From Bugula neritina (taxonomy: Eukaryota; Animalia; Bryozoa), in contig OZ037773.1 of assembly GCA_964035545.1 (NCBI GenBank), positions 7,035,751 to 7,099,750 of the forward strand: DNA of 64,000 bases, in the 5' to 3' direction. The translations under genes were made by a program, and so were the position numbers. Under the pieces are notes generated by a model that made no database searches, was not told where the DNA came from, and worked only from the letters and a program-made list of their open reading frames with translations. Positions 1 to 64,000 of the stretch are shown here, in pieces (within the stretch, counting starts at the first letter, position 1; the number at the start of each line of letters is the position of its first letter).

Positions 1-2122
1 CAGCAGGATATGTTGAGGAGTTATCTCCTCCCCAAATAGCGACTGCATGGCTACAGAGAAACAGGAACTAGTGGCAGTTGTATGCTTTCATGAAACTAGG
101 AAGTTTTTGTATATCGAGATTGACGGACTGCGGCAATAAAATTATTAAATCTGCAATGAGCCACATTTAGTGCTACTAAAATTTTAATATTTTTAAAGCA
201 AGTCAAATATATTAGTTTCCATGTAGTATATATACATCAAGTGCAAAATTTAATAGGTCTATGCACATAAAAAATTACATAGTTATGTCTCAAAGCTAAA
301 GTTGCCTAGTGACAAATTCGGTTGGAACTATAATCAATTTATAGCAGAAGTTGACAAATGATAGAAAACGATTTACCTACTTATACAGGTTTGCATATAA
401 TTTAGCCAGAAAATACAATGGAAATACTTTATACACAAAGAAAGCATATAACATTCACATTGCAAATTATGTATGGATTCATATTTTAACATCTCATAAC
501 TGTTAATTGAAAGCTATTAGTAGCAGCACGAATTCACCTACCAGAGTGCTCTTGCTGGCTGGCGGTAATATTTAGCGCAGTGTTGGACACGGATTTAGCT
601 GTGTTAGGAACCATTGATAGGAGTTTACCCATGTGTTTGTCTGATGTTTCAGTTCTAATGGCAGAGGAGATGCAATAAATTACTGATTCACAATTATGTT
701 TATATATAAACTATAAAGTATATAAAGCATTATATTATAGAATATATATAGTGCCACATATCGTAAATAGCACCACAAAGAAAGGGCATTGATATATACA
801 ACATGTACTCCTACTTCAAATTGTTGAAAGCTTTCAAGGTCATCAGAGCTGTGGTACTTTTGCCTAGTGGTTTATATCTCCCTTGCCAATTCATAGGAAC
901 ACCGTCAACTTCTACACTAGCTGAACTACCTTTAATCTGTTTTGACTTTACCATATTCTATTTCACAGCATGGAAATACAAATTAAAAGTTTATTATCAT
1001 ACCATATGCCATTATGTGTAAATTTTGCATCTGATTAAAACTATGTATGTATGTGTGTGTAGAGTTGGGTAAAAATGGTGTATAAGATCAACTCAAATTT
1101 AATCATAGCACTTTAAATAATGTTTTTAATAAAACTAAAATCAAGCCAGACTACGTAAACAACCAGTACAAGTTTAATTAATGGCTAAAGATTCATCACA
1201 ATATCTTTCAACAAAAATCAAATACACTAAATGGGTGACATGGTATTGAGTAGACCTATCAGTTTCATAATGTTTAGTACACCAGTATTAAGTATGTTAG
1301 CCTCATTTCTTAGAGTTATTGAAAATTTGGTTTAAAAGTTATTAAAATAATAGATTATATCTATTATAAATTCTGTTGACCATCATTTCCAGTCATTACA
1401 TTATACTATGCAGCACTGAAGTAGTATTGCACTTTTATCATAATCAACGCAGCTTCACAACATGCATATAAAATTTTAGCTCAGGATTTCAATAATGCTT
1501 ATTTAGATGGAGTTGTGGTGTTCAACATGACATTTAAGATATTATAAATGCCTACCGCTGCCTCCACAGTTCCAAGCATTTTTGGCTTGAGAGAAGCAGT
1601 GGGACTGAGTCGCTGCTCGGGATCTCGAACCGACACAGAGATTGCTGACAGAACTTTTTGGGCAACAGCAACGGATGACTCATCTTTAAGGGAAATGTTT
1701 CCTGGAAAATTGCATACGTTTGGTAAGCAAAGGCAGATGCAAGTAGGCAGAGGTAAGCAAAGGCACATTAATAGACTTATTTCGTTATAGAGCTTGATAC
1801 ATTTAGCATAATGTTACATATTTGATGTTTAGAAGAAACTTGGAGCATATTGTGAATTTAAGCGTTTCAGAGCAAAATCTGAAGATTTTATTATACTAAA
1901 ACGAATATAAAGATCTATGCTGATGGTTATGCTTATAAATATACGGAGTAGAATAATTATTAAATATTTGCAATTAAAAATTAATAAATTGAAAACCATT
2001 GCAAAAATTATGGTAAAAGGTTAATTGGATATTATTTTCTATATGACTTTTGAAATTAATCTTGACAATTACCAACTTACCAGACATGTTTAAAGTGGTA
2101 AGAGATTGTACAGGTACAGCTT
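1..2122 (-). CDS. Unidentified multi-exon protein-coding gene, partial (continues off left edge; true 5' end not resolved)
   Basis: Minus-strand exons with GT-AG ends and compatible phases: ~2122-2081 (uncertain), 1701-1556 (GNISLKDESSV...GTVEAA), 957-815 (NMVKSKQIKG...AFNNL), 654-542 (TETSDKHMGK...QQEHS), 50-1 (AMQSLFGEEITPQHILL). Frame stays open across four junctions; no family recognised. Confidence 0.6.
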
Positions 2123-3219
2123 CTACAATTGAAAGACATTTTAATTTATGCTTTAGATGCTTAAATACTAGATATTTCCATTCTGCCACTTTTTTATTAT
2201 CAGTAAATATTTTAATCATGGTGAGTGAACTGATCTTTGATATAAGTTTGATGGTTAAGTTTGAGTGTTTTTACGGTTGCCATTGTAAAAATTTAGATCA
2301 TATGATGATGACTTGCAATCAATTTCAAATCAAACTTTTGTTCCAATGTTTAGCTCATAAACTTTCACATTTATAGTATTTACTGATAGTGATTTGAGCA
2401 AACATTGTTTCGAGATAAATTCATTTTGCCGTGCATAAAACTACCTACTTGATATTGATAATTAAACTCATTTATTAGCAGAGTTTCATTATTATTACTT
2501 TGACTAGCACTATTTGTTTTTGTGATCACATCAGCAAGTGAACAGTGGTCACCGTAACAAAAATATATATGATTATAAATTATTTTAACTCAATTTAATT
2601 TTCTACTTAATAGTTAATTTCTATTTTATTCAAGTTTAAATTGTAAAAATAACTCAACTGGCAATTGCTATCATTATCATAAATTATCAGAATGACTATC
2701 AGTAATAGGAGTAGTATCATTATTACTATGAGCATGTGAGGCCCAAATGCCGAAGGGCAAAAGCAAAAATTATTAATCTAAGAGTAAGACTAAGTCTAAA
2801 TCTAATGTTGGTGTGGCAGTTATGAATTTCACTATTTACTCACTTCAATTTAGTAATTAAAGTTATAACAGTAAATATTGCTATTTAATATAACATAGAT
2901 TGCAAATATGTAATGTGTAGCTTTAAGCAATCCTAAAATTTGTTATAATGATCCTACTTTAGCTTGATATAGATTTTAAACGTTGAGCTTGAATTTTTGC
3001 ATCTTAGAAACGGAAATGCTTTGAAGTCTGCTCAAACTATCGGCCTCTATGCTCAGATGACAGTGCTTACTGCAAACTTCATTAAAATAACCTTACGTAC
3101 AAGGGCGAAAAACTAGATTAGATACTGACGAGCCCACGTGTGTTCTTTATTTTACACGTCAACATTTGGTTTTTCTTTTTATTTTTAGTTTCACTAGGTC
3201 AGTTAGTTGGTGGCAATTT

Positions 3220-6200
3220 ATGCTGTTCGAGATGGAATTTCTTTATTTTTTCTTATTGAGTATTTTTATCCAATTGGCGGATGCTAATTTAAGCAAACGG
3301 TTTGAATACAAGCACTCTTTTAAAGGACCTCATCTAGTTCAAAAAGATAGAACCGTACCATTTTGGACCTATGTTGGAAGTAAGTTGAAGCAGTTTGAGT
3401 TTCATTTTCATTTTGGAATAGAATTATATTTAATTTTAAAATTAGTACATACTAATAAGTATTAGAACGATTTGATTAACAAGTAATGATATATCTTAAA
3501 GTTAATCTACTAAAATTTTTGAGTAAAATAGTTTTAGTTTGAACTCTAAACTTAGAATCACCTTCATAATACTAATACTAATAGCTAATAGGTGTGGTTA
3601 TAAAATAATAGATAATATTAATATCACCTTTCATAACCATGATGATTATGATAATCATAATTCACTTATTATTATAACTAGGCCTATGGCTTATGGGTGT
3701 CTGAGACTGATCTTTTACTTTCTAACTGCACACTTGAATAATATTAATATTTAATTGAGAATTAGTTACAACTGCTGTACTAGAGATCCTTCAGTTTCTC
3801 CTAGACATAGTGTTTGATGAACACAGCACAACTGCTCTGATACCGTATTGAGAAGGGTCAACAAAACTACTTGATTTTGAAAAAAAAAAAAAATCAAATT
3901 TTTGTTGTTAACCATTTTTAATAGATACCAATATTTTCTCATTGAATTTATTTGTGATTTATTATTATTATAGTTTAGTTTATAATGAAATGTGTAAAGC
4001 AATAATTTTTAGTATACATTGTAGTATGTTTGTGGTCATTCCCACAATAATCAATTGTTATATATACACGTGATATAGCTACTTTGTTAATGTGTTATGT
4101 ATTTTCTTTCCATTTGATATCATATTTCCATTGGTTTATTTTTAGATGCAATTGCCAGTGATGACTTTGTCCGTCTCGCCCCATCACTGAAAAGTCAGCG
4201 AGGTATGTAAGTCAGCTTTACATAATCAATGGAGTATGCGGGTGAGTTTAGGAATGTAAGTCAGCTGATGTGGTGAGGAAAAAGTTGTATGGTCAGACTA
4301 ACTTACTTTCTTTTTGCATTTTGTCACCACTCCAATGTTGCACTTTTGCAGTTTGATTCTGCAAGAGACGGAGTAATTTAATCTATAGGCAGGTTATAAG
4401 CTTTATTTTCCATGGTATGTTAGATAGATAGATTAAGGGAACCTGTCGCAACCTGTTGAATACTGTACTGGATGTGCTCACTCCTTCTATGTCTTTATGC
4501 AGGTTTGATATGGAACAAGTTGCCTGTTGACTTCCCCAACTGGGAGGTTGAGTTGACGTTTAAAGTGGCTGGCAGAGGGAGAATAGGAGCTGATGGTCTG
4601 GTATGTAGGCTGCTGCCAGTATTTGTAGTCAGCTGCTGTGTTTTTATTTAAATACTGAAGTATGAAAACATCTCAGCCTAATAGTTGCTTCATGTAAGCA
4701 TAATTTCTAATTGCTATCAACCAGCCCTATAGAAAAATTGACATAATAATTTGAGATAAGATAAAGGCTCTCAGTGTACATCTTCTAAACTCCTTGCTGC
4801 TCTAACATTTGAAAATGGCTCCAAACTTAATGCCCATGTGGTGAGTATTTCGAATATATGCTGGTGCAAGTATATCAAGACTAATTCACTGTCATTTCAC
4901 TTGTATGAGTAGTCTAGCTAGTTTATCATTCTTTGTTGTATTATAATGTAATGTAGCTGAATGGTAAATCCGTCCTATAACTGGTTCGAGCTTGTTATAG
5001 TCTAAGGATAGCTTTACAGTATCATATGCATGCGTATCACGATTGACAGTGGGTGCTCTCACTATAATGTTGTCACTGTATGACAAGTGCTCTGTTACTA
5101 TAATTTTGCTACTGTATCACACAGGCTCTGTCACTTAGCTTTTGAGAGCGTACCAAATATTAGATATATACTATAATAATATTTCAATAAAATTGTTCTT
5201 TGTCATCGTTTGTCAGTGTATTTGAATAGAATTATATCGCTACTTGGACGCATCTTACTGTCGGTATGATTAATAAACCATATGAGTATAACTGTAAATT
5301 ATTGTTATCCAGAACTGTTGTGACATGCTGATCTCTTGTGACATCACTAACTGCTTGCTGTAGGCATTCTGGTACACCACAGGAAACGAGGCCCTGACTG
5401 GCCCAGTGTTCGGAGCCCAAGACAATTGGAACGGGCTGGGAGTGTTTTTCGACTCCTTTGATAATGATGGAGGGGTAAGTGGGGGTTGTTGTAGTTAAGT
5501 GAGTGGTTATTCCTTTTAGACATTTGACATTTCATAATACTACCTAGAGAGTTGGTGTACTTTAACTGCTCTCTGTGCCATTCCTGGGATATTATATATA
5601 GCAATCTTATTGATTTGTATTTACTGTGTAAATTGGCTTGCAGTAACTGCTCTATAGTAGGTAGTTGTCTAGCCCTTGTCGTGTGCACACTTTATCTCCT
5701 GCTCTAACCAGTTCTGTTTTTGATTCTGAGAGTTTTTCTTCAAATATGGCCTTTAGAAAAGACAACTTCAACAATTTACAAGTTTGCTGTTTCTTATTTT
5801 AAGTCTACTGTATGGCTTATTTAATAGGTAAAGTAGAAGTTTTTCTTAATTTTAATTTGAAAAATTTTATGCTAAAACTAATATTATCTTAAGGTAAGCA
5901 GAATATGAAATATTTTATCTATTTTCACTCAATTTTGTAGTTTTAATATAAAACTATTTTTAACAAAAATACAAAGTTTTTGTTTTCCCTGTTAAGTTTA
6001 AATTTGTGATGTAATTTTCCGTGCATGTACTATTTTAAGACTGACGTGCAGGTAAACTAGATATACTCGTAGTTGACAATACAGTGTAGCTATACACCTT
6101 TCTAACTGCCTGCAGAATTACCCCAGTGTTTGTGTTGCTTTTATTATTTTGCTGGACCTTTCTTGAGTGTATTGTGTATTATTTTTACACTCATGAGTTT

Positions 6201-9200
6201 ATAATTGATTGCCTCGATTAGCCTTAAATTTGTTTCTTTTTTCTGAAGCTGGTTTTTTATTATGAAATTTAGTTGAAATGTATTTCCCGAGTAAGAAAAT
6301 TACTGCAAAATGATTTATTTCATTCCAGAGTGTCTCATTTTTACATGAGCAACTTTCAACTACAAAAATGGAAAGGCAAGATTTGAAGATTTTTTTCACT
6401 CAATCATTTAGACTTGGTTCTTCCTTTCTGAATCTAGGTTTGTCTGAAACCCAAACTTTTGAGCACCTCCCAGGCTAGGATACCATTAACATCATGCTGT
6501 ATGCTTTCAAGATTGAAGTTATTTTCACACACATTTATTGAACTGGGTTTCCCAGGGACTAGCTGTATTATGATTTTGCTGTTTTTGTCACCTGTTGACC
6601 CTTACTTCTATGTGGAACAACAACCCTTACTTCTTTGTAGAGCAATAACCCGTACATCAGTGCACATCTGAACGATGGTACAAAGAAGTTTGACCACCAG
6701 ACAGACGGCAACCAGAACCAGCTGGGTGGCTGCATGAGGGACTACAGGAACAAGCCATTCGCTACGAAAGCTAAAGTCAGATATGAGAACAAAGTTCTGT
6801 CGGTATGTATGGACTGAGTCAGATGTGTGGGTAGTAATCAGATGAAGTTTGAGTATGTTTGATGTGACCCATTCAGTAGAGATGATGGGCTAGCATCAGC
6901 CCTTCTCCAACTTTGTATTATACTGGGTCTAGAACCCTGCAAGCACTCTTAATGTAGTAAACTATGATCGTGGCCTGCCTTAATACTTAATAGTCATTAG
7001 TTCTAGCCACTACTTGCGTCTAGCCTACAAATCTCTAATGGTAATAACAATCATGTTTACAAGATTTTAACTTCTGCTAGAGCTGAGTCTATGTAGTTGT
7101 GGCCAACCTTACAGTGGATTGAGTACTGTGTGTGAATCAACAGTGTGTGTACTGTGAGTGAGTTAACGATGTAAGTCAACAGTGTAAGTGCTGTCAGTAC
7201 TAAGAGTGCTATAAATTAACTGCTGCACTACTAAATATTCACTGCGGAGTAGCTCTACTCTACTCTTCTTGTGCGATCACAGATGTTCTTGAGCAGTGGG
7301 CTAACAAAGCCTACAGCCGTGGAAGATGGTGCCGAGCATCTCTATGATTTGTGTGCCTACATACCAAACGTAGAGTTACCCGGCAGCGGGCACTTTAGTG
7401 TGTCGGCAGCCACCGGAGCCCTAGCAGGTAACACCTCTTGCTACCGTGGTGGTTATTCGGCAGCAGCGCCTGGTTACTCACCGCTTGTCAATTTACTGCG
7501 CTTTGGGTGTTTGTGTTTTAGCACCTGATTACTGCTAACTTTAAACGATAACACAACTCCCTGGCGAGTTCCACCCCCTGCACTGTGTTTATCTTATGCA
7601 CTAAGATACTGAGAGAGTCACTGTGATTAGCCTAGCCAGACGTTGTCTCACAGCTCTAGAACAATCTCTTGAGATTTTTACTTGCGCCATGTTTCCTGCG
7701 TTATGTCTACTTGAGACATAACATGGCTGATCACTATTGACTCTCTTTGTATCTCTTCTGTTAACACTGCTTTCCATGTCTCCGTGTTTCACAGTCCAAA
7801 TTGCTAACTCTGTGTGTGTGCTGCCAAGCTTGTCTGTTTCATTTTCAGCTGTCTATTCACAATGGTTTAACTAGCAGTGTCACTGAAGATAGTTTTGATG
7901 TGTGTAAAGTAATAATGGATGTAGACCTGCAACCCGGCGGGCATTTTAGTGTATCTGCCGCTACAGGTGGTTTGGCAGGTGGGTTATGTGCATAGAAACA
8001 GGTAGCTCTTAGTGTTAGCAGGTGCCTTTAGGAGCAGCTGCTCCTAGTGACAGGCGTCTCCTAGTGGCAAGTGCTCTTAGTGACAGGTGTCTCCTGGTAG
8101 CAGGTGCTCCTTAGTGACAAGTGTCCCCCAGTGGCAGGTGCTCCTAGTGGCAGGTGCTCCTTAGTGACGGGTGTCTCCTAGTGGCAGGTGCTCCTAGTGA
8201 CAGGTGTCTCCTAGTGGCAGGTACTCCTAGTGGCAGGTGTCTCCTAGTAGCAGGTGCTCCTTAGTGACAGGTGTCTCCTAGTGGCAGGTGCTCCTAGTGA
8301 CAGGTGTCTCCTAGTAGCAGGTGCCCCTTAGTGGCAGGTGTCTCCTAGAAGTGGGTAACCTCTTGTGGCAAGTAACCTCTAGTGACAGATGCCGACAAGC
8401 TTTATGAAGTTTTTTCTGATTTTCTCAAGTGACTTTCTCACACACTAGGCATAGTTTAACTCTTTTTGATGAGGGAACTGGGATTTAGATTGTAAGCACT
8501 CTACTCTCCTGCTTTCAACATCTGTCAACTGCACCGAAGCTAACCAATGATTTATTTCTAACACTTCTCACTTTTTGTTGTATTTATTAGCATGAAATAA
8601 TCAATATATTGAAGTTGTTGCCTCTCTGACCATATTGAATCAATGATAGGACAACTCATTAGTATTTATATTTATTGGTCATTTAAAAGATTACAAGTTA
8701 ATTTTACAACTGATTGTAGAATGACTGTTGAAAAATCTTTTGCCAATTATTGCCAAATAATTCAGCTTCTCGCAAGTTTACAGTTGTCGTATAATTATGT
8801 TTTTTAAGTTTTCTTTTTTTATTTATGAAACAAATTTATTTTAATATTTTTGCTGGAATGCTACTTGCAGTGTTGTGGTGAGCAAGACATAAACACTAGT
8901 TTCTCTTTAAATGTTACTAAAAGTTTTTTAAATCCATTATAGTTATCCACATTATTTATTACGCATAATTAAATTTTGGCAACAATGTTTAATTTTAGCA
9001 AAAGCAGTAGCGATTCGTTCATACTAAATCAAATGATATGACTGTTTTCAATGTTGAAAGATGATTTATGCGATAGATGTAATAATTTATAAGATTTATA
9101 TCTGTAAAGTGTTCATTGATTTTGTTCTGTAGGTGATATAAAAATTTTATCTCATGTGTAGATTTTGTGTTTACGGGTTTACATTTATTTTCTGCTTCTA

Positions 9201-11675
9201 GATGATCATGATATAATTTCATTCATGGCTCATAGTCTGAGGACAGAAGAAGAAATGGTAGGTCTGCACACTATCTCAGTCTATCTAATATTTACTAGCA
9301 TTGTCAGTACAGCATACAGCAACTACCTTGGGCAACATGCCATCAGTTGACAAGGGAGTTGTCTATAAGCAGCTCTAAGTTAGGGGTGACTGAGTGCAGT
9401 ATTTTGGGGTTCTCGAGTTTTGAGTTGGGGTTTATTGAAACCCCAAACTCAAGAACTGCAAGCTGCTGCACTTAATCACCTCCAACGTGCAGCTGCTTAT
9501 AGGAGCAATTCTTGACAATGTGTGTCAGTTGACAGAATAATATTATTGATATAAAATGAAACACTTATGAAATTCTCTAATGAATGGTGCTGTTGCATAA
9601 TGACTCGGTATTCTATTCAGAAGTCAAAGCAAGCCATAGCTGACGAGGAGAGAGCCAAGTATGACAAGGAGTTTGAAGAGTATGACAAGCAGCTGAATGA
9701 GGCCAAGACTGAGTACCAGAAGGAGAATCCTGAAGCCAACGCTAAGGAGGACGAAGAGGAAGAATTTGTAAGTAGGCGGGACTATCCAGCTCATAGTGGG
9801 CGGTGACAAGTTGCCTTTAAACTGGGTGTCATGATATCTACTCACTCCACCCTACTTGTGCAGATGTGTTCTCAAAAATCGTCGAGTGGCTGGCAGATTC
9901 TTGGCTGTGTTTCCAAGTTGGGCTCTGTTTTCCAGCTAGTGTTGTGTAGTTAGAAACTAGTTGTGTTGTTGCTTATAGTTTGCAAGTAAACCATAAACTC
10001 ATATGCATTTTGTAATATAATGTGTATAAATAATGCCATACCAGAAGAGACTAGCTTTATTACAAACACTATACTACCATTTCATCAGTATTCAGACATG
10101 TCTACATCTATCTGTGCATTTCCAAAATATTCACGCTCACAACTTGTCTCTCTCGTTGCATTAACTGATATAAAAGAACTGGCTATATGTGTGTATGGTG
10201 CTGATGTTGTTTGACAGTATGACACTGGTGTGAAGGAACTGAAGATGATATTTGATGGCCAAGACCACATACACCAGTCAATAAATGCCATCAATAGAAG
10301 ACTGAATGAGCTAATAGGCACATCACAGCAACTAGCAGCTCAAATAGGACAGCTGGCCCAGCAGGGTGCAGGTGTGCAACAGGTGAGTGTGAAGTGCCGT
10401 ACTAGCTGTCACTGAGCAGGTAGTGTCAGGTGCTCTGTCACTCAGCAGGTAGTGTCAGGTACTCTGTCACTGAGCAGGTAGTGTCAGGTACTCTGTCACT
10501 CAGCAGGTAGTGTCAGGTGCTCTGTCACTGAGCAGGTAGTGTCAGGTACTAGGTCACTCAGCAGGTAGTGTCATGTTATTGACTAGATGTTATGTTGATT
10601 ATTATGTAACTTGTGCAGGCTTTTCCATGTGTTTTTTTACTGACAGGCTGGCCAAATACCTGCCCAGCCACCTGCCCAGCCACCTGCCACAGGTACTGGA
10701 ACACCTGCTATACAACGACATGAAGTAGATCACCTTATAAGAAATGGCAATGATCTGGTTCAACAGCTGAATCAACTAAAGTAAATTTACTCTACCTAAA
10801 GTGGTTGTCATAGTAGCTGCAGTAGTTATCATATTAGCTGCCGTAGTTGTTATATTAGCTACAGTAGTTGTTATATTAGCTACAGTAGTTGTTATATAGC
10901 CTAAAACCTATGCTAGTGGTAAAAGTTATTAGATTTACTGGTTGATATTTTAGAAATAGTGTAGAAAGTATTGCCCGAGAAAAAAGGGACGCCCCACCTG
11001 CACCCCCATCATATGAGGACCAAGCAGGCACCCAGCTAATAAAAAATAATGTTGATGAAATGAAAACTATACTAAAACAGTTGCAAGCTGACGCATATGT
11101 CAATTCACAGGTATATCTGAGTTGAAGTTGTATTGATATAGCGAGATTCATTGTGATATGATATCAGTAAAGCTAGATTGGCCACATCTTACAAACGTTG
11201 TCATTGGTCAACTCACATTACTGGAAATTACGTTCAAATATCATGATGATTGAAAGTAATTACCAGTCATTTTAAAATAGTTCTTTTTTAAATTAAATAT
11301 TATTCTTGTCGTTATGTTTGCATATGTCTAAATATACTTTAATATGTATATAGTAGTTGCACTTGCCTTACTCCTTCATAATGTATTCTGCTCCATAAAA
11401 TATTATGAATATGCTAACTTATCAGTGACGTATTCTCTGCTTTTACAGTGTTGTTGCTCACGATTGTTAGTTTCAGTTATTTTCATAACTCAATACAATC
11501 CTTTGCAGCAAATCCTGTATGTTTGTAGAAAGGAGGAGGTGCCTCAAGCTGTCCTGAAGTTAGCTGCTTATCCACAACCTACTTTGGTGTCTTCATTGTG
11601 GGACAGGTGGTCTTACTCCTTCTCTACAGCGTCTACCAGTCTCGCAAAGAAGCTGCGGCTAAGAAATTCTATTAA
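3220..11675 (+). CDS. LMAN1: ERGIC-53 / lectin mannose-binding 1 (L-type lectin cargo receptor)
   Basis: Exons 3220-3379, 4146-4202, 4503-4600, 5364-5474, 6641-6802, [7283-7427 or 7849-7978], 9202-9257, 9621-9767, 10218-10382, 10647-10780, 10954-11110, 11529-11675. Signal peptide, RFEYKHSFKGPHL, GRIGADGLAFWY, DSFDNDG, CMRDYRNKP, SAATGGLADDHD, coiled-coil stalk, juxtamembrane Cys pair (CPEVSC), TM segment and C-terminal KKFY. ATG could be 3220 or 3232. Confidence 0.96.
7283..7427 (+). CDS. LMAN1: LMAN1 alternative exon 6a (MFLSSGLT...GHFSVSAATGALA)
   Basis: cacag acceptor, gtaac donor, 145 nt, phase 0 to 1; paralogous to exon 6b. Confidence 0.8.
7849..7978 (+). CDS. LMAN1: LMAN1 alternative exon 6b (LSIHNGLT...GHFSVSAATGGLA)
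   Basis: ttttcag acceptor with upstream ctaac branch-like motif (~7804), gtgggt donor, 130 nt, phase 0 to 1. Confidence 0.85.
8005..8390 (+). repeat. Tandem repeat, ~16-18 bp unit CTCCTAGTGGCAGGTG
   Basis: About 20 degenerate copies beginning ~25 nt after the exon 6b donor. Confidence 0.9.
9363..9502. mobile_element. ~140 bp foldback/palindromic element (MITE-like)
   Basis: Nested inverted arms: CTATAAGCAGCT/AGCTGCTTATAG, GGTGACTGAGTGCAG/CTGCACTTAATCACC, TTGAGTTGGGGTT/AACCCCAAACTCAA. Confidence 0.6.
10406..10573 (+). repeat. Tandem repeat, 29 bp unit CTGTCACTGAGCAGGTAGTGTCAGGTGCT
   Basis: About 6 copies directly after the LMAN1 donor at 10383. Confidence 0.9.
10813..10899 (+). repeat. Tandem repeat, 21 bp unit TAGCTACAGTAGTTGTTATAT
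   Basis: About 4 copies in a short LMAN1 intron. Confidence 0.85.
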
Positions 11676-12823
11676 CTTTGTTTCTATAAAAACTAAAAGC
11701 TCGTAATTATAAAAAATTCTGCGATATTTTATCAATCGTAACTAGGTATTTGATTGGCTATGGTAACACATTTTATTACGTAATTGAGTTTAATTCTGAA
11801 TGTCGTCACAAGGATATATTTTATGATTTATAGAGAATGCTGGCGATGGTGCATGCATTGCCATTATTTTACATTTATATTGTTCTAAAACTTAACAATT
11901 GCTGCATTCTTCAAATTATTTTGAGACCTGTCGATTATTTTCATGAATTTGCAAGTTATTAGTTTTTGAGAATGCTGTAGCCACCGTACCTCTTCCATGA
12001 TCTGATTAGCATGTAGTTATACATTTAGTTTCTTTAGAACTATTGCTGGTGATATTATAGAGCAGTTCATATTTAGCCGAGTAGTCACGTCAGTATTTCA
12101 TAGAGTACTAGTCATATACCACATACACAACTATTTCCTGTCTATATGTCCATAGGTCTATTCCCGTGTTGTTATTGATGTTACAATCAAAGTCAATACA
12201 TTGATTGATATCGTGTTGGGTGCTGATGATTATATATATATGTTTTGAAGCATGGAAATTGTTTCACTGTTGAATTTGAATACACATTAATTCTCTATAC
12301 CTACCTATCAGCATTTACTGCTGCGTTTATAATTTACTTTTGCTGTGTTAAAATGTATGGCTGCCATTTTTATCAGTTGCACTCTTTGCAGTTGCAGAAT
12401 ATGCAAGTTCTTCCGTATTGTATTAGTGGTATAATGCAGTTCATAAATAGTAATCAACGAGATTATTTTTGTTTCAAAAGTCTTGATTTGGTAACTCATA
12501 GCAGATGTTATTTTGAAATTGTTTTTAATTTTATTAAAAGAATAATTTAGTTACAAAATATTTTGTGTTGGGTCTTGAAAATAAAAACAGCAGTAATTTA
12601 TATTGGAAGATAAAACATTATAGCAAAAATAAGTCCAGTTTGTGTAAATGCTTCTTTCAATGGATGAAAGATTGTAGTCGATCCGCACTAACAGAAAATT
12701 GGTGCAAACAAAAACACTACTATACAGAAAGTTTCGAGGTTCTATAGTCCCAATTATAGTTCAATTTGTAAATAAAATAAATCATAATATATTCATCTGC
12801 ACTGTGCACTCCTTATGTTCTAT

Positions 12824-15800
12824 TCACTCTGCATTTGCTGGAATATTCACAGCATTTACAATTGGAGGCGCTGCTTTTGGTTCTGATATTTCTGTGTGTG
12901 CCAGGTTGGGTGCTTTCGTATGTTCTTCATTCATTTGAGTTGGAAGGGTCGGCACATACTCCCTCACTCGAACATTCAAGTTAGATCTTGGGGCTATGTC
13001 AAAGTTAGATCTACAAAAGAAAACAATATATTTGGACTAATTACTCTGTAAAAGAGATACATAATATGTCGAAACCAACTTAATTTTTCAACTGCGTGAT
13101 CCTGACTCATTAATTACTAAGGAGTTATCTCCCTGACTCATCAGTTATCATGAATTTAACTCCAATGGTAATTCACAACAGTTAGCCTGTCATCTTAGAA
13201 TCGCTTACACATAGGTCGGAGCATTAGATAATAACATAGATCTATAAATATATTAACACTGAAATGAAAAATATTGCGATTAAATTTATGATTTAATGTT
13301 ATTACAGAAGCCAGTATATTATCACCACTCTAAATTACCTCCGTTTGAAGTTGGGCTGATCTGTAAGTCGACAATTTTGTTCTCCTATTCCTGGTAGAAC
13401 TGCTGTTGAGGTACCACACGGTTCTGAAGGACTACTGGTTGGTGGCTTAACTTGGCCGTCTGTTCGCCAGTTTTCAGGGTGGTTCAGTAACCGAGTTGCT
13501 TGGTGCGCTGTGATTGGCTGACTCACATATGCTCCATGTCTCTACAATATAGCAAACATTATAATAAATAACATTACTTTGAGTAACATCCCAAGTTGCA
13601 GCCTATCATAACATAAACAGGATTAACACTATAAGATACCAGATATAATAAATAAAATCAATTTGAATATTGTCCCAAGTTGCAGCTTATTGTATTTGTA
13701 AAATTACAAACTAGTTACATAGTCAATAGTTGAGTACATAGTGTATAAGACTTACAGTACTCCGTATTGGGTAGTTGTTCATTTTCCTCGAATCATATTG
13801 ATGGTCGTATGAGATCATTTCTTTGAAAAACCGCTGCCTTCCAGTTTTTTCAGGCAAATGATTCACCGGAACTACAGTATTAGAGAATAAACTCTTACAT
13901 GTAGTCAATATTAGTTACTAACTATAAGCAACTATATTCACCATCTTAACATTTAAAACAAAAATATTTATAATTTTGAATATTGTATACTTACAATATA
14001 TATATATAACAAAAAAAACATCTGTTGACTTTAGAATGCTGTTTGAAATAACATTGACACAGGCTATCAACATCGCAACTCATATCTCACTACACTTCTT
14101 TGTATACTCATGCTGTCACCCACCAGCTCCTAATGCTGCCTTGTCGTTAGAATATTTATGTCGGCTGCTGCCATGTGATTGGTGTTCTTCAGTCCAGTTG
14201 TAGTCAGACCTCATTGTGGTGTCTTTGGTAGAGACGGGATTCGGTCTGGTTTCACTTGGTACACGGGACGGCCACCAATGTTCACTCTCTTGAGCTGAAG
14301 GGACGTAACACACTGGATGATTCAGGGTCCTCACATTACGCCGTAGATATGTAACCTCACACCTGTTTCTGTTGAAAGAATATAGCAGCTAATTTAATTA
14401 CAAACTACAGTATTTTCACATAAAATTACTTACATTTATAAATATAGATTATGGCGCTCATCAGTTTTTTTCAATTATGCAGGACACAGGATTTAGCCTA
14501 TCAAATCCCACAGGTAAAGAGTTATCTACCTTTTAAACTTCATGATTAATATTTGACTGATCAAAAATATTCAAGCATTGAACATCAAGTTTAACTTTTA
14601 CACGGCAATACAATAATTTTCCAACCAACACACATGAAAGATTACCTGTCTCTGATATTTCGTTCAGGTTCATAGTGAGAGTTGTAATACCATGAAGGTA
14701 AGTTCAAGGTCTTATCGTATGTCTGAATGAAACTCTGAGGAATCTCTGGAGGCCTGTGATACACAGCCTTGTTCTTTAGCTCTTCCCCAAAAACTCGAAA
14801 TGAATTAGAGCTGTGAAGTCAGAAACAAACAATTATATGACAGCAAATAATCATGAAAAAATTTGTATGCATAAAATGTTTAAAGAAAAATAGAACTTTA
14901 GCAAAATTATGTTTACTTTGATATATGATTGCTTTGCATTTATGCAATGAGCCAATAGGAATATAGTTTATTGAAAAATGCAAAGAGTAGCAAAAAGATA
15001 TCAACATTCTAATGCACAAAGCAAAAGTGGTGATTAACTATAAATACTACTAAAAGGTAAGTGTTGATTGAAATGTGTGCAGTAAGAAGTAAAATATAAA
15101 CTGCACATTAGAATAGGAAGTAACTAAAAAAAATATCATGGTAATTTTCAGCTAAAAGTTGGTTCATCTACTCTTCCTATATCAAGCAAATGACACCAAT
15201 AAGTACTTCAGGAGCATGCCTACCAACATAATAGATTATTACATCATCAGTTTTATTTCTAGATGTCACGTCACAAAGGAAGTTACATTATTAGTAAGAT
15301 GTGTCAACTTAAAACAGTTCTTCAGATAAAATATCTCATTGCAAGAAACTAAAATAAAGCGTGGAATCTAAAACTATAAACGTGCTTAAATTAAGTATAA
15401 GCCAAATCTAATACAAACTGTAGACTATTCTTTCTGTACACATATAAAGTTTACCCATGAAAAACCTTGAAAGATACTAATGTTATAAATGAGAAAAATA
15501 TTAACATTTTGAAAAAAAATTCAATAAACCAAAAGCATAACTTAATATGAGAAGCTTAGTTTTACATAATTTTTTTATGCATTCTAGTATTTCAAATATA
15601 GTAATACAAAAAGAGCTTTGATATTGTTAATTTCAATAATGAATATTGCAAAAATTATACAACTTTATTATACAACTTATTACTTACAACAAATTATATA
15701 ACTTTATTTACTTAATAAAAAAAATGAATGTATTTTTATATCAACACTAAAAAATAATAGTGATAAAATACTCATAACCTGCATGTACATGAACTTGAAG

Positions 15801-15931
15801 TTCAACATAAAAGTATAAGTAAATTTGAAGCTTAATACTTAACAGTTAACTTGAAGTTGAACATCAACATACCTAAAGTTACATGGTACAGGCTTCTTTC
15901 GACTGATATTTGGCACGTTGAGAGTGGTCAT
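12824..15931 (-). CDS. CIMIP6: C2orf73/CIMIP6-like ciliary microtubule inner protein (DUF4540-like)
   Basis: Exons 15931-15873, 14810-14646, 14362-14124, 13871-13756, 13541-13339, 13010-12824, all GT-AG with an open frame. Motifs NVRTLNHPVCY, WW, TTMRSDY, GAVPV and FKEMISYDHQYDSRKMNNYPIRSTRHGAYV match my recollection of human C2orf73 (NARTYNEPFPY...STQRSDF...ISFIHQYDARK..EPLQGKRHGAFV). Confidence 0.8.
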
Positions 15932-18900
15932 GCTTTAAATAATATAAATATTATTAAATGTATTTAAATTAATCTAACAATTCACTAAAATCTTCAGAAA
16001 AAAATATTAAAAGTATGTACTGATACTAGTACTAGTAGCGAACTGTGGGCTGTGAGGAGTTGGCATGACGATGAAGGCTCGCAGTTAATGACGTAAAGTC
16101 GGTGATTCGACATACTAGCTTTTCCAAAGGGACAACTCTCACAACGGCATATTAATTTTAGCACGAAATAAAAAGGATAACTCCGTAAACAAACGTAACT
16201 TATTAGTAGAAACGAAAGAAGGTGTGAAACTCTCACTAAAACAAAACTTGTTTGCTTTATTATGTTTAGAGCACGGGCTTTTCTAACGTGTGTACACTCA
16301 TCAGTAAACAACATCCTATGACCTAAATCAACATGGCCCCCACCCTACATTTATGTGGCTTTCAAAGGCATAACAGATAAAATTATTTTGCACAATTACA
16401 TATAAATTGCAGTGGGAAAACTACCTTTTAAATGTTTTATTTCTATTTAGGCTAAAAAACAAGTATCCTTCAGTAATTATTGGGACTTCATTGCGTAATG
16501 GTTCATAGAAATTTGAAACAAGTTAATTTGAAAATTGCTGATGTTGTGGCCCCCAGCCCAAGCTATATTTTACAATGTAGCCTTAGCTTAAGAAAAATCT
16601 ATTTCGGTGGCACTCGCTCTGAAAAAATTGGACACCCCTGGGCCTTAAATAAATTAAAACACACATGTACCTTAGAACTGTATTCTCAACTTTTAAATGT
16701 CAATATCTAAATCTTCTGCCCTTCCAATAACAGAAGGATAGCTTGTACTCTGGTTATATTGTTACATAATAGTTGCTTGTTGCAGGTAAATAGCAAGTTG
16801 TTGACAGTCCAGACAAGGTGAGTTAACATAAATTGAAAAGCAGAGAATTTTTAAAGAGCATCAGTTGACACTGTAGCCCTTTGCAACATGCCTATGTATG
16901 AATTTTACAGCTGCAATTTGCTTTTACTTTAATATTGCGGCTTAAAGAGTTATGTGTTTGTGCTGGTAATAGTAATACTGCCATATTTATATTCACACTG
17001 ACTGAGAAACAGGAGTTCTAATTTATTCAGTACAGGATTTGATTTTTCTAGCTTATTAAGCTTCGGTAACTTTACTGCTGTCATCACTAGCTTTGGAAAG
17101 CTAAGACTACAAAGAATAACTAGAAACATCAAGCTTTAAGTTTTATGGTGAAACAAATTGACAAAATATTGAAATAGTGTTTTTCTGCTAAGAGAATACA
17201 TTTTGGCTGTTCTAGTTCATTTCCTTACAAAGAAATATAATAAGTTTTTGTGTGAGTGCAAACAAATTTAGCCTACATTTTAAAAATAGTAGCTATAGTT
17301 ATATAGTCTACAGAGATAAAACTGTTATATAAGGAGTCACAATCTATCAGGTATGTTAGACAATAGTGCCGGTGTTCTAATTTACAGGGTATATCTTACA
17401 CACACAGTTGGTTTAAGGTCATACTTTTCATTTTCTGGCTCTTTGCCAGGTGCTTTATGTTCTATATGAACAATGTTCCACTGATAGCTCGAACAGGTTG
17501 AATGTCACAGGAACAAAAAAAATATGAAAAGATAAAGAAAATTATGTTCTCCAATATACTTTTTTATTTTTTTCAAAAGCCAATTCATGTTTAAGTTATA
17601 GCTTGTTGAAAAACATTGTCCCCCTTCCACATTCTTTTCAATTTATACGCTCCTGACTTGTTATTGCGTCTCAATATGCCTTGTATTTGAGTGCTTGTTA
17701 GTCTCGCTTCACTAACTTTGCCTTTACTTCACAAGTGCCAGTGCTGCTGGCTCAAAAGCTAAATTTTATAAACTGTCAGCTAAAACCCAATCTTGCATTC
17801 CTAGGTTGGTTGGCCTAAATAAAACAATAGTCAAATCATGATTTCATGTTTTAAAAATTTACTCTATTCTAACCTGCTGCCTAGCTAGTTCTATTTTTGA
17901 TGTATAATTACAAAATTTGTGATACATTTTTTTGGCAACCATGTGATTTATAAAATGCAGTAATGGTACTTATAATATTATATTATTATCATTATAATAT
18001 ATTATATAGTATTATGTGTGTTTTTATTATACTGCATAATATCTATTTTATTATTGTTGTTGTGCAAACAAGTGCAATTAACCTAGTTTTCAAAATGTAC
18101 CTCTAAATTATCAGAATGTCAGTTTAGATATTTTCATGCTTTGTAAGGTAAACCTAAAAAAAGAGGCTGTATTCCCAAAGTAAAGGGTGTTGAACTATGA
18201 ACTATATTAGATTAGCCACTCTGCTACCAAGTGCATCAGTATAATATTATATGAATAGCTCTGATGCTTTGTCTCCGGTGGCTGGCTGCGATATGATAAC
18301 TTGGCCAACTTCCAAGAGTTTAAAATTGGCGCAATTATTCAAGAGGTTACATACTGCACAGAGCTAGCAGTGATAGTAACCTTGCTATTGGCAGTACTTA
18401 TTACAACTGCCAGCATATAAGCTGCATTGTAGAATGCCGTTGGGGTAGGCTAGTAAAACCAAATTCTGCTCTCTAATATACCTTAGACACAATGCAGCAA
18501 CATAATTGTTCATTTCAAATTACATTGCCACCCTTACATGAGCTGTGGGCTTCATAAAGATTCATATGATTAGAGATTTATGCTATAGGCTAGCTATGAT
18601 GAAAATAACACACCATTGTCAAAGTTAACTTCAAGTATGTTGTTTTCCAGAAACTCAGTAATGTCCATTTATCTCTCACATACAAATACTTATGTAATAG
18701 CATACAGTTTAAGTTTTATTTTAGAGCACATCTGCAAACTCTACAATAAGAGCTTGCTTTACCAGTCTATTTCAGACCTGTTTTTGTAGCTAGTAATACG
18801 CAAGCTACTTATTTTTAAACTTTTGGGTTATTTGTTCAAAACCATTAGCTTTGCTAGTAACCCGAGACTATTGCAACAGTTGACTGCTATCAACATGAAT

Positions 18901-19951
18901 TATAACCCATTTGCGCGCGAAATATTTATGTAATGATAGTCACTCATATAGTGAGCATCTCATTAACGATGATTGCGTGGTCCAGAGGTTAGTGGCGTCA
19001 GCGACGAGTTGGTTGGTCATGGTTCAACCCTGTTTTGTTGCATTTTTTTTTTTGTCAACTTATGCAAATCCTACGCATGTATAATAAATATGGCTATAAT
19101 TGTAAAGTTTTTTTTTAACTTTTGTTCAACAGTAAGACAACATACATGCATAATAATTAGATACTGAACACTGGACTAAACCTTATATTGATCTTATAGA
19201 ATACAATGTACTTAAAATAATCATGTGAATTAGAGAAACTGAAAGTACACCTGCTGTGCTATAGACAGACCTTTACTGACAAGACTGCAAAGTGAAGTGA
19301 TTTAGCTGAAATTAACTCTGCCAAACAAACAAAGAATTATGTTGTGCTGAGGCATTTTCAATATATTATTGTAACATAGTGAGATGATTCAGCTAAGTGC
19401 TAATGTAAAACAGGGAACATTATATTGGCAGAAATCCAATAGATTGCCAATTTGTGCGAGAGGGTACTATATGTTATTGTGATAGCGCAGAGCGGCAAAC
19501 GTACAAGGAATGCTATAATTAGTCACAGGAGCGTAGCTAGAACCACCATATGAAGAATTTAGAAAATTGCAGTGAAACTTGCAAAATGGTGTATGTTTTT
19601 ACCAAATTGTGAAGAGCATAAACAGAATTTCAAAAAACAAAGAAAGTATATTAGAGAAAACATATCAAGGAATGTCAAGTTTAACTTTTAGACTTTATAA
19701 AATGAATCCCCTGTGCTACAGCAGTGGAACATGGAGGGTGTAAAATTTTACTTATTATGCAACAACTTTCTCAGAAAATTTTTTGTTGAAAAATTAAAAA
19801 AGTATATGAAAGAGGAATGCAAGAGCTATCTTTTCATGTAAAATTTGTTAATGTGAGACAAAAACTGTTCGAGCTATCCCCTGGAAACCGTTTATATATA
19901 ACATAAAGCAGTGCCTGAATCTGGAAAGTAATGACCTTAAACCAACTGTGC

Positions 19952-19953
<2 letters not shown>

Positions 19954-20000
<47 letters not shown>

Positions 20001-20086
20001 TGTATATACTGTATATACTGTATATAATGTATATACTGTATATACTGTATATACTGTATATACTGTATATACTGTATATACTGTAT
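19954..20086 (+). repeat. (TA)n microsatellite followed by (TATATACTG)n
   Basis: Visible directly; ends just before the ttttag acceptor at 20093; explains the spurious IYIY/LYI N-terminus of ORF 19931..21448. Confidence 0.95.
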
Positions 20087-20170
20087 ATTTTAGGTGTTAA
20101 AGTCATAGAAACAAGTACTGTATATTCCCTCCTATTCACACTATTATCTGCAGCTCTTACTCTTCTGCAG

Positions 20171-21448
20171 ATGGCTGAACTTCCTCTTCGAGATTGTCGA
20201 GATTTGACTGCAGAGAACTGCAAACGCACAGCAAGGGAGTCTATAGAGTCGGACATATTGGATGCTTTGCTGGATGTCAAGGGAGGATATCTGAGGTCAG
20301 CCTGGCGCTACACTTACATAGAAGAGGTTTCTGAACCACACATACCTCTGGCTTCTTGGATATTCTTGGATAAAAACCTGCACACCAGAGTGGTGTTTCA
20401 TGTTGAAGAGTACAACGAGGAAATCAACGCAGTAGATCACAGCTCAAGTCTTTTAAGTAAAAGTTTTGATGGCTTACGAGGAATGGCGTCTACTATGACT
20501 GGGTATGATGCCACCGGTGAAGAACTAGTTCTTGTTAACGAGAGCTCGATGAGCTTTCCTGGCAGAGATGAGCTTATTACATGTACATCTTCAACGTCTG
20601 GAGATAATCCAAACATTGTCAAATCATTTCATTTAACATTCAAAAGTCGTCCAAAGCTAAAGTGTCGTATTGTACATAATGAAGGGGCTGTAAAGATTAA
20701 TTTCTCAAGCGCCTCTCTCCCATGTTATCAGAAGTTAGCAGTTTTGCTCTACAGTTTGAAACTGGCTTATAATATTTACAATCTGCACTTGGAACCTATA
20801 CCAAAGTTAATCAAAGAAGAATCAGAGACTGGGAATAATCTGGTTGAGTTTTTAAGCTCATTGCCAGAAGAGTTTGCTATTCAACCTGCTTGCTTCATCC
20901 AGAATTTTAATGCTCTATACTACTTTTTAAACACCACAGAGCCAAATGAAAACAGAGTAGAGCTAGTCTTAGAATGTCAGCCGTCTAGTAGACTCAATGT
21001 TTTCTATAAAGCTCGAAACAGAGCCAACCAGCGTCTCTTCGGGGCGGAAGGAGAAAGTCGTCTTGATAGTATAATGTTCGTCTGCAGTGATCATAAAAAT
21101 GAGACGCTGGGGTTTATCAGAAATGAATGTATTTTTGATAGAGATGGCTTTTTTGTGACACAAATAAAATATTTCCCAAATAAAGTTATATTTGAAGATG
21201 AGTTACGGCATGAAATACTGGCTATACTAACAGAAACAGGTTCTGGATGTTATTCACTGAGTCTGGCACCTCCCGAGAATCCAGAGTGGAAGGCTCTCAT
21301 TATTTCCTCTGTTTCTAGATACTTATTTGCAAAGGTCAGAGGTCATCTGCAAGCAAAGTTACCCATTCTGAAGGAATATCCTAGTAACTTTAATGCCATC
21401 ACCCCAGATACAGTAACTTCAGCACTTTGCTATCGGCGGAGTTCTTAA
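20171..21448 (+). CDS. Intronless 425-aa protein; probable tandem divergent scramblase/Tubby-C-like domains
   Basis: Long stop-free ORF in AT-rich DNA from ATG 20171; two segments end in PLSCR-like C-terminal motifs (INFSSASLPCYQKLAVLLYSLKLAYNIY; YSLSLAPPENPEWKALIISSVSRYLF); YKARNRANQRLFGAEGES resembles PLSCR1 YEIKNSFGQRVYFAAEDT. The ORF is well supported; the family call is inference. Confidence 0.7.
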   Translation: MAELPLRDCRDLTAENCKRTARESIESDILDALLDVKGGYLRSAWRYTYIEEVSEPHIPLASWIFLDKNLHTRVVFHVEEYNEEINAVDHSSSLLSKSFDGLRGMASTMTGYDATGEELVLVNESSMSFPGRDELITCTSSTSGDNPNIVKSFHLTFKSRPKLKCRIVHNEGAVKINFSSASLPCYQKLAVLLYSLKLAYNIYNLHLEPIPKLIKEESETGNNLVEFLSSLPEEFAIQPACFIQNFNALYYFLNTTEPNENRVELVLECQPSSRLNVFYKARNRANQRLFGAEGESRLDSIMFVCSDHKNETLGFIRNECIFDRDGFFVTQIKYFPNKVIFEDELRHEILAILTETGSGCYSLSLAPPENPEWKALIISSVSRYLFAKVRGHLQAKLPILKEYPSNFNAITPDTVTSALCYRRSS

Positions 21449-22607
21449 CCTCTCTCACTGCTTGACCAGAGCAGAAAACAAACAGAGTCAAATATTTTAC
21501 ATTTTTAGTTGATTCCAGTTGGTTTTGCATTATTTACTTTGAAAATGTAAACCTCTATAAAATACTATTTGCTGCTATTTAAATTTGTACATCATACTTG
21601 TTAACAAAAAGCGATGATTAATGTCTCTTATAAATTGTGTTCTACTTGATATAGTTCAACTTCAAGCTTCACATTTCTGTTCCTTGTTTGTTGTAAAGTT
21701 GTAATTGGTATTTTCTTTTTAAAGTGGTATATATTAGTCTGAAAATGTATTATTTGTATATTACTTGCAAGTGGAACCTTCATATGGCTAAAATAAATTA
21801 TAAGTCTAATGTTACCAATTCACAAAACAAAACTGTTAGAATGACTTGAAAATGAAAATATAGAGATATAATGTATAATCAGGGTGTGTGTAAAGGTGGG
21901 GGGGAGGGGGCGAATTTCAGTAGCAGAAAATACCGCATCCGCAACCTTCAGATTTTTGCCCTTTACCTTCTGCATCCCAGCTTATTAAAAACTAATACAT
22001 GAATAGCATAGTATGTTGTGGCAGACCCTCGCCTTATTCAGCTAACCAGATATATATATTATATAGGTGGATTTTATTTTGAAATAATTGGTCACTGTAT
22101 GCATTATATGTCTCACGGAAAATAAAGTTGCAATGAATTTATTACTTGAGAACATTTTAAAAGCAATACGCAAGTTTGCTTATAGTAATATTTACGATCC
22201 TGTAGTAGCTTCAGAATTTGGCTTGGCATTTGAGCTAATTAAACTTGTTCTCTAGTGAATTAAACTGAGCTGTGTTGAAATCGAATACATGGCTAACAAC
22301 AAACTAACAAAAATTGCATGGTTGCAAATAATTAACTGGTGATGTAGAGGGTAATTAATCACCTATAAGCAATGCTTATGTTGTAAGTCTTTTGGCTAAA
22401 GTTTAAATTTTAATGTGTTTGAACATTTATTTTAAGTTCACTATAGTTGCTTGTGTAGTTGAATTATAACTCTAAATTGCAACAATCGTGATGATTTCTA
22501 AAAAAAACATCTCGCTAATAGCAAAGTTTGCCCTTTTTAAAATAACTGTGTTATTGTAATAATTATCAATACAATAATATAGTATTGAATTTATAGCGAA
22601 AAAAAGA

Positions 22608-22679
22608 TAGCAGAGAGTGGTTTCGATCCACCGACCTCTGGGTTATGGGCCCAGCACGCTTCCACTGCGCCACTCTGCT
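22608..22679 (-). tRNA. Initiator tRNA-Met (CAT)
   Basis: Reverse complement AGCAGAGTGGCGCAGTGGAAGCGTGCTGGGCCCATAACCCAGAGGTCGGTGGATCGAAACCACTCTCTGCTA: A1-U72, three G-C anticodon-stem pairs, AUCG T-loop; T7 Pol III terminator at 22599-22605. Confidence 0.98.
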
Positions 22680-23949
22680 TGCGTGGATATAGCGTGTAAT
22701 AATAGCTACTTGAAACATAAATGATAATGTATACACTATGGTGACTATACACATGCGCTTTAGTAACCTGACTAATGTTTTTGTTGTTATGCTGACGAAA
22801 TAGAATACATGTAGAACATAAAAAAATTTACTTCCTTCTTTCATATGACTTCAAATTTGTCTGCCCTCTAAAATTGGAATCAATAATTATATATGTTGCA
22901 ATTTGAATATTTGAGTAATTAGTTATTAGACTATTGTATTTCTGTTTATATGAAGAACTTATATATATGACTGATATTCTCATTATAAACTTAATTGACA
23001 CTTACTTAAAAACAAATAAAAGTATACATTACCAAGATCGATTTTTCAATTAAATTTTATATAAATAGTATCTGTAATATTTTAAAAGACAACACAAAAC
23101 TTATAGCTACAAAATTTATTCGTGCACAGGGGATCCCATGTACAGATTAAACAATTAATGCACTCGCACTTTGTATGGAAAAGTTCTTTCTGCAATCATT
23201 TCCTCTAACGAAGACGATTTGATGGAGTAGAGGGATTTTATAATATAAATTCTATGAAATTCGAATTATAGTAGAGTGTTATAAAATTTTATCTAGAATG
23301 GATGACAGACTAAAACTATAGTGCTGTATAATATGCTTGTTGTGATAATATTGTAGTTATCCTAAAAGTGAAGAGTTGTGTTTTCATTAACAGTGTTGGT
23401 ATTTATATTATATGTTTTTCATCTAGAACTTCTAGAATTTATGTTATATAAAAAATAGTGGCTAAGAATTATAAGACTGAAATCTGACACATGTGTTTTT
23501 GAAGAGAGAAGCTTTAATATGAAATCCCACCTTCTAGTTATATATACACTACATGCAGGAGTTCTTGATACCAGCTCTTCATCGTTTAATCTTGTATACA
23601 AAAGTATTGATAAAACTACATGTTGTATGGTCATCTGTTCTATGATTTAGATTTATAGTAGCTTTACAATGTATGTATCAACAAGAAAGTTTTCTAATTA
23701 TGTGCAGTAAAAAGTTGAGGGCTTCTCACAATAAACATATAGGTTAGACCACAAAATACACTAAAATAAATATTGGAGCATAGTATGAGAGGATAACTCT
23801 TAAAGCTGTGCATTGCTTTCGCCATGGTAATTAAAATTTAATAGTTATAGAATAATGTTCAAAACAAGATCTGACAGTTGCAAAAACAGGTTTCAATAGA
23901 ACACAAGTTAATTAGCGTTATAGACGGATCAAATTTTGCAGAATGTTCC

Positions 23950-24000
23950 TATTGAACGCATGCGTAATAAATTGAAAGCCATTGTCGTTTCCGGCTTCAT
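23950..24000 (+). promoter_or_regulatory. Putative SOS promoter (NRF1-like ACGCATGCGT and ETS-like TTCCGG)
   Basis: Motifs seen upstream of a low-complexity first-intron-like region; position inferred, no transcript evidence. Confidence 0.3.
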
Positions 24001-25883
24001 TATTTACTATGACATTGACTAGCTTAGTTTCACTTTCAGTGTGATAAGTATAACATCTATCTCTTTGAGCCTGCGCTGTATTTCAAGTGAAAGTGCTAAC
24101 AAATTAAATTGTAGAAGTAGCCAATACTAAATTATTTGCAAGTCTTACTATCAGTATTAGTTTAAGTGCTATTTTTATTTTATACCAAGTCTCATATTCA
24201 TTTTGATAAAATCAAAATGCTATTGAGTATTGACTATTGAATTTTGTATTGATATTCAATTTGAGTTTCATAATCATAACAATAATCAGTCTCATGCTGA
24301 TATTGATACTCATACTCATGCTTATACCCACACTCAGTCTCACAGACACTCAGACAGTGTCACTGAGTCACTACCAATATGAATATGAATATCAATATGA
24401 AATTGAATATCATTAATCATACTGACACACTTACTATTACTCGTACACTTACAGTAAGAGTGATACCCTCAGTCTTACTGATACTCGTACTGATAGTGAT
24501 ACTCATACAGTGATACACTTTACAATTACAGTGAATGAATTGCTGAAAGTGAAAGTGAAGGTGATACTCTTACACTCACAGTTACACTTACTGATAGAGA
24601 TACTCATTCAGATTATCAGCTGTAGTCTAAGTCATAGCGATAGAGACTAGTCATACTTATAGTCATACTGATACTCATGTGACAGTGTTACTGATAGTGA
24701 TAGTGACTGTGAAAATGATTGTAATAAACAGTAGCGTTCAATGTTGTTAACTAAAAATAATATTAATTGTCTCACTAGTTCAACACTAACATTAAATGTA
24801 AATAATGGATCTTGATTGTGAACTCCAATCATTAAAAATAATGGTTTATGAATTTAATATAAATATTAAATCCAAGTAATGAAATATCAAATGTTTGTTT
24901 TGACTTATTTTTACACATGGTGTCAGTATAAGTAGGCCTACTAGTATAAATATAAAGTAATTAAACTTGGTAAAATACGAACAATTATGCTTGTAATTGA
25001 TGTTAGACTCAACTGAGTGTAACATTGGCTATATCTGTTTGGCTGCTGTATAATCCTTTTACTAGAAGACTTAGATTTAGTAATGCTACTAGTATTAGTA
25101 ATTACTAATTAAAAAGAGAATAATATTTATTACTTATAGACCTTAAGTATAATAATGATTATAAAAAGTAGATTTAAGAACGAAGAAGTTATAGTTTGGC
25201 TTCAGACTAACATGTAATTGTATTGAATTTCAGTTTGTATAAACAATACTTCTTTTAATCTCCTTTTGTTTAGTAACAATAACTTTAAATAATTATTGTT
25301 ATACTCATTTTTCATTAAACCTATTATTCAGAAAGTAATTCTAACAATTATTCATGGATATAATAATACTATTATACAATAACTGATTTTTTGTTTATTT
25401 TTTTAAAATTGTAGAACTGCTAGAAGGAAGTGCGGTTTCTTTTACACTTTGTTATTTTATGAAGAAACCTTGAATGAAGAAGCCCCCATGGTAACCCTGA
25501 GCCTATTATGTAAGTAGCCTGTATATAAACGATCAAAACTCTGTGTTCACTCTTCACTCGTGTGTCTTAGTTTTGCTAGCTGAAGAAAAACGATGTCATT
25601 TGTGTGTTAGCTTTTCTTTACAAGTTTCAACATGTTTGTTTGTATTAATTATTATTTATGTTCATAGAGATACACGTACATATATTTATACATGTGTGTG
25701 GAGGGTGTCTGCATCTAGACTGTTCATATAGACACCCTCCCCCCCACACACCTGTTTGAACTGATGCTCGCCCTTTTTTCAGGTGGCCAACGTGAGTCCA
25801 TCACTGATAGGTGACAAGTTTTAGTTTCACTCGACATGTAACCACAGCAGCTCCTCAGAGCTTTGCGTGGTCAGTTCATTGCC

Positions 25884-28800
25884 ATGACGGCCCAAGAACA
25901 TAAAATCGACGATGACAGGTGGCGGATTTTCTGCGATTCTTTGCAAAAGGTTTGGATGTTTTACTATTGATATGTTGTATGTCACTAGAGTGTAATTTAT
26001 AGCTACCTTTTTAATTAGCCAACACACATGTATAGAAAAGATAACTGCGGTATTTGAAAGAGCCTTTTCTGTACTGCTATGTGCCACGTTTTACTGCAAA
26101 ATCTTCTAGATTAATAATTTTTCAGTCATTGACATTGTGTAAATCGACTACACACGGGAAATCTATAGACCTTTAGAAAATGTCTTAAAAGGGTAGAAAA
26201 TCTTCAAGTTTTGCTTGTTTAATTCACCAAATCTTCTTAGTTTGCCAATTCAGCTGCTCTTATTCCGACTATGGTAGCTTCCCTTACCAGTATTTCTGTT
26301 TCCTAGTTTGTTGTCAGTTGTTTGGTGCAAGCCTAGCAACTGTAACACCAGAGTTACAAACTCCTATACTTTCACAATTGGATGCTACGCTCAAAATTGC
26401 ATTATTAGTTTTCCAGGAAATGCGTCCAGGGTCTAGTGAAGCTAAATCCCAAAGGGAAAACTTTACAATTAGATAGATGATTCCTGAAATAAGCACATAT
26501 ATACATACTCTAGCTCGTATTATTATCGTGCCAAATGAACGCTGACCAAGCTAAAAATACTCCTGATACTATTGAACATTATAGGAAGTAGTCGCTTGTC
26601 TAGGGTCATATCAAATTGTTGAACTTATGGTACCAGAGCTGAATATTGAAACTTTTTTTCAAATTTATTCTCTCTGGGTGTTTTCCTTCATTTCAATTGC
26701 AGAATTTGGTAGCCAAGCATTTCAAAAGCCTATTTTTGCTAAACTCAGTTTTTCAGAATTCTACTTCCATAAAAATGCTAGGAATAATCTCCAAATGTAT
26801 TTTGAAGTTTGCTGAAATGTCACATGGCTACACTACCACTTGTCGGGTCTGTACATAAAGCAGTACTACTCTGCAAGTGTTAGTCTGTAGCAGTGTTTGT
26901 GAAATAAATGTAAATGGACACAATTCTCCAGCAGAGAAAATAGTTATTTATAGTCTAGTGGAATCTACCTCTGCTACTGGTCACGTACATAATACAGGAA
27001 AACTGCTGATCTACTTTGGAGCTTTGGGTTGACTTTTGAATCTAAAAACTTGGCGATGTTATGCTAGAAGTGACAGTAGCCTAGTTATTACGTTACTACT
27101 TGTATTACCCAATAGAAAGACATTTCTTGCTAGAGCCTACCAGCCAAATTTGCTTTATAAAATACTATCTAGTACATTTGTAGCCTGCGTAGGTACACTT
27201 GAGCAATTCGGTTACCATCATCTTATTGTCTCTGTTTATTATCAACTTTGAATCAGAAATAGTGTAATTCTTGAACATTGTTGATTGTTTACGATTTCAG
27301 CTGATGTCACACATATTCATAATAGTGACGTAACTGTATTGAGCAAAACTTGCAAAATATGAACAGTTAATGGTCCCCGGTGTGCGAAGGAAATGTGGAA
27401 TATGGCCCAGAATTTGCATTTTATTTAGAAATTTGTTACATTTCTTGTAGCTCTGACCTAATGGCACTCACATTAGCAGCACAAATATGCTTGTTATTTA
27501 TTATTTCCTCTTTTACTGAGGTTTGCTTTGGTTACACTTAGAATTCCCTCCTCTTCAAACTAGTTTGTTTGCAGACTATCTCCTACTACCAACTGACTGC
27601 TGCATTAATACTTAATCTATTGCATTCATTCACAATGAGTCACCTTTAAAGTATGCCAAGTATGCAATTATAGTCCAAAGTAGTTGTTTGGATTATATGC
27701 AGGTAAAGTGAAATGTAGTTGGTTTAATAGACTTTCTCTCTAGTTACAGTTTCATGTTTCATTAAATATACACTCATTGATGAATAGCCCACTCTTTTGC
27801 TAGTGAGTGGATTTTCATGGGCTTTCTTCTTGCTTAACTTCTATATCTTTTATTCCAAAAATATTGTTTGATTACCGACACCATTAGTGTTTCAGTTTTG
27901 CAAGAACTGGATAATTCAATGCAATGCTGTTATTAATAGATCACGTGTGTTGCATAAATGTTTACCTCAAGTAGATCCTCTCTGAGGTTTGTTTATGTGT
28001 TAACAAATCTCGATTTTATTCAACTTTTGAATGACAACACTGAATAGTAGAAAAGTAGCATAAAATGACTTGCAATTTATTTTATTGGAGAGATTTTACT
28101 GTGCTGCTCAATAATACTCAGTTTTTTTACTCAGTTTTAAATACTGAAACATTCTCCTTTGTAATGATACCATGCATTGTTGGTACACTAGAAGAACATG
28201 GCCTACCATTATTGGCTCATCAGCTATTAAAAGCAAATATGTACTCAAAATTTGGTTCAATGAACTCAAGTTACCAGTATTTTTATATTGCAGGTTCAGC
28301 TACAAGTACATCCAAACCTTCAAGTGAAGTTTGAAGCTTTGCAGTATATAGAGAAGCTGATTATCGACCTTCTCCATAGTATGTGCAGCACCAAACCTCA
28401 GACAACCCAAGATGTTATTGATCAGGTGAGATTCCCTTACAGTCCCAGTACTATCAAACTGATTAACTGAGTCACAGTACTATCAAACTAACTAACTGAG
28501 TCACAGTATTATCAAACTGACTAACTGAGTCACAGTACTATCAAACTCACTAACTGAGTCACAGTACTATCAAACTGATTAACTGAATCACAGTAATTTA
28601 GCATTAGGGTTGTATCAGGATTAATTTACTTAGTTGCAGTTATAATAAATCTAACTAACTATCTTGTAGAGCATATTCCAGTTTACTCTAGTTTTACTTA
28701 GTTACACTGTCAGCTCACTTATGTGTATCTTCGGTTAGTGACTTGTGAAACACTCAGTCTTACCATTTTAGCTCTCAGTACAATCACAGCAATTACAATA

Positions 28801-31800
28801 ATTGCATCAAGTGTTGCAGGCTTTATCAACTCCAATTTAGTTCCTCATATTTTGGCTCAGCATTTTCAACCATGGAGTGAATTGTGATTGAATTGATAGA
28901 ATGTGTGGTTGTCTCTTCCTCATTTCTCCTAAACTAACTTGTAGCAAGCAGCCAATCTACTGACCTTGAAAGAAAAGAATGTTCAATGTTTGAATTTTGG
29001 AAAAAAAACCGGATGATTCAAGAGATTTATGTTATAATTTTATGCATTCTTTGTAGCTCATGTCAAGGTTTCATTCACAGTTGCAGTCAGTATATTAATT
29101 AATAATTGCTGGCTGTTGTGAATATTATTAATTACTTAGTTGACAAGTGTTAAGTAAAACACTCATTCGCACAGATACTGTGTGCACAGAGCTGGTGTAG
29201 AGTACAAGCTCAAGTCATGTATAGTGAAAACTCAAGTCATGTATAGTGAAAACTCAAGTTATGTAGACTACAAGCTTCAATCACGTTGACAACTGTGACT
29301 GCTACTCCAGCTGTAACTTGTTTCTTGTAAGTGCCGGCCTGAGTGGAGATCCACACTGGAACTGCATTCTGATGCGAGGATATTATCAGTGGCCATGTTT
29401 GTAGCATTAGGAGTTTTATCCTTACAAAGAGTTCTAGTTTGAAATCTAGCATGTTCATGAAAATGGGGTTTACTGACTGTGGCTCAAAAACAACTCGAAC
29501 TTGTTCTCACCGAGTTATGATGGGCATAGACTTTGGCCATGGAGGCAAAAATGGTGGAGGTATTATATTCGCCACTGTATGTTATTTGGTCACTTTGCCG
29601 TTACCAGTGTGTGCAGTACCTGCTGTGTACTATAACTGCTGGGCTATTATACCGGAGAGCCCTGCAAGTTGTTATCAGGGAATAGACACAGCATCCCTGT
29701 ACCTGAAGCTAGTCATTAATTTGTTAGTTCACATGAAAGATCAATGGGATTGGAATGCTTAGAATTTATAGAAATGCTTGCGACGACCCTGGATGGATGT
29801 CGAAGCTTGGGGGGTTGCGTTACGTTATGTAATACAGTGCCAGACTAGAATGCATAGGGTATGCTTTAATTATAGTTCATACAAGCTAACTCATAGGTAA
29901 CAGTAACTCACGAAGTTATATCCAGTGTTATAGAATGGTCCCCTTTAGGTTCAGTACTACACTCATTCCAGTTTAGATGTCTGATTTATTTACTCTGATG
30001 TTTGTGGACTTTAAGCAAGATTGCTGCATTGCCCAGGTACTGGGGGGTGGGGAGGTGGAGAGGGGGCCCTCAATGTTTTCCCTGTGATTTATGATTAAAG
30101 CTAATCTATACATTCTTCATTTAATGCTGATATTAGCTGGGGGCTAATCACAACCAAAACTGGGACATACATTTTGAGTTGCTCCTTAAAATAGCAAATA
30201 GGTGCCAGTAGATGGCCCAAAAGTACACTGGGCCAAAGGTACATTGACCCAGAAGTACACTGGCCCAGAAGTACACAAGGCCAGTGTACTCCTGGGCCAG
30301 TGTACTCCTGGGCCAGTGTACTTCTGGGCCAGTGTACTTCTGGGCCAGTGTACTTCTGGGCCAGTGTACTTCTGGGCCAGTGCACTTCTGGGCCAGTGTA
30401 CTTCTAAGCCATAAGTACACAGGGCCAGAAGTACACTGGCCCAGGAGTACACTGGCCCAGGAGTACACTGAGCCATTACTCACTCTTGTGAGAAGCAATG
30501 TTTGCTTCTACTCACGTGACGTTCTGCCTTCAGGTGGAAAAGACATTCCCCAGACCCATAGAGAGGTGGGCCATTCAAGATGCCAACTATGCTCTTGGCA
30601 AAAAGAAACACAAAAAAGGAGAGAAAAAGGTTATACTGCCAGTGGACAAAGTGCACCCTTTGCTAAAAGTAAGTCACTCTCCTGGAGGTAACTTATTGCA
30701 TTTACTTGTGGCTCCAAAAGTTACAAGTTTACATTAACTTGCAATTTTTTACATTCTGTGTTATATTTAGGAGTTACTTTATCCCTGAACTACATCCATC
30801 GTTTAATATGTGTCAGAATTGCTTATAAAAATTAGTTTTTTTTTAAAATTTATTTTTAACAATCCTCTAGATAATATTCAATGTAATTATACTAGATATA
30901 ATGTGACTTGTGTAACAGCAGAAAGCCAGTAGGCATATATCTGGCGCATTTCATGGAATTTTGTTGTGGCCTGCAATAAGAATATGATTATAGAACTGCT
31001 GGACTGTCATAGTGGAGTGTGTGCATGCGGGCCTGCATGATGGTCATCTAGCATATGCGTGGAATAGGCCGGGTGTAAATAAGGGTGTAATTCACTACCA
31101 GCATGTATGCTACCTTCAAATCTGCCCACAACATGGTTTGCCCATCAACAATTTAGTTCTTTCCCAGAATTTCATTCTAATAACAAAACTTTGATGTCAT
31201 ACAATTTCAGGAATATTGCAGATGCTATAAGTTGGTGAACTAATATACAATAGCATAATATCATTATAGTAAATAGCATAACTTAGTTTAGTGGTAGCGA
31301 TGATATATGTAATATAATGTAGTGTACTATAACATAATATAATCTAATATGATATAATATAATGTATTCCAGTACAATCCAATAAAACCTAATTTCATAT
31401 AGTATACTATAACCTATAACTATGATATAATATAACCCATCAGAAGCATGTACTGCTGTCAAGGAGTTTTCCTCTCTTTGATAATGAATAGTTAGGCAGG
31501 TGTTTGGAAAGCTGCTATCAGGCTAAGATATCTACTAAATCAGACTATGATGTCTACTGTATCAGACTATGATGTCTACTGTATTAGACTATGATGTCTA
31601 CTGTATCAGACTATGATCTCTACTAAATTAGACTATGATGCCTACTATATCAGACTATGATGTCTACTATATCAGACTATGTGGGTTACAGGAGCTGCTG
31701 GGATACCGCCTGGACCAGCAAGTGACCCTGTGTATAGTAGCTGTGCTAGAGTACGTTGCTGCCGACATTCTCAAACTAGTGGGTAACTACGTCAAACGTA

Positions 31801-34800
31801 TACACGCTGACGAGATCACAGAAGAAGACGTGAGGGTCTCTATGTGCGCTGACAAGGTAACCTCTCTTGTTTACGTTTGCTGACTTGTGTGGTATTTGAC
31901 CAAGTGAATTGTAAGTTGTTTGTAGATGAGTGGCTGTGGGTCTTACCTTGACCTTTGGTGACTGATGCTAGCATTTGTTGAAATCTGAAATAGTGGTGAA
32001 ACTTTTTAGAGTAGATCGTTTACAGAAGTAGAGATATCAATGCAGCGTATCAATCTAAATATTGACCTCAACTGCTACCAGGAAGTGCTACTGAATCTTC
32101 CTAGACTTTACCTGACTGTTATGTTTTTAGATAAACACTTTTGTGAGTTTAAAGTTTAATTAGATTATGAAAGACCTACAAAGTTATGTCAGGTTTTGCG
32201 TTCCTACTGACTATCCATGTTTACATGTAATACCGTACAATATTACACTTGTAATACTATACAATATTATACATGTAATACTATACAATATTATACATGT
32301 AATACTATACAATATTATACATGTAATACCGTACAATATTACACTTGTAATACTATACAATATTATACATGTAATACTATACAATATTATACATGTAATA
32401 CTATACAATATTACATATGTAACTAAGGGTCCCTGCTGCCAAAATGAGGAAATAAGGAAGTCCCAAACTGAGTTATTTTTTGCGTCATTTGTCTGGCAGC
32501 TACCATTTTTGTTTCCTTATAGCACCTAGCATTGAGTTTACAGAGCGGGTGAATCACTCGAAATTATAGTGAGCTAATTTGCTTCCATTTTGTGAACATA
32601 CGTGTTATTAGGAGTTAGTATGGGTTTGGTATGAATATTTTATGGTAAAAAAGGAATCTGCCGAGACTAATATTTTCACTAATAGTATGCTAATTTGTTT
32701 GAATTGTGATTCAACTCTCTAGCTATAATTTGTCCACGATTGCATACAGCCTTTACACTGACACACCATGTCTTATTGGCTTGTTTTGTTGTATCCCACT
32801 TCTGACACCATGTCTTAATGGTTTGATTTGTTGTGATTTATTTGTATAGTCGTAATTTGTAATAATTTGTAGGCGTTTAGAAAGATGTAGAACATTTAAT
32901 GGTTTATTAGGTTGACTGAATTATCACATAAAACACAGTATTTATATAGATACAATAAGTGGGAGGAGCTTACAACATAAGCAACTGTCATATTATGCCA
33001 TTCTCTCACTCACTCTTTGCAGGTGTTGAATAACATGTTTTTCTCGAATGATTCCGATGGGGGTTCTGATGCATCTGGGGCCTCAGTAGGGCGGAGAGAC
33101 GAACGCCCCATAATGTCTGCCAAGTTAGCTCAAGAACTGACTCAAAACTATGAAGATCTAGTCAAGGTATGTTGAAGTTGCACCAATCACACCTGGCCAT
33201 TTTAATTTTATCTGTCTGACTAAAAAACATGTTGCGTGTATTCAAATTTTAAAAAATTCATCAATTTGTATTTATGACACTTGGTTAAAGTTCTTGTACC
33301 TTGATAAGCTCTTGGACAGTTATCATGTCTCATAATATTTCTGTGTACAGCATCCACTTATAGTAAAGTATGTTGGGGTGTATTAGAGGTTCAGACTCTT
33401 TCGTTGTTATATTTTTCTCATGCATGTAAATTTCCTTGTCTGTCAATTTCACTGTTAGAGTTTCACTGTTATAATTTCACTGTTAGAATTTTACTGTTAG
33501 AGTTTCACTGTTAGCGTTTTACGGTTAAGTTTCGTTTATACCTCTACTGAAAAAAAGTTCCGAGTTTCAGTTAATAACATTTGCCCGAGTACCCCTTTAT
33601 AATCAAACTGAAAATCGTTGAAATCATATTGAGGCAGAAGCTTACTTTCTAAAATTGAAATCTGACTCGCCTAATCGCTATTTGATGCCCTTTGTAAACG
33701 TCGTGAATTAGTAAAGTTGACAGCATAAAAGTGATAATTGAGAAGGCGTAGGCGGTATAATTGTTAACATATAAGTACGTCGTCTAATCGCCAAAGTCAT
33801 AACTAAATAACAATATTTACAAGGAGTTATTACTCTTTTTGAGTATTATTCTGAAATCGGCCTATTAAGTTATTACAATACAAAAAATTTCTACGAGTAG
33901 CTTTTACAATGCAATGCAACCCAAAGAAATTTCAACTCGGCCAAATTGAATTTCTGACTGAAAATCGTGAAGGTATAGAGGCAACTTTAGAGTTTCACTG
34001 TTAGAATTTCTTCGCAGTGTGCAGTGTTTAACTCGCTCCTCTGATGGTTGTGTTGCAGGATCTCATACTGAGTGAGCAGCAGAATATTAGAGAGCTGGAA
34101 CTTATTATTAAAGTGTTTAGACCTCCTTTCATAGATCTCTTCCCCAATAGCAAGGTTAGTAGGCCATGTCACTATGCCAGATCTATTCTACTTCTTGTAA
34201 CAGTTCTACATGTCTGTTGCCAGTGAGCACAACTTTCCTACAGTCTAACCACACTGTGTATGTCACTGGAGAAAGTGCTCGTGTTACAGACAGTATTTTA
34301 TATAGCGAGTAGTCTGGTAAAGCAAGATATGAACCTCTTCTGTGGTAGACTGAATTCCTTAATATGCACTAGATTTTAGAGTTTTTAGACTGAAATCAGA
34401 AAAATTATTATGTTCGTATTTTGTTTATAAAGTAGACTATTTGCCTTGCACGTGATGATAAAGTTGAGCGGGAAGATATCAGCAGAGTGTGTGTTTGCTG
34501 TAGGATATTGACGTGATATTCAGTAACATCCTGGACGTACACTCCTTCAGCATTCTATTCCTCAGCATGTTGGAAGACACGGTGGAGATGACAGAAAAAG
34601 AACAGATACCTCTTATTGGAGGCTGTTTCGAAGAGTTGTTTGAGGTGAGTCGGTGTGCGATATATTCCCTTACAGGGGTGAACAACTCCAGTGTGCTAAA
34701 TATTACTTGTTTCAAGAGTTTTACACCCTTTGCCTTATATAACCATATGTTCTTTCTACTCATGGTTATTCCAACTGGAATACATGATAATAGTTCTTTA

Positions 34801-37800
34801 AAGAATCCAGGCTTATAAATGTTGCTTCGTGGTTTTCTTCTAACTATTAAGTTTTATTGCAATCTCCATCAGCTAGAACGATTTATTTATAAGAAACCGA
34901 GATGCTGACACTTGTATTGGTGGGGTTGTAGACTGTGCTGCTAATTGCTTATAAGGATGGAGTTGTAGACTCTGTGCTGTTTATAGGGGGCGGAGTTTGA
35001 CGTGTATGAGAAGTACATGAGTGATGTCATGAACAAGAGGCTTCAGGATAGACTATATGCGCTGCTCAAGCGTGACGATCTCACGGTCAAACTCAACGGC
35101 TACGATCAGAGTTTCAAAGACGTCGTGAAATACCTGCTGCCGCGGCTGCTGGAGGGCCCCATACACCATCTCAAGTTCATCTTCAACGTCATAGAGGTTG
35201 GTCAGATGCTTTCAGCATACTTGACCTGTTTATGTACACCACAGCTAGTAATTATCGCACTTCTTATATTATATGTCACTATGTATATTCTTTTGATGTG
35301 GCTAAGTTGACGCTCGGCGTTACATGTGGCTCCTTTACTTGTAGAAACTATCTGAGTCGGATCAGTCCACTACCGACGATCAAGGGAGTTTTAACGAGGC
35401 CCTTAGTCTTCTGATTCCTCTCAAGAATAACCTTGAAAAACGACTTGCTCAACTCACAAACACCAGTTCCTCGGGAACTGTCATTAGACGGCATAATTAG
35501 TAAGTATGCGGTGCTGTGACAAGACTTGTATTGCTGGTAGCTGCAGTGTGGGTGGCAGTCGTAACAGTATTACTGTAGTGATAGTAATAGTACTAGCAGC
35601 AGTAAAATTATAGTAATAGTAGTAACAGTAGTGGCAACAGTAATACTCGTAGTAATAGTAATAGTAGTCGTAGTAGCTACAGTAATAATAGTGGTAATGG
35701 TACTAGTAGTGGTAGCGGTACTAGTGGTAGTAAAATGCTAGTAATAGTAGTACTAATGGTAGTTAGTTACTGATGGTGGTAGTACTAGTGTTAGTAAAGT
35801 ACTACTTCTAGTAAAGTACTAGTGGTAGTAGCACTAGTAGTCGGGTACTAGTCATAGTGGTACTAGTGGTAATAAGGTACAATTCTACTTGCAGTGGCTC
35901 TATGCACCAGACTGACAGAGTAACCACCTCGGCTCTCATGAACGACATCCAGCGGTCCATTGAGAACTGGGAGGAGAAAGACATCAATAAGCAGTGCTAT
36001 GACTTCCTGTTAGGCAAGTGTCAACCTTGACCTTCTCCTTCCGCACATACCGTGTATATTTTTCACTGACACCAGTTCTCGGAGTAAATCATTAGATCTG
36101 CAGTTGCATCCGTTTTAAGTTTGCAAATGGGATTCAATCTTAACTTCAGCTGATTTTTTTAACTTATTTTGCCGGTGCGTTTCTATTATAATTCAGATTA
36201 TTTTATTTATTTTCATATAAAACTAGTAACATATCGTATAGTTGATATATAATAGATTCAGGGCTAATCCCGGGGTGTGACAGATATGTGTTGGGGCAAA
36301 GTGTAAGTGGGAATTTTGTATTTTGTGCGATCTAGTAAAGTTAATTTCATGTAAGATTGTAATAAATATATTAAGTATTTGCTCATAATTGCAGAGGGAG
36401 GTATTTTAATATATGAAAAAGCCAAGAAAGACCGAGAGAGATATGCATTCCTATTTGACAATATGTTGATCATGTGTAAACCGACGGGTCAGCGGAGAAA
36501 TACTCCGTCAGCACATGACTACAGGTTCAAGGAGAAGCTTCTCATCAAACACATAGATGTTACGGACATTGAGGATACTGAAGGTGGGTGCTCTGAGTCA
36601 TACTTGTGTTGGTTATTAAGTCATACTTGTGTTGGTTATTAAGGGATACATGTGTTGGTTATTAAGTCATACTTGCGTTGGTTATTAAGTCATACTTGTG
36701 TTGGTTGTTAAGTCATACTTGTGTTGGTTATTAAGTCATAGTTGTGTTGGTTATTAAGGCTGGTTAGTTATTAAGCTGGTTAGTAAGCCATATACAGGAT
36801 ACTGAAGGTGGGGTTTGAGTTATAATACTTATGCAAGTGGTCTGAGTCCTATTTATGTGTATGAGTTTTGGCAGTTATTTTTAAAATTAAAATGGGTGTT
36901 TAATTACAGATTTAAAAAATGGGTTTGAGATACAGGAGAGAAATGCTCAGACGTTGGTGCTACGAGTGAGGACAAGCAGCGAGAAGGGGGCGTGGATGTC
37001 TGCCCTGCTTTCTCTCCTCTTCAGGTGAGTATCTCTCTTATGCTATATTATATACAGCTACACGTACTGTAGGTATATAATATACAGCTACACGTACTGT
37101 AGGTATATAATATACAGCTACACGGACTGTAGGTATATAATATACAACTACATGCTATAATTTTATAGTATTGTACTATAGTGTAATGATGTTGTGTTGT
37201 ATTGGGTTTTTCGCTGCACAACTTCGTAATTAGCTCCAGTAGCTGTTATTATTAGATATGTGGATTTTTTGTTGGTAAGTTGTATGTCAAATGTAATTGA
37301 AAGTCACTCAGTTTCTATATAGGTCAAGTTAGGCATATGTAGGTCAAGTTAGGCATTGTTGAATCTTTCAGGTCAAACCTGGACCGTATGCTGGACTCAA
37401 AGCAGAAGGAAGAGGAAAGTGCACACGCCCTCATACTACCCCCAGTGGAGGACTACCCCTTCTCAGCTGAGGACAGCGAGGAGAACATTGTGCTGGAAGA
37501 GTCCCACACACCAGGGGAACCTCCCCTCATTCAGGTGTGGATTTATCCTCTGTCTTTGTCTATTGGCTTACCACAATCAAGTTAATAAGTCAGGTCTGTT
37601 GTGGAGAATTTTGATAACCAGTTGAGGTCATCCAGAGGTCAACTAAACTACGCAGAGTATATCAGCTTAAACTTAATCTCCTTTTTACTGTCAAGGTTAT
37701 TCTGTCTTTTATTTTGTTTCTATTCTGTGTGTGCTGATTGATGACTTGTGGGTTCACCAGGGTGCTACGCTACACAAGTTGATAGAAAGGCTGACGTACC

Positions 37801-40800
37801 ACATGTACGCCGACCCAAACTTTGTCAAGCGCTTCCTCACCACCTACCGGTCTTTCAGCAATCCGTCGGAACTCTTGGATCTGCTCATCAAACGCTTTCA
37901 CATCCCCGAAAGTCACGAGTGTTTCAGTGAGAACCAGGAAGCGTTCACGAGGTTCAAGAAGGAGTATGTGAAGCCGGTGCAGTTTAGGTACGTTTTCGGT
38001 GGAGTTTAGGTACGTTTTTGGTGTAGTTTAGGTACGTTATCGGTGCAGGTTAGGTACGTTATCGGTGCAGTTTAGGTACGTTTTTGGTGTAGTTTAGGTA
38101 CGTTATCAGTGCAGTTTAGGTACGTTATCGGTGCAGTTTAGGTACGTTCTGGGTGCAGTTTAGGTACGTTATTGGTGCAGTTTAGGTACGTTATCAGTGC
38201 AGTTTAGGTACGTTGTTGGTGCAGTTTAGGTACGTTGTTGGTGCAGTTTAGGTACGTTATCGGTGCAGTTTAGGTACGTTATTGGTGCAGTTTAGGTACG
38301 TTATCGGTGCAGTTTAGGTACGTTTTTGGTGCAGTTTAGGTACGTTTTTGGTGCAGTTTAAGTACGTTATTAGTGCACTTGAAGTCTAGTTTCTGTGAGA
38401 CAATATTGTGCTTGTGTAAAAAATCACTGTTTTGTAATAGTTAGATGGCTGGCTTGATAAACACGAAGTCAGTAGTTCGAGTCCACACACCATTGGTGAT
38501 GTTAGGAAAAGGATCCAGTCATAATTTCTCTACATACGAATTAGTTGTTAGCTAGCTTTTAAAAAAAACCCTTTACATCGGGGGTTCTCACAGGGATAGT
38601 GACTATAAACTTGTGTTAGTGTATGAGTCAAGTGCATTTCCTGTCTATCGGGGTGTTCAGTAGTCGAGTTCTTCTACTTCTTTCGAGGGTTTCAGTTTGT
38701 ATCACGTATATTTAGAGTCTTGAACGTGATACGCCTCTGGACTGAGCATCACTTCTACGACTTTGAACGAGAGAACAAGGTGCTAAAAGAATTAGAAGAG
38801 TTTCTCTACACAATCAAGGTGAAGGTCAAAATATTATAGACATCATATATAACTTTCAATGTCTGTTAGTAGCAGTAACTAATCATGATATTCGTATTAT
38901 TAGTGATTTATAATTGAATACATATCTGCTACCAACTTATTAGTAACTAGTATTGATATTAGAGCTCACTGTCTTTTGCTTTCTTATTTGCTTTCATTGT
39001 TATTATAACTACACATTTTATAACCACATGTCTGTCTGCAAGTGTATATGTGCTTATTGATCTCTAAACTTGTACACAGATATCTACACTAGTACATGCC
39101 TATCCTCATTGATTTTCACAGGGCAAGGTCATGAGAAAGTGGGTAGACTCTATTCTAAAAATAATACAGAGAAAGGTGGAGTTTTCTGTCCACTTTAAAG
39201 GTATTTCATGGGAATCCAGTTTGTCTCACCTAAGACCTCAGTCTCCAAAGTTCAAGGATGAATCTCCCCCGGTTGAGTGGTTCATGCCTGTGCAGGAGGA
39301 ACTGGAGAAATTCAGCATATTATTCGTGAGCTTTCAGCCCTCTGTTCACATTGTGTAGGGCTTTAGTTGTTAACAGACTTGGTGATTCACATTGTGTAAT
39401 ACCTCTGTTGTTAAAGGGATGAGAAAGCTGTAAACATTGGTGATTTAAACAATGTCAGAGATGTATTAATGGGTAGCAGCCGTGGTCTAGGGGTTAGAGC
39501 GTTTGCCTAGTAAGCACGTAGTCATGGGTTCTAGCCCCAGACAAAGGCCATTGGTGATGTTAGGAAGAGCATCCAGTCATAATTGCTCCTGTGCCCCATC
39601 TGAATAAGTCCTTAGCATGATTTAACAAAAAACCCTTTTCATCAGGGGTTTCTCACAGGGATGGTGACTATAAACTTGCGTGAGAGATATATTGATGAGT
39701 TCTGGTGTCTGTATTTTACCAGTGCAGCAGCGAGTTCGTCCACTTACCTACTATGTCTTATGTCTTAGTACTACTAAGTATGTCTGTTGTTCATTATAGC
39801 TGCATCCAATAGAAATAGCTCGCCAAGAGACGCTAATAGAGTTCCGCATGTACAAGGCGGTGAAACCATCAGAGCTGGTCGGGAGTGTGTTCACTAAGAA
39901 GGACAAGGCCATTCAAAGTCCAAACCTTATGAAACTAATTCATCATACTAATAGAGTAGGTGCTAGCGTAGCCTTAGAGCTGGCGGTTTAAACTCGGCTA
40001 TTTTATGTTGTAATTGAAAATTTTCGAGCTAGCATGCTAGCTGTTATTTTATTTATCAGTGTTAAATAAAATATATGGAATAGTTTTTTTGAAGAAAACA
40101 AAATTTATCTTTTATAGAGATAAAAATATTTTAAAAACCAAAATTCAATCCAAACCTTACATACTTAACTTACATGATAATATATTACTACATAATTACA
40201 TGATAATATTTCACGTGTATGTATGCAGTTCACCTATTGGCTGGAAGAGAGTATTATAACCACACAGAATCTAGAAGAGAGAGTTGCAGTCGTCAGTAGA
40301 ATCATAGAGATTATGGGAGTGTTCACTCGCCTCAACAATCTCAACGGCGTGTTGTGTGTAGTCAGCGCATTAGACTCCGCCCCTATACATCGGCTTCAGG
40401 GCACTCTAGAGGTCAGTTCTATTGCTATGATATCACATTCTAGAGATCATTGGTGTATGTGAGTTTATTCCTTTTTCTGTATGATTTTTCAGTTCTATAG
40501 AATATATCTATACACATTTATTGCAACTTGATGAAGTTGGGTACACAAATCATTCAATTAAGAATTGATGTGAGCGGAGATTTGATCAAACAATTTGTTT
40601 TAAGAACAATACTTGATTTTTATTCTTGATATTTTAAGTGCCTGCTATTAAATGACATCACTCTATATATTGATGGTTCACAATCTCATGTATAGTATTC
40701 AGTGGCATGTTGTTAGATAGGCTCCAAGGGGATAGTCTGGGGGCAACAACTATAAGTGGCTTGATAATTTGTAACATTCTTAAAAAAGCTTTATTCGAAT

Positions 40801-43800
40801 TTAAACATGTCCGCCTTTATTTATTGAAAGCTTGGTGGGGAAGCTTCTGCAAACATGGATTGCTATGATGGTTTATGACCTATGTAGTGCCGTTGGAGAT
40901 AGTGAAAAAAGTTTTTTTTCAGCTTAAATAATTACACAATGAACATAAAAGGGGTGTTTCTTGTGCTGTAACTTTTTTATTTACTAAACATTTTCAGCAA
41001 CTAAAACTTTCGTACAAGAAGAGTTTGGATGAGGCCAAAGAACTGCTGTCTAACAACTACAAAAAATATTTTGAGACATTGCGGCGCATCAACCCCCCTT
41101 GTGTCCCTTTTTTTGGTAAGTTGGGGTATTCTTTTTTGCTGTGTCCTTTTCTTTAGTAAATGAACATGCAAAACCTTTTGTTCTCCTTTCCTTATGTCTG
41201 TGTAACTTTTTGTATATCTGGATTTATTCTTGATAAATTTTATACTCTGCAGTGTGTACTGTGTCTGTATATCTAGTTATATATGCTGCAGGTGTGTACA
41301 TGACAAATATTCTCAAACTAGAAGAAGGCAACCCCGATTTCCTGCCCAACACTGATCTCATAAATTTCACAAAGCGTCGTAAAGTAGCGGATATCACTGC
41401 TGAGATTCAACAATACCAGAATCAGCCTTACAATCTGACTCCAGTCTACTCTATACAGGTGTGTATCTAGTTCAGACACTCTGTCTACTCTATACAGGTG
41501 TGTATCTAGTTCACACAACCTGTCTACTCTATACAGGTGTGTATCTAGTTCAGACAACCTGTCTACTCTATGCAGGTGTGTAGTTCAGACAACCTGTCTA
41601 CTCTATACAGGTGTGTATCTAGTTCAGACACTCTGTCTACTTTATACAGGTGTGTATCTAGTTCAGACACTCTGTCTAATCTATGCAGGTGTGTATTTAG
41701 TTCAGACAACCTGTCTACTCTATACAGGTGTGTATCTAGTTCAGACACTCTGTCTACTCTATGCAGGTGTGTATCTAGTTCAGACAACCTGTCTACTCTA
41801 TACAGGTGTGTATCTAGTTCAGACAACCTGTCTACTCTATACAGGTGTGTATCTAGTTCAGACAACCTGTCTACTCTATGCAGGTGTGTAGTTCAGACAA
41901 CCTGTCTACTCTATACAGGTGTGTATCTAGTTCAGACAACCTGTCTACTCTATACAGGTGTGTATCTAATTGACTGTCTGAAGACTATACTATGTTTAGA
42001 CAAGCACTAGATCCTATAGAATTTCCCTTACCTTGGAGGCCTTGTTATTAGTTATCATAATATAAATAGCAGACAACTCCTAAGTATGAACAGTGGGTAA
42101 TAGATTTCCCACTACAGACTAAAGTACCAAAGATTGAAGTTTTCCAACACCTGTGGATGTTGTGGTGAACACTGCTATGAAACTGCTTTATGCCTGATTT
42201 TAGTTCATTTAGTCTATATTCATCTGGAACATGTGATGTGTGCTCTTGCAGGATTTCCTGGAGAACCTAGACCCCTGGCAAGGAAAAGATGACAATGAGC
42301 TCATAGAGCACCTGTTTGACCTGTCATTACAGATAGAGCCCCGCAATGTCAGACCACCTCCTAAGTTTGTGAGTACCACTATATTGTGCCTACTGTGTAT
42401 TTAATTATTGTTATAATTTAGTAAAGTTTTTATTTAAAGGAATTAAGACTGTATTTACCCGATTTGTTTGCAGCCTAGAAAATATGACCCTGTAGTTCTG
42501 AAATCGCCAGGCATAAAATCACTCAACAAGCAAACCATATCCGCTACGATTCGAAATCATTTCATTGGCTCATCAGAAAGCAGGTTTCCGTTTCCCAATT
42601 CCAAGGTATCAGTCACTGTGAGTATCTATCAGTCACTGTGAGTATCTATCAGTCACTGTGAGTATCTATCAGTCACTGTGAGTATCTATCAGTCACTGTG
42701 AGTATCTATCAGTCACTGTGAGTATCTATCAGTCACTGTGAGTATCTATCAGTCACTGTGAGTATCTATATGTCACTGTAATTATATGTAAATGACTTTG
42801 GGTATATGTATGTCAGTGTCTGTAAGTCACTGTAAGTATATATATATCACTGTGAGTATCCGTAGGTAACTATAAGTGACTGTAAGGATCTTAAAGTCGT
42901 TCTACGTATATGTAGGTTACAGTGAGTATCTCTGTAAGTATATGTAGGTTACAGTGAGTATCTCTGTAAGTATATGTAGGTTACAGTGAGTATCTCTGTA
43001 AGTATATGTAAGTCACTATAAGTATCGGTAAATAAATGAAATTGCTTAGAATAGAGCTGTGAATCTGCTCACTTCTCATTTTAGTCAACGTATCAGTAGT
43101 AGGAATATAACCAGCAGGTATTTATTAGTATGTTGGTCACTATACTCAACTACTACGCACTGTCTAAATCCAGCGCTGTTACTAGCCTGTGTGTTTAAAG
43201 CAACTAATGTTTAGGTTGGATTTGATCTTTGATTAGAATTCCAATAGTCTGAGCTCTTTGTTTCAGGATGATGAAGATGGGCGTAGCACCATGTCTAGCA
43301 CACCTCCACACACTCCAAACACACCAAAAACTCCTCCACCGCGTCCACACAGTCCTCCAAGAACTCCTCGAACTCCCCCACCCAATAAGAACACTCCACC
43401 TCGCACTCCCCCGCACTTTACTTCTAGATCCTTCCTCGGTTAGTCATCTTAACTATCTAGTTAGTACGTCATCTAGTTAGTATATCATCTAGTTAGTACG
43501 TCATCTAGTTAGTATATCATCTAGTTAGTATATCATCTAGTTAGTATATCATCTAGTTAGTATATCATCTAGTTAGTACGTCATCTAGTTAGTATATCAT
43601 CTAGTTAGTATATCATCTAGTTAGTATATCATCTAGTTAGTATATCATCTAGTTAGTATATCATCATGGAGTTGTCTCCTTTCAGGTGACAGTCAAATCA
43701 GTCTGCTGTCAGACAGCAGCACCGTTAGACAGAGCCAGTTCAGTCTTAACTCTCAGTTCTCCGCTGCCAGCACCGCAACGCTGACCGACCCTGTCTTTGG

Positions 43801-45119
43801 TAAGCAATCTAGTTGTCCAACTTAGGCGTGTTTCCTTGTTTATGGAAAATAATTCTAATAAAAGTGTCTCAATTCAGTCTCTCTCAATATTTTTTTACTA
43901 AATTCTTTCACATTACTTATAATTAGGATGAAGTTAAAGAAACTTGTAAATTTCAGTCAGTTAAAATAGTCTTGGAACTTAAACAATTTAATAGAGTGAC
44001 TTTGAGTAGTGCTGACTACAGACACTGAGATCACTCATCACAGTTCTCACTGTAACATCTGTTTCCTAGTGATTCATTCAGCAATCTGCTTACTCTTTAT
44101 TGCGGTTTTGTATTTTCCACCTTTAGAGAATGAGTGTGATATGACCACGTACGAGTTGAAAGCTCCACCTCTCCCTCCTCGACGCGTGAGCACGGCGCAA
44201 TCAGTCAGTGACCTTCACCCCACGGCGTCCACATTATCTCTGAATGAGTACAGGCAGCCTGTCAAGGAAAATACCTTCCGCCACGACGTATGCAGACCAA
44301 TGTTCTTGCCAACTTCCAGCAGTCTGTTGACTAATCCTAGAGACTCACTGGATCACTCGTGTAGAACTGATAGTTTTATGTCTGGTAGTAGGGAGGTGTT
44401 GCGGGGCACCCCACCCGAACTACCTCCAAAATTACCATCTAGATCTAGCGTGCACAACATACAGTTACCTCCCACAGCTACAGACACTGAATTACCTCCA
44501 AGACTTCCGCCCAGACCTCCTAGAAGTAGAGGCATTGAAAGGTTCGTTTCAAGACATCACGTTCATGGCATACGTCTGCAGAGCAACACCTGATCTTTAG
44601 TTTATAGGAAGTAATTGTTAGATGTAAAGCAGACACTTGTTATAATTAATCATTGCCATTCTTTTTAGAGCTCTAAGTGTTGTTAATTAAAAGTTTTTCT
44701 GCGTTGTTTGAATGGAAATGTTTTTACCTTGTAGAGGGAGCTTTAGAAGAAAATAGCCAATAGGTGACAAGTTGTTGCTCGTAGTAATTTTGTCGTATTA
44801 TTGTGCTGGTGTACATGTATCTATAGCATAAACATTTCATTGGAAAAGTCATATTGTGTTAGTACGGTGTTGGTTTATTTCAACTGTTGTGTGGGTATAG
44901 TTTCTTCTCATCTACTAGCAGGCTAGCTTACTTTTATTGTTATCACATATTTATTCTATGTCTAGAAGCGGAAGCATGCCCGGCCAATCAGACGCCAGAT
45001 ACAGTAGCAGGCGTAACTCTGGTGATCATGTCAACATGAACGGCGTTACGCCAGGCACGCCTCAACTTCCTCCCAAAACTTACAGAATGCCTAATCACGG
45101 CAGGCAAAGAAGTCAGTGA
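25884..45119 (+). CDS. SOS: Son of sevenless (Ras/Rac GEF: histone fold, DH, PH, REM, Cdc25, Pro-rich tail)
   Basis: Exons 25884-25949, 28294-28425, 30534-30668, 31692-31856, 33023-33166, 34059-34154, 34504-34644, 34987-35196, 35345-35499, 35895-36013, 36395-36583, 36910-37024, 37372-37534, 37761-37987, 38716-38818, 39122-39325, 39800-39955, 40229-40411, 40998-41115, 41292-41458, 42252-42368, 42474-42605, 43267-43438, 43686-43799, 44127-44541, 44966-45119. Motifs [98 protein letters not shown]. Confidence 0.97.
28440..28595 (+). repeat. Tandem repeat, 29 bp unit CAGTACTATCAAACTGATTAACTGAGTCA
   Basis: About 5 copies starting ~15-20 nt after the SOS donor at 28426. Confidence 0.9.
30213..30472. 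repeat. 16 bp satellite GGCCCAGAAGTACACT in alternating orientation
   Basis: Forward copies ~30213-30278, reverse copies ~30279-30403, forward again ~30412-30472; ends ~60 nt before the SOS acceptor at 30533. Confidence 0.9.
31539..31680 (+). repeat. Tandem repeat, 22 bp unit ATCAGACTATGATGTCTACTGT
   Basis: About 6 copies ending ~10 nt before the SOS acceptor at 31691. Confidence 0.9.
32222..32415 (+). repeat. Tandem repeat, 24 bp unit TACATGTAATACTATACAATATTA
   Basis: About 8 copies, mid-intron. Confidence 0.9.
35565..35880 (+). repeat. Degenerate (AGT/GGT)n low-complexity tract
   Basis: Fills most of the SOS intron up to the acceptor at 35894. Confidence 0.85.
36596..36758 (+). repeat. 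Tandem repeat, 23 bp unit AGTCATACTTGTGTTGGTTATTA
   Basis: About 7 copies starting 12 nt after the SOS donor at 36584. Confidence 0.9.
37051..37153 (+). repeat. Tandem repeat, 30 bp unit TATACAGCTACACGTACTGTAGGTATATAA
   Basis: About 3.5 copies near the SOS donor at 37025. Confidence 0.9.
37976..38377 (+). repeat. Tandem repeat, 22 bp unit GGTGCAGTTTAG|GTACGTTATC spanning an SOS exon/intron junction
   Basis: About 18 copies; the first copy contains the exon end and the real donor (37987/37988). Confidence 0.95.
38428..38618 (+). mobile_element. tRNA-derived SINE, degenerate copy
   Basis: Shares CATTGGTGATGTTAGGAA..ATCCAGTCATAATT and GGGGTTCTCACAGGGATAGTGACTATAAACTTG with the copies at 39471, 47453 and 56819. 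Confidence 0.85.
39471..39684 (+). mobile_element. tRNA-derived SINE, full-length copy with TSD
   Basis: tRNA-like head (A box GTGGTCTAGGGG, AGT anticodon-like loop, B box GGTTCTAGCCC), core and tail; imperfect TSD AGAGATGTATTAATG (39457) / AGAGATATATTGATG (39683). Confidence 0.9.
41444..41968 (+). repeat. Tandem repeat, 39 bp unit GTCTACTCTATACAG|GTGTGTATCTAGTTCAGACAACCT spanning an SOS exon/intron junction
   Basis: About 13 copies; the first copy includes the last 15 exonic nt and the donor at 41459. Confidence 0.95.
42607..42780 (+). repeat. Tandem repeat, 20 bp unit TATCAGTCACTGTGAGTATC, decaying into related repeats to ~43025
   Basis: About 8 near-perfect copies beginning at intron position +2 of the SOS donor at 42606. 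Confidence 0.95.
43454..43664 (+). repeat. Tandem repeat, 16 bp unit CATCTAGTTAGTATAT
   Basis: About 13 copies occupying nearly the whole 247 nt SOS intron. Confidence 0.95.
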
Positions 45120-46712
45120 CCTTGCAATGGCCTTCAGTGACCTTCAAATGACCTTCAGTGACCTTGTAGCAAGCATCAGATGTCTGGTAGTTGCTCCTGG
45201 CTTATATTCACTCTCAGTTATCATTTTGTACACTATGTTTTTAATTATCAATGCTGTGTAAATAAGATTTACTTATTATTTTTATTCGTTGCACTTGTGT
45301 GAGGCATAAATCATGATGGAGGCAATGCCATATTTACAAAACACTACATTGACAATATTGAAAGGAGCCACCTGTAAACCCATTGCCACAGAGCAGGTGG
45401 CAATAACACACATATATAGTCTCTGAAGCAGACTGCCACTCTAGTATTGGCCTCCGCAGTCATGTGACAGGATGCAGCAACCTATCATGACTCTACCTGG
45501 TGCAACCATCTTCTCTCAAGATGGAAGGAAGTCGACGACATTAACAATATTGAAAAAAGTTGATTGTGAATTTTTTGGATGTTTTATCTATTTTTTGTAT
45601 CAGAATTTTTCCGGTTACTATTTTTCATCTCGAATATTATGTACATCCACTATGTTTAAATATAAACTTTTTTGTCTCCTTGAAATAGAATTTATCTGAT
45701 TAACAATTATCAATCACTCATTTTAACTCACAATTTTTTCTGCCAAATTTTAAGTATAATTTTAGTTTCAAGTCAACTAACCTACAAGCTGTAAGCCTTC
45801 TTCATTATACAGTTCATATTATTTCAACTATTGATTCTCTAAATTAAAAACGTTGACAGTCCTTTAAAGTTTAAACTAAAATACAAGTTACTGAAATGTA
45901 AGCTCCGCGATTGTATTTCTCAATAGCCGAATTTTATTTGGTATTGATCACGGTCTTGTCACCATAGCTACAGGAAATATAAACTTCAAGTATATAGATT
46001 GAAATTTTAAACTGAACAAGCTTCACTATAGGTACAATTATCTGGTAGGAGGACATAACTTCACTTCAAATTTTGTTAATCTTTTGCCTATTGACTTGCC
46101 GTCGAGAATTCTACATTGCCTCTTGGCCACTTGATATAATATGTTATTAGAATGCCTTATATTAAGAGAAATCTAATACTAGCACTACTCTTGACTCTTG
46201 ATAGCTTTTCAAGAACTTGTTGCCTTGTTTACCCAATTGTGTTGGAGCTGGGAGCAGCTGCCGTGACTGTTACAACACTTTCGTAATTTTATTATTCAGC
46301 ATCATCTTACATAACTTTATTTCTCATCATGTGCTAATAAATAAAATTTAAAGCAGATTAATAGTATGCTTTTGGTACATAGTAAATGATTAGTACAGTA
46401 TAAAAAGGTTGATAACTCTAAAAATATTCTGCTTTCTCTATAAATGCCCTATAATACTAAGCAAAAGCAATTATGTTTATATAATATACAGTAGCAGAGC
46501 ATACGGAATCACTTTTACAGCTAATGTTATAGCGACTGTAAAATGGAAAACAAATCACGGATCAAGTAAAAACTGCATAATGTTAATTAAGAAGTTCTCT
46601 GGGCACTACTACATAAATGGCTATTGAGCAGTATACAATGAGAACAATGCAAAGTTGAGACAATTAAACCCCGCTTCTTGAACTGTTAATTTTATATTCT
46701 TTCAGTACTCAA

Positions 46713-49700
46713 CTATTTACCGTTCTGTATACTGATACCCTGGGAGAATTGTCTCCACCCAGTTTTAGGAGTTGTGCCCCCAGTAGATGCAGGGGTGGGC
46801 AACCTGCTGGCCACTGCAGGTCTGTTGTTTGTCAGGCTATGTCGATGGTTCAACGCGACCTTCACCTTCTCGTGCACCTATGAATAAACAGGTGGAATCA
46901 TAAGTGAGTGACTATATAATAGTATCGGCTAATTGTTTAATTCCTACAGAATTACATGATAACATAAACCAACTGCTGTTGACTTACATGACAAAAAGAT
47001 ATTGTTACCATTACCAAATTAATTTTATGCTATCATCAAATAGGCAGAACTTACCATTTGCTTACTTTTAGCAAGCATCCTGTTGAATTCTTCCTCCTGC
47101 ACACAAGATTTATATTCCTGTTTCACTTTCATCTCCAGTTTATTAGCGGCATCCTGGTTCCTGCTGTTTTGGCAGACGAAACAGTTATATAAATCAACAG
47201 AAAGTTTAAGTGTCACTGAGTGTGCTTACCATGAAGTTGTGTGCATTAGAAAGCATATTTACGTAATTTTATGTATGTATCACGTAATACTTGTTGCTGG
47301 AAATTATTGTATTCCAACCCTTTGAAATATGTTTTACTGTTTTTATTGTAGTCAAACCTCAAGCTTTTTAATGATAGGTGAAAGTTATAAATAACAGAGA
47401 ATATGTAACTTTTCCTAGATAATCAATCACCAGTGGTCTTTCTATATAAGAACTCATGCAAGTTTATAGTCCCTATCACTGTTAGAAACCCTGATGGAAA
47501 GGTTTTTTAAAGCGAGCTAAGGACTTATTCATATGGGGCACATGACTGGATGCTCTTCCTAACATCAACAATAGACTTTAATGGAGTTCCATTTACTAAA
47601 TCAAGGCTCTATCCCTTATACTATGGTATTTCTATATATCGTATATAAATATATAGACCTACACACTTCCACACGCACACATAAAGTACACATGCTCCAA
47701 GTCTTAGCTGAATTATGAATATGGCTGAACAGGTCTCACCTGCTGACAGGTGTCAACCTCCTGTCTCCTGGTGCTGCCAATATGTGCTGAAGAGTATTTT
47801 TGACAGCCTGAGATGGTTTACTTGCCATTATTTCATCGATTGATTTACCAGGAAACAGACGAGATGTGAGAGAAATTGTGTTCTCCTGATCAGGGTTCAA
47901 ATGCATGGCAGTGAGGACATCAGTTCTGGCGCCACCATTATTCTAAATGATTGAATAGTAGAATTATGATACAGCAAATTCAGTTTAGTATTAAAACCCT
48001 TGCACATTTATGTTGTTTGATTGTGGAGAGGGGTGAAGGCACACATGTTGACAGTTAATGCAAGGCAAGAAAGCTTCAACTACAACAATAAAGGGTTTAT
48101 GATTACCCTGCTCTGAAGTGGCTGCCTTATTCCTATAGCCACTCTACACAGTTACATATACTTTTCAAATAACATTGTCTCCTGTTACATAATATTACAA
48201 GAATAAAGGTAAAGAGCTGTAAAAAGCTGTAGCTAAAATGGTGAATATAAATACACAACTACTAGTTCAAGTGTATTACCATACCTCTAGCATATATCTA
48301 GTTCTCGCTCTCAGAAGGTAATAATGGCTGACTCTCGGATTGTTTCTTATCGCAAGGCTGAATCTAGATTCTGCTTCAGAATAATTTTTGTTCTAAAATA
48401 ATTTATAAAAAACTCAGTGGTTATTGATCAATATTCAAATAGAATTTCAAGATAGATGTAGGCATCTCCTGTAAACTAATGAAATAAAAACTACTTTGAA
48501 AAATATTTTTAATGCAAGGAAAAGGTTAATTTTCAAAAGTATTATAAAAGGTTGTGAGTGAAGGAAGGCCTACCTGATATTCCTGACTGCCGTACTCGTT
48601 ATGAATCACAGATATTCTCACTCGGATAGAGTCATCTGTAGGATCCAGCTCCAGACCCTGGTGGTAGTCGGCCAGAGCAAACTGCAGGTCATTAGAACGG
48701 AAGAAACAATCTGAAAAATAAAAATATATGCAAGTTTTTTAGATTTAGATATGTTTTCCACTTGGCTTGGGCTCTTAATTGTTGGTTTGGTAGCTGGGCG
48801 TGTAGTGTGATTGATTTTTTACAAGTGAATCCCCATAAAACTAAAACTAATGCTATTAAAAAATAAGCAATTTAGATGTAAATCTTGTTTTTCTCTTTTA
48901 AATAGATATTCCAACTGAAAATATTATGCTGTTTATTTCAATTTAAAAAAAATTATCTGAAGGTTTTTGAGATTTAAGATCAGGCTAGAGTAAGTCATGG
49001 TCACACAAATTCTAAAAATCACACACACGCATGCACACAACACACACGCACACAAACATGCACGCACGCACACACATGCCCGCACACACATGCCCGCACA
49101 CACATGCACGCACACTTACACATGCACGCACGCACACATACACATGCACGCACGCACACACACAAACAGGCGCACAACACACACTCACACAAAAATAATA
49201 AGACGACTTCTCACCTCCTCTATTAACATACAACCCTTTCTCTCTCTGCTCTCCCTTCAGGGCTTTGTTCAACAACAATATCGCCTCTTGATAGTATTTC
49301 TTCTACAGTTGGGAAACATATTCTGATGTGAAACAACAATTTTTGACCAGCCATAAGACTTAAGACACCTACTTTACTTTTCACTCTGCTGTACACAAGT
49401 AGTAATCACAGTAATGAGTATCTAACACCTGTAACTTACCTTGAAACACTCGATAGCAAAGTCATTGTAGGTAAGTAACAGCTGACGCTGACTGTACTGG
49501 TAGACTTCAGAGAATTCGTCGTGGTTTGTTTTGTCCATGGCTATCAGGTAATCGTCTACGGCTGAGTTGAAGTCTAGCAAATTCCTGTGAAGAGCCCCTC
49601 TACAACATAAACCACTACAGTATGTACTATATACAACATGAACCACTACAGTATGTATTATATACAACACAACCCACTACAGTATGTACTATATACAACA

Positions 49701-52700
49701 TAAACCACTACAGTATGTACTATATACAACACAGACCACTACAGTATGTACTATATACAACACATTTACTACAGTATGTACTATATACAACACTAACCAC
49801 TACAGTATGTACTATATACAACACAAACCACTACAGTATGTACTATATACAACACAAACCACTATCGTATGTACTATATACAACACAAATCATTACAGTA
49901 TGTACTATATACAACACAAACCACTACAACATACTATACAACATATCATGGTCTACTACAGCACAGCATTTAAACCAACAGACAAATTTCAAAGCATGGA
50001 ATATTTTGATCAAAAATCTCAGAGCAAGAAGTTGTCTTCTCACATGACATGCTTCACAGTTTTCCCAGCTAACAAGTTTTATATAGCATGAAAACTTAGG
50101 CTATAGACTGGTGTAATGTTGTACATGAACATTAACGCAAGATGCACATACTTTGTAAACCTTATAATTATGCTATCTAGCTTGACATTGATGTTATACA
50201 GCAAATTAATATGCTTTTATTTTACCTGAAATAATCACCTACTACATAGTATTACAAACACCTCTGTTTGTTCATATATCAAGAAGCTAAAACTATGGAA
50301 AACCCCAGAATATGACATCACAGCCTTAAATATTAACATAAACAATGTGGCAGATAAATTCAAAATCTACAAGACTTGGTGAAACAACTCCAACTACTAT
50401 AATATTTGAAGAAAATGAGAATTGGGAGTTGTCTGCTACTGCACCTGATATTGTGGAATTCCGCCTGAGTTGGGTCATACTCTATAGCAGTAGATATCTG
50501 ATGAAGAGCGTCCCGGTGTCTTCCCTGTAGCGCGAGCTGTACAGCAGACGTGTGGCAGAGCTCAGCCTCCTTTCTGAACCCGTCCATAATCTGCTGGGCT
50601 TCCAAATGGTCAGGATTCAAGGCTAAGGCGTCTTTCAAGTCGTAATAACAGAGGGAGATCTACAGACACAAACATCAGCAATCTCTATAAAAAGAGTATG
50701 AAGATATACTTGTACGTATATATTATACACACGTCAGGTATACTATCTACACACACCAGGTATATTATACACACGCCAGGTGTATTATCTACACACACCG
50801 TAAATTATCTACACACTCCAAGGTGTACCTACATTTTTAAACATCATATGAAGTCTACTTCTCATCACGTAGAGGTCTGTGTTGTGTTTCTCTTGTTCCA
50901 GCCTCTGATTTACTATAGCTAGACACTCGCCGTGTCTTTGTAGGGCGGCTAAACAGGCTATGCTGTAACATACAGACCAGGCTATTTTGAGAAAGTTGTG
51001 CAAGTTGAAGATTCAATAATATTATGATCTAGTAGTGCCACCGCACATTGCTTTAATATAGAATACACGTAGATGACACGCAGACAGAATTCTGATAATA
51101 GTGACAGAATATAAAACATGTTTATAAATGCTACAGACACTCTAATTGGTTGAATAATGTTTTGCATCACATGACAACTAGTAGAACAGTAAAACTGAGC
51201 CTTGCTTATGTCTCGAATTGATAGCAACTGTAAACAGTAAACTTTGTAAAGGCACATCTTTATCTCTATACTTGATGTGAGCAGATTTTTTCAGTACTTT
51301 ACCTGTTGATTAAGTGAAACCAACCTTCTTGTGTGGTAGCTGTCATTATCTGGTTTAATCTCAGCCGACTTAGCATACGACTCCAATGCTTCAACATACT
51401 GTTGAGTGTCAAAGTAGGCCTGTCCTTGCATGTAGTATATGAAAGCCAATCTGCAGCAGAAACGACATGACGGCACAGAAGTTTCTAGAACCACGCTACG
51501 CCAAGAATAAATGGCCATACAGAAATAGTCAGCTATTACTATATTATTGATGTTACAAAATTAAACAGAAAGATGGTGAATTATTGCAACAGTATTTAAA
51601 TCATTTTCAAAAACAGACTAAAGTTATCGCATCTATTAAACGATATTTTTAAAACATCAAATGTATTTTTCAGTTCATCTTAACTACCATCCTTACTTAT
51701 CATGCAGACGTACCAAAGCACACTGACAAGGCAAAGGCACAGTTCACAGCTAAAAAGTGTTGGCAATGATTTCCAAGCAGTCTGATGAAATGTACGGGTA
51801 AAAATAACTCCAGTGTAAAGCACAGCCTCACCTGTTGTAGTACAAGTCAGTGTTCTGTTCCATAGTGCAAGCCTTCTTGTAGTTCTGAATAGCAGAGGAG
51901 AAATCTGCAGTCATGAGATAGCACTCGGCTCTCTGTACGTAAGGAAGGGAGGTTCTTTCCTCTCGTCTCAAGGCGATCACTCGGCTGAAGGATCTGATAG
52001 CACGGCCATATTGTCCCTGAGACTTCCACCTCAGGCCTTCGTTGTATCTGCAATTAGTGAGCAGTGTTTAGCTTTGAAAGTTTATTCTCCTAAAATAGTA
52101 TCTCAAAAGGATAGTACTTCACATTTATTCAAACAGCTTAGCAACATTATAAAATAACCAAAAGATAGGGGGCGCTTGTAGTCTGTTATAGCACTTTACT
52201 AAGAGCATGCTGTATACCTATACTCTCGTATCAATATACTGGCGTCATGCTATCAGTCTATCAACATGATATTAGCTTAATCAATAATAACTTTAAAAAT
52301 TCTCAAAAATATGTCAAGCTCAAACTTATAAACAGCATCTGCTTTGAAGTTACAGAGTTGAGTTGTAATCTGAGTCTGCATGCACTGAGTAAGACGCCAC
52401 GCAGTGTGTAGTACTCAAGAGAAAGCATTTGGTGTTTATGAATACAGGGATACTTACAGAAATCGCAATTTCTCATTAACTATTTTGGTTTGTTCACTTC
52501 TGGTGTCTGAGGCAGCATCTTGGAGTTGTCTTGCTCTGGCAGCGTCTAACGTCCACTCGTCTACTGCAGTACCGAATATGTTTTCAGCAGGTAAACTTTC
52601 GTCAGTACCAGCAATTCCAGTTGCTCCGCTGGTCTCACCAGCACCCAGTGTGGAAGCTGCACCAACACCACCTTCCAATTTATCCATGCTGTTATTTTCA

Positions 52701-54401
52701 TTCTAAAATGTATAATTGTATCTGAAGCTTAAGCTGAAAGTCTACTCTACCTATTAACTATAACAATCAAATCCAGTTATGTAAATAGTAATTTGAGTCG
52801 TGGTCACACTTTTTTACTGGAACATGGGCTATAAAGTATATAGTCACTCGGGCTTAGTAAGCAATTTACAATTACACAATACAATCTATACACACAGCTA
52901 CATAACCAGCCATATGTACATTTGAATATTATATCTTGCAGAAATTACCTTTAATATAAACATTTAGATATGATTTTCCTTGACCAAAATCACTTTTTAC
53001 CAACATATATTGTAACAGTTGCGAGTATATAGAAAGAGAAATACCTTGTTCTCTATGCTTAGCCTGCTAATCATAGGTTGCTTTTCATCTACAGTACTTA
53101 GAGAGGTCATGACCAGACCTTTCTGTTTCACTGCTGGCACTATTTGTACACCTAAAATCACGCAGTCAGGTTTATAGACTGTAGGTAGACATTATATGTC
53201 AAAGTAGACAACATCGTGCAGGTACTTTGTTATAGACCAAATAATGGCTGATATGTTTGACCTAAATCTTTGCTCATAAAACTTGCATAATTTCAATAAT
53301 AGTTTAATTTAAAAACAGTGAGACAAATAAAAACAATACAAAAAATTCATAGTTGAATATAGCATCACGTGTTATCAAATAGGTATCTTGATATATGAAT
53401 AAAAATAAACTACATTTTGTAACTTAAATTGATATTGATGCTTAGCATTCTGAAATAACTGAAGCTGTGTTATGTGAATATTGTTATATTTCTTATGCAC
53501 TTTGAGATTGGCGAAATTATTGAACTTTGACCTGCAAATGTTCCACAACCTGATACATGTATATACATCTATCACCTGATTGCTCCTTTTACAGCTCTCA
53601 TTTGTCTGCTGTTGTTATGCAACATAAGGCTGTGTAGAGTTTAAACAACAATATATTTATCCCTTTATTTCTATCATGATAAAAGCCAACATCCTATAGT
53701 TGTGCTCTCTATACCTGACATTTCACTCAAATCCGGTTCTCCCAGTCCGTCTATTGTAACATCAGTTAGTACAGACTCTGGTCTCTCATCATTTTGACTG
53801 TGTATCTGAGGAAGGGTAGCCGGTTCAATTTGACCTTCACCTTCCTCTTCTTCTTCCTCGTCTTCGGTTGTCTCATCGTAAAACAGAAGTCCGGGCTAAA
53901 AAGGAATTATTATTTAACAAACATTTACTAACTTTTATTTCTATATGGCAAAAAAACTCTTATATTAAAAGAACAAATGGTCAACTAAATCGTAGATAAA
54001 GTGTTCTTATATAGAGACCAAAATAACACATAAAATATATTTTTTAAGTTTTTACTCAATAACTTACCTGAACTTCATAGTCATTAGCAAGTGAAGCATA
54101 AAATTGATGGACATTTACAGGTTTTGATGGTGGTGTGTAAATAAAACTCCTTGCCTTTTCTGTAGCACTTGCTCTAAAAAGTATTATTTGGAATAGTTAC
54201 TTATTTTCCTAACAAATTTGTTATATTTGTAGCAAAATACATTGCTTACAGTTCTACTCACCTTGAGGCCACTTCATCTGGAGATGGTGCAGAAAAACGT
54301 GTTCTTTGAGAGCTGCCTGATCCTGGTTTACTTGTACTAGTGGCAGACTTGAGAATTCCGCTCTTTGGTTTAGTTAGGGGTTTATTTACCTCATTTGACA
54401 T
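46713..54401 (-). CDS. TTC16: Tetratricopeptide repeat protein 16-like
   Basis: Exons 54401-54262, 54173-54068, 53895-53715, 53151-53045, 52702-52458, 52047-51832, 51450-51325, 50962-50833, 50659-50445, 49599-49440, 49302-49215, 48710-48574, 48392-48285, 47942-47740, 47160-47055, 46877-46713. TPR motifs YVQRAECYL..DFSSAIQN, RQLLLTYNDFAIECF, LLNKALKGEQREKGLYVNRGDCFF, ALADYHQ.LEL, RLFPGKS are characteristic of TTC16. Confidence 0.88.
47453..47626 (-). mobile_element. tRNA-derived SINE, degenerate copy on minus strand
   Basis: Reverse complement contains GATGTTAGGAAGAGCATCCAGTCA and GGACTATAAACTTGCATGAG. Confidence 0.85.
49020..49191. repeat. Degenerate (CA)n/(CACG)n microsatellite
   Basis: Visible directly, next to the TTC16 donor at 49214. 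Confidence 0.9.
49601..49945. repeat. Tandem repeat, 31 bp unit TACAACATAAACCACTACAGTATGTACTATA
   Basis: About 11 copies; the terminal copy overlaps the TTC16 acceptor at 49600-49601. Confidence 0.95.
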
Positions 54402-55532
54402 AATTCGGCTGCAAACAACAATTGATTAAAACAGTAAAATTTTCAAATAATTTAGAAAATAGCAGTAATTTGCATTCACTAAATTAAATTTAGTCTCAGT
54501 TATTATATTTCAACTCTAACTAGACATATTATAATAGGCATAGCTAGCTTATTTGAAATCTTGTTAACTTATTAAATTACAATCTTAATTACTGTTAGAC
54601 CCAGTATGAATATGATTATAACTATCACTATTAGTATTAGCAGACCTAAATTATTAGAAATAAAATTAAGTGATGATGACTAAAAGTATCACTATGGGTA
54701 TGAGTATTACATTTCCTGGTAACTGTATCAGTATGACTATGACATTGACTAGAGTACTAGTACTAGGAGTGTTACTGTTTAAGTATTACTATTACTGATT
54801 TACTGAGTATTACATTTACTATTAGCATTACTCACTAATATTATTGTATTAAAGTATTATCATTAATATCATATTTATAGTATAGTTATACTTTTAGAGA
54901 TACTGTTACGCTTACTCTTAGTGTCAGTGTGTTACTGTTACCGTAGCCGCAGGCGTAAGCAATAGCATTAGATTCTTGTAGCGGTAATATGGAGAGCGTT
55001 GCAATACTCAATAATGCTATTTTATTAATCATAAATATTGTTTATAACGATTAGACGTGATCATGATGTTCAATTACTTCATAAACGCTTGAAGTTGATA
55101 GTTTAACTTTAACTTTTAAGTTTTAACTGTAACACTCATACTTATAGTTATAAACATTGTGTTGCCTATTGCTAGGCATTCTGTAAAATAATTTTCCGAC
55201 CTTCAGATACCCAAGAACAACCATTTTATATCGGACCGGTCAATAGGAAAGAAAACCCTCAATTTTTGTTTTAAAATATCTTGACACTAGTTAAGTTTTC
55301 CAGATTTCTACCCGAAAAGCCACTAAATCAATCTATAATGCAAATCATGGAAAACAAGTTGTTGTTAAGTGAAACACAGTCTACCAAAATACCGGTGCTC
55401 TGTAAAAGCATTTTTAATTATTCAGAAACAACAAGCTAAACGCCAATCATTATAATTATTTTATTTTAGATTTCCATTTTTTTGTTACTCAAGCAAAAGC
55501 AACCTCGATTAAACACTGCACTAAAATTCACA

Positions 55533-57741
55533 ATGATTTCTGTAAGATCATTATCTATTACTCAGTTGTTTCATCAATCTCAGACTGTACGAGCCTTAGC
55601 AAATCGTTCTTTCACTAGCACAAGTTCACTCTATGTGAAGGTTAGCCATGCGTAGGCCTAAGATTGCCTTAGGTTGAGGCCTAAATTATAATTCTAATAT
55701 TAAAACGTAGTCCTTGGTTTGCATTCAATTTTTATCAGTGTGACTAATACTGGGCTTATAGTGATGCTGTTGCTAATATCGGTAGTTATCATTGTATAAA
55801 TTAAATCAAATGTAATTTTCTTTCAATTTCACTTTGACTTTGTGACACTCGGCCTCGCAGTCACACTGACACTCATTTACGTTATGATTGTGATTAACTT
55901 TAGGTTTGAATTTAATCATTGTGAATGTCATTCAGTTTTGCATTGTTATTGTGAGAACTCTGCTATCGATCTACCTTGTTATTTCTGGAAATATATACTT
56001 CAAGTTTATTACTTGGTCATAATGATGACGAGGATTAAGGTCATCATTATGATGTTCATGGGAAATTTGATGTTTACCTGCTCTAGTTTAGTATAACCAA
56101 GCCTAAGGGCTAAGTTTAAAGCTAACGAATTTTAATATAAGATGAAGATGTAAAACTTGCGTGAATTGTTTTATTTGTGCTAATTTTGTTCAATAATGAC
56201 AGTTTTTGAAGATCTAATTCGTCCTGCCAGTAGTACTAATTGTTGTAATCATGCTAATTAATGTTACACACATCACTTAGTTGATAAATCTATACAAGCT
56301 TTAAATTGACAAATGACAACATAACTTGCTTAATACAAAAAGTTATTTTGCTCAACTCAGTGATATCATTTGCTTGTATTGGATAACAAACCAGAGAAAA
56401 ACTCCATTTTGTGTTTGTACCTTAATTTAATGATGTGATCTAACAATAGTAAGTGTAATGCTTACTGTTTGAAATATAATATACAATTATGATGCATTTT
56501 TCCTACACATTTATCTAATTACCATTGGAAGGCGGCTATTGCTTATTATTTGCCTCACAAGTCTAGAAATGTGAAGTTTTCTATTCTTTTTGATAGGTTG
56601 GGGACAAGTTGCCATCAGTTGAAGTACACGAAGGGACTCCTGCCACCAAAGTAAATGTTGCAGATCTGTTCAAAGGAAAGAAGGGAGTTCTCTTTGCTGT
56701 CCCTGGCGCCTTCACTCCTGGTTGCTCAAAGGTAGCATAAAAATCTTGCACTTATGAAACTGAATATCCTTGAAAATTTGTTGAAAATTAAATGCAATGA
56801 TAATAATTAGATGAAATAGGGAGCAGCTGTGGTCTAGGGGTTAGAGTGTTTGGCTTAGTAAACACGAAGTCATGGGTTTGAACCTCAGTAAAGGCCATTG
56901 GTGATGTTAAGAAAAACTTCCAGTCATAATTGCTCCACATCCGAATAAGTCTTTAGCCCGCTTTAAAAAATTCTTTCCATCAGGGGTTCTCCCAGGGATA
57001 GTGACTATAAACTTGCGTGAGATAAAATATTAGTCTGAATTTCCTTGTAGACTCACTTGCCAGGGTACATTGAGAAGGCAGCAGAGCTGACCGCTGCCGG
57101 GGCACAGGTGATCGCCTGTGTGTCTGTGAATGATGCGTTTGTGATGTCAGCATGGGGGGAGTCCATGAAAGCAGAAGGCAAGGTTAGGATGTTGGCTGAC
57201 GCTGGCGCCGAGTTCACCAAGGTTAGTAAGATGTCCTGTGACTCCCTACATTGCGTGTACTAGTTTGTAGTTGTCTTCCATTATGACCAGATAATGTGCT
57301 CTAACATAATATGTGTCTATAAGACAAGGTTAGGTTTGAAGTTTTGCTCATTGCATTAGAACAGCTCACTCTACATATACTTGAAAAATATAACCTTTTT
57401 GGTAAGCCAAGCATTTACTAGTTCAAATAGTAAAATTTGCTATATTTATCATTGAGTGTGCAGCTTAGTTATTTGAGCAGCAATGTTGGCTGTAAACTCA
57501 TTTTAAGTAGCTGGTTAGCCTTTCACTGGTTGCTAGAACTGTGTTACAGTCTAGTTGTACTCATCTGTTGCAGGCTGTAGGACTTGACAAAGATTTGCCT
57601 CCTCTTGGCGGGGTCAGATCTCAAAGGTACTCCATGATTATTGAGGACGGAGTGGTGAAGGCCCTGAATGTGGAACCTGATGGAACTGGGCTCACCTGTA
57701 GCCTCGCTCCCAACCTGCAAGAGCAGCTGTCCAAGATGTAA
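55533..57741 (+). CDS. PRDX5: Peroxiredoxin-5 (atypical 2-Cys Prx) with mitochondrial presequence and PTS1-like SKM
   Basis: Exons 55533-55640, 56597-56731, 57051-57221, 57574-57741; [57 protein letters not shown]. Confidence 0.96.
56819..57022 (+). mobile_element. tRNA-derived SINE, full-length copy in a PRDX5 intron
   Basis: Same head/core/tail as the 39471 copy; imperfect TSD AGATGAAATA (56809) / AGATAAAATA (57020). Confidence 0.9.
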
Positions 57742-59108
57742 GGGGTGCTGCGGGCTATCCCCACCTCCCCTGAATACTCGCTTGGATCAAAGGCAACATT
57801 TAATAAAAAAGTATAATAAAAATGGTTGAATATTATTGAAATGTCTTGTTCTTTATTAAATATTTTGGTTATTGGTTACGGCAGCGGTTTTTTTATTATA
57901 TTTCAATTCATACTGGTATTTTAAACAACATATTTCTTATTCTCTGTTTCCTAATAGAATAATAAAATGTAGCGCAATCTTACATATATTTTTGTGGCTT
58001 TAGAGTTGTCTCCTCAGCTTTTAATATAACTTTCAATAGGATAAAGAGTATTTCCACTAATTCAGTATCAGAAATGAAATTTGATATATATGATGGAAAT
58101 TTAGCATCATCTGCAATGTTGATTCCAGCATCTTTAGTCTTCTTGAAATTGCAGTAAATAAGCATAGAATAAAAGTGATGTAATTCCCAACTTTACATTG
58201 ACTAACACCTGTAAGGCTTCTGAAAAGTTGCTAACTTCCATTAGAGCATAGAATTACCTCCAGGGTGCTGTAGATTTCAAGCTGCGTGTTATTATATACT
58301 TATATAATATAATTATAACAATACTGAGGGTGGCCTGCCTGTGTGACATGTTTATATTAACACATGGTAGTCCTGCCAGTTAGGTTTTATAAACAAGGTG
58401 CATTATTCTACTGTGTAACTATGTTTTTATTTCTAGTTCATCAACAATTGCCTAAACAATTAACTTGTAACATGTTTTTATAATTTAACAAATGACCTTT
58501 CAATAACATTGTACAATATTTCCCTGCTTACACAATCAACATAAAATAACAATGAAAAAGCACCCATCTACACCTTGTGAGTATTATAATATTTGAGTCC
58601 TATGTTACCTACTGTTAAAATATTCCATGATGACTGCTGACTCGAAGTAGCAGCTTGTAGCGCTGCCATTAGACCACTAGGTAGGATTGTATTGAAGAAC
58701 GTGCAGGTAAAGGCAAATCTCAACACATAACTAGTTATACATGTTGCTTAGGGCCAACAGAAATAACACTTCGTTTAGTTTTTCATGTAAGTAGTGATTG
58801 TAGACAGCATGTATAAACAAAATGTTGTCATTATGCCTTTAGTTAATAGACAATTATTTAAATATTCTTTAAGTTATTATATAATCATATAATTGCTAAC
58901 CTGTCTACCAATAGCTATTACTCCACCATGCTACAATATACCTTTTATTATAGTCATTTAGAAACTAATAATGCCATAGATGAGTAAATTGATTTCTTTT
59001 TACTATTTTGTGATGTCAACAAACATTAAGTTTTACCTAGTGTAGAAATATTTACTGTTTTCTATCTGCAACTCTAGTTCCAAAATTGTACGCTGATTTA
59101 AACACAAA

Positions 59109-62100
59109 ATGGAGAAAACAAAGAAAGTCAACGTTAACATGAACCCTAAAAAAGTTCAAAACCCCAACGACCGCCATAAGAGAAACCCTGGCAAATTTGA
59201 TCAGAAGGTATGCATTCCTTCAGGTCTGATTTCCTGCTTTTATAATCTGAAAGTTCGCTCCGATTTAGAGATCTGGGTATATGCTTAGCTTAGGCGTACA
59301 GATTTTTTTGTTTTGGAATGAATGCTCTTGCGGATGAATTTGTGGCTGCATCTGCATGAACTTATAGCTGTAAATCCAGTTGAAGCCACTGTTTCCAAAC
59401 ATTGGAAGAAAAATCTAATCCCATGATGTTAAGCTTAAAAACATAGTGTTTGTGTTTAAAGAGTAATCGCTTAACTTTCCAATTGAACAACTGTTTATGC
59501 TACAAACCTTCTCTAGAATTAGGGGTAATCTAAAAATTGCAGATTTAATGTCATATAGCATATATCATACCAGGTGTACATGGAACAGGAAAGCTACTCA
59601 GCACACGCTATACAGGAAATGGCCCGTATTCATAGCATGCAGGTTCACTCGGTCAATCTAAAGTTTGACAAGTAAGTAATGCCTAAATGGTGTTGCAGTA
59701 ATAGAATCTCAGTCTATAACTTTAGCTGGAATTGAGTACATTTGAGTACACAAATACTCGTAGTTTTTTGACAATTCGATTTTTAGAATATGGGTCCTAG
59801 TAATTTAATTGTTTCTTGTCTGAATAATAATAAGGAAATAACTTATATGGTAAATAACCAAATGCATTTCATTTTTTTTGCCAAAATTATAGCTAAAAGC
59901 TATACACACTTAGATAGTAAATATCACGAAATCTATAACTAAAGCTACACGGAATTATTATTTAGAAATGTATTTCTTGTTAAGCAAATTAATATAATTT
60001 CAACTGTTCAGGGATTCAGTGGCGATGAAGAAAAAGCAAAGAACATACGACCATAAGAATCAGAACTACACTTATCTGAAACAGCTGAGAAATGCTTTCA
60101 GTGAAGAGAGTGAGAGAAGGTAACTCATGTACAGCATCTTACCAAAGTCGTAGATAGTTGAGAGGCAGATATCATTAAGGTCGTTTAAAGGTTATATTAA
60201 CAGGCGTGTGGTACTGTTTTGTTTACAGCATGCATTCACTACGTTTCCATTGCCTTCACATTATAGGAATGAATTGTTCATTTGATGCTTGCATATAGAA
60301 TGAAACCAAAACCATAAGTTGACATAAACCGCAACCACAGATCCATCCATATAAGAACAGCAGTATGGATCTAGCCAAAGCAATAGAAACTCAGTGATTG
60401 TGAAGATGTAAATTAAGAAAATATATATTACGTTTAGCAAATATGTTATTACTGGTATTTAACAGAGATTCCATAGCCCGAAAACTAGAAAACTTTATGA
60501 GAAAACAAGCAGAGCCCAGCCCGGAGCCCGTAGTAGAAGTTGTGGAAGTTGTTCCAGAAAAAAACTACAAGCCATGGGAGAGTGTACGGCAGCCAACCAT
60601 ATACAGTATACAAAAAGATAACACTCGTGTATTGGAGGCGGAGAAATGTAGGACGCAGCTAAAATCTGGCTATCTGCAAACTGGATCAGCGGAAGGTTAC
60701 GCCCTATTAGACAATCAAACTGATTGTATTATCAGCTCTTCAGCTAAGAACAAACTAGAGAAGCTGTCTAAAGATATTATGACTGGTAATCATGCTGTTT
60801 GTAATATGCTATATACATGCGCAAGAGACTATAACATATATACACGTGCAATATGCTGTATATACATTTATAATAAAGTATAACTATGTATAATTAAACT
60901 AAAATGTAATACACAGCAACAGGGCATAGCAGCATGGCATGACATAGCTTTCAAACTAGTAGCTATCAAACTAGCACTTATAGTATCTCAGTACACGATT
61001 TGATAATTTAATGACAAATTATATTGTATATAATACATATTATATTATATTATATTATATTACATTAAATTATGTTATATTATATTACATTATATTATAT
61101 TAAATTATAATATATATATTATATTATAGCTTATTATGTATTATTTACATTTTATTTAGAGCAAAATTCCCATACATGCTGTCTACAAAACCTTCCCTTC
61201 CTATGTCCCTGTGTTACGAGATGCTAAATACCTTATATATTTGTTTCTATAGCAACTCTACCAGTAAACAGACTGAAGAGAATTATACCCTCAGAGGAGA
61301 GAAATCCTAGCCAATCATATCCCATCATGTCCTATTATCGTAAATCTACTATTCTACCACAGAGTAAGTTACATTTATCTACAAATTATACTTACTTATG
61401 ACAACAGAATAGACTGCTGCAAATAAAATATATTGCACACACTGAATTTCTCTAATTGTATTTTTCCCTAGTTTTGCAAAAGGTTATGCAAGTTTTTGAA
61501 TTATTGCCCTTTTCATCAAAAATGGTTCTTCAACATTACTGTTGCCTAGCAAGAGAGCTTTTAAGGCAATTTTTTTAATATGCCAATGGCTAACCCATAT
61601 AAAATCTAATACAAATATTTTTAGTAGTTCAAAGAAATTATTATCTCTGTATCTAAAATGCGTTGGTTTGGCTTAATTGTGTTTTGTAGTTTGTGCTGCT
61701 TAGAAACTTCTTTGTTATATTATAAATATTTTAGACAAGTTTACTAACTCTATTTAATCACTCTAAATACATGGGCATTGTACAATAGTATTCATCATAT
61801 ATATAATATATTCATGTGTATATTAAGTATAGAATGTCCATTATGTGTGTATTGTGTGTCATAGATTTATTATGCAATATTATATAATAAGTTATTGATA
61901 CATGTTGGACCACAAATTCTCATTTTTCAACATTGTAAAAAAAAATTTGTAATGTTTAAAATTTTATAGAGCATTATATATATAATATATTCATGTGTAT
62001 ATTAAAGGATTGCTCTATCTTAGTTTATTACAATCACATTATAATTATGAACTATAATCTAATGTGTATGCAAACAATTGTGACTTTGCAAAGGGATATA

Positions 62101-63220
62101 TGCCTAGAAAACAGCTTTTCAAAATTCCAATTTTGAGGGAGGTAAAATTTTCAGCCATGAAAAAGAATAGCCTAATACGTGACGTGTGAACGCCAGTAAC
62201 TATGCTGCACGTGCTAACTATAACGCTAGTATTCAAGGTTGCTGAGCACAACATCAACCAATAACGCTCAAGCAGTTACAGTGCGCTATATAGGTCAGCT
62301 TTGGTGCGCCCGTAATATTGCACAATCTGACCTAGTTTAGATCGATCGCAGGCATTCATCCTAAAGAATGCATGTTTTTGCAATGCTTTTTTCTAATGTT
62401 TACAAGCAAAATATGGCCTAATGTTATCACATACATGTTATTTAAAACGTCAAAAAACTATAGATTGAGATAATTCACATTTGCACTTCTATAAATATAC
62501 AAATTACGAGCTGAAAGATCACATCTCACAGTCATATTTCTATAGTTATTCATTTGTATAGTCACGTGACCAGCAGGAATGCTGGCGCTGTTACGTCACA
62601 TTTCCCAGCTCATTTCAAAATCGGCGTTTTGGCTGTTACCAATCTACACCCTCAACTTCAACTAACTTTTTCTACCTTTGGTCAAATGCTTTTTGTCAAT
62701 GCATGCTTAGAAAAACACAATATTATGTGTGTTTGACCTAAATGGCCATTTATTAGACAAGATAGAGCAATCCTTTAAGTGTAGAATGTCCATTATGTGT
62801 GTATTGTGTGTCATAGATTTATTATGCAATATTATATAATAAGTTATAGATACATGTTGGACAGCAAATTCTCATTTTTCGATATTGTAAAAGAAATTTT
62901 TGTGATAAAAAAATTGTAAGAATGTTTAAAATTTTATAGAGCATCAAGTTTTTCCGTGATAAAAAATATCAGAAGCTGGAAAAATGAAGTGGATATTCAT
63001 CTTTATGTTATTTATTTTAATTTTAGTAAGAAAAATAAAGAGAAAGATGCCGAAGGACACACACCATCTTCATTTGAAGATCAACCAGTACTTTGGCACT
63101 CACCTGTCTCTCAGCTCCTACTTTATCCCTAAGAGTGCCAAGCCTCATAAACAGAGACTTTTAAAAGCTATTAGCAATGATAACTTTAGTCTTCCCCAAA
63201 TCCCACCAGAGCTTCGGTAG
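59109..63220 (+). CDS. Unidentified ~310-aa basic protein, 6 exons
   Basis: Exons 59109-59207, 59574-59671, 60012-60119, 60466-60785, 61253-61363, 63027-63220 with GT-AG ends and a continuous frame (MEKTKKVNVN...NFSLPQIPPELR*); no family recognised. Confidence 0.7.
61797..62944 (+). repeat. ~178 bp tandem duplication whose second copy is interrupted by a MITE
   Basis: Copy 1 ~61797-61974; copy 2 ~61975-62005 plus ~62775-62944. Confidence 0.9.
62006..62774. mobile_element. Non-autonomous DNA transposon (MITE), Kolobok-like, TTAA TSD
   Basis: TIR AGGATTGCTCTATCTT / AAGATAGAGCAATCCT; TTAA on both sides (62002-62005, 62775-62778); 5'-AG terminus with TTAA TSD fits Kolobok rather than piggyBac (CC termini). 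Confidence 0.85.
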
Positions 63221-63759
63221 CACTCGAAGTGGATAGTAATTTATATGTTCTAGTAGCTTCTGTGGTTTAAGATTGATAAATCTATAGAAACATGTTTGTA
63301 AATAGAATAAGCAGCTGACTCTGATTCTCCCAGGCAGCAGATTTTTTTTTTCCAAAATGTTAAAAGCAAAGATACAGCGATTCTTTATACTAATGCTGGT
63401 TTGTACTATTTTACAGAAATTCTTTCAGCTAGCATTTTTAATAAACACTAAAAATGTGGAATGTTTTTTCTACAACTCGACAAAAATCATATAGCTGCAC
63501 ATGTTTTTGTATTTATTTTGTAGAATTATATTTATATATTTTGTTGATTCTATAACTGCTTACTAGCTGATAAATAATATTATATTATGTTGATGCAATA
63601 ATATATTATATTATGTTGAAGCAATTATGATGAGGTTATGTTGGAGCAATAAATGCACTGCACGTCTATTTCCAGAGCTTCCAAGCTGACAGTGACTTAC
63701 AATTTACCATGGCAACAGGATCTATTAGATAGAATAAAAAGTCATGTCTCTTTGGGTGG

Positions 63760-63913
63760 TATGTGCATGCGTGTGTGCATGTGTGTCATATGTGGGTGGT
63801 ATGTGCAGGTGTCATATGTGTGTTATATGTGGGTGACATGTATGGGTGGTGTGTGAGTGTGTGTGTGTGTGCGTGCATGTGTATGTGTGTGCGTGCATGT
63901 GTATGTGTGTGCA

Positions 63914-64000
<87 letters not shown>
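63760..64000. repeat. (GT)n/(GCGT)n microsatellite
   Basis: Visible directly, runs to the window end. Confidence 0.95.

Follow-up and report, generated by a model that had tools for sequence, protein, structure and literature searches.

The sugar pocket of ERGIC-53 (LMAN1) is thought to be fixed in each species, with other preferences supplied by paralogues including VIP36, VIPL, and ERGL. The ERGIC-53-like gene in the window (the whole 64,000-nucleotide stretch of Bugula neritina DNA analyzed here) carries two neighboring versions of the exon that encodes part of this pocket, raising the question of whether a single gene can make lectins with different sugar pockets. Judged from sequence, it probably does, and the best explanation, to which a probability of about 0.65 was assigned, was that the two versions, exons 6a and 6b, arose when an exon of an ERGIC-53 orthologue was duplicated in tandem and now constitute a conserved, mutually exclusive cluster.

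Gene identity and the two versions of exon 6

The gene, its relevant exons, and the intron separating the two versions were placed in the window as follows, with the supporting splice joints in brackets.

3232..11672, forward strand: ERGIC-53/LMAN1-like gene (exon open reading frames, tblastn with the intronless relative L018, Pfam PF03388, and PDB matches)
6641..6802, forward strand: exon 5, constitutive (joints 5473>6640 and 6801>7282 in four runs; PF03388 match)
7283..7427, forward strand: exon 6a, 145 nt (joints 6801>7282 and 7425>9200 in all four runs; orthologues in relatives)
7428..7848, forward strand: intron between 6a and 6b, 421 nt (approximately 90% identity to the sister lineage L005)
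7849..7978, forward strand: exon 6b, 130 nt (joint 6801>7848 in X1 and X2, one sample)
9202..9257, forward strand: exon 7, constitutive, encoding (D)DHDIISF... (joints 7425>9200 and 9256>9620 in four runs)

The predicted product runs from a signal peptide through an L-type lectin domain and a coiled-coil stalk to a transmembrane segment and a C-terminal KKFY signal, which is shared with the relative L018 and differs from KKFF in human. The Lectin_leg-like family PF03388 was matched by exon 5 with 57 bits (E = 1.7e-15) and by exons 6a and 6b with 23.5 and 20.1 bits, respectively, both covering positions 184/186-215 of 230. ERGIC-53 chains were the only significant matches in the PDB search, where 6a and 6b each aligned with the human stretch ending in SAATGGLA. 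Equivalents of the sugar- and calcium-binding residues Asp121, Phe154, Asn156, and His178 were present in exons 3-5 (GADGL, FFDSFDNDG, and KFDHQTDG), with positions assigned from alignments with the human PDB chain and L018 and not from a structure, and the equivalent of the Gly251-Leu253 loop reads TGGLA in 6b and TGALA in 6a. Charged stalk exons precede the last exon, which encodes the stalk cysteines (SSCPEVSC), the transmembrane segment, and AAAKKFY. By this predicted architecture, the gene is an ERGIC-53 orthologue and its product a predicted cargo receptor.

Exon 6a (...cacag/ATGTTC...TAGCAG/gtaaca, with slashes at the exon boundaries) encodes 48 amino acids with the C-terminal end GHFSVSAATGALA, including a longer loop, CAYIPNVEL, and TGALA. 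Exon 6b (...tttcag/CTGTCT...TGGCAG/gtgggt) encodes 43 amino acids with the C-terminal end GHFSVSAATGGLA, including TGGLA, and its length is near that of human. With exon 5 ending at 6802 in phase 0 and exon 7 beginning in phase 1, both 6a and 6b run from phase 0 to phase 1 with lengths of 1 mod 3 and AG/GT sites. The sequence-only reading had described two paralogous exons of 145 and 130 nt with these phases and intact splice sites, in exact agreement with the sequence, and had held that inclusion of both or neither would shift the frame. Computed translations agreed: open reading frames were kept by 5-6a-7-8 and by 5-6b-7-8, and a stop was reached eight codons into 6b in 5-6a-6b-7 and after four codons in 5-7. 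The frame would be kept only with exactly one of the two exons and, given the early stop in the remaining combinations, RNAs with both or neither are probably removed by nonsense-mediated decay.

The cysteine that pairs with a partner in exon 5 is kept in both exons, and the five additional residues that had been attributed to the 6a loop were found there, in the loop preceding this Cys. Over their last 15 codons, 6a and 6b differ by eight synonymous and three non-synonymous changes, which points to an old duplication that has not been homogenized.

Conservation and selection in related lineages

Relatives were represented by metagenome and Logan contigs, including L005 as the sister lineage of the window. 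An exon pair of this first-type/last-type kind, its splice sites intact and its lengths 1 mod 3, was identified in the window/L005, L003, L017, L004/L016, and L009, and a sixth lineage (L020/L021 plus L011-L015) maintained a three-copy cluster with the loops TGGAA, TTPEVIP, and TGGLA. The upstream copies measured 145, 151, 139, and 163 nt and the last copy 130 nt, all of them 1 mod 3 and all with AG/GT. Orthologues of 6a were found in L003, L017, L004/L016, L009, and L001, and a 130-nt 6b with AG/GT was found in the window/L005, L003, L017, L004/L016, L009, and L014. The 6a types grouped together (88/90) and the 6b types fell with L018, the single-exon outgroup, and with human; 6b appears as the ancestral type, with Gly, and 6a as the derived type. 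The proposal that 6a has Ala at the Gly252 position held for the window (TGALA) and not for the type as a whole, as Ala is usual in 6a exons but not fixed and the 6a-type exon of L001 has TGGLA.

Synonymous sites were saturated between lineages (pS 0.6-0.98), with pN of 0.2-0.38 for 6a, 0.24-0.35 for 6b, and 0.14-0.21 for exon 5. In closer pairs, dN/dS was 0-0.27 and not near 1, with every copy open and bounded by AG/GT; examples were 6b of L003 and L017 (18 synonymous and nine non-synonymous changes, omega 0.10) and copy y of the three-copy cluster (12 synonymous and 0 non-synonymous). The window and L005 differed by three synonymous plus one non-synonymous changes in 6a and by three plus 0 in 6b, and identity to L005 was 96-100% in exons and about 85-92% in introns. 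On these substitution counts, purifying selection acts on each of the two copies in at least six lineages, and this selection together with the diverged synonymous sites sustains the earlier suggestion of an old duplication under selection.

The minor place of 6b in the RNA sampled, together with a rate of non-synonymous change in both exons 1.5-2 times that of exon 5, would suit a decaying and functionless relic of the duplication in one of the two positions. This reading is highly improbable, since, in six lineages with saturated synonymous sites, neither copy has lost its open frame, its phase, or its AG/GT borders, the exons are conserved well above the introns, and 6a is the main expressed exon.

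A protein database search with the exon open reading frames returned only exon-sized frames from unspliced contigs. Three candidates from the representative search (P0005, P0007, and P0008) were rejected as chance matches to bacterial adhesin-like proteins, and L022 was discarded as unrelated to the gene.

Exon use in RNA and the array behind exon 6b

RNA evidence was taken from spliced contigs of four runs from three studies, belonging to a sister lineage approximately 3% diverged in exons; such contigs drop rare variants, do not yield true isoform ratios, and support absence weakly. The GT..AG joints 5>6a and 6a>7 were present in all four runs, with depths of 675, 104, 120, and 87. The joint 5>6b (6801>7848) was present in X1 and X2, from one sample, with depths of 185 and 33 that amount to about a quarter of the 5-6a-7 depth in that sample, these being single figures per contig, raised by the repeat array, and not isoform ratios. 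The shorter side of the 5>6b joint spans 29 nt, and constitutive joints of the same runs have sides as short. In the RNA sampled, 6a predominates (four of four runs) over the canonical-looking 6b, which is the minor exon there and probably a regulated choice. The sequence-only reading had named a lack of reads including 6a as grounds for abandoning it; this is contradicted by the splicing of 6a in frame on both sides in all four runs. The joints 5-6a-7 and 5>6b were seen and neither 6a>6b nor 5>7 was among the listed contig joints of the four runs, but 6b>7 was also missing from their contigs. The exact 6a>7 or 6b>7 junction pattern gave 0 matches in JGI metagenome contigs, which indicates that this collection holds no Bugula transcripts.

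Directly 3' of exon 6b lies a repeat that resembles its donor site.

8034..8348, forward strand: tandem array of approximately 19 half-units of about 16.5 nt (TRF period 33, 9.5 copies)

The array starts 56 nt past the 6b donor and each half-unit bears (G or A)CAG/GTG, a 7-mer identical to the one formed where 6b meets its donor, with 11 exact copies of GCAGGTG between 7975 and 8340. RNA contigs that start at 6b run into and through this array: an X1 contig beginning at the 6b acceptor continues past the 6b donor into the intron, and the 926-nt Logan contig L025 begins exactly at the same acceptor and extends approximately 750 nt beyond the donor. Translation across the donor meets a stop after GGLCA, five codons past TGGLA.

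Such read-through would be expected if 6b were mainly regulatory and non-productive in this lineage, a reading considered rather unlikely. Splicing of 5 to 6b would go together with retention of the 6b-7 intron, to which the weak GTGGGT donor and the decoy array may contribute; the RNA would be detained or degraded and receptor output lowered, and 5-6b-7 mRNA of the productive kind would be scarce or made only in some conditions. In addition to the donor-crossing contigs (X1 record 4 and L025), the adjacent array, and the stop shortly past TGGLA, this reading is favored by the missing 6b>7 joint and by X1, which has no contigs from other introns, so that 6b read-through exceeds general pre-mRNA. 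However, constraint at the protein level would be unneeded, yet 6b has an omega of 0.10-0.27 between lineages and 0 non-synonymous against three synonymous changes between the window and L005, and the exact 130 nt and GT donor are kept in every lineage with 6b. Furthermore, the array is not present downstream of 6b in L003, the contigs are unable to show absence of a joint, and the X2 contig of exons 7-8 begins exactly at exon 7, which implies a second upstream partner in the X2 graph.

Constraint on the 6b protein sequence would also be accounted for if 6b served as an alternative last coding exon of a truncated, soluble lectin fragment ending just past TGGLA, consistent with the read-through contigs and with the end of X1 coverage near 8380. 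This was judged improbable, as the tails beyond the donor are short and show no relationship from one lineage to another, no lineage has lost the GT donor, and the fragment would end before the final strands of the fold (DDHD..SF..); human CRD residues extend to 268 (PMC10944485). Moreover, L025 continues for its approximately 750 nt past the donor with no poly(A) tail, and no evident poly(A) signal was found near 8320-8400. Under mutually exclusive splicing, 6a is the default in the RNA sampled and 6b the minor and probably regulated choice, with 6b presumably joined to exon 7.

The sugar loop and comparison with known systems

In ERGIC-53, mannose is bound by the backbone nitrogens of Gly251, Gly252, and Leu253, and pocket depth and the tolerance of a glucosylated D1 arm depend on the residue that follows the first Gly in the TGxL loop; the VIP36 counterpart of Gly252 is Asp261, and D261G alters the tolerance of glucosylated glycans (PMC3912170). 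This paper bears out the claims that the loop touches mannose and that position 252 governs preference. The ERGIC-53 tetramer is assembled via the stalk (PMC10944485). Each of the two exons encodes two beta-strands, the disulfide Cys, and the Gly251-Gly252-Leu253 loop with its mannose-holding backbone NH and, with the tetramer-forming stalk common to both, the isoforms would be expected to differ solely in the sugar pocket and the neighboring loop. The receptors that result may prefer different glycans or cargo and may also mix in one tetramer. The variants at this position are Gly in 6b and Ala in 6a, with TGGAA and the Gly-Gly-less TTPEVIP in relatives; the step from Gly to Ala is small, and we know of no prior study of Ala at the Gly252 position.

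A broader and tentative suggestion, less likely than the exon cluster itself, is that in an entire animal lineage, probably the cheilostome bryozoans, variety in the main lectin of ER export comes from alternative splicing and not from gene duplication. If true, one ERGIC-53 gene would possess two or three interchangeable loops (Gly-Gly, Gly-Ala, Gly-Gly-Ala-Ala, and TTPEVIP), cells could tune the ER exit of glycoproteins, mixed tetramers would constitute combinatorial receptors, and the decoy-donor array behind 6b in Bugula might be the switch. The loops represent natural, selected variants of the pocket-depth loop on an otherwise identical receptor, useful for asking how position 252 and the loop influence glycan and cargo choice. 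Diversification at the exon level would take a role filled by gene duplication in vertebrates, and the study of splicing gains another conserved group of alternative exons, two or three in number. No report of such an exon pair for ERGIC-53/LMAN1 was found in the literature searched, and the sequence-only reading likewise knew of none.

A close likeness is with FGFR2, in which Ig domain III has its second half encoded by one of two tandem paralogous exons, IIIb or IIIc, whose choice alters ligand preference. By analogy, the candidate pair in Bugula would provide one of two exons for the C-terminal half of a beta-sandwich binding domain with the rest constant. Unlike FGFR2, the protein is an L-type lectin of the early secretory pathway with a glycan ligand, wrong combinations shift the frame, up to three alternatives occur in one relative, and any tissue control or functional switch is only putative. 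Adjacent homologous exons with equal phase, similar length, and conserved splice sites are also shared with the clusters of Dscam1, tropomyosin, PKM, and SNAP25, in which one exon is used per mRNA. A search of four lineages for inverted repeats indicative of docking/selector RNA pairing revealed nothing conserved or convincing and no element likely to impose exclusivity, and the introns between the alternatives (164-470 nt) are too long for steric exclusion to be the explanation; exclusivity is explained most simply by the frame shift.

A precedent for mixed oligomers is given by the yeast ERGIC-53 homologues Emp46p and Emp47p, which have different lectin heads and form a heterotetramer via their stalks (cited in PMC10944485). 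These are encoded by two genes with different stalks, whereas one stalk is common to both predicted isoforms here. Similarly, position 252 varies between the separate vertebrate genes for ERGIC-53 and VIP36 and, in the window, between exons of one gene. The VIP36-like gene of this genome has Asp at the position (TGDLA), encoded within a single exon.

Layout and reading frame of exons 6a and 6b

An ERGIC-53 (LMAN1)-like gene was delineated from stop-to-stop open reading frames, its N-terminal part encoding a signal peptide and an L-type lectin domain over several exons and the rest a charged coiled-coil stalk with two cysteines, a transmembrane segment, and a C-terminal KKFY. ERGIC-53 chains were the sole significant matches to its exons among solved structures, exons 5, 6a, and 6b all matched Pfam PF03388, and an intronless full-length ERGIC-53 (L018) was collinear with the exons of the window. 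The two paralogous exons lay exactly where the sequence-only reading had placed them, with the intact splice sites it had claimed:

about 3232 to 11672, forward strand: ERGIC-53/LMAN1-like gene
7283-7427, forward strand: exon 6a, 145 nt, AG acceptor, GT donor, length 1 mod 3
7849-7978, forward strand: exon 6b, 130 nt, AG acceptor, GT donor, length 1 mod 3

Exon 5 ends at 6802 in phase 0 and exon 7 starts at 9202 in phase 1. Translation of the possible products gave an open frame for 5-6a-7-8 and for 5-6b-7-8, while inclusion of both exons met a stop 8 codons into 6b and inclusion of neither a stop after 4 codons, in line with the frame shift noted earlier, showing that exactly one of the two is needed to keep the frame. 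The simplest route to exclusivity would be this frame shift together with nonsense-mediated decay; no conserved RNA pairing was found in the four lineages searched for inverted repeats, and the introns between copies (164-470 nt) exceed the length at which steric exclusion could act.

Exons 6a and 6b match one human segment, ending SAATGGLA, and retain its Cys. Exon 6a has a loop before the Cys that is five residues longer than in 6b, and Ala in place of the second Gly found in 6b and human. Eight synonymous differences in the last 15 codons indicated that the copies are old and have escaped homogenization. Tandem duplication giving rise to mutually exclusive exons is of a well-known kind, and full-text searches on ERGIC-53, LMAN1, and L-type lectins yielded no match for mutually exclusive exons or exon duplication; the 6a/6b cluster is a new addition, appealing in that it exchanges the loop that sets specificity in a well-studied cargo lectin.

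Exon copies and selection in related lineages

A phmmer search of 1.84 billion representatives with 6a as query led to exon-sized open reading frames called on unspliced eukaryotic contigs, which were then fetched, and JGI/ENA metagenome contigs were scanned with exon alignment A1.

Exon 6 copies by lineage
Lineage A (window and L005-L008): 6a TGALA, 6b TGGLA
Lineage B (L003): exon 5, 6a TGAIA, 6b TGGLA, and exons 7 and 8 on a single 2.5-kb contig
Lineage B' (L017): arrangement as in L003
Lineage C (L004/L016): 6a of 151 nt with TGAIA, 6b TGGLA
Lineage D (L009): 6a TGAVA, 6b TGGLA, exon 7
Lineage E (L001/L002): 6a-type exon with TGGLA
Lineage F (L020/L021 plus L011-L015 and L023): three exon copies
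Copy x of F, L021 1492-1630: 139 nt, TGGAA
Copy y of F, L021 2133-2295 and L014 212-374: 163 nt, SAATTPEVIP, without the Gly-Gly loop
Copy z of F, L014 763-892: 130 nt, TGGLA

The pair was recovered with intact AG/GT sites and 1 mod 3 lengths in lineages A, B, B', C, and D, and both properties held for every copy in every lineage. In F, exon 5, x, and y were carried by L020 and L021, and y, z, and exon 7 by L011, L014, and L015, L020 and L014 overlapping over 756 nt at 93% identity. Upstream copies varied in length (139, 145, 151, and 163 nt) with phase kept, a constancy that has meaning only where the copies are joined in frame to exon 7. No second copy was found within the 650 nt available downstream in lineage E, which may have lost 6b or have a longer intron. 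Its exon (L001 303-447, also in L002; a marine-biofilm contig) was of 6a type, with the long loop and CAYIPNIEL, yet carried TGGLA, so that a 6a-type exon need not have Ala. In the JGI contigs L018 and L019, ERGIC-53 was intronless and had one segment of the ancestral type. These contigs, which served solely as outgroup, may represent transcripts or derive from an intron-poor organism. L018 contained a full-length reading frame (94-1674; 526 aa from TTG, ending KKFY).

Synonymous differences between lineages were saturated (proportion 0.6-0.98), with non-synonymous proportions of 0.2-0.38 in 6a, 0.24-0.35 in 6b, and 0.14-0.21 in exon 5. Closer pairs were informative: L003 and L017 differed at 18 synonymous and 9 non-synonymous sites in 6b (omega 0.10) and 32 and 7 in 6a (dN 0.067), L021 and L014 at 12 and 0 in copy y, and the window and its sister contig L005 at 3 and 1 in 6a and 3 and 0 in 6b, the last pair being 96-100% identical in exons 6a/6b and about 85-92% in introns. 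With dN/dS in the closer pairs far below the value near 1 that had been named as refuting, and no disabled copy among those recovered, sequence comparison showed that both exons are maintained by selection. In exon-peptide trees the 6a types formed one group (88/90) and the 6b types clustered with human and L018 (95/86), indicating that the exon was duplicated before these lineages diverged and that 6b is the ancestral form; copies x and y had long branches and could not be placed.

Splicing of the locus and the fate of exon 6b

Logan contigs of four RNA runs from three studies (X1-X4) were mapped onto 5300-9900; their GT..AG joints and near absence of intron sequence identified them as spliced RNA.

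Splice joints in the RNA contigs
4>5 and 7>8: all four runs, constitutive
5>6a (6801>7282): all four runs, depths 675, 104, 120, and 87
6a>7 (7425>9200): all four runs, depths 1386, 116, 178, and 100 (whole-contig means)
5>6b (6801>7848): X1 and X2 (one sample), depths 185 and 33

Inclusion of 6a, for which the sequence-only reading had called for proof in RNA, was borne out by joints on both sides in 4/4 runs, and 6a is the main exon in the RNA sampled. The proposed alternation was recovered in part: 5-6a-7 occurred in all runs and 5>6b in one sample, and no 6a>6b, 5>7, or 6b>7 joint was listed among the contigs, which lose minor paths and carry one depth figure each, placing the absence of 6b>7 and isoform ratios beyond these data. 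An X2 contig of exons 7 and 8 beginning exactly at exon 7 gave a weak hint of a second upstream partner in the X2 assembly graph.

The runs share the organism label of the genome (216 Mb, 321 contigs) and diverged from the window over 5300-9900 (exons about 3%, introns about 10%), matching L005 instead (e.g., S39G at 7397), a pattern consistent with cryptic lineages of a single named species. Contigs near-identical to the window occurred in JGI metagenomes, under names beginning with AY690838 (the accession of the Bugula neritina mitochondrial genome), and others in marine-biofilm metagenomes, and some RNA runs were labelled symbiont metagenome; the bryozoan Bugula neritina species complex is the inferred source. 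Within intron 7-8, a piece of about 65 nt (9362-9426) was covered very deeply (X1 bin depth 3257) by many contigs on both strands with flanks differing each time, which suggests a short interspersed repeat shared by many other transcripts.

An X1 contig starting exactly at the 6b acceptor continued past the 6b donor into the intron, as did a 926-nt Logan contig (L025) found by exact-protein look-up, which extended about 750 nt past the donor and was 99.9% identical to L005. Other introns had no contig in X1, so this read-through exceeds background pre-mRNA. Such contigs pass through a donor-like array:

8034-8348, forward strand: tandem array, period 33, 9.5 copies (about 19 half-units of ~16.5 nt)

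The array begins 56 nt past the 6b donor, and every half-unit contains [G/A]CAG|GTG, the 7-mer of the 6b exon end and donor; exact GCAGGTG occurred 11 times in 7975-8340, where 4.6 occurrences would be expected over the entire window, and was also present at 41572-41886 in another gene. The array was present in L005 and absent behind 6b in L003.

The read-through contigs would suit a choice of 5>6b that yields mostly intron-retaining, non-productive RNA in Bugula, which is possible but rather unlikely given that 6b is constrained at the protein level, has a fixed length of 130 nt, and keeps its GT donor across lineages. These features argue for a productive 5-6b-7 mRNA somewhere and exclude a relic exon, for which we see next to no chance. 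A truncated protein encoded by 6b transcripts is improbable.

The sugar loop and possible mixed oligomers

The backbone nitrogens of Gly251, Gly252, and Leu253 hold the site-3 mannose in ERGIC-53, and the lack of a side chain at Gly252, the counterpart of Asp261 in VIP36, leaves a shallower pocket that accepts a glucosylated D1 arm; VIP36 D261G gains monoglucosylated glycan binding (PMC3912170). Since VIP36 tolerates a non-Gly residue here, the Ala of 6a is compatible with binding and would point a small side chain at the Gly252 place. The lineage F loops TGGAA and TTPEVIP would alter the pocket much more. The second L-type lectin gene of the genome was VIP36-like; its equivalent exon was single and encoded TGDLA, which places Asp where ERGIC-53 has Gly252:

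G000:C2:23435841-23436660, minus strand: VIP36-like gene (L024)

The ERGIC-53 tetramer forms through the stalk, and yeast Emp46p/Emp47p are heterotetramers (cited in PMC10944485). As the stalk is common to the 6a and 6b isoforms, mixed 6a/6b tetramers are plausible.
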